From contig NC_087251.1 of the NCBI RefSeq assembly GCF_037042905.1, positions 42,286,001 through 42,350,000 of the forward strand: a DNA stretch of 64,000 nucleotides, in the 5' to 3' direction. The notes beneath the pieces are model-generated. The model saw nothing but the letters and a program-made list of their open reading frames with translations, was not told the DNA's origin and made no database searches. Both the position numbers and the translations under genes were made by a program. The DNA comes from Lytechinus pictus (Eukaryota). Positions 1-64,000 of this stretch are shown here, piece after piece (within the stretch, counting starts at the first letter, position 1; the number at the start of each line of letters is the position of its first letter).

Positions 1-474
1 TGGAAAATTCTGAGTATCCATCTCGCCCTGGAAAGAACATCCTTTGTAAACCCATCTCGAACATGTTCATGGTACGGCTGCACAATCCAGCTGCCGACCA
101 TACCTCAAGAAGTATTCTCCTTAACTGTCGTGGCGTTGGCAAAGAAGAATTCTTCTTGCCAGCCACTGCCACAGTAAGAGAAGACGGAAGCGAAACATGA
201 AATATAACACCCGGTGCCTCAGGGTATATACTTAAATCACTTCACGATCATCCACTTCTGACACAGTATGGAGCGTCGTTTTGGTGCTGATGACCCTTTG
301 GAAATAGCACACAGAAGGATGCATCTCATCTTATAAGTACACCATCAGGGAAGAGTAGAAGCTTCATGCAGCTACTTAACATCACACCTGAAGTCAGGTA
401 AAACGTTCCCTTACACTACTTCTTGTGATGTCAGCCAATCATCGGCGAGTAAAGCTACTATGAATAGACGGCTG

Positions 475-3400
475 CTACTCTGGCAGATCATACAGCCTCC
501 GGGCGTTTGCATTCGCCACAGTGACCACCTCCGCAAAGGTCTCCCCCCTTCTCATGGCTATCTCCTGAGCGAGCTCACCTAAATACATCGGTGTATTCGC
601 CACAAGGGATCGCTCCGGTTTAAAATAAGGAGCGTCCGTTTCCAGAAGCAACCTTTCGATAGGGGTGTCCCTCAGCGCCTCATCCTGGGGGCCAGTGAAT
701 TCTCTCACCTTCCCAGTGAAGCCGAAGTGCGCTTGGGGAAATGCTTCGGACCATGTTCTCCGCTCCTCTTTAACAAGTGTGCAGCAATGGAGGTGAATCC
801 TCTGTTGGCGGGAACAATGTTCAACCAGCAATCGTCGGACATCTCGACTGATAGCAGTAGCACATGGATCCCCGGATGACCCACATAGATGTAGGATTAA
901 CACCTTATTCCCTATGGGCATTCCCAGAATCTGGACCAACATGTTGATCTGCTGCTCCCAAGTCGTGTCCGGGATAGAGAAGTCCAGGCCCAGCTCAGAG
1001 ACACCACAAATCCGCTGGCTGGCCAATAGCGATCGCAGTCTACTCATCGTCTTCATAGTCACATTAGTGGCCTTCTTTGGATGAATACCAACTGCCACCT
1101 TCCAACGGGGGTCCTCTGGATACCAGATTCTTCCCCACCGTTGGGGGTCACAATAGTTAAGTATCCCTCCGGTCACACGCACCGGTTTCAATGGTAACCG
1201 CCCGGGACAAGCTCGAAGAGCAGAAACCCCTCGCATTCCCAGGTATTGCTCCATTCTGTCCAGGTGTAAGTGACTATCAATGACGATTGGAAGTCTATCC
1301 CCCTCATACTCCACCGGTGCTAGGCTAATTCGCCCCGCACGGCTAATGCCTGTCTCGACAGATTCGGATGACCTTGGTCTAACCACAGGAGAAGGTGACG
1401 CAACAGGAGACTCGTCTCTCTGCCATTCACCAACCTGGCCCCGCGGTGTAGCCGATGTAGCAATTGCCCCCTCAGCTCCCAACGGAACCTCTGATACCCC
1501 TGGGGTTATTAACTCGGCAGCCTCAACCTGACTCACTGAAGGAGCCTGGGAGTCCTCGAGTTCCTCAACAGAGATTATCCGAACTACTTCCACCCTCTGG
1601 AAAGACTCGACAACTTCAGTTTGTGTATTAGGCTTGGGCGAGACAGCTCCAAACCTTGGGAAACCTTCGGCCAAACTCAACCTAGGTTTCCGCTCCGGGG
1701 ATGGTTGGGCAATTGTGGGCACTGCCATTCTTTGAGGGAGGAAGTTGCCCAGCCCTCGTAACACAGCAGGCGGCCTCACCACCCCAGAAGTACCTGGTTG
1801 AAACGGAATACCAGCTCTAATGAACCCCTGTTCAAATGCAGAACGATGGAAGCCTAATGACGGGTTAACTAATAACTCCCTCCAATGTTCTTCTGGTGTT
1901 GGGTCTGACAAACCTTGTGCAGACACATCGCCCAATTTAGATCCAGCGGAAGGGAAGTTCATTCGGGAGTTGATAAGCAACTCCTCAGAACATTCACCTG
2001 GCTTTAGATCTGGAACAGGTGACTCACTCTGCACCTCCATGGGAATCTCTGACAACTCCTCAGAGAATGCCTCTACCAACGGAGGAATAGAGCTGGTCTC
2101 ATCTGCAGCATCCGCTTCTTCCGACTTACTCATGGCAGCGTTCGCCTTGTCGGGCCGACTGGCTGTCGCGGAAATCTCATGTGTAACTGGTCTACCAGCT
2201 GCCGCGGGAATCTCTCGCGTATCTGGTCTACCGGCAGCCGCGGGAATCTCACGCGTCTCTTGCCTACCAGCTGCCGCAGGAACTTCGCGTGTATCTGGCC
2301 TACCAGCTGCCGCAGGAACTTCGCGCCGGTCCAGACGAATAGCTGCTTCAGGAACTTCACTTGTGCTTAAGCTTCCCAGCCTCTGTATACGGTCGTGGTC
2401 CTCGCGTCCCAGCCTTCCAACAAGAAAACCCAGGACTCTCCAATGAAGGAGTGCTACCCAGGAACTCAAGGGACGTAGGCCTATTGGGACCGAGCATACC
2501 CAGCCCCGATTCCTCGCAAAGGCGACCATCTCGGCCTGCCCTCGCTGCGCGAGTATCCCCACAGGGTCCGGACGTTCTAGGTCGACAAACCGACACAGAG
2601 CATCCAATGACCTCGTACCGATTAAACAAAGGGAGATCTCCCTCAGCACTTCCTCTCGCAACCCACTAAGCTCCGGGCGAGGATAGACGCTGCCCTTATG
2701 CTCCTGGAAGCACTCCGGCATATGAGAATAAACATGCCATTTCAGCTTCCCAGCGATCGCCCCACAACCTGGTATTAAACAGGGCTTCTTATAATAGCGG
2801 CCCCTCTTTTCCGGTATTTCATGGGTTGGGGCCTCTGAAGGCATGGAGGAAAACCCAGCGTGGGTCTTTCTTCCACCTGCAGGGGGCCCACCGCGGTTAC
2901 GACTGCGGGAGCGGTTCCGCTTCCGGGACTCATCCCTACCCTGATGCGAACCTTGTGTGGTTGGGTGGACATTCCGGTCCGCCCCAACTGAAGACTGCCT
3001 GGGAGCCGGTCCGGGAGGCGGCCCGGCAAATTCGCCCCGCCTTTCCTCTCGAGGACGGCTCACTCTGGCAGCTGAAGCTAGATGCGGACGATCGCCCGGC
3101 CTGGCTTCGGATGTTCCGCTCCGAGTGGAGGCAGTGGGAGTTGGGCCATCACTTTCGCTCTGCCTCGCTCCTGCCGTGCCACTCTGAGTAGACGCATTTG
3201 GAGTTGGGCGAGCATCCTCGCTCTGCCTCCCTCCTGATCTTTCTGTCTGAGTGGGCGAACTAGGAGCCGGTTGGGCACCTTCGCCCTCCCTGGCTGCTGG
3301 CTCACCTCTCTGAGTAGATGCTCCGTAGGTGGAGCGAGCACTTCCGCTCTGCCCGGCACCTGAGCCACTACTCCGTGTAGAAGCTGGGGTCGAGCGAACA

Positions 3401-4212
3401 TCATCGCTCCGCTCAGTTTCTCGCTGATTATTTCTGCTCTGCGGCTGGCCAGAGGTTGGGCGATTGGCATTAGCCTGCCCGCCTTGTGGCTTGTTACCAG
3501 GCGCGGGCCTCTTCTTACGTCTCCCACCACGGGGACGCCTCCCACGCCCAGATTGCCCAGAGCTAGAAGCACCAGTCGGCTGACGGAAAGTCCCGCTGGA
3601 TGCCCTTCCAGCCGGCGGGTTGGCTGGGTGAACTCCACCTTGCCTTCCTGCCGCTGCATTAGCGGAACCTGCCGACTGGCCGCTTGCCGACGCGTTGGGT
3701 GATGCCGGCGGGCGAGGCACTCCACTCCGCCTGCCTGCCGCAACGTCCGCGTATGAGGCCGACTGGCGAAATCCCCCGCCCTGACTGCCTCGCTGGCCGC
3801 GGTTCTGATAGGGCCTGGGAGCCGGAATCTCCTCACCCGGGGTCCAGAACTCCTCGTCCCTATCCGGAGGGATGGACCACGCGTCCATTCCATTTTCAGG
3901 TACGTTGCGGTGCCCCTCAATGTTGGGGACATTTAACAATACCCATTCGCGGTCTTTGAAAGTGGTTCGTAACAACCAATACTGGAGGCAGGTTATCCAC
4001 CTCCAGTCCCTACGCCTGAATGCAAAGCCATGTTGCTTTACGGCCAAGCATTCAAACGCCATTGGTGACATTTTTGTCGCCGAACGGCACACAAATGAAG
4101 GGTGGAGCAAAATGCCCGCATCTGTGGCCCCCCACACCCTTCTCCTCACTTGCTCCTCGTAATCTTCTCCCTCCTCCTCCGCACGTCTAGGTCGTCTTGG
4201 CCATCGGGGCAT
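475..4212 (-). CDS. Retrotransposon ORF3 (1245 aa): long R/S/G/Q-rich disordered region, C2H2-like zinc motif, 12-aa repeats, C-terminal TatD-family DNase domain (~478-1290)
   Basis: TatD motifs IDSHLHLD, VGIHP, SELGLD, ILHL, IHLHC, FGFTG, LLLETDAPY, NARRLY; motif CLIPGC-x9-HVYSH at ~2720-2781. Confidence 0.9.
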   Translation of the reverse strand: MPRWPRRPRRAEEEGEDYEEQVRRRVWGATDAGILLHPSFVCRSATKMSPMAFECLAVKQHGFAFRRRDWRWITCLQYWLLRTTFKDREWVLLNVPNIEGHRNVPENGMDAWSIPPDRDEEFWTPGEEIPAPRPYQNRGQRGSQGGGFRQSASYADVAAGRRSGVPRPPASPNASASGQSAGSANAAAGRQGGVHPANPPAGRASSGTFRQPTGASSSGQSGRGRRPRGGRRKKRPAPGNKPQGGQANANRPTSGQPQSRNNQRETERSDDVRSTPASTRSSGSGAGQSGSARSTYGASTQRGEPAAREGEGAQPAPSSPTQTERSGGRQSEDARPTPNASTQSGTAGARQSESDGPTPTASTRSGTSEARPGDRPHLASAARVSRPREERRGEFAGPPPGPAPRQSSVGADRNVHPTTQGSHQGRDESRKRNRSRSRNRGGPPAGGRKTHAGFSSMPSEAPTHEIPEKRGRYYKKPCLIPGCGAIAGKLKWHVYSHMPECFQEHKGSVYPRPELSGLREEVLREISLCLIGTRSLDALCRFVDLERPDPVGILAQRGQAEMVAFARNRGWVCSVPIGLRPLSSWVALLHWRVLGFLVGRLGREDHDRIQRLGSLSTSEVPEAAIRLDRREVPAAAGRPDTREVPAAAGRQETREIPAAAGRPDTREIPAAAGRPVTHEISATASRPDKANAAMSKSEEADAADETSSIPPLVEAFSEELSEIPMEVQSESPVPDLKPGECSEELLINSRMNFPSAGSKLGDVSAQGLSDPTPEEHWRELLVNPSLGFHRSAFEQGFIRAGIPFQPGTSGVVRPPAVLRGLGNFLPQRMAVPTIAQPSPERKPRLSLAEGFPRFGAVSPKPNTQTEVVESFQRVEVVRIISVEELEDSQAPSVSQVEAAELITPGVSEVPLGAEGAIATSATPRGQVGEWQRDESPVASPSPVVRPRSSESVETGISRAGRISLAPVEYEGDRLPIVIDSHLHLDRMEQYLGMRGVSALRACPGRLPLKPVRVTGGILNYCDPQRWGRIWYPEDPRWKVAVGIHPKKATNVTMKTMSRLRSLLASQRICGVSELGLDFSIPDTTWEQQINMLVQILGMPIGNKVLILHLCGSSGDPCATAISRDVRRLLVEHCSRQQRIHLHCCTLVKEERRTWSEAFPQAHFGFTGKVREFTGPQDEALRDTPIERLLLETDAPYFKPERSLVANTPMYLGELAQEIAMRRGETFAEVVTVANANARRLYDLPE
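2160..2360 (-). repeat. About 5 copies of a 36-bp coding tandem repeat in ORF3 (REV/IPAAAGRPDT)
   Basis: Repeats visible in both the DNA and the translation. Confidence 0.85.
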
Positions 4213-4220
4213 CTTCGGAT

Positions 4221-4248
4221 CTGAAATACAAACAGAGGGGAAAACACC
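4221..4248 (-). promoter_or_regulatory. 3' splice acceptor just upstream of the ORF3 ATG
   Basis: Minus strand reads GGTGTTTTCCCCTCTGTTTGTATTTCAG|ATCCGAAGATG; the ATG at 4212 is 8 nt into the exon. Confidence 0.65.
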
Positions 4249-4356
4249 ATTAGAATTTGGAAATAACTTCCCTCTGTCTTATCTCCCAGACCCCATAAAT
4301 AATATACCAAGACCCACATGTCCATTAGAGGTTCTTGAGAAAAGGAGTGGATTTCC

Positions 4357-7300
4357 CTAGGTCCTAGATGCGCATCCCGGACAATGGTATTCTTCATCCA
4401 ACCCCAGCATCTCGCCTTCCTCTTCGGACATTCCCACGCACTGACCGTGGAACCATTCTTCGCATTTATCACACTGGATCATAAATTTTCCTCCCCAGGG
4501 CTTCCTGCAAAGGCAATACACCTCCTCGTGCCTGTGCTTCTTCCCTTTCTTATTCGGAGGAATAGTCCGATCTCTGCATGGTTTCATGCGGTCATGGTTC
4601 ACCGTCATCCTAACATTCTTATACTCGACCCGGTACAGGAATGGAGACAGTCTCTCCACAATCAATGCAGGACCTTTCCAGGGAGGGCAAAGTTTCTTGC
4701 ACTTCCCTTTGGATTGAGCCGTGTCCAACAAGTATACTCGTTCACCTACCTCATACTTCCTCTGGAACACTTTCATGTCATAGTCCTTTTTCTGTCTTTT
4801 TTGGGTCTCTTTTAGATGAGACCTGGCCAGCGAGTGTACATCGGCTAATGTCTTACGCAGATTCGCACAGTACTCCTCGCTTTCTACTGGTTGTGCTGCT
4901 TGCGGCATCGGGAACAGTAAGTCCACCGGTTGGGTCACTTCCCTTCCAAGCATTAGCCGGTTGGGAGTAAATCCGGTGCTTCTATTCACTGTTGATCGTA
5001 TGGCCCCTGCGATTTGAGGAACAAACTCGTCCCAACTTCGCTGGTTCTTGCCTACGAAACAACGCACTGCATCCATCAGCGTCCGGTTAAATCGCTCCAC
5101 CTGACCATTGGCCGAAGGACGATAAGCCGTTGTTCTCGCCTTATGTATTTGCAACATCTTACACATGCTTGTAAACAAACGACTCTCGAAATTACGGCCT
5201 TGGTCGGTGAAGACCTGCAGGGGACACCCGAAACGGCTGAAGAAATGGTCCACCGCTGCTCGGGCTGTCACTTCTGCGGTCTGTGAAGGCAAAGGTATGC
5301 ACTCCACCCATTTCGTGAATTGATCAACCATTACCAGGATATTCTCGTTCCCATTCGCCGTTTTTGGCAGGGGACCCAAGAAATCCAAGTGCACCCTTTC
5401 CATGGGGTAGCCAGCATGATAGCTGATCATAGGGTTCCTCCCGTGTCTGGCAGACTTCTTGCATTGGTTACAGGTTGGACATTTGCGGATAAAGTCACTC
5501 ACATCCTTCCCCATACCATACCAGAAGAACCGCCTCTTCATCTTGGAGATCACCCTTACATTGCCAGCATGCCCTGCCAAGGGCAAATCATGGTTAAGTC
5601 TAACCAATTCTTCCCTCATAGAGTGAGGAATGAGAAGTAAATCCCCTTCGCCCTTGTTCTGGTAAATTACCCCATTTTCCAGGTGAAATGTATCCTTGTT
5701 GATCCACAGGTTCTTCTGCTCGGGACTCCATAACATCATAGTTCCCTCGCTAGGTTCTTCACCTGTGGCCAACCATTCCCGTAATGGAAGAAATTCTGGA
5801 TCTTTGTCTTGTTCTTCTTTCAATCTCACGGCTGGGGGTGTTTCTGGCTCCTCGACCACCTGGGAGATATTCAGTTCCTCGGTGATCGGTCTGGAGCTCT
5901 CAACTACCTCGTCCGACCGTAAATCCGATCTCACGGCCGGGGGTGTTTCTGGCTCTTCGACCGCCTGGGAGATATTCTGTTCCTCGGCGATCAGCCTTGA
6001 GCTCTCAACTACCTCTTCCGACCGTAGATCAGGGTCCGATTTCACCACCATGTGGGTTGTCCAAAACCCTGACTCAAGGTTTTGGCCAATGGTGTTTTTC
6101 CGTTCTCCTGTGACTGATGCCAAGGGAACTACGTCATCCACCTCTTCTACAAAAGGAGCCCAGTTCCGGTGAGCCTTCTCACAGTAGGGGCACCCACCAC
6201 AAGGAAGATCTTCTAACTTGAATCCTAGCCGGAATTCTTCGCAGAAGAGCTCAGTGTCAGGAACTCGAGACAATGCGTCCGCATTCCCATGCTGTTTCCC
6301 CGGGCGGTGTATCACCTTCATCTGATACTGACTTAGTTCTTCCAACCATCGGGCTATTTGCCCTTGAGGATGTTTGAAGTTCATCAGCCAGATGAGACTA
6401 CTGTGATCTGTGCGCACCAAAAACGAGTTACCTAAAAGGTAGTGGCGGTACTGCCGTGTGAACTTCACCACTGCTAGGAGTTCTCTCCTTGTCACACAGT
6501 ACCTTCTCTGTTCGGGAGACAGTGATATGCTTCCGTAGGCCACTACTCTCTCTTGTCCATCCTGAACCTGGAGTAACTCCGCGCCGATAGCCTCATTCGA
6601 AGCATCGGTGTCCAGGATGAATGGATCCTGCAAGTTGGGCATGGTCAACACTGGGGCTGAGGTAAGCAGCTCCTTTATAGAGTCAAACGCCTCCTGTTGT
6701 TCAGGTCCCCAGCAGAACATGTTTTTCCCAGTGATCTTGTACAGAGGAACAGCCGCCGCTGCATAATTCTTGATGAAGGTCCTGTGATAGTTCACTAACC
6801 CCAAGAATCTCTCCACTTGTTTCGTGTTGCGCGGCGCTGGCCAATTCCTCACTGCTTCAATCTGATCTGGTTTCAGAGAGATCTTGTTTTCTCCTACATT
6901 CCGGCCCAGGAACTCTACCTCGCGCCGGAACAATTCACACTTCTTTGGTTTCAGCTTCAACTTGAAGCTTCTAAACCTTTCTAAGACCTCCCTCAAGTTA
7001 TTCATGTGATCCTCAAAAGACTTTCCCAGAACTACTACATCATCGAGGAATGCTAGGACTATGTCCCAATTCAAACCTCTTAAGATTAAGTCCATGGCTC
7101 GTGAGAAAGTCGCGGGAGCGTTGCACAATCCAAAACCCATCCTCACAAATTCGTACAATCCGTACTTTGTGGTGAAAGCAGTCTTCTTGCGATCCTCTTC
7201 CGCTATTTGGACTTGCCAATACGCAGAGTTCGCATCCAGCTTGGAAAACCAACGCGTCCCGGAAAGGGTATCCAGACACTCCTCGATATTCGGGAGGGGA

Positions 7301-8592
7301 TATACATCTTTCTGAGTGATCTGATTGAGTCCTCGGTAATCTACACACCAGCGGACTCCCCCATCTCTCTTCCGTACCAGTACAGGTGCAGACGCCCACT
7401 CCGATTGTGAAGGCTGAATAACCCCAGCCTCCTTCATTCGTTTCAGCACTGCCTTTTCTTCTTCTGCGAAACGCATCGGCGTTCTTCGCATCTTGTGCTT
7501 TACTGGGGCTGATGTACCTGTCTCTATCTTGTGCTCAATAGCTGTAAATTCTCCTAAGTCGAAGTCGTGACGGGCAAACGCGTCTCCGAACTCCCCCAGG
7601 ATACGCCTAAGTTCAGCTTCCTGTTCAGAGTTCAAGAGTTCCGAAGATCGGTCATACAAATCCTGTAAATGTTCTGGCACCTCTTCCGCCACGTCCTCTG
7701 TTAAGCAGTTGACTTTAGGTTCCAGCTCTTGAGGCGCCGAATGTGACCTGGTTTCCTCATCTCTTTCTGGAAGAGAAGATGGCACCTGAGCCACAGCCAC
7801 TGCCTCGAAGACCCGGCCTATTATCTTGTTGCCCTCCAGATGGACTACTCTGTCGGTTGGGTTCAAAACATACAGTTGAATGAGCGTACCTCCGTCATGT
7901 AGCGACCTAGGTGCTAGAGCGGGTAATACGGATGATGGCTCAAAAACACAAGCGTTCATCCTCTGGTCTATTACCCCGGTGACACGCTTCAGTGTGTTGG
8001 GTGGGATGGTGGTCCGGTGTGAGGTGCTAACTCTGGCTACTCGTCCACCATTCCGACCAACTCCGAACTTCATGGGTATCCGTTCATCCCCCATAAGCAG
8101 CTCCTTACTACTTATAAGGATATCGATTGAATGCTGCTCAAGAAAATCTAGCCCCAACAGCATGTCATCCGCTATCGATGCTGTGTAAATGTTACCGGGA
8201 AAACACTTTCTTCCAATTCCTACCTCCACTGGGCCGATCACTGCTCCTTGCAAGCGTGTATCTCGGCCAGCGGTGCTCAAAACAACTTCCTTCACCAGGG
8301 GCGGGGCAGGGTCAAGTAGTTTCATCACTCGATCCGAGATAATGGTCACTTCTGCAGCAGAATCTACCACTGCGTCAAGTGTAACGCCATTCACCTTTAC
8401 CTCTACTCTCAGCATCGAGGACGAACGAAGTTGACAGACCACTACCTCCTGCGGAGATTCCAACTCCGGTTCTTCCCATTGGGTAGGGAGGACGTTGCTC
8501 TCTTCTTCACCAGCTGATAATTCTACCTCTGAGGAATGCGGATCCTCGTCTTCCAGTTCCAGTTGGTTTACATATTCCGCTAACACCTTCAT
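4357..8592 (-). CDS. pol: Gypsy Pol polyprotein: aspartic protease, reverse transcriptase, RNase H, integrase, C-terminal PHD finger; probably translated by -1 frameshift from gag (frame open from ~8745)
   Basis: PR AVVDSAAEVT; RT RWCVDYRGLN, KTAFTT, FGLCNAPATF, FLDD; RH ILDTDAS, TDHSSL; IN HDLPLAGH...CPTC, VHLDFLGP, TDQGRNF, NGQVERFN, WKGP; PHD YCLC...MIQCDKCEEWFHGQC...CPGC. Confidence 0.97.
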   Translation of the reverse strand: MKVLAEYVNQLELEDEDPHSSEVELSAGEEESNVLPTQWEEPELESPQEVVVCQLRSSSMLRVEVKVNGVTLDAVVDSAAEVTIISDRVMKLLDPAPPLVKEVVLSTAGRDTRLQGAVIGPVEVGIGRKCFPGNIYTASIADDMLLGLDFLEQHSIDILISSKELLMGDERIPMKFGVGRNGGRVARVSTSHRTTIPPNTLKRVTGVIDQRMNACVFEPSSVLPALAPRSLHDGGTLIQLYVLNPTDRVVHLEGNKIIGRVFEAVAVAQVPSSLPERDEETRSHSAPQELEPKVNCLTEDVAEEVPEHLQDLYDRSSELLNSEQEAELRRILGEFGDAFARHDFDLGEFTAIEHKIETGTSAPVKHKMRRTPMRFAEEEKAVLKRMKEAGVIQPSQSEWASAPVLVRKRDGGVRWCVDYRGLNQITQKDVYPLPNIEECLDTLSGTRWFSKLDANSAYWQVQIAEEDRKKTAFTTKYGLYEFVRMGFGLCNAPATFSRAMDLILRGLNWDIVLAFLDDVVVLGKSFEDHMNNLREVLERFRSFKLKLKPKKCELFRREVEFLGRNVGENKISLKPDQIEAVRNWPAPRNTKQVERFLGLVNYHRTFIKNYAAAAVPLYKITGKNMFCWGPEQQEAFDSIKELLTSAPVLTMPNLQDPFILDTDASNEAIGAELLQVQDGQERVVAYGSISLSPEQRRYCVTRRELLAVVKFTRQYRHYLLGNSFLVRTDHSSLIWLMNFKHPQGQIARWLEELSQYQMKVIHRPGKQHGNADALSRVPDTELFCEEFRLGFKLEDLPCGGCPYCEKAHRNWAPFVEEVDDVVPLASVTGERKNTIGQNLESGFWTTHMVVKSDPDLRSEEVVESSRLIAEEQNISQAVEEPETPPAVRSDLRSDEVVESSRPITEELNISQVVEEPETPPAVRLKEEQDKDPEFLPLREWLATGEEPSEGTMMLWSPEQKNLWINKDTFHLENGVIYQNKGEGDLLLIPHSMREELVRLNHDLPLAGHAGNVRVISKMKRRFFWYGMGKDVSDFIRKCPTCNQCKKSARHGRNPMISYHAGYPMERVHLDFLGPLPKTANGNENILVMVDQFTKWVECIPLPSQTAEVTARAAVDHFFSRFGCPLQVFTDQGRNFESRLFTSMCKMLQIHKARTTAYRPSANGQVERFNRTLMDAVRCFVGKNQRSWDEFVPQIAGAIRSTVNRSTGFTPNRLMLGREVTQPVDLLFPMPQAAQPVESEEYCANLRKTLADVHSLARSHLKETQKRQKKDYDMKVFQRKYEVGERVYLLDTAQSKGKCKKLCPPWKGPALIVERLSPFLYRVEYKNVRMTVNHDRMKPCRDRTIPPNKKGKKHRHEEVYCLCRKPWGGKFMIQCDKCEEWFHGQCVGMSEEEGEMLGLDEEYHCPGCASRT
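5823..6030 (-). repeat. 105-bp (35-aa) in-frame tandem duplication in the RNase H-integrase linker
   Basis: DLRSEEVVESSRLIAEEQNISQAVEEPETPPAVR followed by DLRSDEVVESSRPITEELNISQVVEEPETPPAVR. Confidence 0.9.
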
Positions 8593-8645
8593 AAACTCTG
8601 GAAGACCGGCTACACCTTCCTCAGGTTTGTCTGTAGTTGGGTGAC

Positions 8646-10853
8646 CTATTGTTGCTCGAGCCAGGGTGTGGCCTCCCTCTCCTCCTCTGACTCGCTCGAG
8701 TTTGACGCCTCCTCTTCCCTGAGGACCGAAGCGGAAGCCACGGGGCTTTTATCAGGACAATCTTTCCTAAAATGTCCCGGCTTACCACACTTGAAACAGC
8801 CCTCAGTCCTGGGTGCAGGGGATGGCGATCTCCCTCGTCTTCCTATTTGTGACATTCTTCTATTAAGATTATCCATGGAGGACTGCAGTTTCTCGAATTT
8901 CTCATCCCAATCGGAAACCCTCTCCTCCAAAGCCCGCGTGCGATTATCCAACGCTGACACCAACTTGGTCAAGCTTTCACCCTCTGAAGATATCTTACTC
9001 GAAGTGCCAGGCACTGAGCTGTTCTTCTCCAGCCGGGGTTTATTAGCTGGCGGGGGGGCACCAATCTGTTGGATCACTGCCTCTTCAGATGACCAAGCAT
9101 CTTGTGGCCAATGGACTATCTTGACCTCTGGTCTCCTCTGCCTGCCATACACAACCTTTTTCGAATGTATATACCAAGTCACATGATCCACAGCCTTCTC
9201 AACTGAGTCCGGCCGTAAGTTCAGGGCGTGCAAACCAGCTTCCCGTTCAGAACACCCCTGACAAAACTTCAATACCCCTTGTCTCTGTACTTGAGACTCC
9301 GGAACCCCTGGGAAAGTTTTAACAGCCAGGCTGACCACACGGTCAGCCCACTCCATGATTCCTTCCTCAGCCAGCTGGTGCGCCCGCATGAACTCCATTT
9401 GAGCTACCTCTAGAGGATCATCCGCGCCAAACCGGCGCTCCATCCTCCTCACCAGATCTTCAAAAGACATGTCTCTGTCACGCGACATCAGTAATGAGAA
9501 ATAGTCACTTCCAATACCTTTCATGCACCACCACATCTGATATTTCCTTTGAATGGAGGACCAGCCCTGCTCATCCGCATAGGCCATGAACTTGAGGTAA
9601 AACCCTCTCCAGCTCCCTCGACCATCATAGTTAATGGTCTTGGGGAGCGAACCCATGTGGCTCAATGACTGTGAACCCATTTGCCTGGAGCGGCCAGTAG
9701 TCTTGTGTGTAGAGATATTCCCCGAAGACTGGCTAGTGGTGGGGCTCTGGGGTAGCTGATGTGTTGCGGCCTGGTGCGGCTGGAACGCCCTTGACTGTGG
9801 TGGTGCCGGCTGGCAAGCTGTTGTTTGGACTTGCATCTGATTAGTCTGTGCATGTCGAGATGATGGGACTTGTGATACCGGCGTTGTTGTCATCTGATAG
9901 GATCCAACCGCTGCCGGTTGCACTGGCGGTGCCGCCTGCGGCTGCGGCAGTGGAGCCGCTGGTAGCTGTGGCGGCGCCTGTGGCGGTACCTGTGACGTTG
10001 CGGGCGCCTGCGCGCACCTCAGCGGTACACGCGTATACCATACAGTAGGCATGCGCGGCACTGGGGCCGCTGTTACTCTTGGCGGAGGGCCAGCCGATAA
10101 CTGCGGCGGTGGACCCACTGGGTCTACAAGAGGTTGGGTCGTCGCACTTTGTGGTGATTCTGTCGCTAACAGCTGGGCCGGTGGAACCAATGGGGCTCGT
10201 GGTGTTGCCGGCACTGTGGGTGGGCCAGATAGCCGCCTGACTGAAACATCATACTCCGACAAGTTGGGACCTGGTCTGGTCTGATGTAAGATCTGATGGG
10301 GTTCTTGGCCCCCAGTGCCTGGTTGTGAAGTTGGAGCTTGCACCCTTTCCAGCTGGGCTGGGCGTAAGACCTGCTGTGAGGGATTAACTTGCAACCCCTC
10401 CTGTAAAACTCTACCACCAAAGCCTGGGTGGGACTCTGACTGCCACCACCTCTCGGATACTCCTGGAGGGGGCGGATACCTCTGCCACCGATAAAATGCT
10501 GGGCTAACCTCCTGCACCGGGCTGGGTGCATGGGAAGACTGAAACAACTCTCCATCCGCTCCTATAGGTTCACCCATGATACCTCTATCATGATCCAGCA
10601 ACCCTTGTGCAAGCCCAGTAGACTGTTGTGATGCCGTACTAAAGGGCGTGAAGTCAAGCTGATCCAAAACCTCTTCCGGCAATGAAACCAATGACGAGAA
10701 ATAATCCCTTGTGATACCACCTTTACGTTCCAACAGCAAGCCTGCCACAGCATGACTTACTCCTGGAATGCCCACGAGTTCGTCATATGAACACTCGTTC
10801 ACCGGAAGTGGGCCTTCAATAACCTCAAAAGGGCTTACTATATCTGACAACAT
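8646..10853 (-). CDS. gag: Gag-like protein (735 aa): N-terminal HhH-like motif, P/Q-rich linker, capsid-like core, coiled coil, CCHC zinc knuckle
   Basis: YDGRGSWRGFYLKF-type Gag core; CFKCGKPGHFRKDC knuckle; lies directly upstream of pol. Confidence 0.92.
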   Translation of the reverse strand: MLSDIVSPFEVIEGPLPVNECSYDELVGIPGVSHAVAGLLLERKGGITRDYFSSLVSLPEEVLDQLDFTPFSTASQQSTGLAQGLLDHDRGIMGEPIGADGELFQSSHAPSPVQEVSPAFYRWQRYPPPPGVSERWWQSESHPGFGGRVLQEGLQVNPSQQVLRPAQLERVQAPTSQPGTGGQEPHQILHQTRPGPNLSEYDVSVRRLSGPPTVPATPRAPLVPPAQLLATESPQSATTQPLVDPVGPPPQLSAGPPPRVTAAPVPRMPTVWYTRVPLRCAQAPATSQVPPQAPPQLPAAPLPQPQAAPPVQPAAVGSYQMTTTPVSQVPSSRHAQTNQMQVQTTACQPAPPQSRAFQPHQAATHQLPQSPTTSQSSGNISTHKTTGRSRQMGSQSLSHMGSLPKTINYDGRGSWRGFYLKFMAYADEQGWSSIQRKYQMWWCMKGIGSDYFSLLMSRDRDMSFEDLVRRMERRFGADDPLEVAQMEFMRAHQLAEEGIMEWADRVVSLAVKTFPGVPESQVQRQGVLKFCQGCSEREAGLHALNLRPDSVEKAVDHVTWYIHSKKVVYGRQRRPEVKIVHWPQDAWSSEEAVIQQIGAPPPANKPRLEKNSSVPGTSSKISSEGESLTKLVSALDNRTRALEERVSDWDEKFEKLQSSMDNLNRRMSQIGRRGRSPSPAPRTEGCFKCGKPGHFRKDCPDKSPVASASVLREEEASNSSESEEEREATPWLEQQ

Positions 10854-11083
10854 GATGTATCAATTAAAAATAACAACTTTCCAAAACACAAAATTACCTT
10901 AAAACCCAATTGGGTAACACCCCACTCCCCGTCAAACAAAAAGGCGAACCACCGGGGTGAGAAAAAACCCTAAAGACAGAAATCAGCACCTGCAAAGAAA
11001 AATATACCAACGCTTAGTCGGCCTAAACTAACAAGTACCAACTCTTCGGTGGTCTAAGAAAAAAACGAAGTCCAAACACAGCA

Positions 11084-11538
11084 GAATTAATCTCTAAATG
11101 TAGTAGAAAAAATAATCCAGGAAAGGTGTCCCTTTAAGTTCAGAAAACACAAGAATTAATTTCTAGATGTAGAAAAAATAATTCGAGAAAGGTGTCCCTT
11201 TAACTTCAAAAGACCCACGAATTAATATCTAGATGTAGAAAAAATAATTCGAAAAAGGTGTCCCTTTAACTTCAGAAAACCCCCGAATTAATATCTAAAT
11301 GTAGAAAAAATAATTCAGGAAAGGTGTCCCGTTAAGTTTAGAAAACACAAGAATTAATTTCTAAATGCAGAAAAATAATTCTAAAACGGTGTCCCTTTAA
11401 CTTCAAAAGACCCACGAATTAATATCTAGATGTAGAAAAAATAATTCGAGAAAGGTGTCCCTTTAACTTCAAAAGACCCACGAATTAATATCTAGATGTA
11501 GAAAAAATAATTCGAAAAAGATGTCCCTTTAACTTCAA
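11084..11538. repeat. Leader tandem array A: 7 units of ~66 bp
   Basis: Unit GAATTAATWTCTAGATGTAGAAAAAATAATTCGARAAAGGTGTCCCTTTAACTTCA... starts at ~11084, 11153, 11219, 11285, 11351, 11416, 11482. Confidence 0.93.
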
Positions 11539-11746
11539 ACACCAAAGTCAAATGCTAGATTCTGAAGAAGAATTCAAGATCACGTAAAGGACCCTAGCCC
11601 GGTAAGCTAGGAAAGTGTGCATCAAACGTCCAAGTCAAGAAGGTAACAGAACCTTGTAGCTCTAATTGTAGTCCAAATGTAAACACACCAGAAAAATAAA
11701 TACTAACACCTATCGTTAGTCTAAAAAAATATAACAACAACAGGGG

Positions 11747-12355
11747 GACTAAGACGGGAGACTTATCCCTTTAATCCAAAATTAATCCTTATAACAGTCA
11801 CAAATAATCCGGAAATAACTAGACTAAACGGGGAGACTTATCCCTTTAATCTAAAAATATTTTTGTAAAGAGCCAAAAAATATTTTTATACCGCTAAACT
11901 AAACAGGGAGACTTATCCCTTTAATCCAGAAATATTTTTGTAAAGAGCCAAAAAATATTGTATACAGCTAGACCAAACAGGGAGACTTATCCCTTTATTC
12001 TAGAAATATGGTTGCAGAAAGCTGAAAAATATTTTATTACAGCTAAACTAAAGAGGGAGACTTATCCCTTTAATCTCAAAATATTTTTGTAAAGAGCCAA
12101 AAAATATTTTATACAGCTAAACTGAACAGGGAGACTTATCCCTTTAATCTAGAAAATATTTTTGTAAAGAGCCAATAAATATTTTATAACAGCTATACTA
12201 AAGAGGGAGACTTATCCCTTTAATCTCAAAATAGTTTTGTAAAAAGCTGAAAAATATTTTATCACAGCTAAACTAAAGAGGGAGACTTATCCCTTTAATC
12301 CACAGATATTTTTGTAAAAAATAATGTGAGTCAGGAACTATGTCCCTTTAATCCA
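11747..12355. repeat. Leader tandem array B: 8 units of ~75 bp plus a partial unit
   Basis: Core GGGAGACTTATCCCTTTA recurs at ~11756, 11831, 11906, 11980, 12055, 12130, 12205, 12280. Confidence 0.93.
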
Positions 12356-13125
12356 ACTCAGCGTATCACGCAAATATCTAGAAATAAGATAGACGAATAG
12401 GTCTCAGCGGAAAGTCTACCCCTGTTCTTACAAACAAGATATAAAATAAAATATAAAAGAAATCAAAAACTAGCCTAGAATATGTAGCACAGCCCAACTA
12501 GGAACTGCAACTACTCCGTCACTCTGACAGATCGATGCAGGCGCCAGACACACTCTCACTGCTAGATCTATGAAAACGCTATCGGTATGACGACAGGCAC
12601 ACTCTCACTGTTCGGGTCGGTCAAAACGAAACGATAGTGCTATACGCCGCAGGTCACAACGAAACGATATTGCTAGACGCCTTAAACGATACCCACACTC
12701 TACACGGCAGATCGTAAGCTCCGTGCCCAATGTGACCGCTGCGATACCAAAACGATATCCAAAGCCAACGGAAAATCCCCAAAACGCACGTGGAGAAATA
12801 TTCACCTCGAGATGGTTGCGAGGGAGCGCGATAGATAATTGAACAACTTGAGCAAGTTCAATCACCACTCGAAAAGTTTGCAAATCACTAAAACGTGAAT
12901 CTAAATAACACACAACACAAGCTCAGCACCCTGCAAAATATCACAAGCTCAGCCCCGGAAAGTTAACAGTCCCACTGTCACCCTCTCCCCCGCCAACGCA
13001 AGCAAATTTCACCCCGTACTGACGCATGTGCGATAGACACAATAAATCACTGCTGACCGCCACCGAGCAAGCAGCGGGCAGCTATAGGCCTAGCAGTCAC
13101 CACGACTCCGCAAACGCGATTCGCA

Positions 13126-13140
13126 CTGCTGACTACGCCA
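13126..13140 (-). promoter_or_regulatory. Primer binding site complementary to the tRNA-Ser 3' end
   Basis: Minus strand TGGCGTAGTCAGCAG, 1 nt inside the LTR end; the usual tRNA-Ser PBS is TGGCGTAGTCGGCAG. Confidence 0.88.
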
Positions 13141-13141
13141 A

Positions 13142-13570
13142 TGTTGTTCGAGTGCTCAGTTCGAACAATCTTAAAAGTGGAAATGTACTGCACAAAAGAC
13201 GAAATACATGCATCACATATATTCAGTCAAAAGTATATTGACTCACCGTAAGTTCTGTCCCACGATGAATCCAGTAGAACAACTGAACAGGTAGAAAACA
13301 GCAATATAACTCAGCAATAACAACAGTATAACTTCTCAATAGGTTGGTTCCAGTACATCTCTCAGCAGTATCCAAAGATGGCGATGCCGTCCGCATCCTC
13401 CATCACGGGGTGTCGAATCCCTGCTTCTGATTGGTCACCTCTGGTGAAGTTGCACGCGGCACTACATCTTGGCTTGCCATGAGGTCTCCAGCAGCAGACG
13501 ACGATGGTAGCAGACGACAAGGATCAGTAGCTGAAAACGCCAAATCGGCCTGGCCGTTTTCACTACAACA
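13142..13570 (-). repeat. 5' LTR (429 bp)
   Basis: Inverted ends TGTTGT...ACAACA abut the PBS; contains a CCAAT box (minus, ~13430), a YY1-like CGCCATCTT (minus, ~13375-13383) and a GTGAGT donor (minus, 13241-13246). Confidence 0.85.
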
Positions 13571-16500
13571 TGTACGAGTATGACTGTCAGTGGACCAAGG
13601 AGTCGGACTAGATCTAGATCTACTCTCGGTCAATAATGGCAATGAAGTCTTAGCCAGGAATAAAAGTCATAGTCAGACATCAAAAATTTCTAAACCGATT
13701 TTAGGGTTTAGAACCGAAGCTTTACTTTCTAGGTCTAGATAGATCGAGAGTCCATCTTTAGTCTAGATCTAGACCTAATTTAGATACATGAATGCTGTCG
13801 CACAGCATTGAGTCTCGTTGGACTAGATCTATACTTTCTTACAAATAGATCTAGACCTAGTGCATGAGATTATGAAATTATGTTAAAATCTAATGAAATA
13901 AGATTCGGAAATAAAAAGATCCAGATTTTTTTTTTTTTTGGGGGGGGGGGGGGCAGACATGTGAAAAAATTTAGAGAAACCTAGAATTCAGAAAGCGAGG
14001 GCCAGAAGCGACCAATATTACCTAGGGCCGTTTTGTGCATTTTCTAAAGTAAAATTGAAGGATGTCATGCAATTCTCTTTTTGATGAAGGTTTTCACATT
14101 TCTGATTTCAGCTCTTACCCAAACCCCTCCCCCTATACATACGGCCATGAAAAAGATCACTTCTTATTATTGTTCTCTCTCTTTCACAAACAGGTTGAGT
14201 TTGAAGAACAAGAAAAACAGTAGAGGTCTATATATGGTTCAAGATGATGATCATAAGTGCATGCATCATTTTGCAGATTCTCATCCAGGTATAAAACTTA
14301 AACTAACCCATACAAAATTACAGATACATTGCATGCATTGAATGTTAACCATGTTTACATTAAATAAAAATAATCTGAGCTACAAAGAGGTAGGATCTGT
14401 AATGAATATACACTTCTTAAATATACAGGCTCTCGAGTCTAAAATAGAACCAATGCCAAAAGTTATGTACCTTGGACAAATTTATAAAATAAGGTCATGT
14501 CCTTGATCTACTAGTAATTAAATGGCCTTTTTATTTCCTATTTGTTTATAAACAAAGTGTAGGGATTGATTTTGTACTTATATTTCTTTCCACTCTTATC
14601 CAGGAATCATCCCCTTTTTCTAATAGAACATCCCTCATTTATATTCACCCTTTTCATCCTAACTTCCTATTCTTCATGTATAGCTCTCTCTTACACATTA
14701 ACTGCTGTACACTCCGTACACAAGGTTCTTTGGTATCAATTCACTCCACCATCCTTCATACAGCTTTCTTCACTCCTCTCTCTCTCTCTCACTCTCCTTC
14801 CTTGGTTATAATGTTAAGTTGATGCACTCAAGCTTAGATAATAATTTGCATATAGTTTGAATGGTCAATATATATCCTTTGTTTGTATATTTGAATATTC
14901 AGTTATACTTTGTTAATTGATTTACATTTATATGAATATTGATGTGCCTTAATTAATTTGCATGGAATGTTACAAAGAATGCAACAAGGCTTTGAGTCAT
15001 TAAAATCTGGGAGTTGGCCAGTAAGTTATCAACCTGACAACATGTCTGCTGGGCTGCCTCTGTGTTAAGAGTACTAGAAATGAGATATTGTCAGAACCCC
15101 GTACTACACAAAGCAATATTTATTTTTCATATTTTACAAAATTCATTTTATGCATTCTTTAGTGTGATATTCATATTTCATATTTGTAGATTTACGATTT
15201 TTTTTAAATCTTGTTATTTTACATTTTGTCCAATAGGATGATGCAGTTTTACAATTTCCATGGAGGTGATTGATGATGATAAACAATTGGTGAAGTAGGC
15301 CTAATAGAACAGTGATAGGACCACAAAGAGAAATACAACCTACAGCAGTTATATGAGTGAGTTAATAAGTGATTATTTTTAATAATGGGGGGTTTTCACA
15401 ATATTTTTAGGCAACAAATAGACCTGCCTTTGAAAAAAACATTTCAATTCTGTTTTTAGGTTATAGATAGGTGTCGTTTTTATTCGCAGATCAAAATATT
15501 CTGTGCAACAAAACATCATCTTTAATTCTGACTATTATATATAATTTATATATGTTAATTCATATATTCATATTTATGGGAAATCTCTGACATTTTTTTT
15601 ATATAGTACATGTAGTTATAATGGAGAGTGGTATGCAAACTGCATAGAACAGGTTTAAGTGATATGCTTTGTAGAAGTACAAGTTTATAATTAGTAGAAG
15701 TAAGATTTCCTATGTTATGTGATGAAGAAATTTATATACCGGTATGTATAGTCTTACTTTTCTTAAAACATTTATGTTTTACAAATCATGACAATTTTAA
15801 TTTAAATTCATTGATTTTCTTTCTCTATTTTTTCAATCTGCAGGACTGGTGTAACAGATGTTTTCATTCAAGAAACCCAACAAATTGAAGAGTGACTTAG
15901 CTTAGGAAGCACTTGATAAAGATGGAAAAGGTTTTTTTTTTTCAAGTCCAATTTTTTTTTTTTAAATTATCATCACAACCCCAAATTCATGAAGTATGAA
16001 ATTTCCTGTCGATTTTCATTAAAACTGGTTGCAAAAGGAAAAGCTATAAACATACAAATAGGAGCGGCGAAGTGAAGTTGAAAGTGGGGGGGGGGGCACA
16101 GGGAAAATGCTGTATTATGTGAAATTTTAAAGAAGTTGCGAGAGAGCAAAATTTTGACATTTTAAAAAAGAAAATCCAATTTTGTGATAGATTTCGACAA
16201 AATATTCAGAATGATATATTTCACCCTTTTTTTTTGGGGGGGGGGCAAGAGTCCTTCAGGCCCCCCCCCCCCTCCATCTGTAGTGTACGAAACTGCTTAT
16301 CTACCCCCACTCACATGAATTATTAAACTTAATGCACAAAGGATTTCCTTATTGTTTTCTTGTTTCAAAGGGCACTCGTCATTCTTTAGGAGCACTTTTC
16401 TTGGATAAATGGGGGCAGTTATTCGAGAAAGGGCACTTACAAGAAGGCGAGGGGGTACTTTTTAACACTTAAAACGGGCCCTCAGATGAAAGGGCACAGA

Positions 16501-19500
16501 ACACGTTCGGGGGGCATTTTTTGGTAAAAATTTGCATACAAGGAAGAGCACTTGGTAACACCTAAAACAGGTTCTCGTCCGGTGAAAGGTATACACGTTC
16601 GTGAGGGGGCATTTTTCTTACATAAAATTAAAGGCACTTTTCAGTGCTTCAAAAAGTAGGGGGAACTGTGCCCCCCAGGATCGCTGCCCCTGCATACAAA
16701 AAACATTTTCGTTCGATTCAAAGTATTAACATACGCTTAAGAAAAAAAGTAAGGCTAAATCCTCTGATAATGTGATATTTTTTTTGGCTATTAATAAAAT
16801 TCACAACTAACCATAAAATGCCTTCATGTCTTTCATTTGTATAGTATTTGTACAGAGCTAAAATGAAAGGGATTTGGAATTGGCAAAATTCAAATGAGAT
16901 GGAGATCGAGAGAGAGAAAGAGTGATGAGAAGGGGGTTGAAAAGAGATGAGAAAGAAATGGAGGGGCACATATGAAGAGATAATTTAGAGGGGGGGGGGT
17001 AAGAGAGCACGAATGGTGGGAAGTAGGAACAAAGGGGTGGAAGAGAAATAAGACGAGATTTATGGAAACCAGGAGACAGATAACAAGTGGGAAAAGAAGA
17101 AGGAAATATATGTAGGAGAAAGGCGGCACCAAAATAACGTGAGTGGGAAAATTATTAAATGGAAAAACAGAGCGAGAAATGCTGGAGAATAGAGGGGACA
17201 GGAAACGTATTAAACATGATAAACTGGGGCCCGTTTCATCATGAGTTACAAGTATGGTAATTATGATTGGTTATATATAGCCGTTACCATCATAGTTAAC
17301 TACGATGGTAACTGCTATAACCAATCATAATCTAGGTTACCACGGTAATCACAATAACAGCGATGTTTAAATAGCTGTAATTCATTATGAAACGGACGCC
17401 AGATGAAGAAAACAGGCACGGGGATCAATGAGGGCCGGGGCCGGCCCCTTACGTATTATACCTTGAACAAAAGATTTTTTTTTTGCTTCTCGAAATTTGT
17501 AACAAGAAATGTACTCTATTAGTGGTGACAAGTTATTTTTTTCAGTAACCATACTCAACCAGTGAAAATTACCATCAAATTGTAATAACCATGTTCTGCC
17601 CCCACCCGCCCCCCCCCCCTAGAAAAAGAAAAGAAAACAAGACTTTGGGGTCAGTGCAACAGCCCCCTTTGATCCGTTCGGCGGCCTCTGCCGGCTATTT
17701 AGAGTCTAGATTCAATTCAATTATTTTATTTTCCACTTTCAATTTCATATGTACAATTATGATACAATTGACAAAGTAACATATAATCACAATTGAATTA
17801 CATACAAAAATTGACAACATTATAAAATTACAATAGACAATTATCAAATCGAAATATAAATGATTGAAAGGGAGGGAGGGCCAACTGAAAAGCAGAGCTT
17901 GTATAATGTAGGCCCCCCTAATATTGATTAATTAATATTGATTCTTTACATTTGTTAAAAACTAAGATTGCTGTATATCTTAACATGCGACAATTTGGGG
18001 ATGGCAAAAGCACTTGAGACCTCTTTAACTAATCACGACTTGAAGACTACTCTTTTCATCTTCCCTTTATAGGCCTATAAGACACAATACAAACAATGCT
18101 TTGTTTTTAAGTGATATCGATTGTGATATCGATACTTTATTGAGCGCAATGTATCGTCTCAGATTTGCGCTTGCTTGATTCGCTGAATCCTTCGCGTCAC
18201 GAGCGCGTAACAAAATGAATACATTAATGAATTTGCCAAGTTGACCTTTGTCATTGCGCTGATGTGCGTATTGTCTATTACACGTACAAAACCACAGTCG
18301 ACGAGGGAGCATCGTACGAAATTAATATTAATGAGGGCTTATTTTAGCTTCTAATGGATTAAACAAAATGGCGGTAGCTTCGGGGGCTTGGTTGCAAGTC
18401 AAAAGTTTTATGAAACGGGCCCCTGCTCTGTTTTCCTCCATATATGCGCTTGTCACGTATGTTCACGGCCTCAACTCAGTGGAGCGCGCCATTGAAAGGC
18501 CTTTTCGCCTAGCAATATTGTTAGCGACGTTTGTTAGCATCACTTTGCTCACTCTCCAAAATGTCTGCGACATTAAAATTCTAAAAACAATGGATTTGTT
18601 CAATTTTAGTGAGGCTATGAATGTTTATCATTTACATTGACTATCAGTGTACCAACATATACCGAATTTACAAGCAAGTGTGGGTAAGACTTTGAATTAT
18701 CAGTCATTTCGATGCAATCCCAAAATTGATGAAAATATAACAGAAATTTGATATAGCAATGCAAAATCCTTATTTTCATATCCCCTTAATTTTTAATCAT
18801 TTGCAAAAGCATCTTAGTACGTTTCCTAGAATTTTTCACAACTGATAACGGTGGTGGCTTATTGATTCTAGTTTTTTTAAAGAAATGGCAGGCATTTGAA
18901 ATCAGGTAAATTGTTGTTATATTTTTAAAAGAAAATCGTTAGATTCGAACAACTTACTAATAGTTCTCCGAAAGAAGGGTTATATTCAATTATATGTGTG
19001 TAAATGATACATGACGACAAATTTTACGAGTATATCATTGCATGTTGGATAACCTTTTCCACGATGAGTTTCGTAATTGAGAGAAAAATCAAGTTCATTC
19101 CTAGCACGCGAGCCGCAGAATGATAAATTTTAGCGTGCGCACACGGGCTGATCGCCGTGTCTGCGGGGACGGATATCTAGTCCCATACTGGTGTAAGGTG
19201 GTATTTTCCACGTACCTTTTCCCCTTGTAATGACCACTTCGCACTTTAATACTTAATTTTGACACTTAATCTGTGAAATTAATGGTTTAACGACTTTGGA
19301 AAATGTTCGGAATATACCTAACACATAAATGATTTCATTTTCTAGAATTATTATTTCTTTCCTGAATTACCAAAAGGCAAATTTAGGTCAAGATTGCATA
19401 TACTCACATTGACTGTTTAGCATATAGCGCATATCTATTACAATTTCTATTATGTGTGTCTATATTAGATAAATTGTCCTGATGTAAATATATGTTATAG

Positions 19501-20337
19501 AATCATATTGGATACAAAAATCATGACGGGTGTCATGGTCTGAGTTTTCTTTGTGTATAACAAACAAAATACTGCATGATTCCAATTTTATTTGAACATG
19601 TCATCGTATGCAACGGCAATTTCAATCAGTTTATAATTTTCTTTTGCTTAGTCAGCGTTTATTTTTCAGTGTGCAGAATTGGTTCGCAAGCGGTTTTTAC
19701 ACCAAAGAGCTTGCCAAAGAGCTCATTCCTGGCACTTCGACTAAAGATGGATATGATTATTTTGTTTCTCATGGTTATCCATTTTTAAAAACAATATTTA
19801 TTTACTGCAGCCAACGAGTTCCTGACACAATTTATTTTTTGACTAAAAACTACATTATGAATGTCCCCCGAGCGGTCTTAAAATAAAAAAGAAATACCCT
19901 TTTTCGCAAATGAATCATAGTTGTAGCTGTAAAATTACTTTGTCTTAATTCCTTTCCTCTTAATTTAATATTTTAGTATTTCATTTACATAACCTAAATG
20001 AAGGAGGATTCGGAACGATTATTGTTTGATGATTATGGGTGTGAAAGGACCCCTCCCCAAAAATAATAATGAGTAAGAATAAATAAATAAATGAATAAAT
20101 AAATTAAATTAAATTAAATTAAAATAAAAGTCAGTAATCTTTAACAGGAGTTCGAAAGCTTATTTTCAGTGGGGTCCTCAACACGTATAGAATTGTAATT
20201 ATAAAAGGTAAAATCTGTTTACACTATAAATATGAATATGAAATATACTATTAAAAATAAATAAGATCTTGAGATGGTATGTACAAGAAATATATAAAAA
20301 AGAGAACGAAGAAGAAAGTTGAAGGTATAATGTTGTC

Positions 20338-21563
20338 TCAAGCGGATCGGGAGAAGGGGGTGCTCCTTTCCCTCTCTTTTCCAATACACCGGGTGAGTTA
20401 TGTATATCTCATCAATATTGATTTTATAACAAACTACTTAAAATCCCCATTTCATGACAGATTATAAAAAAATTCGGCTTACGATTTGTGCTCGCATTGA
20501 TTGTTGAAAATATATTAAATCGTGCATCATAATTACAAAAGTGCTTTAAATGTCTATTTTTCAAGCCATAATATTAACAGATTACGCGCTCTCATTAGGC
20601 TTATTAGACTAATAAATAAGATATTAATTTAGTAATCACTATGTCCTTGTTTTCAGAATGGAATATCGACAAGTTCTATTTCATGCTTAGGAAGAGAAAT
20701 AGGAAGACAGTCATCATTTTCATTTGATGACATAATGTTCTTAGGATGTCCCGGTCCTATAAACTCAAAGGAATAATATTGAAACATATCGGCTTTTTTA
20801 AAACTGTGATCCAAATCCACCTCACAATTGTCCTACAAAGTGCTTGAAATACAGAGATTAAATTGTCCCTTTTTCAGATCGGAATATCAAATACTTTAAG
20901 CTCGCGCTTTTTGCGCTCGCTTTATTGATTTTCATGATGTAAAAGGTATTTAGAATGCCCAGATTCTAGGTCGCGCATGTTTATTCAGATACGCAGCTTG
21001 TTCACTATTTAAATCATCCAAATATCAAACATTTTGTGCTCGCATTATAAGATTTCCAATTATCATTTTCATGATTTACACAAAATGATCAGAGTGTCCC
21101 ATTTTTGGGTGTAAATCTCGATTTTTTTTCCGCACGCGCTTCGCGCTCGCATCAATTGTTTATTCATTTACTTATTATTATCACGATTACAAAAAGTGCT
21201 TAGAATTTCCGTACTTCGTCTAGAAATGTCAAAATTTTCAGCCCACGCCTTTCGCTCGCATTATTTGATTGTTGAAAAATGTAAGGTAGTTGCGGTGGAT
21301 ACACATCTGTCTTAGGATCACAAACATTGCCCAGAATATTTAGATTTTAGGACAAAATACTTTGCACTCGCACTAATCAAATAAGGCTTATGAGATTATT
21401 ATATATTTATGTTGATTTATAAGAATAAAGCTTAGACTATTATAATAAAAGACTACCCCTTCAAAGATACAAACGAAAATCAACTTCGAGTGGCCGATCG
21501 GGAAAATGTGGCTAAAAAAATTCGGCTCCCCCCCCATATTGGCAAAGGCTGGATCCGCCCCTG
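20338..21563. mobile_element. Non-autonomous DNA transposon with many CGCGCTCGC/GTGCTCGCA subterminal motifs
   Basis: Right end GGATCCGCCCCTG matches the termini of the element at 44169-44438; left end degenerate; dispersed GCTCGC motifs. Confidence 0.5.
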
Positions 21564-22492
21564 TCTACTGATAGCTCTTGAAGGGGGGGGGGGATGAGTT
21601 ACCCTTGAATATTATTGTTGAATATTCAGCTCAATATATTGCTTTGACCCCCATCCCTTCACACACGTTTTGTATATCCCCGTCTACTAACAGCTCTGGG
21701 GGGACCATTTTTTTTTTAACTCAACATAATTATTGCTCTCACACCCCCCCCCCCCGATCAGATGAATTACGCCACTTGACGTGCGTGATTTCAATTGCAA
21801 TATAGCCCCAAGATCCACTGACTATTTATTTAGCTTACACATTAAAAAAAACTGGAGAGTTGTCAAACTCAACACAAATATACAATAAAATAACAACAAA
21901 ATAACATACTATAGAAAAAAAGTATTAAAAAAATTGAGAACTTAGTACAATAAAGATAATAAAATGTTGAAATTTTTTACCCCCGTCTCCCACACTCGAT
22001 CTATTACGTATTAGACAATGATATGAAATTATGCTGATCTGCCTTTATTTGCGCACGACATTCTTAACTAAAGTCATGATATGACCATTGATATAATGGA
22101 TTATAAATTTTCATAGTTTGATCACACCATATCCACTTTAAATCCCTGGAAATTCCAGCAACAATACATGTTGTCATGGTACGACACACATTTTCTTTAT
22201 TGAAAAGTATCACGACACCAACGTTGAAACTGTGCAAAGGTCTTTAATGGCGAACTCCACTGGGTTGATACCATATATCTCTATGGTTGATACATAGCCT
22301 ATGGGTGATGAACATACGTGTTGTATGCAATTGATGTTGTCTAGTTATTACAGAAGACACCATTGGTCAAAAACTCTATCTGTATGAAGTTTAGGCCAAT
22401 CAGAAGAATTGATCCAAACCTTACAGATTTTCTCACATTTTTTGTATGGAGCTCGCCTTGACGAGATCTGAGCGGCAGATCTAGCCTTAGTT

Positions 22493-22528
22493 ATGGATGA
22501 AAATCTGGATTTTACGTCTCAAAAAAGA
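22493..22528 (+). CDS. IFT43: IFT43 candidate first coding exon ([12 protein letters not shown])
   Basis: ATG...AGA|GTGAGT phase 0 fits the next exon; CCAAT at ~22397 upstream. Confidence 0.65.
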
Positions 22529-25500
22529 GTGAGTTGTCAACTTTGTAATAGATTTAGGTTTATGATAACTACTTTTAGGTACAAGCAATGAATTGTTCAG
22601 TGCTGTCTCTGCTCAGAGTCGTTTCGTGATGGCTAAGCCTAACTTAACCCACACTTGGGCTGGCTACACCGACTAACCAGAAACCAGGGAGCTCCGCCGC
22701 CTGCGATGCCGGCGTCATTGAACCCTGTTCTCGATACGTATTCGCGGGTGCGGCGGAGCTCAAGTCAAGAGAAGCTGGGTGATTTATGATGGTGATTTCA
22801 AGTCCGGTGTAGAATCTGTAGGCCTAGTTCCCATTGTAAGTGGAGCCAACACAGTCCAGCGGAACAACCAAAATACATAGTCATAGAGTAAAAAAGGCAG
22901 CTTTTTTGCCTCTGGCTGACTAGACAGCTGGCAGTGCATAGACCAAAAGCTTCGGTCTCTGTTATGTTGGTTGTTCAGCTGAACTCCGTTGGCTTCACTC
23001 ACCAAATACAGAGACCGAAGTTCTAGCGCGATCTGTACAGGGGACTCAATGGCCATATGTTTATGTAGGCCCCCTACTTAAGATCGGATAAAACGGGGAA
23101 GTGAATTTGCGCGACAGCCGAGGTAAGTCACTGTTTTTGTTCCTTTTAACTTGATTTTTCTCCGTTTTTTGGCAATTGATGCCAAGAGGGAATATTAATT
23201 TGCATTTTGGTCGCGTGAATTTTCAAAATTTTTACTCATTAAAGACAAAAATTGAAGAGCCCCGACGGGGGGATTTTGCATTGCAAGTCCCCTAATGGTG
23301 GCTGCACGCTAGCGAGCCGTCTGTGTATGAGGAGAAATTTAAAAAAAAAAAAAATGTTAAAAAACTCCTCGAAACAGACGGCTGCCAGCTGTCTAGCAGT
23401 GCAGTGCCAGTGGCAGCCATCTGTTTCATATTCAAGTTTCAACACTGACTGTCTAAAAAACAGTTAGGCCTAGAGGAATTTAAAAAAAATGTAACATCTT
23501 AATTTTTCTTTTAAATTCTCCTCGTACACAGACGGCTCACGTTCGTGCAGCCGCCATTAGGGGGTTAACAATGCAAAATCTCCCCGACGGGGCTCATCGA
23601 TTTTTGTCTTTATTTCATCAGTAGATCGGGCGCACGGCCAATATGGGAGACTCTTCAATATGGGAGATAATCTCCCATATTACTATTAGAGACTTGCTTT
23701 GCAAAAGAACATAAGAAACAACACCAACAAAAGCGTAATAATTTCCACCCCAAATTTTGCCTCACTGAGGTCAGAAGCCCATTCGTTTTGTGTGTGGATG
23801 ACAACAAAAATCCTTATCAAAACAAAAGTAGACAGTGAAAAGGGGTAATTTTTCATGAGGAATCTGTTTATCACATTTTTATTTGCCGCCAAGGTAGTTG
23901 TTGTTGTTGTTGTTCGTTTTGGGCCTGTTTCACGCCCTAGTAGGCCTAGTCCTTTTGAAGCAAATGTAAACAAAGGAAATTGGTCTCCCAAACTGGAGAC
24001 TGTCTCTGAAATTGGATACCCAAATTCTTTACAAAAGTCTCTGATATTGGAAATAATCTTTCTCATGGGAGACAGTCTCCGATATTGGCCGTGCGCCTCT
24101 CCTGTTCATAAAAATATATAAAAGAACTGGACCAAAATAAAGTCCAAAGATTATTAATAATAATATTCCTTTTTGGCCTGAAATTAGGAAGACTAGAATC
24201 TATGTGAAATGAAAATTTTAGCTTGATTAATTCTTGGCAAATTTGATATCAACTGAAAGGTCTAGTCTATAGGAAAGACAAGTGCAGTAGTTTTTGAATT
24301 GTTAAAATCTGATGGTTATTACAGTATTTTAAAAATCGCAAAACATTGCTTTTTTGGTAAATGAAATTGCATTGTACAGTAGATCTAGATCTCTGGGACA
24401 GATCTACAAAAGGAAGATGGACATACCAACTCCAGCCCACAGTTGCCAGGAAGAATGCACACAGCTCTCTTCCAAGATCCACAGAAGTGACGTTGATGAG
24501 GATGCTCACAGGACATACCAAACTCAATGACAATATGCACAGAATTTTCCCTCACAACCACCCTTCACCTAACTGCAGTTGCAACAGAGACAGGGAAACT
24601 ATAGAGCAGCCATTCTCAATTACTTTTTTTGGAAGCGCCACATTTCTTGTCGAGAATCTGTAATGCTCCACTATCCATTACGCAATCCAGCAATGTATCA
24701 GCGGAGGGGGTCCAGAGGCCCCTGGTGGGGGTCGAAGGGGCAGAGCCCCCAGAAGTTTTGGAATATGAGGCCTTTTAAATTGCCCAAATGGGCTCTAATT
24801 AATATCAACGGACGAAATACAAATGCCAACAAACTACACAATATTAATATTAAAAGAAAAATGACCAGTGACTTTTTCACAACATACCAATGATACCACT
24901 AGTTCAGACTGTTCTGCACCAGATCTATTGGCTGAAGCAAGTGGCATAATGAGTAAAAAAAAATGAGGGGGCTAGATATGGCAGCTGAAGCAAAACTATT
25001 GAACTTTTCAATATAAAAATCTATATTTTGACATATTAAGATAATATTTACAATATTCCACTCTTTCCCTTTCCTTTTCTTTCCTTTTCTCCTTTTTTCT
25101 TGGCCGTGAAACATTTGGCCCCCCAATTCCCACCCCCATCTGTACGCCAGTGGCTGAAGTTACATTCCCCGATTTGCAAGGGCTGGAAATTAGGCGTTGC
25201 ACTGCACTATAGCGCTCCAAACTGCCCCCCCCCCCCTCTAGATCACGTGCAGTATCATTCGTGTGCATGTAGGTAATCACGGCAGGCAATACATCTGAGC
25301 ATACATGTATTTCACTTTTACAACTTCGGATTTTAATAATAATAATAATAATACATAGGATTTATATAGCGTTTTTTCCATTTTGATTTGCTCAAGGCGC
25401 TTTAGGAGAGCAAAACATCGGCTCCGGAAACAAAGTTTCTGCTTGTTATGTCTCAAATTCATAATCTTTTATGATCAGGATGTTCTTTGAATATCACGTT

Positions 25501-28500
25501 ATTTGATGTTTAACTCTTAACCAAAACGTATACTCTGGAAATGCAAAATTTCTCGCCGTTGAAATAGAAATCCTACAAACGGGGTTTTCAGATCACTTGT
25601 GTGGCATATAAACTTTGTACAGCATAGAATGAATAAAAAGGAGAACACCATCGATCCTCCATAATAGGCCGGGTTATCGAGTGCTAAATTTGAAGAAAAA
25701 AAATGAGGATATAAATTAGCAATTAAGTGTCAAGTAAAGAGTTTTTGTTTTTTCTTTGTATCAAAATGATCACCAAATCCTTATTTCCAGGTTACTGGTA
25801 GATACATTTTTTCTCCCCAATGTTTCTTTATTTTTACTATTTTTAATACCAGCTCCCAAGCGCCACTCCGCAAGGCTCGGTGCGCCACAAGTGGCGCGCG
25901 CGCCACCATTTGAGAATCCCTGCTATAGAGCATGTCCTTCTACTAGTGCTGCAAGTCAGGCGCCATGTTCGGGTTCGGTTCGGTTCGGCAAGGTTCGGCA
26001 GAAATTTGCCGAACATTGGTTCGGTTCGGGGTTCGGTAATGATAGACTGATAAAGCTATAGTTCATTCAGGTACGTAGCGTACCGGTAGCAATTTGTACT
26101 TGATTGACTGCATGTGCTCGCGTGTACCTCTGTCACATCAAACCATTTTATCTCTATCTTGTTGACATGAAACTATGAAAGTTATAGCGCTCAACGAATC
26201 AACTGTTATCTCGAATTTGATTATCTGATGACAGATTTATTGGGTAACTCACAGTTCTAAAATGGCGACTCTTCCTAGTCGTCCATACCTGGACCACACT
26301 TTGGATACTTGCCAAATTAACTACGCTCGCACTCGTACCAGCTTAGTCTAGTTCTAGACGATATTAAACGAATTTGTTTTCACCGATATATACGTTCTAT
26401 TCCGTGCGTACGCCCAGCCGAGTGTGCGCGCAAAACCGAATATTTTTCTCGGAGTACAGGTTCTCGGTTTTGCGCGCACACTCGGCGGGGCGTACGCACG
26501 GAATAGAACGTATATATCGGTGAAAACAAATTCGTTTAATATCGTCTAGAACTAGACTAGTACCAGCTAGGCCATGCCAGCGCATGCAGTCCCCTTGTAG
26601 CGGGAATCTGAGCTCATGAATATTCATATATACAGTCCGTCCAAACGTGATTGGCAATTGCATCACATACGAGGCGGCCAGCGCCAGTGCACTGAACTGT
26701 AGGCATAGTCGGGCCAGGGGCGTGTCGAAGAAAGCGTGCTTATGTAATGCGCCTTTCGCTAATTGGCTCGATGGGTGAACTAAACCACCAATCGCATGTC
26801 GCTGATTGTCGCATCGGTACATACAGCCACGTGCTTTGTCTGCTCGCGAAACTCAGCTCACTGATTGAAGAGCAATTCCCGAGATTTCTATGATTTCATT
26901 GGTCAGATTTCATTCGACCATAAACATACAGACCAAGTGGGATGCAAAGTTTTACGACTGTAATGGGATAGGGGGAGTAGAGTGATCATCGAATTGTTTA
27001 TGGTTAATTTGAGAAGTTGATAAGAAAGGGAAAAAAAGTAAAGAATGGGGGTCATTTTCCCCCAAGAGATGAATGTTTCCGCATGGCTTTATCTTCATTT
27101 AACTTGTCAACGAGGGGGAAGGGGATCTTGCTATATTCTATACCGTAATCATTCATGAGTGTTTGATTTTTATTTTCATCTGATTGTTTAATAATAAAAA
27201 AGATAACTTCACCTCATCTCATTTCTATATTATTTGTTTTGCGTCTCTCCTTTCCATCTCTAACAGTCACTCACTTTATTTCCCACTTTCACTGGATCTC
27301 TCGTTTTCAAAACTCTTTACTTCTCTCTAAAATCATGAAAACTAGACAGTAGCGAGCCGACACCTCAATAATAATGTAAATCACCTCAATCAGATCTTTA
27401 TTCTCCGCCGCAACAATAAACGAGTTACGATCTTAATCACATCGTATCGTAATTCGTAATATTAATGGTACTTCATCTTTCACTTTCAGTTTATTGAGCT
27501 CGTTCATTCAAAATACTTTGAAGATTTTCAAACAAGAATCTTGTTCGCCACCTAAAAACAACAATATTTTAGATAATTAGATTTAACCAATGAACACTCA
27601 AACAGTTTTGGTTTTCTTTACCATGCTTCGGCGATTCGGCCACAGAGCGAGAGATGATGAAAGCCAGTAAAATGATTATAGCGCAAGCTCGCGCAACATC
27701 GTTCATCGGATCTCCTTTCTTAATCAGGGCCGTAAAAACCACAATGTCAACATGAAAATGAAAACAAAATCTAGTAACCGCAAAATAAGCGCATACTTCC
27801 AACATACAATTGCAAAGAAGATTAAATAGAGAATGCGCAAATATAATGATTAGAAAGGGTGTAAACTTATAAATTTATTAGCTGAAAGCCGTTTTTTTTT
27901 TTTTTTTGCCGAACTTCCGAACCAAGTCTTAGTGTTCGGTTCGGTTCTGTTCGGTTCGGAAGTGCCATGTTCGGCGAACTACCGTTCGGTTCGGCGGTTC
28001 GGCTACAGCACTACCTTCTACTCTGTCCACTCTATGATTCCAGTAGACTGAAGATGATACAGACCATAGAGATAGGATACAGCAAAACTAACGCTCCATA
28101 CCATCTCAGAGAGATCTCAGTGGTCACCCTGTTAGGTTCCAACCCTGCAATGACCAAGCAAATGCAATCTATTATTAGAGCATCGGTGGTAGCATTTGTC
28201 TCATCCACCAGCGCTAACATCTAGCTACCTAACTAGCCAACAAAACAATTACCTAGCAGTTTTTCTACCTTTGAGTTCTCAACACCAAGTGTCTACCAAG
28301 GAGACTACTAGGACGTGAAATAGGCCCAAAACGAACAACAACAACAACAAATAGATCTCTATATCAATAGGACATATAAAAATGTGACTGTAGAATTGGT
28401 GAGTGGAGCCAACAGAGTTCAGCAGAAAAACCAATAACAGAGAACAAAGCGTTTAGGTCTAATCCAGATCACATTATTGACATCTGTCTGAACTACGTGT

Positions 28501-31500
28501 TGTTCTTGTAGAAACATGGCGGGCGATAATTTGTTAATGCACTTATACATGAGAACACAGGAGGCCCTATGGAAAACTTTGCTTAGAGAGGGCCAATTCA
28601 GTTCTTTAGATACAATTTTTAATTTGGACCGTGTCATCCATGCGCGATTTGATACCAAGTATACTGCCCTTTTATGTAATCTGTTCAGCATGTCATAATC
28701 AGGGTAGGAATTAATTTTTTTTTTTTAGGGGCTACTTTTTTTTTATATTGGGGCTACCACTGAATATCTTGGGGCTATTTTCTAATTCATGGGGCTACTT
28801 TTTTAATCGCATATCAGCAATTACCTTTTGACATTCCGAGACTCAATGTGATGCCTAAATAAGCTCAGAACATTTTTAACTGTAATTACTGTAGGCTACA
28901 GGCCTTACAATAAACAACAGTGATCCCACCAGAGCAGTGGCGTACCTAGGATTTTTCACAGGGGGGGCAAATTCGTCCGCCCAAAAATGTGACAAGCCCC
29001 CCCCAAAAAAGTCTTCAACCACAAATATAGGATTTCGTACCCATAAGCAAAAAAAAAAAAAAAAGTGCATGGGTTGTGACTCGTCAGGGGGGCAGACTGC
29101 CCCCCGCCCCCCCCCCCCCCCCCCCCCCGTAGGTACGCTAGTGCACCAGAGTTGCCTTCAGCTTCACACACTTCAGATTCGAGCCAATCGAGGCCCCAAG
29201 ACTTTATTGTCGATTGTCTCTGTACAGTACTGTTTCTCTTTTGGCTTATCCTTCTCAACAGTATCTCGATTTGGAGAGGCTTCTGGCGCTGGCTCTGGCC
29301 GTTTGGCAGAGCCAGGTTGAACTCGAATTAGAAACTTATCAATCTCGCACTCCGACTCGACGATGTCGATAATCAGCGCTGTCACAATCACCAGCTGATA
29401 GCATACAATTCTGTGCATGCCTAAGTACACATAATATACTGTACGATGCACGTGGTCTCGTTACCAGCTGTGCAGTCTAATCGTGCACACGTACATGTAC
29501 ATAAGCCATGCGGCAAGTGCGTCAACAATTCTAAAAACCCCGTGCTAAAGACTATGCGTACTCCGCATCCCATATTGCATTGCGCGTTTATTTACAATCG
29601 CGAAGCTTCCGGTGTTACGAAAGGTTCGGATATTGCATCGACCGTTCAACTTAAAGCTGGCAAGGGCGATATAAAAGATGCGCTTGCTCCGCCGCCGGAG
29701 AACGTAATTATGTGAACTATTTTTTACATTGTCGATGGTATTTTATTGGGGCGATTCTGAAATAAATAGTCGCCCCAAAGCATTGGGTTTTGAGAATTTT
29801 TAGGGGCGTCGCCCCCGTGTAATTCCGACCCTGGTCATAATTTCCTTCTGATCTGCCATACCAAACATGATGAATAGAGGTGATTCAAGTTTCACAACAA
29901 AGAAGCAATAAAGGGGTATAATAGTCAATTGCTATACTTTTGTAAGGTTTCAATATGAGAATAATGTTTTAATATCGTTTACATTGAAGCTTTGCCAGAG
30001 CTTAACCTTATTATAAACAAACTTAGGGTTGCTATTGAAAAAAAAATAAATTGCGAACTATGGATCATGGACATTCATGAAGTAGATCGGTTGACGGAGG
30101 TGTCAGGAGTCACAGTTCAGTATAACATGTAATCAGAATCCCACATGATGGCACATCTACTATTTATGTTCATTTATTCAGAAGCAAGAAGGACTTTTCC
30201 AAAAAAAAAAATACAATTCACTGATTTTAAGGCTTGATATTAACTTTAGATTAAATAAGGTAAGACAAATATGTTGAAAGAAATGATTAATGTGCGTCTT
30301 TTGTAACTTTCACAGAGTGCCAAGCAGGGCCGCAGAGCACGCAAAGCAGCCCAAGAAGCAGCTCAATCTAATGGTGACATTGGAGGGGATGAATCGGCAG
30401 AAGATTTGGTAGGACATCCCCCTCCTCCACAGAATCAGGTAAACAGATTGGTCCTTACTCCCCCCACACCCATTTTAGGGGTTACTCCACTTTATTAATA
30501 CACCAGTGTAACGAGAAAGTATGTTAAAGAGGTAGTCTTTGCTGGTTAGATGCAGCGCAGACATGACAAAATTAAAAAATGTTCGGATTATCTTATTATC
30601 AGAAGTAAAAATGAAATGTATCTGGAATTTGAGGGTTGAGTAATTCATTTTGTAGGTTATTCTTTTCTCCACACCAATGTGGATTTCCTTGCAACCTGAA
30701 TTTCCTTGATTACCACAAGTGGTTTGTTCTATAAGCTTTACACACATTTTTTTTTTTTTTGGGGGGGGGGGGCTGAAATGTTCACAGAGAGCACAGGAAA
30801 CATTTAACTATGCATGATGTGTGCATTTCTTTGTGTGCGTGCATGTGTGTTTCTGTATGTGTGGGTAATGTACAAACTTACACATCAATTCTCACTGACA
30901 GACTTTTATTGGATGTTGAGATTTAAGATCAATCTTGTTTTCATCTTACATCCTTCTGCTTTCTCACAAATGGATTTACGTACACATCAGGTAGCTGTAT
31001 CACATACATGTAATTGCATAAAGCTGTTTGTAATATTTTAAGTATGCATGACATTGTTAACGACGAATATACCAAGCTAAAAAATGAATATCTATCCTAA
31101 TTGCTGAGCCAATAAAGAACATCTGGGGAGTATTTCATGAAACAAATAGCGATTTTCACTGATTAAAAGCTAACAAAATCCTTGCATCTGATTGGCTGAG
31201 AGCAAAATTTGTAAGTGTAAATCACTATTTTGTTTTGTGAAACCCTCCCCATGTGTTGATAGACATATTTTGAATTACAAATAGTCTTGAAACAGCAAAA
31301 ATTTGAGGGTTTAATGCATTCTATTAATTAGTAATAAAATATGTTTACTCTGTACATATTAATTTTTTTGTAAAACATCCCCTCTTTCCTTTCTTGTTCC
31401 TTCTACTACCTACAGTTAACAACATTTTTGCCTTATAGGCTCACAGTAATCACAGTTATTTGAGTACATGGAAGCATTCTGATTTTCACTGATACCTGTT

Positions 31501-34500
31501 ATAAGCTACTGAAATCATTGAATCTGATTGGCTCAGAACAAACATGTCGGTGAAAATCACTGACTACAGTATTTGCTAATTTTGCTTTGTGAAACACTCC
31601 CCATAATTGTGTTCATGAAGCTTCACAAATGATCATGCAACCATTTTCACTTGATATTAAACAGCAAGGGGTCTCATGGCAGCAGAAGAATTTAACTCTA
31701 AAGCTATCTCATTAATCCTTTGAAGCAAGAACTTCTTTATGATATCCAGGAGCCATTGTATTTGCATGTCTTCTTTACATGTCTTATCTCATCAGTTTGA
31801 TAAAGGGTAGGCGTGTGTGCTTGTGTGTGTGTGTGTATTGAGGTAGTGATACCAGGGTAATGTACATGTATGTAGATTTCCCTGGTTACACAATGCCAAT
31901 CCTGTACTTGAAGTTCTCTATACTACAGTCTGGTAAAATGTAGGTACAATGTTCAATCCAGCTTCATTTTTGCTGTTGCCGTGGTTTGAGGAAGCTGTTT
32001 CTGTTCAAGAATGCTCATTTCGTGGTTGTGAAATGGAATGATTTCAGCATGTGGCCAGATTTTGAGACAGGTGGTGTTTCTGTTACAGGATGACATCAAT
32101 CGACTTTTTCTTTCAGAAAGAATTTGCTAAACTCACCAGGAAAAATGTAAGATAACATTAATGAGGTTATTAACCTAATTGAGAAGATGTATGTACACTG
32201 TATGTGTACCCAAAGTAGAGACAAGCTTTTGTGTTAATCTAATGTAACAATGGATAAATGCTTGTAATTGTGATAAAATGCAATCTACTTTGCAACTGGT
32301 AGCTTACATGTACAGTATATATATTTTTTGCTTGAGTTCAGTTTATACAATTGGTATTGACATTTATATTCAGATGAATGTAAATGAGTTTGCTTTTTTA
32401 TTTCAGCAGTCAAGTGATTTGCTGATACCGTGAAAATATTAAGGTTTTATACTTAGGTGACAGACCCTCCTTGAGCTGCTATAAATCAGTTTGAAAAAAA
32501 TTCATGAATATTCATATATATATATATTGAATAAATTGTAGATTGTTTTGTATTTCCATTTTCTTCCCTCTTCCCCTATACCCTGATTTCCCCCCATGCC
32601 CCTCCCATCCCCATTACAGGTTACATCTGAAGATGGTCCAGCACGTCCTCCTAGAAGACAGATGGGATGGGGTGACGACACCGCCAAACCTGTAAGAAGC
32701 CGGTAAGTCACGCATGTTTTAACCCCCATCTTACTTGCAGTCGAACTTCCTTGCATGTATTATATTGGGTTGAATGTGAGATGGAAAAGGAAATGTACAT
32801 GGATGTCTAATTCAGATATGTAATTGATGATTCCATTTTGTCTCCCCTTGCTCAAATGTAATGAAAAGATGTTTATTTTACTTTGCTTGCATGAGCCGAG
32901 TATGATATATCCTAGAGTTTATCCTGAAATTCAATCAGTTATGCAAGCCTTTGAAATGGCTGTTGACATTTAAGATTAATAAAGAATCCAATACAGAGCA
33001 ATGCTGTGCACAGATTGTATGTGTTCAGGTCTGTGCATGTTCCCCTCGAAGATTATCTTCTTTTTCCCTGGTCATATTGACCAAAGCACACATTTTTAGG
33101 TGAATAATACTATCTTATTAACAGGATCTATTTGACCATTTGATTGTTTAATATCAAGCATGTCATCCGTTGTCTCGTGTCAGTTTGTCATATTTGTATA
33201 CCAATTAAATATAAGACATGTAACTATATTTAGTTTGATTTATCAATTAGAGATAATGTATTTTTAATTACTTGGAGATATTTTAAAAATGCTGACACCC
33301 ATGTTTAATTTTAACCATTCTGACATTTTGTGTTTGTACAGTGTATCCTAGTAAATGTGAATCCCTTTAAAGTTTACAAAGATAGTCTAGTGTAAATGAT
33401 GTTTATTAAACCTAAGGAAACATGTTTGTGATATGCTCATTTTAGTATTAGTAAGCATGAATTTATTCTTTATCAAATGCTTGAATTTCACACACAAAAA
33501 AAAAAAATCAGTGGAAACGTTGATGAATTGGAAGCATTTTCAGCAAAGTAAGTTCATTCTTTAGACACGAGGACTACTGCTTCTGTTTTCCAAAATGCAA
33601 TTTGTTGTGTGTGCTATAATTCTAAAAGTTATTTTTCCTATTCACTGGTTTTTAACATTTTGCTGATTTGCTGTTATTCTTTGTTTTCCTATTTCTTCCC
33701 TTCTCTGCTCTTATTTTTCAACGCATGAATTTAAATTCACACACTAATGGTTTTTACACTCATTAGTGCTTCCTTATGCACTCGTTTGTCCTACTTCACT
33801 GACTCAAATTTATGTTTCCATGGAAACGTGATATGAAAGACGTAAATATGTTTGAGAGCTTCAAGGATCTATGAGCTAGTCTCATAGATTTGACCTTTTT
33901 AAAATTGTTCAAACGATATTGACAATTTAAGAATTAGGTACAAATTGTACTCCATGTTTGCAACTATTTTGATGTGATGCAATATATTTGTTGTCTATCT
34001 TGTATCTTGCTACACATGATAGAATAGTGCTGTGTCGTGTGATAACTTTAATTTTTTCTGCAACTGGTGCGTTATGCATTGATTCACATTTGTTTTTTCT
34101 CATTTCTATCAACAAAAGTATTTTTTGTTTAACTGTGCAGGACAAAACTTTACATAAATCTTGTTGAATGAAAAGAAAAAAATTAGGTATCACATGAAAT
34201 GTTCAGAAGATTGAGGTTGGCCTACTTTCTTTTCAACACTCTTGTAAAACATAACCTCATTCTTTTTTAGTGACGATATTAATATAAAATCCATTTTCTT
34301 ATTTGACTTGAATACCAAATGACAAATACAAACGAATACCCTCTTTTTTAGGTGGGGGTATAAAGGGTGCTAAAAACAGTTGAAATTAATTGTTTGAAGA
34401 AAAAAATTGAGCACATCACTGAGTGAAACTATTCTATGTAATCCTGATATCCTCTTATGCATGTTTTTTTTCTTTTGAATTCTACTCATTTCCTATACAC

Positions 34501-37256
34501 TTGTATGAGAAATAGCTTTCATGACTAACTTGATTCCCTAAATGATAGAAAGCCGTCTCCCTTTTTCCTATTTTTTTTCTTATTTTCTGGTTGCAAATGA
34601 GATATGGTCTTACTGAAGGAATAAGAGGATTGCATGTATTTTCTCTTTGTTATTCATCAGAAATTAGAAAGTCCCGAATGATTTGCAATTTTCATTACTT
34701 GCATTTTGAAGAGACATACTGTAGGCCTTCAAGAATATCATAGATGTTAAAACCTTTATTTTTTTCAAAATTAAGAAACCATTTTAGGACACCTGAGAAA
34801 AAACTGTACACATATTTTAGAATGATGACATCTATGACAATAGGGGCCACCTCATATTATCTGAAACGTTCTCCTCCAATGTAATTTACAGTAGACAACT
34901 ATTTGTAGGTGAAAGAAGGTTGCCTATTACATCATAAATCTAAAAATAAGAGTTTTTCGCCTGGCTGTCCTCAAAATATGAAAATAAAATGTACATTGTG
35001 TATTGATTGTTTTGCAGTGATAGAGTAGAGCAAGAATCAAAGTCCAGGGCACAGGACTCAGACGATGGTGAGTATTGAAAATATCATCTTTTTTGGCTGA
35101 ATAGTGATGTATAATGTATTAGAGTTGAGCTACATGTAGAACTTAACTCCCATATTTGGATTTTTCCTGTGTAAGCACTAAATCGGGTATCATTTGTGAT
35201 GATAAAACAAACATAAATGGATAATGATGATCTATGATAACAATAATTAAATGGAGACAAACAGTAAAATACGAATATTGTGGATATGCAGAAAATGAAT
35301 TACTTAAAACCTCTGTAATATTACTGAAAAAAGTGCAGTTGATAATTCTTCAACAAGGTAATTAATTCCATGTAAGAATTTTAGTATTTCCAGTTCCAGA
35401 CGCTGAAAATTTATTCTTGAGAGTGGCATGGCCGATTAATCGCACGCTTTCCCTCAGCAAGAAATTTATCCTAGCACTCGATCAAGGTGTCTGAAATGAA
35501 TGGGTACCTGGCAGGATTAAACTCCTCCATGCTCAGAGCGCTGGAAGCGGCAGCTCAAGCTTAAGCTGGGGTAATGATAGTTGCTTTTTGTATCCTCAGG
35601 AAAAGGCGCTACATAGGGTTAGGGTTTTATTAATGTTATATGATGTTTAACTGGTGTGATTATGGGGGTAAATATCAAATATAAATTAGACTCCTAGAAG
35701 ATGATGAGAATCAATTATTTTATGCTGCGGTCAATTTTCAGACATGCCGGTCATCCCAGATCTTGATGACGTCCAGGAGGAGGATATGGCCACTCAGATA
35801 GCGGCCCCACCAAGTGTACCGGTCAACAGGGTTATCACCTATAGAGAGCTAGATAATGACCTCCTAAAACATTCACAGCTACTCACACTGGTTAGTAAGA
35901 TATATATAAATATTGAGGATCAAATTAATTAGATATTGATGCACCTCAAGGGGGAAGATGCCTTGGAGGCTTGAAACATGGAGTTTTTGATGAGTGTGGT
36001 CAATACATGCAAATAATTCAGTGTATGGGTCACAGCTGCTCCTAATAATTTAGGCTTCAAAGGATTCAGTAAAAAAAAATGCCTGCCATAAACACCGAGT
36101 CCAATGGGATAACCTGCCATTGATGTGTGGAGTATAGTGGCTTCATTTTTTTTTGTGATTGATTTTTTGGATTCATATGAATAATTCCCTGGATTGATTT
36201 AATGTTTACTGCTTATGTCAATTTGTGTCCAATAATAATAGAGCACACTCTTTTTTATCTGAAATTTAGAGGTTATCTTTAATATGACCTTGACCCTCTC
36301 AATGACAAATCCATTGGGTATACAAGTCAAAATATCATTTTAACTTACAGTTTGACTTGAATGACTACGTGCAAGAAAGCCTGAATGTTGGTTCTTGTGA
36401 TCTTGATGCTCTGATATTGACTTGAACTTCCAGGGCAATCTGCCATAAATTTGAGCTTTAAACTTCAAACTTCCCAACCCATCGATCCATCGCTCCTGTC
36501 CTGTATGACTACTGTGCAGATAGTGAAGCTGTACTGCTAGATAAGGCATTCCACCCACAACAAAACTTGATCCACCTGTTTAAGTTAGGTAGAGTGCGGT
36601 GGAGCCTGACAAGAGTGTATTCAATCTGAAATTCCCTGTGCATATAACAATAGGGGGTGTAGCATTGAGGGGAAGTTTAAATTCTTAACATACATAAACA
36701 ACACTTAAAAAAGGCATTCTTCTTAATGAGATACTGAGCTAAGGTAACAAAAGGAGGATTAGCACTTCATAGATATTTTGATGAAGGGACTATCTAATCG
36801 TCCTGCAACCAGTCATGCACATCTTATTCATAAATTTGAAATTAGGAACATACCACATTCTGGTTGGTGGAGGTTAAATTTATAAGGTGATTTTTTTTCT
36901 TCGAATTTACCCCCAAGTTTAAAGAATCCAGTAATATATTTATAAAAAAATTGTAATCAATTAATATCTTCAGATTTCTGATGTGATTGTTCTGTTTTTA
37001 TGGATGTGAATAGATGCAATTTTGTAAATTCATAGTAACATGGATATTTCTACTTTTTTTGTGTGATTGCCAGGACAATGAGATAGACCTGAAGCTGCTG
37101 AGTAAATCATTATCAGCTGAAAGTGAAGTGATGGAAGAAGATAAACCCTGGGATTGGGATCATCTCTTTACGGAGGTATCATCTGAACTGCAAACAGAGT
37201 GGGACCAGGCGCTCGCCTCACAGAAATCAGATACAAGTATTGTCAGCAAGTCATAA
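22493..37256 (+). CDS. IFT43: Intraflagellar transport protein 43 (IFT-A subunit), spliced: 22493-22528, 30316-30438, 32620-32702, 35018-35067, 35742-35890, 37074-37256
   Basis: Joined frame [20 protein letters not shown]...|...RRQMGWGDD...|...[48 protein letters not shown]...[24 protein letters not shown] matches IFT43 motifs; all introns GT-AG with compatible phases. Confidence 0.92.
23241..23611. mobile_element. MITE with ~105-bp terminal inverted repeats
   Basis: AAAGACAAAAATTGAAGAGCCCCG... at the left end and ...CGGGGCTCATCGATTTTTGTCTTT at the right end. Confidence 0.8.
23628..24098. mobile_element. MITE with GGCGCACGGCCAATAT TIRs, containing a ~45-bp inverted LINE 3'-tail fragment (~23897-23942)
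   Basis: Inverted ends; internal (GTT)nCGTTTTGGGCCTGTTTCACG is the reverse complement of the LINE tail at ~28312-28350. Confidence 0.75.
24607..25922. mobile_element. Non-autonomous hAT-type element
   Basis: Ends CAGCCATTCTCAA / TTGAGAATCCCTG; 8-bp TSD CTATAGAG (24599-24606 / 25923-25930). Confidence 0.85.
25944..28013. mobile_element. Non-autonomous hAT-type element with (GTTCG)n subterminal repeats
   Basis: Ends TAGTGCTG / CAGCACTA; 8-bp TSD CCTTCTAC (25936-25943 / 28014-28021). Confidence 0.88.
26344..26559. mobile_element. Foldback MITE, Mutator/MULE-like (216 bp, ~100-bp near-perfect arms)
   Basis: TAGTCTAGTTCTAGACG... / ...CGTCTAGAACTAGACTA; 9-bp TSD GTACCAGCT. Confidence 0.88.
28700..29833. 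mobile_element. Non-autonomous hAT-type element
   Basis: Ends CAGGGTAGGAATTA / TAATTCCGACCCTG; 8-bp TSD GTCATAAT. Confidence 0.85.
28935..29143. mobile_element. Small hAT-type MITE nested in the previous element
   Basis: Ends CAGTGGCGTACCTA / TAGGTACGCTAGTG; 8-bp TSD CACCAGAG. Confidence 0.82.
30316..30438 (+). CDS. IFT43: IFT43 exon 2
   Basis: cag|[14 protein letters not shown]...PQNQ|gtaaac. Confidence 0.85.
32620..32702 (+). CDS. IFT43: IFT43 exon 3
   Basis: cag|[27 protein letters not shown]|gtaagt. Confidence 0.85.
35018..35067 (+). CDS. IFT43: IFT43 exon 4
   Basis: cag|[16 protein letters not shown]|gtgagt; phase 2 to 1 links exons 3 and 5. Confidence 0.8.
35420..35632 (+). mobile_element. 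Degenerate SINE related to the copy at 51055
   Basis: Shares CAAGAAATTTATCC, GAATGGGTACC and GCAGCTCAAGCT blocks. Confidence 0.65.
35742..35890 (+). CDS. IFT43: IFT43 exon 5
   Basis: [14 protein letters not shown]...[21 protein letters not shown]. Confidence 0.93.
37074..37256 (+). CDS. IFT43: IFT43 last coding exon
   Basis: DNEIDLKLL...[14 protein letters not shown]...stop. Confidence 0.93.
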
Positions 37257-40200
37257 TCACTAACACAGCTCTCTGAATAGGGCTAGCTCCCCTCCCCCCT
37301 CAAACTGAGATTATCAAACATATTGGCCTACGCTTTCAACTTGGCTGATACATTTCATAATCATTTTTGGTATGCGCAGAACTGCAAACAGAATGGGACC
37401 TGGCACTCGCCTAACAGAAAACAGATACAAGTGTTGTCAGCATGTCATAATCACACCTTGAAAGAAATGGAGCTAGTACAGATGTTTTTTTTTAATGAAA
37501 AGAAATGCTTTAATGTATGATAAAAGGGCAGTACATATGCATCCCCTGAGATGCCGAAGCTGGGAATCGATCCTCGGGATTTCCAGGTGCCTTAGACCAC
37601 AGCAACTTCATCTGACGGTTGCAGCTATTTAATGTTCTACCTACACCAACTGCCCCCCCCCCCCTCTCTCAAATTCATATCAAAGATACAAGCCCCTTAC
37701 TATCAACTTGGCTTATACATTTCATAGTTATTTTGGGGGTCATTCTCCTGTCCTTGCTTTCAGGATAGTGGTTTGACTCAACCAATTAGAGAATGATGTT
37801 CAGGAGCCTGTGGCATAAAACTGAAGGATTGATCATATAGTTGGTCTGTTTGCTTGAGTGTACATAATGTTCATGGAAATCAAGCATACAAATCAGCCCT
37901 AGAATCGATCGATTAGCTTTGGATTGCAGGTCCCTGAGGCAACTACTGTGGTAATTAGGGCTCAGCAGCCAATCAAAATCAAGTTTTCCATGGTAGTTGC
38001 CATAACGGCACAGTTACTATGATTGCAAGTCTTTATGAAACGGGACCGAGAATTATTCTTTCTGCCAAACTTTACATTTCATTGCTACAACTTTTATCAT
38101 ATCGATTTAACATGCAGTAAGTTTTTCCCTTTTCATGGTGTTTTTTTTTTTTTCATGGGGTGCAAGTTCGATTCAAATTTTTTTTGTGTGTCTTCGTAAT
38201 TTTTTCAGGAACAATCATAAAATTGCAGTTGATATAAGATTGAGGCTATTATAAATCATATTTTGAGATCTATGCAGGAAATATCATTGCACTTGCTTCA
38301 CCCCAGTCAGACAATTTACCCATATTTCGGATTGCTATTGTAATTGAAATCGCCTTGTTCATTGATGATCGATAAACTTTCACTCGTGCTGAGTTTCGTC
38401 TCGTTTACTTTTTGAAAGATTCAAAGAAACAGATTATCATTAATCTGGAAGAAAACTTTGAACATTCCTCTTTATTTGAAGATGACATTATGTTCATTCT
38501 TGATTCCACTATCGTGCGATCCTTCATGAATGCCACGATTGACCTTTTGTAACTGATAGCAAAAATTGTTGAACTGTTCAACAATTTTTTTTAAATGATA
38601 TGATCTTATACTATCTGATAGGATTCACTACAATTACTCCATGATTAAGATCAATGTTTAAATTGTGGCACAAATCGTGACAGTAGAAACTAGGTATTGG
38701 CAAAATGTTGAGGGATATCCATAATTTAACAGAACTGGGGTGTTGAAGATATTTATACGATAGTCATGACTTGCACAACTGGTCGCTGGTCATCCCAGTG
38801 CATTTTTGGCAAACTATGATGATGGTTACAAGATCCAGACCCACTTCTTTTTAAGACCACATATTATTTTTTTTTTGGTGAACTTGGACTAAAAGAAATC
38901 ATACATCTAGAAATTTGCTAACTTTTTTCTTTTTTTATGTGGTAGTTTGTTTTATTGTTTGACAATTGAACCCCTAAAACCAATTATTTATAAAATATAA
39001 AGAAACAACTATGAATTGAATTTTCTATTTGTGATCTTAGAATGAAGAGAGAAGAAACGGACTTAATTTGTAAGTCCGTTTGATGTAAATATTGTATGTT
39101 CTATTTCAAGCTTTGTATATATAGATCTGTATATGTATTCAGATTTTCCATATTTAATGTACAATTGTGTGAAATAAGAGAAATATATTGAGTAACCCAC
39201 AACATTTAAGTACTTTGTGTTTTCCTTTTCTCTAGTTGCAATTTTCTGAGTGACAAAACATGATTTTTCTTCCATTTAGACATTTCTACCACTGATTATA
39301 TAGACAGTTCCCTTTCTCTTTCTATTTCTCTCCCTTTATTGTGTTTCTCACTGGCATTCAATGAGATTTTGGGTTGTGATTACATGATTGTACATATAAA
39401 AAGATTAATTACTCTTGTTTTTCAATTTACTTATAAAGTTATTCATTTATCTTTTGCAGAGGAAAATAATCAATCCTTAAAAATTAAAGGAATCGTACAG
39501 ATCTATTGCATAATCTGGAAAAAAAGAAAAATCGAATTTTAGTGTATACGAATGCATGTAATCACAACTCTGCTCACACAGTACAGCATATTTTTGAAGC
39601 CTGCTAATTTGAGAATTTCTGAAGCAAGATATTCATCTTGCAAACAGTGAACATGCAGAAAACTTCATTGTTTCCTAACTTATTGGCTTTCGATAGTTGA
39701 GAATCCTCTTTTTTTACAGATCGATTTCACATAATAACACAATGACTTTTTTTTTTATATCACTCTTCGCCGCATTTTTTTCTCCCTTGCCTTCACCCCT
39801 TCTCTCTCTTTCCATTCAAACCATGCTGTACAAGCAACATAAACAACACAAAACCAATAGTTTGAAAGGCATGAGGCAACCAGATTTATTTGGTGCTTCT
39901 CTACACAATGAGTTCAACGACACCTGGTCGCCCACATTTTTGAATATTTTTTATGTTTTTTGTCATCAAATGATGTGTATAATACAATGGGAGTGAATCT
40001 GATCTTTTTTTCAGGTAGTATTACTATCACAATCTACAAATTAAAATAAAAAAAGAAAGATACTGAAATAACATGAAAAAAAAAAAAAAAAAATGAATGA
40101 ATGGCCCATAAATAGTAACTATATTGCATATTGATCATAAACTTAGCCCAAGAAATAGAGCCTTCTACAACACCATTTACAAATTTCTTTGTACAACAGA

Positions 40201-40934
40201 GGGGGAAAAAGAGTACACATTTGGTATCTAAGAGCATTTCAGTTGTAAATGCAAATTAAATTCAAGAAGATATAAATCGCACATCTCTCAAATGTTAATT
40301 TTCATGAAGGAGTGAGGAATATGCAAGGTTCTTTACACCTTTCCTGCTAATTGCAAGTGCATGTCCATCATTGTATTGTTAAAAGCCGTAAAAAATGAAT
40401 ACTACATATCATGAAAAAACAAACTATCAACAAAAGACAACACAAGGAAGCAGATCCAAACTTATCTTTAAAAAAAATGTAAAAATATGAATTAAAACGG
40501 GTTTTCTTCCACAATGGGTCATGTTCATCAGGGTGTAATTAACAAAAGAAAATTAAAATCATTCTTCCAAAGAGAAACAAAAATATTATTGCTGGAATTA
40601 TTTTGGAAAAAAATCACACCAGACAGAAGAAGGGGTTTAGTGAAGTAAAGTGATTAATTAATATCTGTGTCATTTCTTACAGTATTTATCGTAAGATCTT
40701 TCCCTGTACCATAATAGGATGTTGCCATCAAATCTTAAGTTCATGTCATCATTTCATAGAGAGTAAATTCATGAAAACTTCAATTCCTTATTGCATGTAA
40801 ACATGCATAGGGGTACCAATAGGCAAAATGAAATGAAATAAGAAAACTATAATGTCTCCCAGATAATTGTGCCCACTGCATGCGCCCGGCACAGTGGGCA
40901 AAATTGTAATACATGTAATTAAGAAGTTATTATA

Positions 40935-41472
40935 GGACAAATCCACCCCAAAAATTGATTTGAATAAAAGGAGAAAATCCAACAAGCATAACACTGAAAA
41001 TGTCATCAAAATTAGATGTAAAATAAGAAAGTTGTGACAAGTTTCACTAAATTTTGCAAAACGGTTCTATGCACATCCTGGTCGGCATGCAAATGAGGGG
41101 ACTGATGACGTCACCCACTCACCGTTTCTTTTGTATTTCATTATATGAAATATTTGAATTATCTTCTCATTGTAGTGTTAAAACAAATAATTATTCCTTC
41201 CTAAACATGTGGAATTACCATTGTAGTTCAGTCATGTTGGTCGTTGTAGTCGAATCTGTAAAAATTGAAATATTGTCTAATTTAAACAGTAATACCAAAA
41301 ATAGTGAGGGACCTCATCGACTGTTGCATATCACTGAATTGTGCTTACAACTGTTTTGTGAAAAATAAGCAAAACTTCGAAATGTAATGAATTTCCTATA
41401 TTAGCGTTGTGCTCGTTTGATTGATCGCGATTCAGATCAAATCAACAGTTTTCTGGGGTGGACTTCACCCTT
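40935..41472. mobile_element. Degenerate TIR MITE, Kolobok/T2-like
   Basis: TCCACCCCA...TGGGGTGGA inverted ends and a GAAAGTT motif shared with the elements at 55448 and 59876. Confidence 0.55.
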
Positions 41473-42751
41473 CGGAAGTAATTACATTCATCTGGACTTC
41501 AAGAAAATTTTCAGCACGGACAATATCCTCGGCAGACAATTAGAGTGAAAACCTAGGTTTTGATCGGCCGAGGTGCACTGGGCCCAGAGACATAAAGCTC
41601 AGGGATCAATCATGGGGCCGATTTCTATGATTGCTTGCATTGATTACTGCATTTGATCAATCGCAAAAATCAATCACTGTGCCTTATGCTTATCGGTGCA
41701 GGCCGATTCCTGAACCTATAGCCTGGTTATATGATGAGTTGTTTGGTTCAGCTCATGAGAATAAAATAATTTACTATTAGAATCATATTTACTCGGAGAA
41801 CAGAGACAGTGTTTAAGCTAATTACAGTACAAGACCATTGTGGTGACTGCAGGCAGTGCATTGTAATGTCATCAAGGAGTGTATGCTTATTATTAGCTGT
41901 CGTGTCAGTGTAAATCATATACAAAATATTTCATTTTTTATTTAAAAAAAAAATACAAAAAAAGACCATCTCAAATAACAATTCCAACACCAACACTAAA
42001 ACCAACCAACCAATCTACTGACAATATTCAACTATAAAAAAAAAATACATTTCATGAATGTTAACAAAAGATTTCAATTCATGTCAAGATAAACTGTCAA
42101 CAAGGCTTTTTTTTACACCGTTTTCACAATACATAAAAAAAAATGGGTTCGAAATAGTTGTAACAATAAAAAAGAACACAGAATAACAGACTCAATAATC
42201 TCTTGACGGTGAACATAACAAATAAAATGAACTGTACAAATTACTCATTCTCTTCTCTCCCCCATGGAATGCCACTATGTGCTGCCACCTTCTAAAATTA
42301 GCACCATAACAAATAGTTTCCACTATTCAAATAATAATAAATAACGATGGTAACAACAGAAGAAAAACAGCTACAAATCACAATCCTATCATTTTCACAC
42401 TCTTCATGACTAATATATTAATAGAATATACGATGTGATCCGCTATCCTACCTGAAAAATGCCATGGGATTTGGCTGGGAAGCAGGCCCTAATCATCAAA
42501 ATGCTTTATTTTCACCGTAAGTACAGGCATTAATAAATTTGACAGCTTCGGCAAAATTGGTCTTCATTATTCATTCATGATTATTTTTACTTCAATTATA
42601 AAGCAATATTAGTGTATTCAATCTTATTCTTCTCCTGACACACTTTTAAATGTTAATGAGAATTCTCAACTATATTTGTATAACTCTTTGTTTTCGGTTG
42701 CTCAAATGATTCGAGAAAAGAAAAATAAAGTTGTCATACATTTTCCACTTA

Positions 42752-42900
42752 CAATAACAGCCAAGGAAACTCCAGTTCATTTGCGTTATTCCTTAAACTT
42801 GTCAAAAATAAATCACGAGTAATAAAACAACAGCCACGGAAACCCCAGTTCATTTGCTTTATTCCTTAAACTTGTAACAAATAAATCATGAGTAATGAAA
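42752..42900. repeat. Two-copy ~75-bp tandem duplication
   Basis: AACAGCCA.GGAAAC.CCAGTTCATTTGC.TTATTCCTTAAACTTGT...GAGTAAT occurs twice. Confidence 0.85.
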
Positions 42901-44168
42901 ATGAAGGTCATAAAAATTGTAGGGACATGAAAGAAAAGGATTGAGCTATACTCTAAAATACATGAAATACTAATAACCTGAGCTGGGGATCTGACAAAAA
43001 TTGGCATTGGTCAGAGAATAATTTATCGAGTGTCTGGTCTGTGTAAAACAAGACACTAGGAATACTTGATAACTCCAATTTTTCCATAGAGTTGTATTAA
43101 TTGCAATAAGCTAAACAAGAATATACAAATTACACTTAGCAAAAATATTTAGAAATCATTAAATCAGTCAGCTCAAGCAATGAGGCAAACCTTAACTAAA
43201 AACACCATCAGCTTTTGAGTTGAATAAGGGGAATTCTGCAGATCGTTTAGCTTAAACAAACAAAAAAACTCAATAATATAGTTTTGCAGCAATATTTCTT
43301 GAAGGACAGCAATGGGAATTCAATCTGATTATCATACAATGTATCAATATCTTAATAATGATAATAACAAGCATTTATGACCCACCACCTATGCCTATTC
43401 AAAGGCGCACTATATGTTACCCCGGCTTTTGAATTAGCATACAGCACTACAAGTATTCAGAAATGTGTATCAGTCTTATTCAAGTTTTGAACCCGTATGA
43501 AATAAGGTCAATCAGGGCCCCGTCTTACAAAGAGTTGCAATTGATCCAATCAATCACAACTATGGAAAGCCAGGAATGTCAACATCTGAAAATGCATGTT
43601 TTTTCAAAATATTTTCTAATTATGATGTATTCAAACATCCATGGTTTTCTTGAAAATTCAGTGTGCTTCTTTTTTGTTTACAAAGGACATTTTTTAAATT
43701 TCTTGTAGAAAATATTATGACAATACTGGATTTCCATAGAATTACGATTGATCGGATCAATCGTAACTCTTTGTAAGACGGATCTCTAGTCCTGATATCA
43801 TTATCATCATGAGATGAAAATCTATCCTCTGACTGGAATGTCGCCCTTTTTTCATGTAAAAGAATCGTGTTCATTTACTAATGTTTTACTAATGATTCAC
43901 TGATAATGGTGATCAATAAATTTGGGAAAGTGTTACAGCCAGGGGAGTCAAGATGAACATTTGCTGTGATTTTCATCGACAGATTTGCAATCGGCCAATC
44001 ACATGCCAGGATTTCAATGGCTTATAACCAGTGTCAGGAGAGATCACTGATAAAAATAACACAAAACACCCCGCCCATTTGAATGTGTTACTATTAAAAC
44101 AAAGAGGCAGCTAAACTTTGTCTTCTCAATGTTATATTGACCTGACATTACTTTAACCATGGACCTAT

Positions 44169-44438
44169 CAGGGGCGGATCCAGCTTTTTATAAAGGGGGG
44201 GGTTGGGGTGGTATGCGAGGGAGCGTAGCGACCGAGTCCAAGCGAGCGGAGCGAGCGAGGGGGGAGGGTGTGGGAGGGGGGTGTCCCCCCTCCCACAGTA
44301 GGGAAAATTTTTGAAAATCTGTGTGTGAAAATGGCGTTTTCTTGCATCTAAAAAAGATAAGATTTTAAAAAATGGTCCCCGGATTTTTTTTTTGGGGGGG
44401 TTGCAACCCCCCCAACCCCCCCTCTAGATCCGCTTCTG
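44169..44438. mobile_element. GC-rich MITE
   Basis: Ends CAGGGGCGGATC / GATCCGCTTCTG, flanked by CCTAT on both sides. Confidence 0.7.
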
Positions 44439-47396
44439 CCTATTACGAATGGACATTCAACGAATCCCCTCCTTTGACCCAAAGACCGTCGCCGCTAATC
44501 CTTTTATAAACAGAGCGCTGGCAGCTGACACCCATCAAGCCGGTCGTAAAACACGCTCTCACTGATGGACAGCGGAAATCAATTGTACGCTGCTCCTACC
44601 CATTGCGATGTTGTTCGTTCACTTTATCAAAAGCAACGCGCAGCAGCGAACGTTAGCGCTATGAAAATGATAGCAGAAACAAGAAAACAGGCGTGCATAA
44701 ACATATTTTTTACGTACATCGCTAACAACCGGAAATGAAATGCATTGACATCACCTTGCAGATCCGTATATCTACGGCAAAAAAAGCAGTTGAAATTTGA
44801 CGAAAAAATCTGCGGAAAAACATTAAAATTTCATCTTTTTCGGACAGTACTGATGTCGATAGTAGCGCTTACCTTCGGTCAGAAGTTGATTTTCATTTGG
44901 GCATAAAATTCCACAGGATTGATGAAATTTAACAGGATTTTTTTTGATGGACAGACGACAATCGCACATTATAGACAGCCTAAAATAATGTACTGAAAAA
45001 CCGGATATGAATTGCGCATTGCATTCTAGGTAATGTAGGGACTTTCCCTATTGGCAATCGGGGCTACAACATGACCGTCTTCGGTCGAAAGAGGGCCAGT
45101 GATCGATCGGTGACGATCATCGGCCGAAAGGAGCTTGTGTAAACAATCGCCCCGGGCGGTCGTCGTAAAAACCGCGTAAAGAGAAAGTTAAAGGTTAGAC
45201 AGCAATTTTGACAGCTGGAAACAGGTGGTGGTCATAAAATGCTCTCGTTGAATGTCCATTCGTAATAGGTCCATGCTTTAACCTCCCACCCAAAGCAATC
45301 TAATTTTTTTTCAAAACTTTTTGGAAGACTCTTAAGTTGACTGAATGAATTTGGAGTCACGTGAAAGAGCAGGTTAGGCTGTATGATGCACTGAAACACT
45401 ACTTTTCTTCCTTTAGAATAACTGAATCTGTAGTCTGTAGAAAACAAACACATTCATTTGCAGATAGAAGAATAAGACCAACATCAGATCTGATAGTAAG
45501 CCTAATAGTGTATGCTTTGCTGACTGTAACCATCGATATATAAAAACTGAATAGGGCTAGTTGTATGCTGTTGCACACATGACCTTGAAGCTACTAGAAA
45601 ATTACTCCACGACACAACAGTATATGGGGCCACACAAACATGCATGCTTTGCTGACTGTGACAGGCCAGAGAAAGATGCATCATATTCAATATATCCAGT
45701 CTCATGCCACTGGAAAAAAGTATCCTTGAAATACCAAATGTACTCCGCTTTCATGTGAATAACTCTTCACACGGGGGAACAAGGTCCAAGAATTCGTAAT
45801 TAACGTATTCCCCTAAAAAGCGTATACTGAAGTATCTCAAGAAAATCAGCATAATGGTAGATAATGAGGGCCTTTCTGCATTTTTTTTTTAAATCAAGTT
45901 TTACAGGGTGTTGGTCAATTACCAACCCTTTTCTGTGGTTTCATGATTGTGATTTTGGCAGTTCTAAACTCTGCAGCATAAATATGGATAAATATATATT
46001 AATAGAAATATAGAATCTTGACTTTGAAATAGCATTTTATCCTTTGTCATCGTATTCCGTTCGCTTTAACAAGAGAATACACATTTGGACGATGATACTC
46101 CTCCAATGGCGCTTAAATACATACTTGCAAATAAAGCAACAAAAAGGAAATGTTTAAAAGCCTTGCTTCGAACACGATATTAGTAGTCCAACCCCATGAC
46201 AAAACTGTTAATGTTCTATTATAGTCTAAATGTCTAAATGGCAAATGAATGCATCATGCAAATATATGTAAAGATTCATTTAACAAATATTTCTACATTG
46301 AGAAAATGAAGAAATAACATAATCTGCAGGATAATTACTTCTGCTTTACTCCATCCATAAATCGACTCGGAGTAAGTATTTCACATCAAAATGAGACAAT
46401 TGTGTATAAGAGATTAAACTCCTTTTAACAAGCACGAACTATACTCAACATAAACCATGGGTGCACACTTTCTATTCACTACTCAATGACACTTGACAAA
46501 TTCAGACAAAACATCGTAGGCACCTCTGTGTCTTTTCTTTTTAAGCCATTCTTTTCTTTGATCACATTTAACCACCTAATAAACATTAACATGAGTTGCA
46601 TGAAATCTACTAGTGTAACTGTACCACATACTTGGTGCAGTCGATTTTGGGTCCCTTGACTAAGACCCAAAGAATACATCTAATAATTAACCTGTCGTGG
46701 ATAATAAGGTCATGTGAGGAAACCTTATCTGCATCATTCATTCTCAGGTCAGAGGTCACATCCAGATTGCATACTGTGAATGGATCCATATGTCTCTGGG
46801 CACTTTATCAAAAGAGGCCCTCTCCCCTCAACGTAACCTTCCTGTCATCATAACAAATTGTCCATGTGCTCATTTGAACATAACTGGCTTATGTAAAATA
46901 ATACACAGAATTATGGTAACCAAAGGTCGATTGAGCTCCTTCAGATCGTGCTGATCAAGTGACTGACAGATAATCTTCACGATGGCCGTTTGACAGATCA
47001 CAATGCATCCATATCCACATGGCAGTTTCATCCGCCCTTCAGGCAAGTTTTAATGATGAATTTTCAAACTCTACTCTCAAATAAGGTACCTCTCCTTCCC
47101 GGCTATTTGCTTCGCTCAGACGAGGAAATCTTCTCCAACTACATTGCATCGATCCAAGTGATCCGGTGCGGGCAACAACACCGATGCCTGGCTACATTCC
47201 GCTATGCACTCCGCGTTTTCCCTCCACGGTCAATTTACAAACAAAACTTTGGCATGGAACAAACACAGGAAACCAACGTCCAGTTAATCAACGTTTATCC
47301 TGGAAGAGTTCAGGGTTTCCAAGCACATCTCTCCTCCGAAACGAGTTCTCAGTTTGGTCTTGATTAAGTCATTTGTTCAGTTGTGCATAGGTCTTG

Positions 47397-64000
<16,604 letters not shown>

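Follow-up and report, generated by a model that had tools for sequence, protein, structure and literature searches.

An antisense gag fragment of a partner subfamily in the 3′ UTR of a Lytechinus pictus Ty3/Gypsy element, probably left by a copying slip

In the 64,000-nt stretch of Lytechinus pictus DNA analyzed here (contig NC_087251.1, positions 42,286,001 to 42,350,000; hereafter the window), the 3′ untranslated region (UTR) of a young Ty3/Gypsy element carries an inverted 41-nt piece of gag, whose donor is not the element itself (type A), but a partner subfamily that we call B. The second complete A copy in this assembly carries a different antisense piece of B gag that was acquired independently. 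The pieces probably go back to a copying slip of reverse transcriptase (RT), while a small-RNA defence of one transposon against another is a live possibility that can be tested.

The antisense piece in the window copy

The piece lies at positions 268..308 of the plus strand and is antisense in the RNA of the element. It consists of 33 nt of new sequence plus the microhomologies at its ends, and it takes the place of 89 nt of ancestral 3′ UTR. Its agreement with B gag, always in the gag sense, is 41/41 in two copies, 40/41 in a third and 38/41 in the fourth, as compared to 32/41 at the homologous site of the element's own gag (9403..9443, minus strand), where three of the nine differing positions would still pair, as G-U wobbles, in an RNA duplex. 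A reversed control pattern of the 41-mer gave no matches, and the match to B gag is not a product of chance.

A preliminary description of this DNA had aligned a slightly longer stretch, 268-312, with minus-strand positions 9443-9399 of the element's own gag, and its counts were reproduced (34/45 nt and 13/15 amino acids identical, with 9 of the 11 differing bases in third codon positions; a tblastn comparison inside the window gave E 6e-4). The homology holds through 308, however, and 309-312 are ordinary UTR. It had further been proposed that the piece stems from gag coding sequence in a sister lineage and not from a recent self-duplication, and that a genome search might reveal a sister family with a near-exact gag match. 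Both proposals were borne out: the search found subfamily B, and we reject recent self-duplication in view of the 41/41 positions shared with B and the 32/41 shared with self, as well as of the divergence between the A and B gag cores (dS 0.73, dN/dS 0.09).

At the left end of the piece, ancestral UTR and donor gag share a 2-nt microhomology (268..269, plus strand), and at the right end a 6-nt microhomology (303..308, plus strand) with imperfect likeness further on; these would be the exit and the entry junction, respectively. About 30 nt away from the piece, in the interval 333..349, there is a crossover from a B-derived 3′ end of the C1/C3 type to an A-type body of the C17 type.

The piece is present in one of the eight family copies, and the seven others have one shared ancestral filler at the same place. 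This is thus not a slot with contents varying from copy to copy, and the second capture (on C17) is ~400 nt off. Uniqueness to this copy, which the preliminary description had named as speaking against its own reading, was indeed found, within this assembly (1/8 copies). Nor did further antisense transposon snippets, for which a look to the left of the window had been suggested, turn up in the 821 nt there, which match just the eight family copies. Apart from the family copies, the remaining UTR matches a single isolated stretch of 61 nt on C5 (C5:1840765-1840825), which is an 87% match to UTR positions 304-364 with no surrounding element.

In sequencing run X3, a 93-nt contig spans window positions 240-332 with zero differences. 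Beyond either junction it has 30 letters, where our rule for bridging asks for 31, and the run may derive from the assembled animal; even so, the contig argues against an assembly error. The raw RNA runs X9 and X10, of which ~6 in 100 reads were read, gave 21 and 9 matched reads, none over the piece, and do not bear on function either way. X5, from another study and RNA by our guess, contains the ancestral slot and B gag and no junction contig, though contigs cannot prove absence.

The element, its family and the partner subfamily B

By its sequence features, the carrier of the piece is a Ty3/Gypsy LTR retrotransposon on the minus strand of the window: it has two direct LTRs with TG...CA ends, a target-site duplication, a primer site and a polypurine tract, and the pol domains are in the order protease-RT-RNase H-integrase. 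Read along the minus strand, gag (8646..10853; type A, 735 aa) has a CCHC zinc knuckle, pol (4357..8592; 1411 aa) encodes protease, RT, RNase H, integrase and a PHD finger, and ORF3 (475..4212; 1245 aa) ends in a TatD DNase domain. The proximal 3′ UTR takes up 1..474, and a further ~825 nt beyond the left edge of the window lead to the polypurine tract and the 3′ LTR. The LTRs, the 4-bp target duplication, the CCHC gag and the pol order are those of Ty3/Gypsy elements in general, whereas the PHD finger after the integrase and the TatD third ORF set it apart from a typical member; both recur across many Gypsy families of the same genome. A literature search for TatD together with Ty3/Gypsy-type terms returned no paper.

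The 5′ LTR (13142..13567, minus strand; 426 nt) is identical to the 3′ LTR, which together with the 4-bp target-site duplication (13568-13571) indicates that the window copy is very young. An empty insertion site is apparently present in run X3 and, with the caution that a repetitive flank calls for, suggests an insertion that is still polymorphic. The window copy and the C3 copy at 63.8 Mb are inserted ~550 bp apart, at homologous positions of one host repeat family and in opposite orientation (compared flanks: window 13582-14138 and ~8200-8750 of the left-hand stretch L021, with 3450-4630 of L024 for the C3 copy).

Some further features of this DNA may be recorded here. The 5′ leader has two tandem arrays (window 11074-11543 and 11747-12320, with units of ~66-70 and 75 nt), and the copy number of both differs between element copies. 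RNA reads from runs X9 (15) and X10 (8) break at one LTR position (L001:354) and continue into unrelated sequence; on the element strand this position reads as a splice donor, as of an LTR-driven spliced transcript. Outside of the element, at window 56298-56849, a long CAT/ATG-type trinucleotide tract gives rise to spurious His-rich and Met-rich ORFs.

Eight copies of the family with two LTRs were found in the genome assembly, plus one older copy with only a 5′ LTR. Their gags are of two types, A (window copy on C7, C17, C1 and C8) and B (C3 at 63.8 Mb, C5, C16 and the older C3 copy at 76.0 Mb), with 84-86% identity over 600 nt. The substitution pattern in the gag core, as given above, marks this as a long-standing divergence under purifying selection. 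All four A-gag copies are A/B mosaics, and pol and ORF3 are both intact only in the window copy and in C17; in C1, pol is frameshifted and ORF3 is missing, and in C8 the A gag is followed by the second ORF of B. C17 and the window copy differ by 46 substitutions in 10.8 kb, and each has an identical LTR pair.

Subfamily B is without RT, RNase H and integrase. After gag, it has an ORF of 620-680 aa with a protease-like part, which by inspection has no catalytic Asp, and then tandem repeats of a 21-aa motif. This second ORF is kept open (L024:6719-8680, minus strand; also in L026, L028 and L030), with six tandem copies of the motif, which derives from the region following the protease of A. A Pfam search gave nothing significant, neither in the second ORF of B nor in the A region repeated there. 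Its product could be a decoy or a dominant-negative protein. The LTRs of A and B are 98-100% identical, and the 3′ ends of the two are mosaics of each other, which suggests that B depends on the enzymes of A and is regularly co-packaged with it. The preliminary description had cast the sister as a competitor. A sister lineage it is, but not an independent one, given that it is a partner without RT that shares its LTRs with A and has recombined with A repeatedly. Among the young copies in this assembly, B accounts for three and complete A for two.

A second capture and the distribution of such pieces

The 3′ UTR of the C17 copy holds a different inverted piece (C17:14926392-14926437), which comes from the C-terminal end of B gag and matches the C5 B copy at 38/38 and A gag at 31/38 positions. 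As with the window piece (41/41 against 32/41), the transfer ran from donor to carrier, the donor being in-frame coding sequence. The event replaced 395 nt, with microhomologies of 3 and ~4-5 nt. Both captures brought in ~33 new nt, both are antisense and both are in the 3′ UTR, ~400 nt apart; since each copy keeps the ancestral sequence at the site of the other's piece, they are independent of each other. The C17 junction is known from the assembly and was not seen in the sequencing runs examined. At the right junction, there is one base unlike both donor and recipient, as expected of misincorporation at a template switch. An old B copy (C3:76062754-76062755) has a plain 292-nt UTR deletion, the left end of which coincides with the left breakpoint of the C17 event.

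An antisense piece of B gag is therefore present in 2/2 complete A copies and in 0/6 of the other family copies (0/4 pure B, 0/2 other mosaics; Fisher p 0.036, or 0.14 without the copy through which the phenomenon was ascertained). In an all-against-all comparison of the eight elements, the two gag pieces are the only short private stretches, next to large nested insertions in two B copies. As controls, 18 TatD-adjacent UTR stretches from six other family groups were searched for inverted gag and had none (2/2 vs 0/18, p 0.005, or 0.05 without the ascertained copy), with the proviso that these controls are imperfect, three having no own-family gag for comparison and two no sister copy. Furthermore, seven gag DNA queries, which found ~87 near-full copies (6, 18, 28, 20, 9, 3 and 3), gave no short near-identical inverted gag match beside a family copy (p 0.006, or 0.07 without the ascertained copy); each query was one representative covering ~2 kb, such that diverged pieces may escape, and an eighth was left out because it was swamped by a nested repeat. 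An isolated 39-nt match on C2 has no LTR-element coding context around it. Another pair of sister gags (L043 and L044, ~79% identical, with ~20 and 9 copies) was seen in this genome, with no inverted pieces found between them.

Origin, possible function and comparison with known systems

The account that we favour, and hold to be probable though well short of certain, is that RT left the piece as a "deletion with inverted insertion", i.e., as a by-product of a particle containing one A and one B RNA, for which no function is needed. For template switching as the mode of origin, the case is fairly strong, whereas the strand under synthesis is inferred; the sequences themselves show which donor was used and in which orientation, microhomology at the junctions, a crossover close by and that the copy is young. 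For an A body to be complete and yet have its 3′ end from B, RT has to change from the B to the A RNA within the UTR while it makes the minus strand. This synthesis would start on a B-type 3′ end and cross to the A RNA at ~333-349; RNase H would degrade the copied A RNA, and the B coding RNA would stay uncopied in the particle. The growing plus-strand end would then pair with B gag RNA via homology of 6 nt and more, copy 33 nt, and return 89 nt further on via 2 nt. Such a plus-strand slip onto sense B RNA would leave an antisense B piece in a complete A copy, with the UTR as the sole location where every ORF stays intact, and if B were silenced at all, this would be incidental. A minus strand jumping onto antisense B RNA or cDNA would be an alternative route to the same product.

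Several observations fit this slip. In both events, a co-packageable donor replaced UTR sequence (89 and 395 nt) and microhomology is found at both ends, longer on the plus-strand entry side and of 2-3 nt on the exit side. The pairing of the entry 20-mers with their donor sites ranks in the top 5.4% (window copy) and 1.5% (C17) among all positions in B gag. The UTR also rearranges readily, with deletions in 3/8 copies, and the right junction of the C17 capture (at ~143) falls within the strongest inverted repeat of the 3′ UTR (131..167). Of the B RNA remaining after such a switch, gag would make up ~28%. The captured sites have A/B identities of 0.78 and 0.83, as compared to a median of 0.80, and hence are not more discriminating than average. 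An origin before integration may be read from the adjoining A/B crossover and the identical LTRs; a second locus with the same piece was not found. A by-product thus accounts for the choice of donor, the orientation and the place of the pieces with no need of selection, and agrees with each being single-copy and with the sites being unremarkable. It is less able to account for a piece in both complete A copies and in no other, or for the lack of any in the 18 TatD-adjacent UTRs and the ~87 copies of the gag searches. Moreover, non-homologous recombination is at least 1000-fold rarer than homologous recombination according to a review (PMC3187697), such that two events in eight copies amount to a high rate. 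Deletions with insertions are a named outcome of retroviral template switching (PMC3187697, PMC5086612), and inversions are given for 2 HIV-1 proviruses (1.3% each) in a further report (PMC9278108).

A reading that we consider possible, but rather unlikely, begins with the same slip and has the pieces retained by selection as antisense piRNA or siRNA guides against B gag RNA. A transcripts would be taken up by the piRNA/siRNA machinery of the host, or would form a 41-bp duplex with B mRNA, B gag RNA would be cut fully and A gag poorly, and the RT and integrase of A would be freed from B. Each co-packaging would be a chance of a new spacer-like piece. Tentatively generalized from these sequences, A might repeatedly acquire ~40-nt antisense pieces of B gag, with RT in mixed particles serving for acquisition and host piRNA/siRNA as effector, and self would be spared by synonymous divergence. 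It is this reading that makes sense of the distribution, i.e., of independent captures of B gag in both complete A copies, antisense and in the 3′ UTR, as opposed to none in the six other copies and the 18 control UTRs; n is two, however, with one copy ascertained and p values of 0.05-0.14 for the second alone, and the RT route fixes donor and orientation without selection. Precedents exist in captures that yield antisense piRNAs, namely TART-nxf2 and the aub/piwi captures of telomeric elements (PMC7785250, PMC13534243), and B would be a plausible target, being a long-lived partner without RT, with a gag under purifying selection and with copies as young as those of A. Yet its young copies still exceed the complete A copies in this assembly. 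Computed duplex energies favour B (-92 vs -59 kcal/mol for the window piece, -95 vs -75 kcal/mol for the C17 piece), but self is not cleanly spared: 35/41 positions pair when wobble is included, and in the C17 piece 14 nt in a row agree perfectly with A gag. The former value of -59 kcal/mol also makes long-range pairing of the window piece with its own gag energetically possible. There is also a lack of spread: selection on the element needs several cycles and would be expected to leave daughters that share a piece, of which there are none in this assembly. The captured guide of the preliminary description has thus gained from the independent capture in C17, and lost some ground through the single-copy state of each piece; it is neither demonstrated nor refuted.

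Selection might also act at the level of the host, if the piece silenced the whole A+B family, by wobble-tolerant pairing with A or by a 9-kb intramolecular duplex with its own gag, such that intact A insertions with a piece would do less damage and last longer. Intact gag and pol occur together in just two copies, and a piece is present in both, pairing with the own gag is still strong by the count of 35/41 with G-U, and PIWI proteins tolerate mismatches. We nevertheless judge this self-limitation improbable, because the identical LTRs of both copies and the apparent empty site in X3 leave little time for sorting among hosts, and a rare event would require very strong selection to reach 2/2. 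Deletion, short microhomologies and templated filler fit end joining too, and a polymerase-theta-type repair by the host after integration, with a B locus or B RNA as template, would produce them. The donor is on other contigs, though, and both times it was of the only class of sequence that goes into particles together with A; moreover, the A/B crossover adjoins the junction, and the identical LTRs again mean little time since insertion, which renders host repair very improbable. We give still less credence to a functional product in the form of a 22-aa Gag-mimic peptide or a hairpin scaffold, roles that had been suggested for the 22-codon ORF and the imperfect stem around the piece. Both exist in the sequence. 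The ORF (268..336, plus strand) opens with an ATG in the gag frame, and no more than 1.9% of the positions in B gag begin an ATG; this ATG is the left microhomology, however, and the ORF appears accidental, being opposite to the genes of the element and missing from the seven other copies. A peptide would require antisense transcription, of which there is no sign, and the C17 capture starts without an ATG. As for the stem (246..325, arms 246-260 and 312-325), its arms are present in 8/8 copies, and hence it is ancestral, predates the piece and was not built for it. It is part of the best RNA fold in 6/7 other copies and absent from the minimum-energy fold of the window copy, and with z-scores of -0.5 to -1.9 across copies (-1.1 in the window copy) it folds no better than shuffles. 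With the insert simply sitting between ancestral arms at this z-score, there is no miRNA-like hairpin scaffold, nor is there a CRISPR-like spacer array, the two pieces being at different places, one per element and without repeats.

What the pieces touch upon is how autonomous families survive their parasites, given that non-autonomous elements can push autonomous partners towards extinction (PMC13269885). If the pieces are functional, they would amount to an immunity of transposon against transposon for which no new protein is required. If they are neutral, they would still reveal an uncomplicated way for mixed particles to place antisense partner gag in a transcribed element, and such antisense copies could seed antisense small RNAs outside of piRNA clusters. 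In the literature searched, which left most subscription journals outside its coverage, we found no report of an LTR element with antisense gag of its own non-autonomous partner.

In this context, the relationship of A and B resembles the hyperparasitism seen in mariner between elements that are autonomous and ones that are not, in that B is without RT and integrase, shares the LTRs of A and is co-mobilised. The available portion of that work (PMC13269885) describes no sequence-specific counter-measure by the autonomous partner, and B, for its part, keeps its own conserved Gag. A conceptual parallel, and no more than that, is offered by phage ICP1, which directs CRISPR-Cas against its PLE satellites (PMC9040626), i.e., a helper taking short sequences of its own parasite. 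Here, there are no repeats, no array, no Cas and no dedicated acquisition machinery, and any function is conjectural. Closer are the captures of nxf2 by TART-A and of aub/piwi by Drosophilid telomeric elements (PMC7785250, PMC13534243), where a foreign fragment potentially gives antisense small RNAs and captures occurred repeatedly with different boundaries. Recurrent independent capture of the same target is seen here as well, with two pieces of B gag (n=2). However, a retroelement gag here takes the place of a host piRNA gene as the target, it is an LTR element that carries the pieces, and these are of ~40 nt and single-copy; we do not assign them to the TART type, because each is found in 1/8 copies of one assembly rather than being common to many copies or fixed.

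By origin, the capture behaves like an RT-made deletion with insertion, with which it agrees in those features that could be put to the test. With the retroviral deletions that contain insertions or inversions (PMC3187697, PMC5086612, PMC9278108), it shares a deletion filled by a short co-packaged sequence, short homologies at the junctions and a neighbouring crossover. It differs from them in that the element is an endogenous Ty3/Gypsy element with all ORFs intact and the donor a subfamily without RT, and in that the event took place twice, in both complete copies.

Follow-up and report, generated by a model that had tools for sequence, protein, structure and literature searches.

Few LTR retrotransposons are known to carry an enzymatic third gene; the cases are an exonuclease and an esterase in rotifers, and a dUTPase. 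The rotifer elements Juno and Vesta encode a DEDDy-type 3'-5' exonuclease as ORF3 (Rodriguez, Kenefick, & Arkhipova, 2017, PMC5408684). That report describes these ORF3s as restricted to single families, acquired on at least two occasions and not deviating from neutrality. In human TATDN2, a long disordered N-terminus is required for R-loop binding, and the TatD domain at the C-terminus degrades the R-loop's RNA strand (PMC10711561). In retroviruses and errantiviruses the third gene is env; the accessible portion of a recent survey lists no env-carrying Ty3/gypsy elements for Echinodermata and makes no mention of TatD (PMC13524379).

The element described here, from the sea urchin Lytechinus pictus, has several points in common with Juno and Vesta (PMC5408684). 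All are Gypsy-like, and their pol is followed by a third ORF that codes for an enzyme and not for Env. The catalytic residues of this ORF are intact, transmembrane segments and coiled coils are missing, its relatives in transposable elements (TEs) are closer than its cellular homologues, and an auxiliary part in the processing of 3' ends is proposed for it. The nucleases themselves belong to unrelated superfamilies, an RNase D/DnaQ fold in rotifers and an amidohydrolase-type TIM barrel in the urchin (PMC5408684). Furthermore, the urchin-type ORF3 differs in being clade-wide, co-diverging with integrase and under purifying selection, in having homologues in at least three phyla, and in its conserved CCHH/helical domain.

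The window, a stretch of 64,000 nucleotides, contains most of a complete Ty3/Gypsy element of 14.8 kb on its minus strand (Table 1). Both LTRs start with TG and end with CA, stand in direct orientation and are identical across 426 bp. An LTR at 13142-13570 had been proposed in an earlier note on this DNA, with a matching copy expected left of position 1; the LTR was confirmed, but with its right end at 13567, and the twin was located beyond the window edge. A polypurine stretch is present ahead of the 3' LTR, and the pol domains follow the order PR-RT-RNH-IN by their Pfam positions, as is diagnostic of Ty3/Gypsy elements. BLAST matches to the repeat arrays of the leader vary from copy to copy. 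The element is a Ty3/Gypsy LTR retrotransposon that is free of interruptions and was inserted very recently.

Table 1. Features of the element, in window positions unless stated otherwise
Feature	Position	Strand	Remarks
5' LTR	13142-13567	minus	426 bp, TG...CA
3' LTR	-1250 to -825 (contig 42284750-42285175)	minus	left of window; identical to 5' LTR
Target site duplication (TSD), ATGT	13568-13571		4 bp; again beyond 3' LTR
Splice donor in LTR	13241-13247	minus	ACG/GTGAGT; RNA reads
PBS-like TGG... stretch	13123-13140	minus	1 nt past 5' LTR
5' leader with two tandem-repeat arrays	11042-12341	minus	66-nt units, 11042-11610; 75-nt units, 11744-12341
gag	8646-10853	minus	735 aa; CCHC zinc knuckle (Pfam zf-CCHC)
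pol	4357-8592	minus	1411 aa; PR, RVT_1, RNase H, Integrase_H2C2, rve, C-terminal PHD finger (Pfam)
Predicted 3' splice site	4221-4247	minus	polypyrimidine tract and CAG; AG at 4222-4221, 8 nt ahead of ORF3 ATG
ORF3	475-4212	minus	1245 aa, ATG start, intronless
ORF3 aa 136-470	2803-3807	minus	low-complexity, rich in G/S/R/A/P, net charge +30, NLS-like RGRRPRGGRRKKRP stretch
ORF3 aa 471-640	2293-2802	minus	conserved CCHH zinc finger (C478, C483, H493, H497) and helical domain
ORF3 linker, 36-nt tandem repeats	2150-2329	minus	encode a 12-aa unit, REVPAAAGRPDT-like
TatD nuclease domain, TIM barrel	490-1281	minus	ORF3 aa 978-1241, TatD_DNase PF01026
3' UTR	1-474	minus	runs ~825 bp past window edge to polypurine tract and 3' LTR

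Within the TSD-flanked element, ORF3 is found after pol and ahead of the 3' LTR; its ATG follows the pol stop codon by exactly 144 nt on the same strand, as the earlier note had it. A basic disordered region is followed by the CCHH zinc-finger/helical domain, the repeat linker and the TatD domain; the N-terminal half is hypervariable. The zinc-finger/helical domain, which carries LxHWR at aa 588-592, matched neither a Pfam family nor a fold in the PDB, and is a novel conserved domain. The earlier note had also denied that ORF3 is an Env protein, and our analysis agrees. No signal peptide or membrane anchor was evident (the top 19-residue Kyte-Doolittle mean, 1.52, falls within the TatD barrel), the N-terminal 40 residues have no hydrophobic core, and features of a fusion glycoprotein are absent. 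What ORF3 has in common with retroviral and errantiviral env is its place after pol and a probable spliced subgenomic mRNA (PMC13524379, in the part available). It is not a DEDD(y) exonuclease of the rotifer type, as Pfam detected TatD_DNase alone.

The Pfam match covers profile positions 1-252 of 253 (E 4.6e-30; 105.3 bits, with the gathering score at 27), which bears out the complete C-terminal TatD domain read earlier from the motifs. All of these motifs were found: DSHLH (979-983), SELGLD (1072-1077), ILHLCG (1106-1111), HLHCC (1140-1144), and ETDAPY (1191-1196). In an alignment of 16 TatD sequences with a mean column identity of 23%, the metal-site columns D, S/A, H, H, D, E, H, H, E, and D were invariant or at least 90% conserved. 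The AF2 model of the domain (pLDDT 94.1, pTM 0.91) shows eight strand-helix units, and Foldseek returned the TatD/YcfH structures 6l25, 1yix, and 1xwy as best matches (E ~1e-15, TM 0.6-0.8), so that profile and structure searches both give TatD. Compared with the PDB, the family profile matched E. coli YcfH best and over its whole length (7e-31), followed by E. coli TatD (2e-26) and TATDN1 (8e-9); by these scores the TE TatD is nearest to YcfH and far from TATDN1 and TATDN3. To judge from its residues, the ORF3 TatD is a catalytically complete, YcfH/TATDN2-like metal-dependent nuclease.

Bacterial YcfH, TatD, and YjjV and human TATDN1 and TATDN3 (1yix, 6l25, 1xwy, 1zzm, 2xio, 2y1h) share the fold and the metal-binding motifs, but are stand-alone cellular proteins of ~260-300 aa and only remotely similar: the best cellular TatD in the PDB was found at E 4e-11 in a single-sequence search, and identities in structural alignments were 15-25%. 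The likeness to human and vertebrate TATDN2 is one of architecture only, a long disordered N-terminus with a C-terminal TatD; by motif position, TATDN2 E593, E705, and D707 correspond to ORF3 E1073, E1191, and D1193 (PMC10711561 and PMC12709183, as far as available). In contrast to TATDN2, ORF3 is intronless, multi-copy and located between pol and an LTR. A single-copy host gene is not what was found: two copies with 99% identity come from separate contigs, and related ORFs behind pol number in the dozens.

Within the L. pictus genome, 28 of the 36 integrase hits of this clade were followed, at a distance of 0.5-3 kb and in the same orientation, by a TatD ORF, and none of the 65 non-clade Gypsy integrase hits had TatD inside 15 kb. 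No TatD match was present near the other eight clade integrases. Conversely, 41 of 69 TatD loci, mostly fragments, had no upstream clade integrase, and at the four full-length loci of this kind that were checked, the preceding 2-2.5 kb matched neither pol nor gag. Each of three further TatD ORFs that were fetched (37-42% identical) lies directly 3' of a PR-RT-RNH-IN pol. In nine diverged families, TatD stands behind pol with its catalytic residues kept, and both supported integrase clades reappear in the TatD tree. By branch lengths, TatD changes two to three times faster than integrase (identities of 35-51% and 56-76%, respectively). An independent public contig of 11.7 kb (JBEVXV010000655.1, family L136), the pol of which is 52% identical to that of the L. 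pictus element, contains LTR ends, gag, pol with PHD, and the TatD ORF. In gene model P0007, the PHD finger is fused to TatD. These sequence comparisons point to the TatD ORF3 as an ancestral accessory gene of the whole Gypsy clade rather than a passenger. The earlier view of a captured nuclease therefore stands insofar as a complete TatD, kept by selection, is part of the element, but not as a recent capture by a single element, and TatD does sit between integrase and a 3' LTR elsewhere.

In a second copy of the element, located on contig C17, none of the three ORFs is disrupted (amino acid identities of 99.3% for gag, 99.8% for pol, and 99.0% for ORF3); ORF3 was transposed along with the element to a second chromosome. 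Family copies without ORF3, named earlier as evidence against an element gene, do exist. Six copies sharing the LTR carry a common 990-bp substitute module instead. Most of pol is gone from five of them, of which four also show a 77%-diverged gag region; in the sixth, on contig C1, pol is readable in two frames. These copies are non-autonomous or recombinant derivatives and not the ancestral state. Pooled TatD differences within families comprised 5 nonsynonymous and 10 synonymous changes (binomial p 0.0008). Between the element and the C5:48M subfamily, omega was 0.26 for ORF3 aa 16-544 and 0.13 for pol. With a dN/dS of 0.1-0.4, well under 1, the catalytic and zinc-finger domains appear, as far as measured, to be under purifying rather than diversifying selection. 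Very probably, ORF3 is a TatD gene that belongs to the element, is conserved and has a function.

TatDs of the ORF3 type comprised 148 cluster representatives at E ≤ 1e-30, with named homologues in the sea urchins Lytechinus, Diadema, and Strongylocentrotus, the bivalves Mya and Pecten, and the brachiopod Lingula. The bivalve and Lingula homologues are known here from homologue matches; linkage to pol was seen in L. pictus and in L136. TE-type and 11 bacterial-type TatDs separated at 99% support in a tree built without cellular eukaryotic TatDs. NCBI names the urchin homologues "putative deoxyribonuclease TATDN2" and in some cases "YcfH-like"; other retroelement ORF3s are labeled "mucin-17-like" or were even assigned to a bacterial MAG. 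Retroelement ORF3s are systematically misannotated as host genes. A literature search found no description of a TatD nuclease gene that is shared by a whole clade of retroelements and kept by selection; in the papers covered, such a gene appears to be undescribed.

The GTGAGT donor in the LTR was used in 23 RNA reads from two runs (15 and 8, with the loose end at 13246), which continue into sequence located elsewhere in the assembly (C5:14598246). A pyrimidine tract with CAG precedes ORF3 in all five families inspected (this element, L030, L031, L032, and L136). Three rRNA-depleted RNA runs, of each of which ~6% was read, gave 8-21 reads on the whole element, none on ORF3, and none across a junction from the LTR donor to the ORF3 acceptor. 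Because the acceptor signal before ORF3 is conserved and the LTR donor is in use, we infer that ORF3 is probably made from a spliced subgenomic mRNA, like retroviral env.

Taken as a whole, the best explanation, which we consider somewhat favored, is an ancestral ORF3 TatD nuclease that serves a recent Gypsy element. ORF3 would be translated from the env-like spliced mRNA into a nuclear, Mg-dependent 3' exo/endonuclease, which the zinc finger and the basic region would recruit to the element's own nucleic-acid intermediates. The likeliest substrates would be the RNA strand of RNA:DNA hybrids or the 3' ends of single-stranded cDNA or RNA, and the enzyme would act during reverse transcription or ahead of integration. 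Processing of the element's own replication intermediates, a role assigned by analogy, is put forward tentatively; pol already brings an RNase H domain of its own, which leaves no evident need for another nuclease acting on hybrids.

It is unlikely that ORF3 instead serves counter-defence, with nucleic acids of the host or of competitors as its targets in place of productive intermediates. Such an enzyme might remove RNA:DNA hybrids or abortive cDNA from the cytosol and so avoid innate DNA sensing, much as reverse transcripts are cleared by TREX1-type enzymes. Alternatively, its targets might be the precursors of small RNAs or the cDNA of rival elements. A conserved nuclease with seemingly intact catalytic residues would suit this role, and the hypervariable N-terminal half and the fast evolution of TatD relative to integrase are expected of a conflict gene. 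However, selection on the catalytic and zinc-finger domains is purifying, not diversifying, as far as measurable, and the basic stretch resembling an NLS speaks for a protein of the nucleus.

Distinctly improbable is a function in cDNA repair, with ORF3 as an AP endonuclease or 3'-end-cleaning exonuclease that rescues cDNA after attack by host deaminases or glycosylases, parallel to the retroviral dUTPase. AP-endonuclease and 3'-5' exonuclease activities are known from bacterial and human members of the TatD family, to which ORF3 belongs, yet the TE TatD is nearest to the YcfH branch and not to the TatD/TATDN1 branch with those DNA activities, and no sequence feature points to recognition of damaged DNA. 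Genes for dUTPases and exonucleases are documented in LTR elements (PMC5408684, part available). Very improbable is a YcfH/dtd3-like ORF3 that would deacylate or trim the minus-strand primer tRNA and free its 3' OH; YcfH and Synechocystis dtd3 hydrolyse D-aminoacyl-tRNAs (PMC10711561, discussion). The top rank of E. coli YcfH among PDB matches and the "YcfH-like" names would agree with such an enzyme, but the argument is pure analogy. To our knowledge, retroelements do not require an activity of the aminoacyl-tRNA hydrolase type. A processed host TATDN copy without a role, picked up by or adjoining one element, is extremely improbable: the NCBI label TATDN2 on close homologues and the six ORF3-less copies might suggest it, but it is already contradicted by the transposition of ORF3 within a TSD-flanked element, the nine families, the same layout in the unrelated contig, the low omega, and a best cellular PDB match of E 4e-11 against 148 TE-type clusters.

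The ORF3 that we favor as an ancestral gene of these elements contains a new conserved zinc-finger/helical domain and, in echinoderms, fills the env position where the survey, in its available part, found no env-bearing Gypsy element (PMC13524379). Because of the misannotated ORF3s, the number of host genes is overestimated, and conclusions on the evolution of TATDN2 could be misled. Doubtful, and rather improbable, is the broader proposal that the "TATDN2-like" genes of marine invertebrates are largely ORF3s of this clade and that ORF3 and metazoan TATDN2 are of one origin; TATDN2 may have been captured anciently by a Gypsy element, or may itself be a domesticated ORF3. If the origin were shared, an RNase for hybrids or R-loops would be among the element's own proteins, guided by a new zinc-finger domain and expressed, like env, from a spliced mRNA. 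TatD enzymes, the cellular functions of which are under debate, gain a defined genetic context in reverse transcription and integration, and this retroelement context makes their substrate preference testable.

The window corresponds to G000:C7:42286001-42350000. The left 13.6 kb of the window differs from the remainder in GC content (~50-60% vs. ~31-43%), and the three long ORFs listed in the table lie there on one strand. An earlier note, made from the sequence alone, had expected an LTR copy beyond the left edge of the window, and it was found 825-1250 bp beyond that edge, where C7:42284750-42285175 on the same contig is identical to window positions 13142-13567. Both LTRs start with TG and end with CA, the four bases ATGT flank the element at either side, a primer-binding-like TGG... 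stretch stands one base past the 5' LTR, and a purine run precedes the 3' LTR. Because of these identical LTRs, their ends, the flanking ATGT and the primer-like and purine stretches, this is a complete 14.8-kb Ty3/Gypsy-type element with ORF3 inside, the LTRs of which have not yet diverged. The 16-base complement of the primer-binding-like stretch was present in eight element copies only and in no tRNA gene; neither tRNA genes nor Rfam matches were found in the window.

Coordinates of the element's ORFs and of related features (G000, the L. pictus assembly; L014, the copy on contig C1; X6 and X7, sequencing runs)
Feature	Location	Strand	Remarks
gag	window 8646-10853	minus	long ORF; Pfam CCHC knuckle
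pol	window 4357-8592	minus	long ORF; Pfam PR, RT, RNase H, integrase zinc-binding domain, integrase core, C-terminal PHD finger
ORF3	window 475-4212	minus	long ORF; sole Pfam family TatD_DNase
LTR splice donor GTGAGT	window 13241-13247, exit near 13246	minus	23 reads: 15 X6, 8 X7
990-bp substitute module	L014:2748-3680 (G000:C1); also C3:63.84M, C16:0.28M, C8:23.45M, C3:76.06M, C5:22.65M
ORF3-type TatD ORFs without upstream pol/gag	G000:C4:20313731-20314525, C15:31243155-31243970, C18:26152719-26153516, C17:19043000-19043815		open frames 363-1180 aa

The PHD finger occupies pol aa 1360-1407 (window 4357-4500) at the end of the integrase, where a chromodomain might stand. It occurs in most families of the clade, in which integrase matches reach query residues 408-412, and is absent from the C13 family (L031); PHD fingers of retrotransposons are known in general, according to the available part of a published account (PMC6673714). 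Between RNase H and integrase, pol contains a 105-nt tandem duplication (window 5823-6030, 90% identical) encoding a repeated acidic 35-aa unit. The N-terminus of gag (aa 1-35, window 10750-10853) is helix-hairpin-helix-like; at the same place, the Strongylocentrotus purpuratus protein P0164 gave a weak Pfam HHH_3 match (E 8e-4, below the cut-off).

The TatD_DNase domain of ORF3 spans aa 978-1241 (Pfam, E 4.6e-30) and covers profile positions 1-252 of 253. All TatD motifs quoted in the earlier note were found in ORF3, and its statement that the protein is not an Env holds as well, the protein lacking a hydrophobic N-terminus and any membrane-anchor-like segment. The predicted structure of the TatD part (pLDDT 94.1) matches TatD/YcfH structures, and in an alignment of 16 sequences with a mean column identity of 23%, each column of the metal site is either fully conserved or conserved to at least 90%. 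Comparison with the Atlas confirmed the family and returned nothing further. By profile score, the element TatDs rank E. coli YcfH first (7e-31), followed by E. coli TatD (2e-26), YjjV (1e-15), TATDN3 (1e-13), and TATDN1 (8e-9). By spacing, the "catalytic-site cysteines" C538 and C656 of human TATDN2 would correspond to the conserved ORF3 residues C1021 and C1143; this parallel was dropped, as E. coli TatD has the second one too and TATDN2 was unaligned. A protein search relaxed to E<=10 returned five hits, the same as an earlier one, and TATDN2 was not among them.

Upstream of the TatD domain, aa 136-470 are rich in G, S, R, A, and P, with a net charge of +30 and an NLS-like basic run. A second conserved module follows (aa 471-640), which was matched by BLASTP in 58 of 154 homologues. 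In a 41-sequence alignment of this module, C478, C483, H493, and H497 are invariant and the motif LxHWR is nearly so; the model predicts a small zinc finger with a helical bundle behind it, with a core pLDDT >90. The module gave no Pfam family, no Foldseek match at E<=0.001, and an Atlas top score of 0.84 without a family, and the best VIA-align Z among 48,161 PDB chains was only 3.5, with no convincing neighbour.

Searching the genome with the TatD domain (tblastn) yielded 88 matches, merged into 69 loci. Many of these are open frames without introns, 430-1267 aa long and 36-42% identical, and several occur in near-identical multiple copies. In all three contexts examined in full, the TatD ORF lies directly behind a PR-RT-RNH-IN pol 54-57% identical to the present one. 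A corresponding search with the integrase-PHD part of pol gave 1159 candidates, 101 of which were scored: 36 with identities of 48-100%, most of which extend over the PHD finger, stood sharply apart from 65 at <=44% that ended before it. A TatD match lies 0.5-3 kb downstream on the same strand in 28 of the 36 clade matches, and within 15 kb of the 65 non-clade integrases none was found on either strand; ORF3 is no isolated case. Against this stand eight clade integrases without a TatD match nearby and 41 of the 69 TatD loci, mostly fragments, without a clade integrase upstream. For four sampled full-length TatD ORFs, no pol or gag match was found in the 2-2.5 kb upstream; these may be elements that have been truncated, or else genes standing on their own and possibly domesticated. 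Across nine families, the TatD tree recovers both well-supported integrase clades, {C2:68M, C13} and {C14:18M, C5:50M, C11, C5:24M}, and the two trees do not disagree at any supported node; branch lengths are two to three times greater for TatD. In one copy (G000:C11:23762680-23764730), an open frame of 2165 aa contains the integrase match and extends to the TatD match 501 bp downstream, and pol and ORF3 may be read there as one frame.

Seven LTR pairs of this family were found at 98-100% identity, and ORF3 is present in only two of these copies, the present one and that on C17, in which all three ORFs are open and the ORF3 protein is 99.0% identical. Copies lacking ORF3, which the earlier note had named as a finding that would speak against it, do exist; the six of them are, in our reading, derivatives and not an ancestral ORF3-less state, namely a non-autonomous lineage plus a recombinant. 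In C1, C3:63.8M, C16, C8, C5:22.6M, and the more distant C3:76.05M, a 990-bp module replaces window 434-4265, and its 193-aa ORF consists of repeats resembling pol aa 194-307. Most of pol is missing in all but the C1 copy, the gag and pol of which are 99.5% identical to the present ones, but whose pol reads in two frames. In four of the five pol-depleted copies the gag region is 77% identical to that of the present copy (95% in C8), while the LTRs of these four remain 98-100% identical to those of the autonomous element, which suggests a non-autonomous lineage recombining with the latter. Older relatives of ORF3 are joined to the end of this pol at C5:48.05M (89-93% nucleotide identity) and C10:30.25M (84%), and decayed ORF3 pieces were found at C2:34.07M (71-74%).

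Synonymous sites are saturated between families. Among near-identical copies within five families, the TatD domain shows 5 nonsynonymous and 10 synonymous changes, against an expectation of about three quarters nonsynonymous for neutral change (binomial p 0.0008); dN/dS is not near 1. The nonsynonymous and synonymous counts between the present and the C17 copy are 12 and 9 for ORF3, 1 and 3 for TatD, and 2 and 6 for pol. Compared with the C5:48M subfamily, omega was 0.26 for ORF3 aa 16-544 and 0.13 for pol; with the decayed C2:34M copy, it was 0.32 (ORF3 aa 905-1095).

HMMER searches of 1.84 billion cluster representatives gave 3938 matches at E<=1e-3 and 148 at E<=1e-30, and most of the 150 matches listed have a C-terminal TatD in a protein of 400-1100 aa. 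Thirty representatives were looked up, of which 11 carried an organism name, two a function name only, and 17 no name. Six named clusters are from sea urchins (three from Lytechinus variegatus, and one each from Diadema antillarum, D. setosum, and S. purpuratus); Mya arenaria (a 90% cluster of 13 members, most on different contigs, to go by their unequal lengths), Pecten maximus, and Lingula anatina are also among the named representatives. The source names include "putative deoxyribonuclease TATDN2", "YcfH-like", and "mucin-17-like", and one L. pictus protein hardly differs from an ORF3 in the assembly. Two of the 11 are filed under a Sedimenticola MAG. The public contig JBEVXV010000655.1 (L136, 11,691 bp), which belongs to this MAG, has matching LTR ends separated by 11,411 bp; it encodes a CCHC-knuckle gag, a pol of 1400 aa with a PHD finger and 52% identity to the present one, and an ORF of 773 aa with TatD at its end. 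It is independent evidence that the gag-pol-TatD layout exists beyond this genome. The same Sedimenticola sp. MAG holds another ORF3-type protein, P0028. Since L136 is a eukaryotic Gypsy element and P0028 is ORF3-type, the bin probably holds animal DNA. In the public S. purpuratus gene model P0164 (1337 aa), a gag-like N-terminal part (aa 4-445, 30-36% identical to this gag) is followed directly by an ORF3 (aa 450-1337) and pol is left out; the model reflects either a genuine spliced mRNA of gag and ORF3, an element that has lost pol, or an error of gene prediction.

A FastTree phylogeny comprised 166 element-type and 11 bacterial-type TatDs and no cellular eukaryotic TatD, and is silent on the source of the domain; rows with <226 aligned residues (132 of 300) had been removed. 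The two types split with a local support of 99%. One 56-row clade (support 94) takes in all named urchin sequences and the nine families of this genome, with Mya in another clade and Pecten and Lingula in a third. A metagenome scan with the TatD alignment returned 553 relatives, and the 80 retained all share 23-33% identity with the query, the level expected of bacterial-type TatD.

At 8 nt ahead of the ORF3 ATG stands a pyrimidine tract that ends in CAG; equivalent, unalignable signals are found before ORF3 in the three further families from this genome and, in L136, after the pol stop. We infer env-like splicing of ORF3. In three rRNA-depleted RNA runs under the same species label, ~6% of each being read, 21, 11, and 8 reads fell on the element, most of them on the 5' LTR and sense, assuming the usual stranded protocol, and none on ORF3; contigs of run X1, possibly DNA, cover parts of ORF3. 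The reads using the LTR splice donor start sense in the LTR and continue into a 30-base sequence at G000:C5:14598246-14598275, its only occurrence in the assembly. None of the 40 matches listed is an LTR copy there, and the reads resemble a chimeric transcript driven by the LTR, which may stem from an insertion absent from the reference. From these donor reads and the sense LTR reads, it can therefore be said that an LTR promoter and donor are active somewhere.

A literature search by title and abstract, with Repbase and subscription journals outside its scope, returned nothing on point for a TatD gene in LTR/Gypsy retrotransposons. In its available part, a study of ORF3 diversity in rotifers lists a DEDDy exonuclease, a GDSL esterase, and a dUTPase, with TatD absent (PMC5408684), and that of a survey from 2026 covering Gypsy elements with env gives no echinoderm case and leaves TatD unmentioned (PMC13524379). 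The giant squid genome paper names "TATDN2" among transposon-like genes inside the Hox cluster, which may be an unrecognised instance of a TatD ORF3. We class the element as belonging to a known kind, LTR retrotransposons with an enzymatic accessory ORF, among which a TatD would be new.

The closest functional analogue of ORF3 having data is human TATDN2, the TatD domain of which, according to the accessible portion of the report, degrades the RNA strand of R-loops with Mg2+, and the disordered N-terminus of which is required for R-loop binding (PMC10711561). Because of this analogy, we tentatively favour, at rather less than even confidence, a nuclease that would act on the element's own RNA/DNA intermediates. 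A role in counter-defence is a less probable reading, and repair of the cDNA is more doubtful again. Processing of the primer tRNA would be a very improbable task, and that ORF3 is a functionless passenger is hardly credible. We hold with confidence that a Gypsy clade has for a long time retained a TatD nuclease with an intact catalytic site, joined to a zinc-finger domain and a basic tail.

Follow-up and report, generated by a model that had tools for sequence, protein, structure and literature searches.

The window (the whole 64,000-nt stretch of DNA analyzed here) holds the larger part of a Ty3/Gypsy LTR retrotransposon of 14.8 kb, which lies on the minus strand and has three open ORFs and a pair of LTRs of 426 bp each. 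On balance, we favor the explanation that it is an intact, recent member of a Ty3/Gypsy clade whose third ORF encodes a nuclease, likely TATDN2-derived and made from a spliced message, that likely clears RNA–DNA hybrids in trans. The features of the element are:

13568..13571, minus strand: TSD ATGT, 4 bp; the second copy lies beyond the 3' LTR
13142..13567, minus strand: 5' LTR, 426 bp, TG...CA, same sequence as the 3' LTR outside the window
13244..13246, minus strand: splice donor within the LTR; exon end 13246, intron GT from 13245; seen in contigs of runs X2 and X3
13126..13140, minus strand: PBS, 15-nt complement of the 3' end of host tRNA-Ser(AGA)
11084..12318, minus strand: two tandem arrays within the ORF3 intron, in the leader of 2.3 kb; repeat units of 66 bp (x6.6) and 75 bp (x6.7)
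8646..10853, minus strand: gag, 735 aa; HhH, P/Q-rich linker, capsid-like region, CCHC knuckle
10650..10802, minus strand: HhH of ComEA/EEPD1 type at the Gag N-terminus, by profile comparison
8657..8706, minus strand: predicted -1 frameshift signal; slippery-like GTCAAAC (8706-8700) and conserved hairpin (8694-8657)
4357..8748, minus strand: pol frame; protease, RT, RNase H, integrase (H2C2, rve, p58-C), PHD
4369..4518, minus strand: PHD finger of DIDO/PHF2/BPTF type at the pol C-terminus, by Pfam and PDB profile match
4221..4245, minus strand: polypyrimidine tract and AG acceptor, 8 nt upstream of the ORF3 ATG
475..4212, minus strand: ORF3, 1245 aa; conserved N-terminal helical domain, low-complexity linker, basic stretch, zinc-finger/helical domain, linker, TatD
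2370..2790, minus strand: C2H2-like finger and helical domain of no known family; confident model, pLDDT 85, pTM 0.81
478..1284, minus strand: TatD nuclease domain, group II (HxH); full metal-ligand set, with Cys replacing the usual Arg after the third His
1..474, minus strand: 3' UTR; the polypurine tract and 3' LTR, up to which it runs, lie outside the window

The original prediction described a young element with three uninterrupted ORFs, extending from 475 to 13570. All three ORFs are open: gag from its ATG at 10853 to a stop at 8646, pol from 8748 to 4357 (1463 codons) in the -1 frame with a gag/pol overlap of 103 nt, and ORF3 from an ATG at 4212 to a stop at 475. Youth is borne out by the LTRs, which have TG...CA termini and are identical (426/426 nt), and by the flanking TSD ATGT; TSDs of 4 bp were also found at all 7 of 7 near-identical copies. 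The predicted extent needs correcting: the 5' LTR is at 13567-13142, and position 475 is only the ORF3 stop. The element continues past position 1 of the window for ~1.25 kb, and its 3' LTR lies at G000:C7:42284750-42285175, ahead of which a purine run forms the polypurine tract. The LTR, PBS (13140-13126, pairing over 15 nt with host tRNA-Ser(AGA)), frameshift overlap and splice signals that had been predicted were all located, and the donor–acceptor joint was seen in contigs of two runs.

By Pfam, the domain order is PR-RT-RH-IN and gag carries a CCHC knuckle. Hallmarks of several named groups are absent. Troyka elements have 3-bp TSDs, whereas those seen here are 4 bp. Pfam gave no chromodomain match at the integrase C-terminus, as would be expected of a chromovirus, and the PHD occupies that position; in place of an errantivirus envelope glycoprotein, ORF3 encodes a zinc finger (ZnF) plus TatD. 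Finally, the integrase follows RNase H, whereas the Gmr1 clade is described as having the integrase upstream of RT (PMC8220671).

Phylogenetic analysis supports a distinct lineage, as predicted. In a 33-row RT+RH tree, module-bearing elements form a single clade of 14 rows (support 100/100) on a branch of 0.85. TatD lies ≤8 kb downstream in 24 of 32 RT matches at ≥66% identity, while none of 20 outgroup loci has any of the three modules (HhH, PHD, TatD); by Pfam, PHD is absent from 12 of 12 outgroup integrase ends and HhH from 7 of 7 outgroup Gags. Co-occurrence of the modules in related elements is further documented by an independent contig, L227, which nests within the clade and is complete, with HhH-Gag, a -1 overlap with TTTAAAC, Pol-PHD, acceptor and ZnF-TatD. 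The TatD and RT trees agree in their main groupings, which fits a single capture. These data support a distinct Ty3/Gypsy clade relative to the outgroup elements examined. TatD homologues occur in echinoderms (sea urchins, starfish), a hemichordate and molluscs; in the named molluscs, the homology is that of the TatD. A scan of viral contigs with the RT gave no match. As for prior description, PHD fingers in retrotransposons are already known, but neither the TatD/HhH/PHD combination nor any TatD or HhH in an LTR retrotransposon was found in the papers searched. Named Gypsy clades (MolGy1-16, CsRN1, Mag, Osvaldo, LGF) are described by RT/RH/IN only in the accessible text of PMC6238403 and PMC8220671.

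ORF3 is expressed from a message of its own. In contigs of runs X2 and X3 (two samples of a single study, library kind not on record), the LTR donor at 13246/13245 is joined exactly to the acceptor at 4221/4220, with GT..AG borders and 0 mismatches across 4.1-4.2 kb. We considered a spliced retrocopy in the genome as the source of this joint and rejected it, since none of the near-identical LTRs in G000, among the scored candidates, breaks off at the donor. Thus, ORF3 has an env-like spliced message, as the exact junction shows. A pyrimidine tract and AG lie just 5' of most of the 14 ORF3 starts inspected. Raw RNA reads from runs X6-X8 numbered 5, 5 and 8 in ~6% of each run, too few to inform. 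Overall, we have high confidence both that the lineage is distinct and that ORF3 is expressed from the spliced message.

According to the original prediction, each ORF had gained a non-canonical module. This holds for PHD and TatD, which pass the Pfam cut-off with E 3e-8 and E 5e-30, respectively; the HhH of this copy falls below it (E 0.014) but is clear in relatives. An HhH family match was obtained for seven of eight Gag N-termini of the lineage, four of them over the Pfam cut-off, and the motif xN...eL..lPGxG...A..I is present. The lineage HhH profile matches EEPD1 (E 7e-11), its best solved match, and ComEA (E 6e-7). The slippery heptamer of this copy, GTCAAAC, is atypical; five of eight relatives have a canonical heptamer at the equivalent position. 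The hairpin 3' of the slippery site shows compensatory changes among relatives, and the -1 overlap is also kept.

For the PHD, the closest PDB match is the DIDO PHD (E 1.5e-18). It has C4HC3 ligands and cage residues, of which Met and Trp are invariant and Tyr is present in 9 of 10. In PHD fingers, these cage residues (Tyr, Met, Trp) have a role in H3K4me3 reading. The idea that the integrase reads promoter chromatin is a prediction from PHD type. In an indirect test on the insertion sites, CpG density and CpG o/e of the flanks did not differ from those of outgroup elements (27 versus 23 flanks, p 0.85-0.99). Given this null comparison with other Gypsy elements, we rejected flank CpG as a basis for inferring promoter targeting. 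CTAG is enriched in the insertion flanks, a post hoc observation.

The TatD domain has the N-terminal HxH and the E, H, H and E/D metal ligands by which group II is defined (PMC10085689), and the ligands are retained in 26-30 of 30 sequences. For TatD, dN/dS ranges over 0.07-0.26 in three diverged pairs; the value for the ZnF domain is 0.09. One out-of-frame integrase row and one control row were left out of the set. TatD is under purifying selection, and an active nuclease is quite probable. The zinc finger is a conserved C-x4-C...H-x3-H-like motif, for which the Pfam search gave no match. With the model of the ZnF domain, Foldseek found nothing at E≤0.001, the best VIA-align Z was 4.0 and Atlas gave nothing >0.76; such absence of matches to a predicted structure does not prove a new fold.

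Several observations link the element TatD to TATDN2. The aromatic residue of [FY]CxP is found in 29 of 30 element-type, 7 of 7 TATDN2 and 0 of 24 bacterial rows, and 27 of 30 element-type rows score higher on the TATDN2 profile than on a 7-row bacterial profile. By these signatures, the element TatD appears most to resemble host TATDN2 and is likely derived from it. Additional shared traits are the group II HxH, IHxH and a long low-complexity N-terminus (TATDN2 as described in PMC10711561 and PMC12709183). In contrast to the host protein, the ORF3 TatD is intronless, element-borne and in a clade of its own. In an unrooted three-group TatD tree, built without TATDN1 and TATDN3, the element clade is separate from host TATDN2 and no closer to it than to bacterial group II. 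The outgroup comprised 24 of the 80 bacterial-type TatDs from a metagenome scan with the TatD alignment, which returned only this type, at 27-35% identity. The host also has a TATDN2-like gene of its own, which contains introns and is located away from the element (G000:C3:58226445-58232988). Matches in a tick, in Lymnaea and three others were rejected as element-borne because they cluster with host TATDN2. TATDN2 degrades R-loop RNA, reportedly leaving the DNA of R-loops uncut, and also cleaves hairpin RNA (PMC10711561); it protects primordial germ cells (PMC12709183). Hence the 'DNA processing' first ascribed to the TatD may instead be RNA processing, the nuclease being closest to TATDN2 in its signature motifs.

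We propose the following scheme. Unspliced RNA would yield Gag and, via the -1 frameshift, Gag-Pol; the Gag HhH would bind nascent cDNA, probably without sequence preference; and the integrase PHD is predicted to read H3K4me3, biasing insertion toward active chromatin. ORF3, with basic stretches ahead of its zinc-finger domain, is probably nuclear, where it would likely act in trans and strip RNA from RNA–DNA hybrids. By clearing R-loops or trimming 3' ends, both where copies of the element are transcribed and at fresh insertion sites, it would keep the element expressed and the germ cell viable. The R-loop role itself is tentative. Joint action of the three modules, as had been envisaged, is hypothetical. 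ORF3 is on a separate spliced RNA, one family has HhH and PHD with TatD absent from its usual place, and some families have lost the zinc finger. Moreover, the C1 copy, gag-pol without ORF3, is a recent insertion (identical LTRs, TSD), which indicates that ORF3 is dispensable in cis.

Other roles for ORF3 can be envisioned. DNA 3' exonuclease and AP endonuclease activities are described for TATDN1, TATDN3 and E. coli TatDs (PMC10085689), and an enzyme of this repair type might, with HhH and PHD as in the original prediction, trim cDNA ends or process the gapped integration intermediate. All three captured modules are DNA- or chromatin-related and mostly inherited together, and EEPD1, the solved structure that the HhH profile matches best, is itself a nuclease. 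We nonetheless regard this as unlikely, as the signature motifs point to TATDN2, the reported cutter of RNA rather than DNA in R-loops (PMC10711561), ORF3 lies outside Gag-Pol, and ORF3-less copies have inserted with clean TSDs. Scarcely less likely is a regulator of silencing or RNA export, which would degrade or shield structured RNA, or help the unspliced genome leave the nucleus like CERV of Cer1. Gene position and spliced expression are as for CERV (PMC10309623), the DEDDy exonucleases of bdelloid ORF3s have been discussed in similar terms (PMC5408684), and the hairpin cleavage by TATDN2 (PMC10711561) would fit; in addition, the spliced message was detected while pol contigs of identical sequence are scarce. 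Against this, ORF3 has no similarity to CERV, and a pure adaptor would have no need of the strong conservation seen in its catalytic residues.

Other Gypsy lineages have independently captured additional RNase H domains, and a hybrid-directed RNase of TATDN2 type would suit a second RNase H-like activity in the particle during reverse transcription. This is improbable, however, given that Pol retains a canonical RNase H with its acidic residues and that ORF3, at 1245 aa, is a protein apart from Pol for which no way into the particle is evident. That ORF3 is neutral cargo, a functionless retrocopied host gene, might be suggested by its loss from some copies and one family. Selection and expression contradict this, making it scarcely tenable: dN/dS is far below 1, the ZnF+TatD layout is kept in 142 of 149 long homologues, and a dedicated splice acceptor is in use.

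Parts of this arrangement have counterparts elsewhere. Bdelloid Vesta/Juno elements (PMC5408684) are likewise Gypsy-type, with a catalytically intact nuclease of predicted function in the env position; as they are described there, the fold is DEDDy rather than a TatD amidohydrolase and gains were repeated and family-specific, whereas here the capture looks single and old, and a novel zinc-finger domain is fused, alongside HhH-Gag and PHD-integrase. Errantiviruses and retroviruses share a third ORF after pol and a spliced env-like mRNA from an LTR donor, but the product here is a nuclease and no envelope protein. C. elegans CERV (PMC10309623) is likewise a non-env protein encoded where env would be and translated from a spliced mRNA, and it probably acts in trans in the nucleus; it is unrelated in sequence and is an RNA-export factor, and the helix-hairpin-helix reported for it is a zipper-containing domain of CERV itself. 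Chromoviruses, CopiaMBD (PMC6673714), Chlamydomonas Gypsy-7a_cRei (PMC9940879) and Ginger1-9_HM (PMC2836005) have a chromatin reader at or near the integrase, proposed to steer insertion. In the case here, the Gypsy clade is one of animals and the reader is a DIDO-like PHD that ends the integrase, with an active mark as predicted target; TatD and HhH-Gag are not reported in the accessible accounts of those elements.

A broader view, offered as a possibility short of probable, is that an ancient Gypsy clade of echinoderms, hemichordates and molluscs captured the host R-loop nuclease TATDN2, expresses it where other elements have env, as a nuclear enzyme that clears hybrids in trans, pairs it with an H3K4me3-reading integrase, and has repeatedly given the gene back to hosts, in which it became domesticated as 'TATDN2-like' genes. 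The lineage would account for the multi-copy intronless 'TATDN2/YcfH-like' genes listed in many marine-invertebrate genomes, and for such proteins in some symbiont MAG records. Two candidate domestications also emerge from the analysis, as does a conserved zinc-finger/helical domain that belongs to no known family. With this clade, it could be tested in an animal whether a predicted reader of an active mark targets the integrase, the reverse of the chromovirus case. If our interpretation is correct, a captured TATDN2-type nuclease with an env-like spliced message would represent a new class of accessory gene for LTR retrotransposons, making it directly testable whether retroelements handle R-loops or integration damage with an enzyme of their own.

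The original prediction described an intact element with three uninterrupted open reading frames, and all three proved open on the minus strand:

10853 (ATG) to 8646, minus strand: gag, open frame
8748 to 4357, minus strand: pol, open frame, -1 relative to gag
4212 (ATG) to 475, minus strand: ORF3, open frame
13567-13142, minus strand: 5' LTR, 426 nt
~0.8-1.25 kb before the window start, minus strand: 3' LTR, outside the window

In pol, Pfam searches identified protease, RT, RNase H and integrase, with a PHD at the C-terminus (E 3e-8); gag has a CCHC knuckle and ORF3 a TatD domain (E 5e-30). The PBS has a 15-nt match to host tRNA-Ser(AGA). The LTRs are identical (426/426 nt) and ATGT flanks the element on both sides; hence the element spans 14.8 kb and is very young. 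A near-identical LTR occurs at seven loci in the L. pictus genome. ORF3 is present at only two of these (on contigs C7, the window copy, and C17), which differ by 12 amino acids in 1267, while the other five comprise one gag-pol copy without ORF3 and four non-autonomous Gag-protease derivatives.

The non-autonomous partners (L013/L014, L017, L018, L019 and L020/L021, on C5, C8, C3, C16 and C3, respectively) share the LTR and 3' UTR of the window element and are flanked by TSDs. They encode gag, protease and just the first ~57 RT residues, followed by a tandemly amplified copy of a post-protease motif. In the four whose LTRs are near-identical to those of the window element, the two LTRs of each copy differ by 0-1 substitutions (a 2-nt indel in one). 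L011/L012 (C1:7637849-7650046) is a recent recombinant, with gag-pol-PHD intact and a non-autonomous 3' part in place of ORF3. The C3 copy and the window copy (L018 flanks; L008:470-1497) are inserted into members of a single host repeat family, at 79-85% identity. Elsewhere in the window, exon-like pieces on the minus strand at 50500-57000 resemble an FBXO11-type host gene, and a long low-complexity repeat occupies 56.1-56.9 kb.

RT matches in the genome fall into two sets, 32 at ≥66% identity and 118 at ≤53%. A TatD match lies within 8 kb downstream at 24 of the 32 close loci, accounting for 33 of 88 genomic TatD matches. The other eight are the ORF3-less recombinant, one partial duplicate in tandem, three copies that are broken or rearranged but retain ORF3 pieces, and three PHD-bearing copies in which no TatD was found. 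None of the modules was seen at 20 outgroup Gypsy loci chosen to span the 118 distant matches (LTR pairs within 16), and Pfam found PHD in 0/12 outgroup integrase ends and HhH in 0/7 outgroup Gags. In a 33-row RT+RH tree, from which two loci lacking a full RT were excluded, the rows that carry the modules fall together in a single clade (14 rows, 100/100). Its main groupings reappear in the TatD trees. A TatD-less family is nested inside the clade, so absence of TatD reflects loss. The whole architecture also occurs, with one stop within ORF3, on L227, a contig from an independent assembly that falls inside the clade. Thus the modules do co-occur in related elements, and their combination defines a distinct Gypsy lineage, as had been proposed.

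L227, an animal-type Gypsy element, comes from a bacterial (Sedimenticola) MAG, and several NCBI proteins titled 'MAG TatD family hydrolase' share its layout, which suggests host contamination. One clade copy (L092:1-6492, C11) carries gag and pol as a single 2164-codon frame. Two outgroup elements (L069:6499-7422 and L070:6381-7364) have another ORF3, with C2H2 zinc fingers.

The HhH predicted in Gag holds for the lineage, with 7/8 Gags matching an HhH family and four above the Pfam cut-off, but the window copy itself falls below it. Against PDB, the lineage profile matches EEPD1 and ComEA. For the PHD, the nearest solved relatives are those of DIDO, PHF2, PHF8, BPTF and CFP1, known H3K4me3 readers, and the ligands, Met and Trp are invariant across 10 sequences. 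The integrase PHD would, by prediction, steer insertion to active chromatin, but CpG content did not differ between 27 clade and 23 outgroup insertion flanks. In the 5' flanks of these insertions, CTAG is 3-4x denser beside clade elements (3.9 versus 1.0 per kb; p 0.0005, rising to p 0.003 once the window element's family is removed; window background 2.0 per kb), only a lead, as the motif was picked post hoc from the window copy's flank.

ORF3 has a helical domain at its N-terminus, followed by a C2H2-like finger joined to helices, and ends in a group II TatD that keeps all metal ligands. The finger-helical domain is well modeled (pLDDT 85), matched no known family or fold in family and fold searches, and is found in 142/149 homologues with >250 residues N-terminal of TatD. 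Basic stretches precede the finger. The window element's family has Cys where 28/30 element-type TatDs keep Arg.

In an unrooted tree, which by itself cannot confirm sisterhood with the host nuclease TATDN2, the element-type TatDs group apart in a clade of their own (30 rows, 100/99). The [FY]CxP and IHxH signatures are common to element-type TatDs and TATDN2 and not to 24 bacterial rows, and 27/30 element-type TatDs prefer the TATDN2 profile. An intron-bearing TATDN2-like host gene lies at C3:58.23 Mb. Homologues occur in echinoids, asteroids, Ptychodera, bivalves and gastropods, in multi-copy clusters (47 members for one Dreissena protein). Gene models fuse integrase, PHD and TatD in Acanthaster, and RT and TatD in Pecten; from protein records we infer TE linkage of the mollusc homologues. 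Three diverged pairs gave TatD dN/dS of 0.07, 0.23 and 0.26, and the ZnF domain gave 0.09; near-identical pairs gave a noisy ~0.4. Stand-alone ORF3-derived genes without pol nearby (L036:1547-3835, L040:1511-3835 and L028:1517-5056, the last with several metal ligands changed) are candidate domestications; Lytechinus variegatus counterparts, 88-90% identical, are annotated TATDN2 and mucin-17-like.

The gag-pol overlap contains AAAC followed by a hairpin. The slippery heptamer, GTCAAAC, is non-canonical in the window copy and canonical in 5/8 relatives. Hairpin pairing holds in 96.8% of cells across nine sequences, with double-sided changes at 4/7 pairs, a supportive rather than independent score, the structure being derived from the same alignment. 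Contigs from runs X2 and X3 (two samples of one study, library type not on record) match ORF3 without mismatch up to 4221, then continue into 29 LTR letters that stop at the donor; the joint is an exact GT..AG one and takes out 9 kb. Among the scored candidates, no LTR match in the genome is cut at the donor point. In three RNA runs (X6-X8), about 6% of each run gave 5, 5 and 8 raw reads, a number too small to be informative. Acceptor-like (10990) and donor-like (10897) sites on the minus strand, just 5' of the gag ATG, could yield a PBS-less gag-pol message, although none was seen in the runs examined.

The retrotransposon cycle itself is established background. ORF3 would be a nuclear, trans-acting nuclease, given that it is expressed from a separate message, that basic stretches lie ahead of the finger, and that copies lacking it inserted cleanly. 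The likeliest role, if tentatively so, is removal of hybrids from transcribed copies and fresh insertion sites, favoured because the closest host enzyme, TATDN2, degrades R-loop RNA (PMC10711561) and guards primordial germ cells (PMC12709183). On rival readings, it may process DNA ends, counter silencing or aid export, or serve as an RNase H within the particle. The proposed joint action of HhH, PHD and TatD is conjectural.

The literature searched, a passage of PMC6962438 included and with Repbase Reports and supplements outside its scope, did not describe TatD in any retroelement. For HhH in LTR retrotransposons, the search gave only CERV (part of PMC10309623) and an unrelated review. PHD precedents include Chlamydomonas Gypsy-7a_cRei (PMC9940879) and Ginger1 (PMC2836005), and PMC6673714 mentions such cases in general terms; nuclease ORF3s are known from bdelloid elements (PMC5408684); and the portions of PMC12440569, PMC6238403 and PMC8220671 contain no such architecture. 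Some of these elements may already have a catalogue entry and a clade name, their domains unremarked. The architecture is real, lineage-defining and apparently undescribed: a Gypsy variant with a captured, expressed and selected nuclease, whose function we infer.

Follow-up and report, generated by a model that had tools for sequence, protein, structure and literature searches.

A Ty3/Gypsy retrotransposon clade of echinoderms and molluscs ends its integrase in a conserved PHD finger of predicted H3K4me3-reader type

What does a PHD finger do at the very end of a retrotransposon integrase? The question is raised by a stretch of 64,000 nucleotides of Lytechinus pictus (NC_087251.1, positions 42,286,001 to 42,350,000; the window hereafter, with position 1 as its first letter). 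From the sequence of the window, the initial annotation proposed that this finger reads H3K4me3 and steers integration to marked promoter chromatin, much as chromodomains are used for targeting by chromoviruses. We find that the PHD feature is real and conserved and that its assignment as a reader is likely right; steering to promoters is unproven and weaker than first proposed.

The element spans G000:C7:42284750-42299567 (14,818 bp) and is intact: its two 426-bp LTRs show 0 differences, the primer-binding site, purine tract and 4-bp target-site duplication are present, and gag, pol and ORF3 are all open. Its parts are as follows (window positions unless stated otherwise):

475 to 4278, minus strand: ORF3, 1267 codons, in the env slot, with a C-terminal TatD-family nuclease domain at about 490 to 1281 (PF01026, E 4.7e-30)
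4357 to 8748, minus strand: pol open reading frame, 1463 codons from stop to stop, with protease, RT, RNase H, integrase and PHD finger
4522 to 4563, minus strand: variable linker, predicted to be flexible, with KKGKKHR at 4531-4551 (mean amino acid identity 0.17, pN/pS 0.78, pLDDT below 50)
4564 to 5631, minus strand: integrase, with H2C2 zinc finger, catalytic core, helix and beta-rich C-terminal domain with WKGP (PF17921, PF00665, weak PF22938; secondary structure)
8646 to 10859, minus strand: gag open reading frame, 737 codons, with CCHC zinc knuckle
11042 to 12341, no strand: two tandem arrays in the 5' untranslated region, with units of about 66 bp and about 75 bp
13122 to 13141, minus strand: primer-binding site, starting TGGCGTAGTC and adjoining the 5' LTR
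13142 to 13567, minus strand: 5' LTR, 426 bp, TG...CA, same sequence as the 3' LTR
G000:C7:42284750-42285175, outside the window: 3' LTR
13568 to 13571, no strand: one copy of the 4-bp target-site duplication (ATGT in element orientation), within a large interspersed repeat

The start of pol overlaps the end of gag in a different frame, and the primer-binding site TGGCGTAGTC is presumably of the tRNA-Ser type. Together, the order protease, RT, RNase H and integrase, the direct TG...CA LTRs, the primer-binding site, the purine tract and the short target-site duplication place the element in Ty3/Gypsy. No envelope protein, as expected of an errantivirus, is found in ORF3, where TatD is the sole Pfam match; the TatD domain retains its His, Glu and Asp motifs. 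Likewise, no chromodomain is matched in Pol at E 0.01, and the PHD finger lies 4 residues from the end of the protein. The element is therefore a Ty3/Gypsy with a chromovirus-like layout, lacking the chromodomain that would make it a chromovirus.

The finger itself is described by the following features:

4372 to 4521, minus strand: PHD finger (C4HC3), Pol residues 1410-1459, with matches to PF00628, DIDO1 and 4L7X
4516-4518 (Y1411), 4495-4497 (W1418), 4480-4482 (M1423) and 4453-4455 (W1432), minus strand: residues at cage positions
4468 to 4470, minus strand: D1427, directly after the third Cys of the PHD finger

On the minus strand, 4372-4521 translates as VYCLCRKPWGGKFMIQCDKCEEWFHGQCVGMSEEEGEMLGLDEEYHCPGC; the residues ASRT come next, before the stop codon at 4357-4359. 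A single reading frame of 1463 codons joins this sequence to protease, RT, RNase H and integrase. Pfam PF00628 matches Pol residues 1412-1459 (E 3.1e-8, 34 bits against a cut-off of 24), and this C4HC3 ligand pattern above the Pfam cut-off, together with a match to the PHD fold, identifies a true PHD finger. The claim that such a finger closes the integrase behind its GP motif is thereby confirmed.

Readers of methylated H3K4 can be recognized by an aromatic cage, formed by Y before Cys1, M or Y before Cys3 and W two residues before the His (PMC10124903, PMC8246079); it is present in H3K4me3 readers and absent from H3K4me0 readers (PMC10124903), and the Met takes part in Kme3 binding in DIDO1 and TAF3 (PMC8246079). 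All three residues, as initially annotated, are found in the window PHD (Y1411, M1423 and W1432), and W1418 aligns with a His of DIDO and Y17 of BPTF, which is the fourth cage position. In a comparison with PDB sequences the closest solved chain is DIDO1 4L7X (E 2e-18), with PHF2, PHF8, KDM7A, BPTF, PPS, Cfp1 and Spp1 among the other top matches; for a second family of the same clade the closest solved relative is Cfp1 9C0O. The C4HC3 spacing and the Y, M and W positions are shared with DIDO1, BPTF, CFP1 and PHF2, whereas these are host chromatin proteins and hold His (DIDO1) or Tyr (BPTF) at the fourth position, which is W here. An AlphaFold model built on a 10-sequence alignment (mean pLDDT 70.5; block means of 72-80 for the PHD finger and below 50 for the linker) superimposes its PHD finger on the DIDO-H3K4me3 complex (4L7X) with an rmsd of 1.3 A over 51 columns. 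Given the pTM of 0.34, the domains have no fixed relative placement in this model.

The window PHD probably binds methylated H3K4. Sequence, predicted fold and also selection (see below) all give good support to the proposed assignment to the H3K4me3-reader type, which predicts such binding. It might be argued that the cage is made for the methyl-lysine of a non-histone protein or for a different histone site, given that the close relative PHF2 binds a VRK1 peptide (7M10, 8F8Y) and that PHD fingers with atypical targets are known (PMC10124903). However, both the beta-strand motif and the conserved acidic residue that follows the third Cys match canonical readers of the H3 N-terminus, and we consider such a ligand highly improbable.

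To describe how far the feature extends, we used the integrase C-terminus as a query against the genome; of 473 candidates 150 were scored, and the best 30 loci were cut out. A PHD finger ends the integrase in 29 of these (one with an internal stop). The best loci fall into 10 families, of which the other nine are 46-50% identical to that of the window. A database profile search gave 178 proteins at E <1e-25; among the 120 of these that were listed, 117 carry a complete PHD finger after the GP motif and then a tail whose median length is 5 residues. Such frequencies, 29 of 30 loci and 117 of 120 listed homologues, show that the domain is not at the integrase end by chance. The named sources of the homologues are sea urchins, a sea star, a crinoid, a mussel, a scallop and a snail; two more come from clam-symbiont MAG entries, which are probably host DNA. 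In public annotations the proteins of the clade are called 'uncharacterized' or 'NYNRIN-like'.

Retention of the cage is nearly complete among the 117 PHD fingers of the listed homologues (W in 117, M in 116, Y/F in 111, and Y/F, M and W together in 110), and the acidic D after the third Cys is found in 107; at a non-cage comparison position the top residue reaches just 23 of 117. The fourth cage position is more variable (D 43, W 39, Y 17). This set is biased towards good fingers, because the search profile included the PHD finger. An exhaustive search yielded 146 further matches, 45 with a complete PHD finger behind the GP motif and 101 without that pattern; all three cage residues are kept in 36 of these 45 more divergent fingers.

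Selection acts on the finger as well. In the comparison of the 10 families, the PHD finger has a pN/pS of 0.30 and its core one of 0.19, against 0.34 in the integrase C-terminal domain and 0.78 in the linker, with saturation of synonymous sites; between the window copy and a 94% identical copy the PHD finger shows 6 synonymous and 2 non-synonymous changes. We conclude that the PHD finger is under purifying selection. The idea that it is a neutral passenger captured from a host gene is refuted by this selection and by retention in 10 of 10 aligned families, in 117 of 120 listed homologues and across two phyla. As to a host donor gene, a database search with the PHD finger only returned one fungal protein; host PHD fingers in the genome are interrupted by introns. 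Unrelated PHD fingers, some with cage-like residues, also occur in long reading frames of other repeats (L268, L272, L266, L267, L269).

The basic stretch KKGKKHR fares differently. It is present upstream of the PHD finger, as annotated, but in the alignment it is confined to the window's own family (1 of 10), and we reject it as a conserved functional motif.

The phylogeny fits a single origin. A quick RT-RNase H tree of 46 rows (9 others were left out for short coverage; the PHD label of row L226 was taken from a separate analysis) places 32 PHD carriers, together with 2 rows whose finger is truncated or degenerate, on a single branch (SH-aLRT 100, length 1.26), separate from 12 PHD-less Gypsy elements of the same genome. 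This is consistent with, and does not prove, a single capture of the PHD finger, as the PHD-less rows of the tree are limited to these 12 elements. Several families of the clade (L104, L134, L146, L108) have noncanonical LTR ends (TA...TA, TG...TA, TA...CA) with clean 4-bp duplications. In the family of L147/L224 (G000:C3:56786991) the PHD finger continues into a further Cys-rich tail, and no TatD was found in the copy of this family in which it was looked for.

TatD is a second accessory of the clade: where other PHD families have resolved copies, 16 of 17 include an ORF3 with this domain, against 0 of 20 copies of PHD-less Gypsy. The combination suggests a host-conflict toolkit. In one reading the PHD finger would work on the element's own chromatin once integration is complete, or as a decoy; by binding H3K4me at the new LTR, or by titrating host readers, it would keep the copy active or help it to evade silencing. 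Chromatin restructuring has indeed been proposed for PHD fingers borne by transposable elements (PMC8557442; bioRxiv 2022.06.16.496473). Yet the finger is placed exactly where chromoviruses have their targeting chromodomain (PMC13524379), and it is carried by a protein that is made in small amounts behind gag. Overall, we regard a post-integration or decoy role as improbable.

For an interpretation of the insertion sites it is relevant how old the copies are. We read eight LTR-bounded copies of the window's family, whose LTR pairs differ at 0, 0, 0, 0, 0, 1, 4 and 11 positions; the family is therefore very young. All three frames are open in two copies, one has a pol split by a frameshift and no ORF3, and five match pol over residues 15-457 only and thus are without RT and integrase. 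These five non-autonomous copies (G000:C8:23447786, C5:22643910, C3:63841628, C16:276860 and C3:76052140) retain gag and protease, most of them with young LTRs, and were presumably moved in trans. RNA reads cover the LTR thinly, on the sense strand of the element. In one run, 15 reads exit the LTR at a GT donor-like site (L006:8854, which equals window 13246 in the 5' LTR); their onward sequence was not found in the eleven regions searched, and they possibly represent a spliced, LTR-driven transcript.

The window copy lies inside a non-coding interspersed repeat that extends from L006:7558 to about window 21200 and has at least 40 copies (40 scored of 196 candidates), at 1.19 kb from the repeat end. 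A sister copy on C3 is inside the same repeat, 0.65 kb from that end; the two window-family copies struck this repeat 546 bp apart. The end is sharp and starts CAAAGACC, the motifs TAGATCT/TAGGCCT are abundant near it, and one strand there has an RNA depth of 1-4. Among the spliced host exons seen in RNA, the one closest to the window copy, at a distance of about 9 kb, ends at 22528; its joint to 30316 is found in 14, 17 and 19 reads. From an ATG and an upstream CCAAT we infer that it is a first exon. The spliced host transcript (window 22460-22528 and 30316 onward, plus strand) holds a short frame starting MDENLDF.

Target sites of the clade were then compared with those of PHD-less Gypsy elements and with random DNA. 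Both ends were fetched for 26 PHD-clade and 24 PHD-less elements, next to 20 arbitrary 10-kb stretches; 9 of the 26 and 4 of the 24 had no resolvable end pair and were dropped before counting. The 17 resolved PHD-clade elements and the 8 window-family copies make up 25 sites, against 20 PHD-less ones; further LTR copies located for three families lie outside this sample. Target duplications of the form RTAY are found at 3 of 25 PHD-clade sites versus 17 of 20 PHD-less sites (p 9e-7, at a background of 2.2%, with copies of the same family not independent as to the enzyme). This contrast may be unrelated to the PHD finger, because the compared groups are different clades; the strong preference for ATAT/ATAC/GTAT (17 of 20) is common to PHD-less Gypsy from several branches (L151-L198). 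A strong DNA-sequence preference is absent at the targets of the PHD clade.

Proxies for promoters, uncalibrated on true promoters of this genome, give a mostly flat picture. For the CpG observed/expected ratio of the flanks, four window sizes between 250 and 2000 bp all show no difference between PHD-clade sites and either PHD-less Gypsy or random DNA (p 0.3-0.9, 23 versus 17 sites), and promoter motifs summed over seven sets show no excess at PHD-clade flanks (p 0.3-0.7). GC content within 1 kb on either side is slightly raised, at 0.385 (24 sites) versus 0.371 for PHD-less elements (p 0.03) and 0.365 for random DNA (p 0.004); the difference is small, and it is not significant at 500 bp (p 0.06-0.08) or, with respect to PHD-less elements, at 2 kb (p 0.88). 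A Pfam scan of flank ORFs (48 and 52 of 116 listed ORFs), which proved too insensitive, returned transposon domains apart from a single host exon in the vicinity of each group.

A known or suspected 5' end is close to 5 of the 25 PHD-clade sites, a set selected post hoc; the other 20 do not belong to this category. Two of the five are the copies in the interspersed repeat described above, at 1.19 and 0.65 kb from the end of this weakly transcribed repeat. Another two are located behind 5' LTRs of other Gypsy elements, at distances of 0.52 and 1.64 kb, and a copy of another PHD-clade family lies 1.35 kb past the first coding exon of a BLTP1-like gene. Other copies sit in a tandem repeat, in AT-rich DNA or in inverted-repeat elements. 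A post hoc candidate, a cluster of TAGATCT/TAGGCCT near the sites, was rejected: its excess in the window family (7 of 23 versus 3 of 59, p 0.004) was seen at one threshold, other families gave 3 of 15 (p 0.09) and the signal was lost at higher thresholds, so that it does not count as support; the literature search found no link of these motifs to promoters.

These data argue against sharp targeting of CpG-rich promoters and are compatible with a loose bias. In retroelements that target promoters, with Tf1- or MLV-like behavior, insertions are enriched at transcription start sites or H3K4me3 peaks. If the clade behaved in this way, most new copies would insert within about 1 kb of H3K4me3-marked promoters, and selection and missing annotation would hide the pattern. 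The complete four-position cage, the five 5'-proximal sites and the absent DNA-sequence preference fit such behavior. Against it, the window copy is not at any host exon seen in RNA, and most of the examined copies are young, as their LTRs are near-identical, yet their flanks are not promoter-like. We judge sharp targeting of transcription start sites to be distinctly improbable. Of the steering to promoters that was initially proposed, the sharp form is not borne out by these indirect tests, given the lack of CpG or motif excess and a window copy that sits in a repeat about 9 kb from the nearest spliced host exon seen; what is left are weak signs in its favor, namely the flank GC, the missing RTAY preference and a few 5'-proximal sites.

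Strong conservation of the cage together with flat CpG and motif profiles, and sites scattered in repeats, could also point to a general chromatin anchor. The finger would then bind methylated H3K4 and raise integration efficiency, or hold the complex on chromosomes, with little effect on the site. A tether to a punctate mark should nevertheless leave a bias, and flank GC is indeed slightly raised; moreover, an engineered PHD tether did move the sites of HIV-1 (PMC8149907). An anchor of this kind seems rather unlikely to us.

The reading that we prefer is that the PHD finger binds methylated H3K4 and tethers the integration complex to active nucleosomes, which would result in a loose bias to open, 5'-proximal chromatin and not in sharp promoter targeting; we give it about even chances. 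Observed are the in-frame fusion, the intact cage, clade-wide retention, purifying selection and the lack of a strong target sequence. In the proposed mechanism, the protease would leave the PHD finger on the mature integrase, and the cage would, with high probability, bind H3K4me3 or H3K4me2. Thanks to the flexible linker, the finger may hold on to an H3 tail nearby during cutting of the target DNA by the core, a role like that of chromodomains in chromoviruses; for this step the chances appear slightly better than even. Selection against promoter insertions would blur the pattern among surviving copies. Since a fusion of the ING2 PHD finger with the integrase-binding domain of LEDGF sends HIV-1 to transcription start sites (PMC8149907), a tethering mechanism is feasible.

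How does the element compare with known systems? The analogy with chromoviruses holds for the position: in both, a reader of histone marks is the last Pol domain, behind the GP motif of the integrase. It does not hold for the domain, as the element has a PHD finger in place of a chromodomain, is predicted to read an active and not a heterochromatic mark, and carries a TatD ORF3; while chromodomains are reported to direct integration (PMC6673714, PMC13524379), targeting is only proposed here. Gypsy-7a_cRei and REM1 of Chlamydomonas have a Gypsy-type polyprotein with a PHD finger as well, for which a role in safe or targeted insertion has been proposed (bioRxiv 2022.06.16.496473). Their hosts are green algae instead of animals, and the legend for Gypsy-7a places the PHD finger before the integrase. 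In the ESM Atlas, a comparison with the integrase C-terminus plus PHD finger gives scores of 0.92 and 0.89 for two PHD clusters that are mostly from chlorophytes; green-algal elements may share or parallel the C-terminal layout. Ginger1-9_HM combines a Gypsy-like integrase with a C-terminal PHD finger too, but it is a DNA transposon, its PHD finger is listed with a Ulp1 domain, and it is one family of 16 in the table (PMC2836005).

A mobile-element enzyme is coupled to an epigenetic reader in three further cases. The PHD finger of SpRAG2L binds H3K4me2 (PMC7204232) and, unlike that of the element, resides on a separate subunit of a DNA transposase. In CopiaMBD of arthropods (PMC6673714) the MBD reads DNA methylation, and the ING2-PHD-LEDGF fusion is artificial. 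Transposon PHD fingers are furthermore known from CR1, Rehavkus and Chlamys elements (PMC8557442) and have been termed widespread by De Mendoza et al. (PMC6673714). Plant Selgy elements, considered as further PHD carriers, were discarded, as PHD has 0 occurrences in the main text of PMC6317226; that paper and bioRxiv 10.64898/2026.05.21.726589 serve as background only. Our literature search, which covered sources other than Repbase, GyDB and subscription reviews, found no animal Gypsy clade with a PHD finger at the integrase end and no description of a TatD retrotransposon. Two surveys that cover these hosts (PMC6238403, PMC13524379) have 0 occurrences of 'PHD' outside their supplements.

What could this mean for the clade? 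Tentatively, and with more doubt than confidence, we picture an old and widespread Gypsy clade of echinoderms and molluscs that captured an H3K4me3 reader once, and that uses it instead of a DNA-sequence preference to enter active chromatin, with promoters of other active transposons among its targets. Such a clade would be a natural active-chromatin mirror of the chromoviruses, with a TatD nuclease, in which W, Y, D or H at the fourth cage position tunes families between H3K4me3 and H3K4me2.

Most retroelements that favor active chromatin use a borrowed host tether. A self-encoded H3K4me3 reader on the integrase would, if true, be nature's own experiment on whether target choice needs more than a single small reader domain; for a PHD finger, the only demonstration so far comes from an engineered fusion (PMC8149907). 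In this genome the clade is young and active. It comprises at least 10 families, and PHD-less Gypsy elements serve as built-in controls, so that existing resequencing data and chromatin maps can settle the question. If insertions do favor 5' regions, the clade would be a source of regulatory variation in echinoderms and molluscs.
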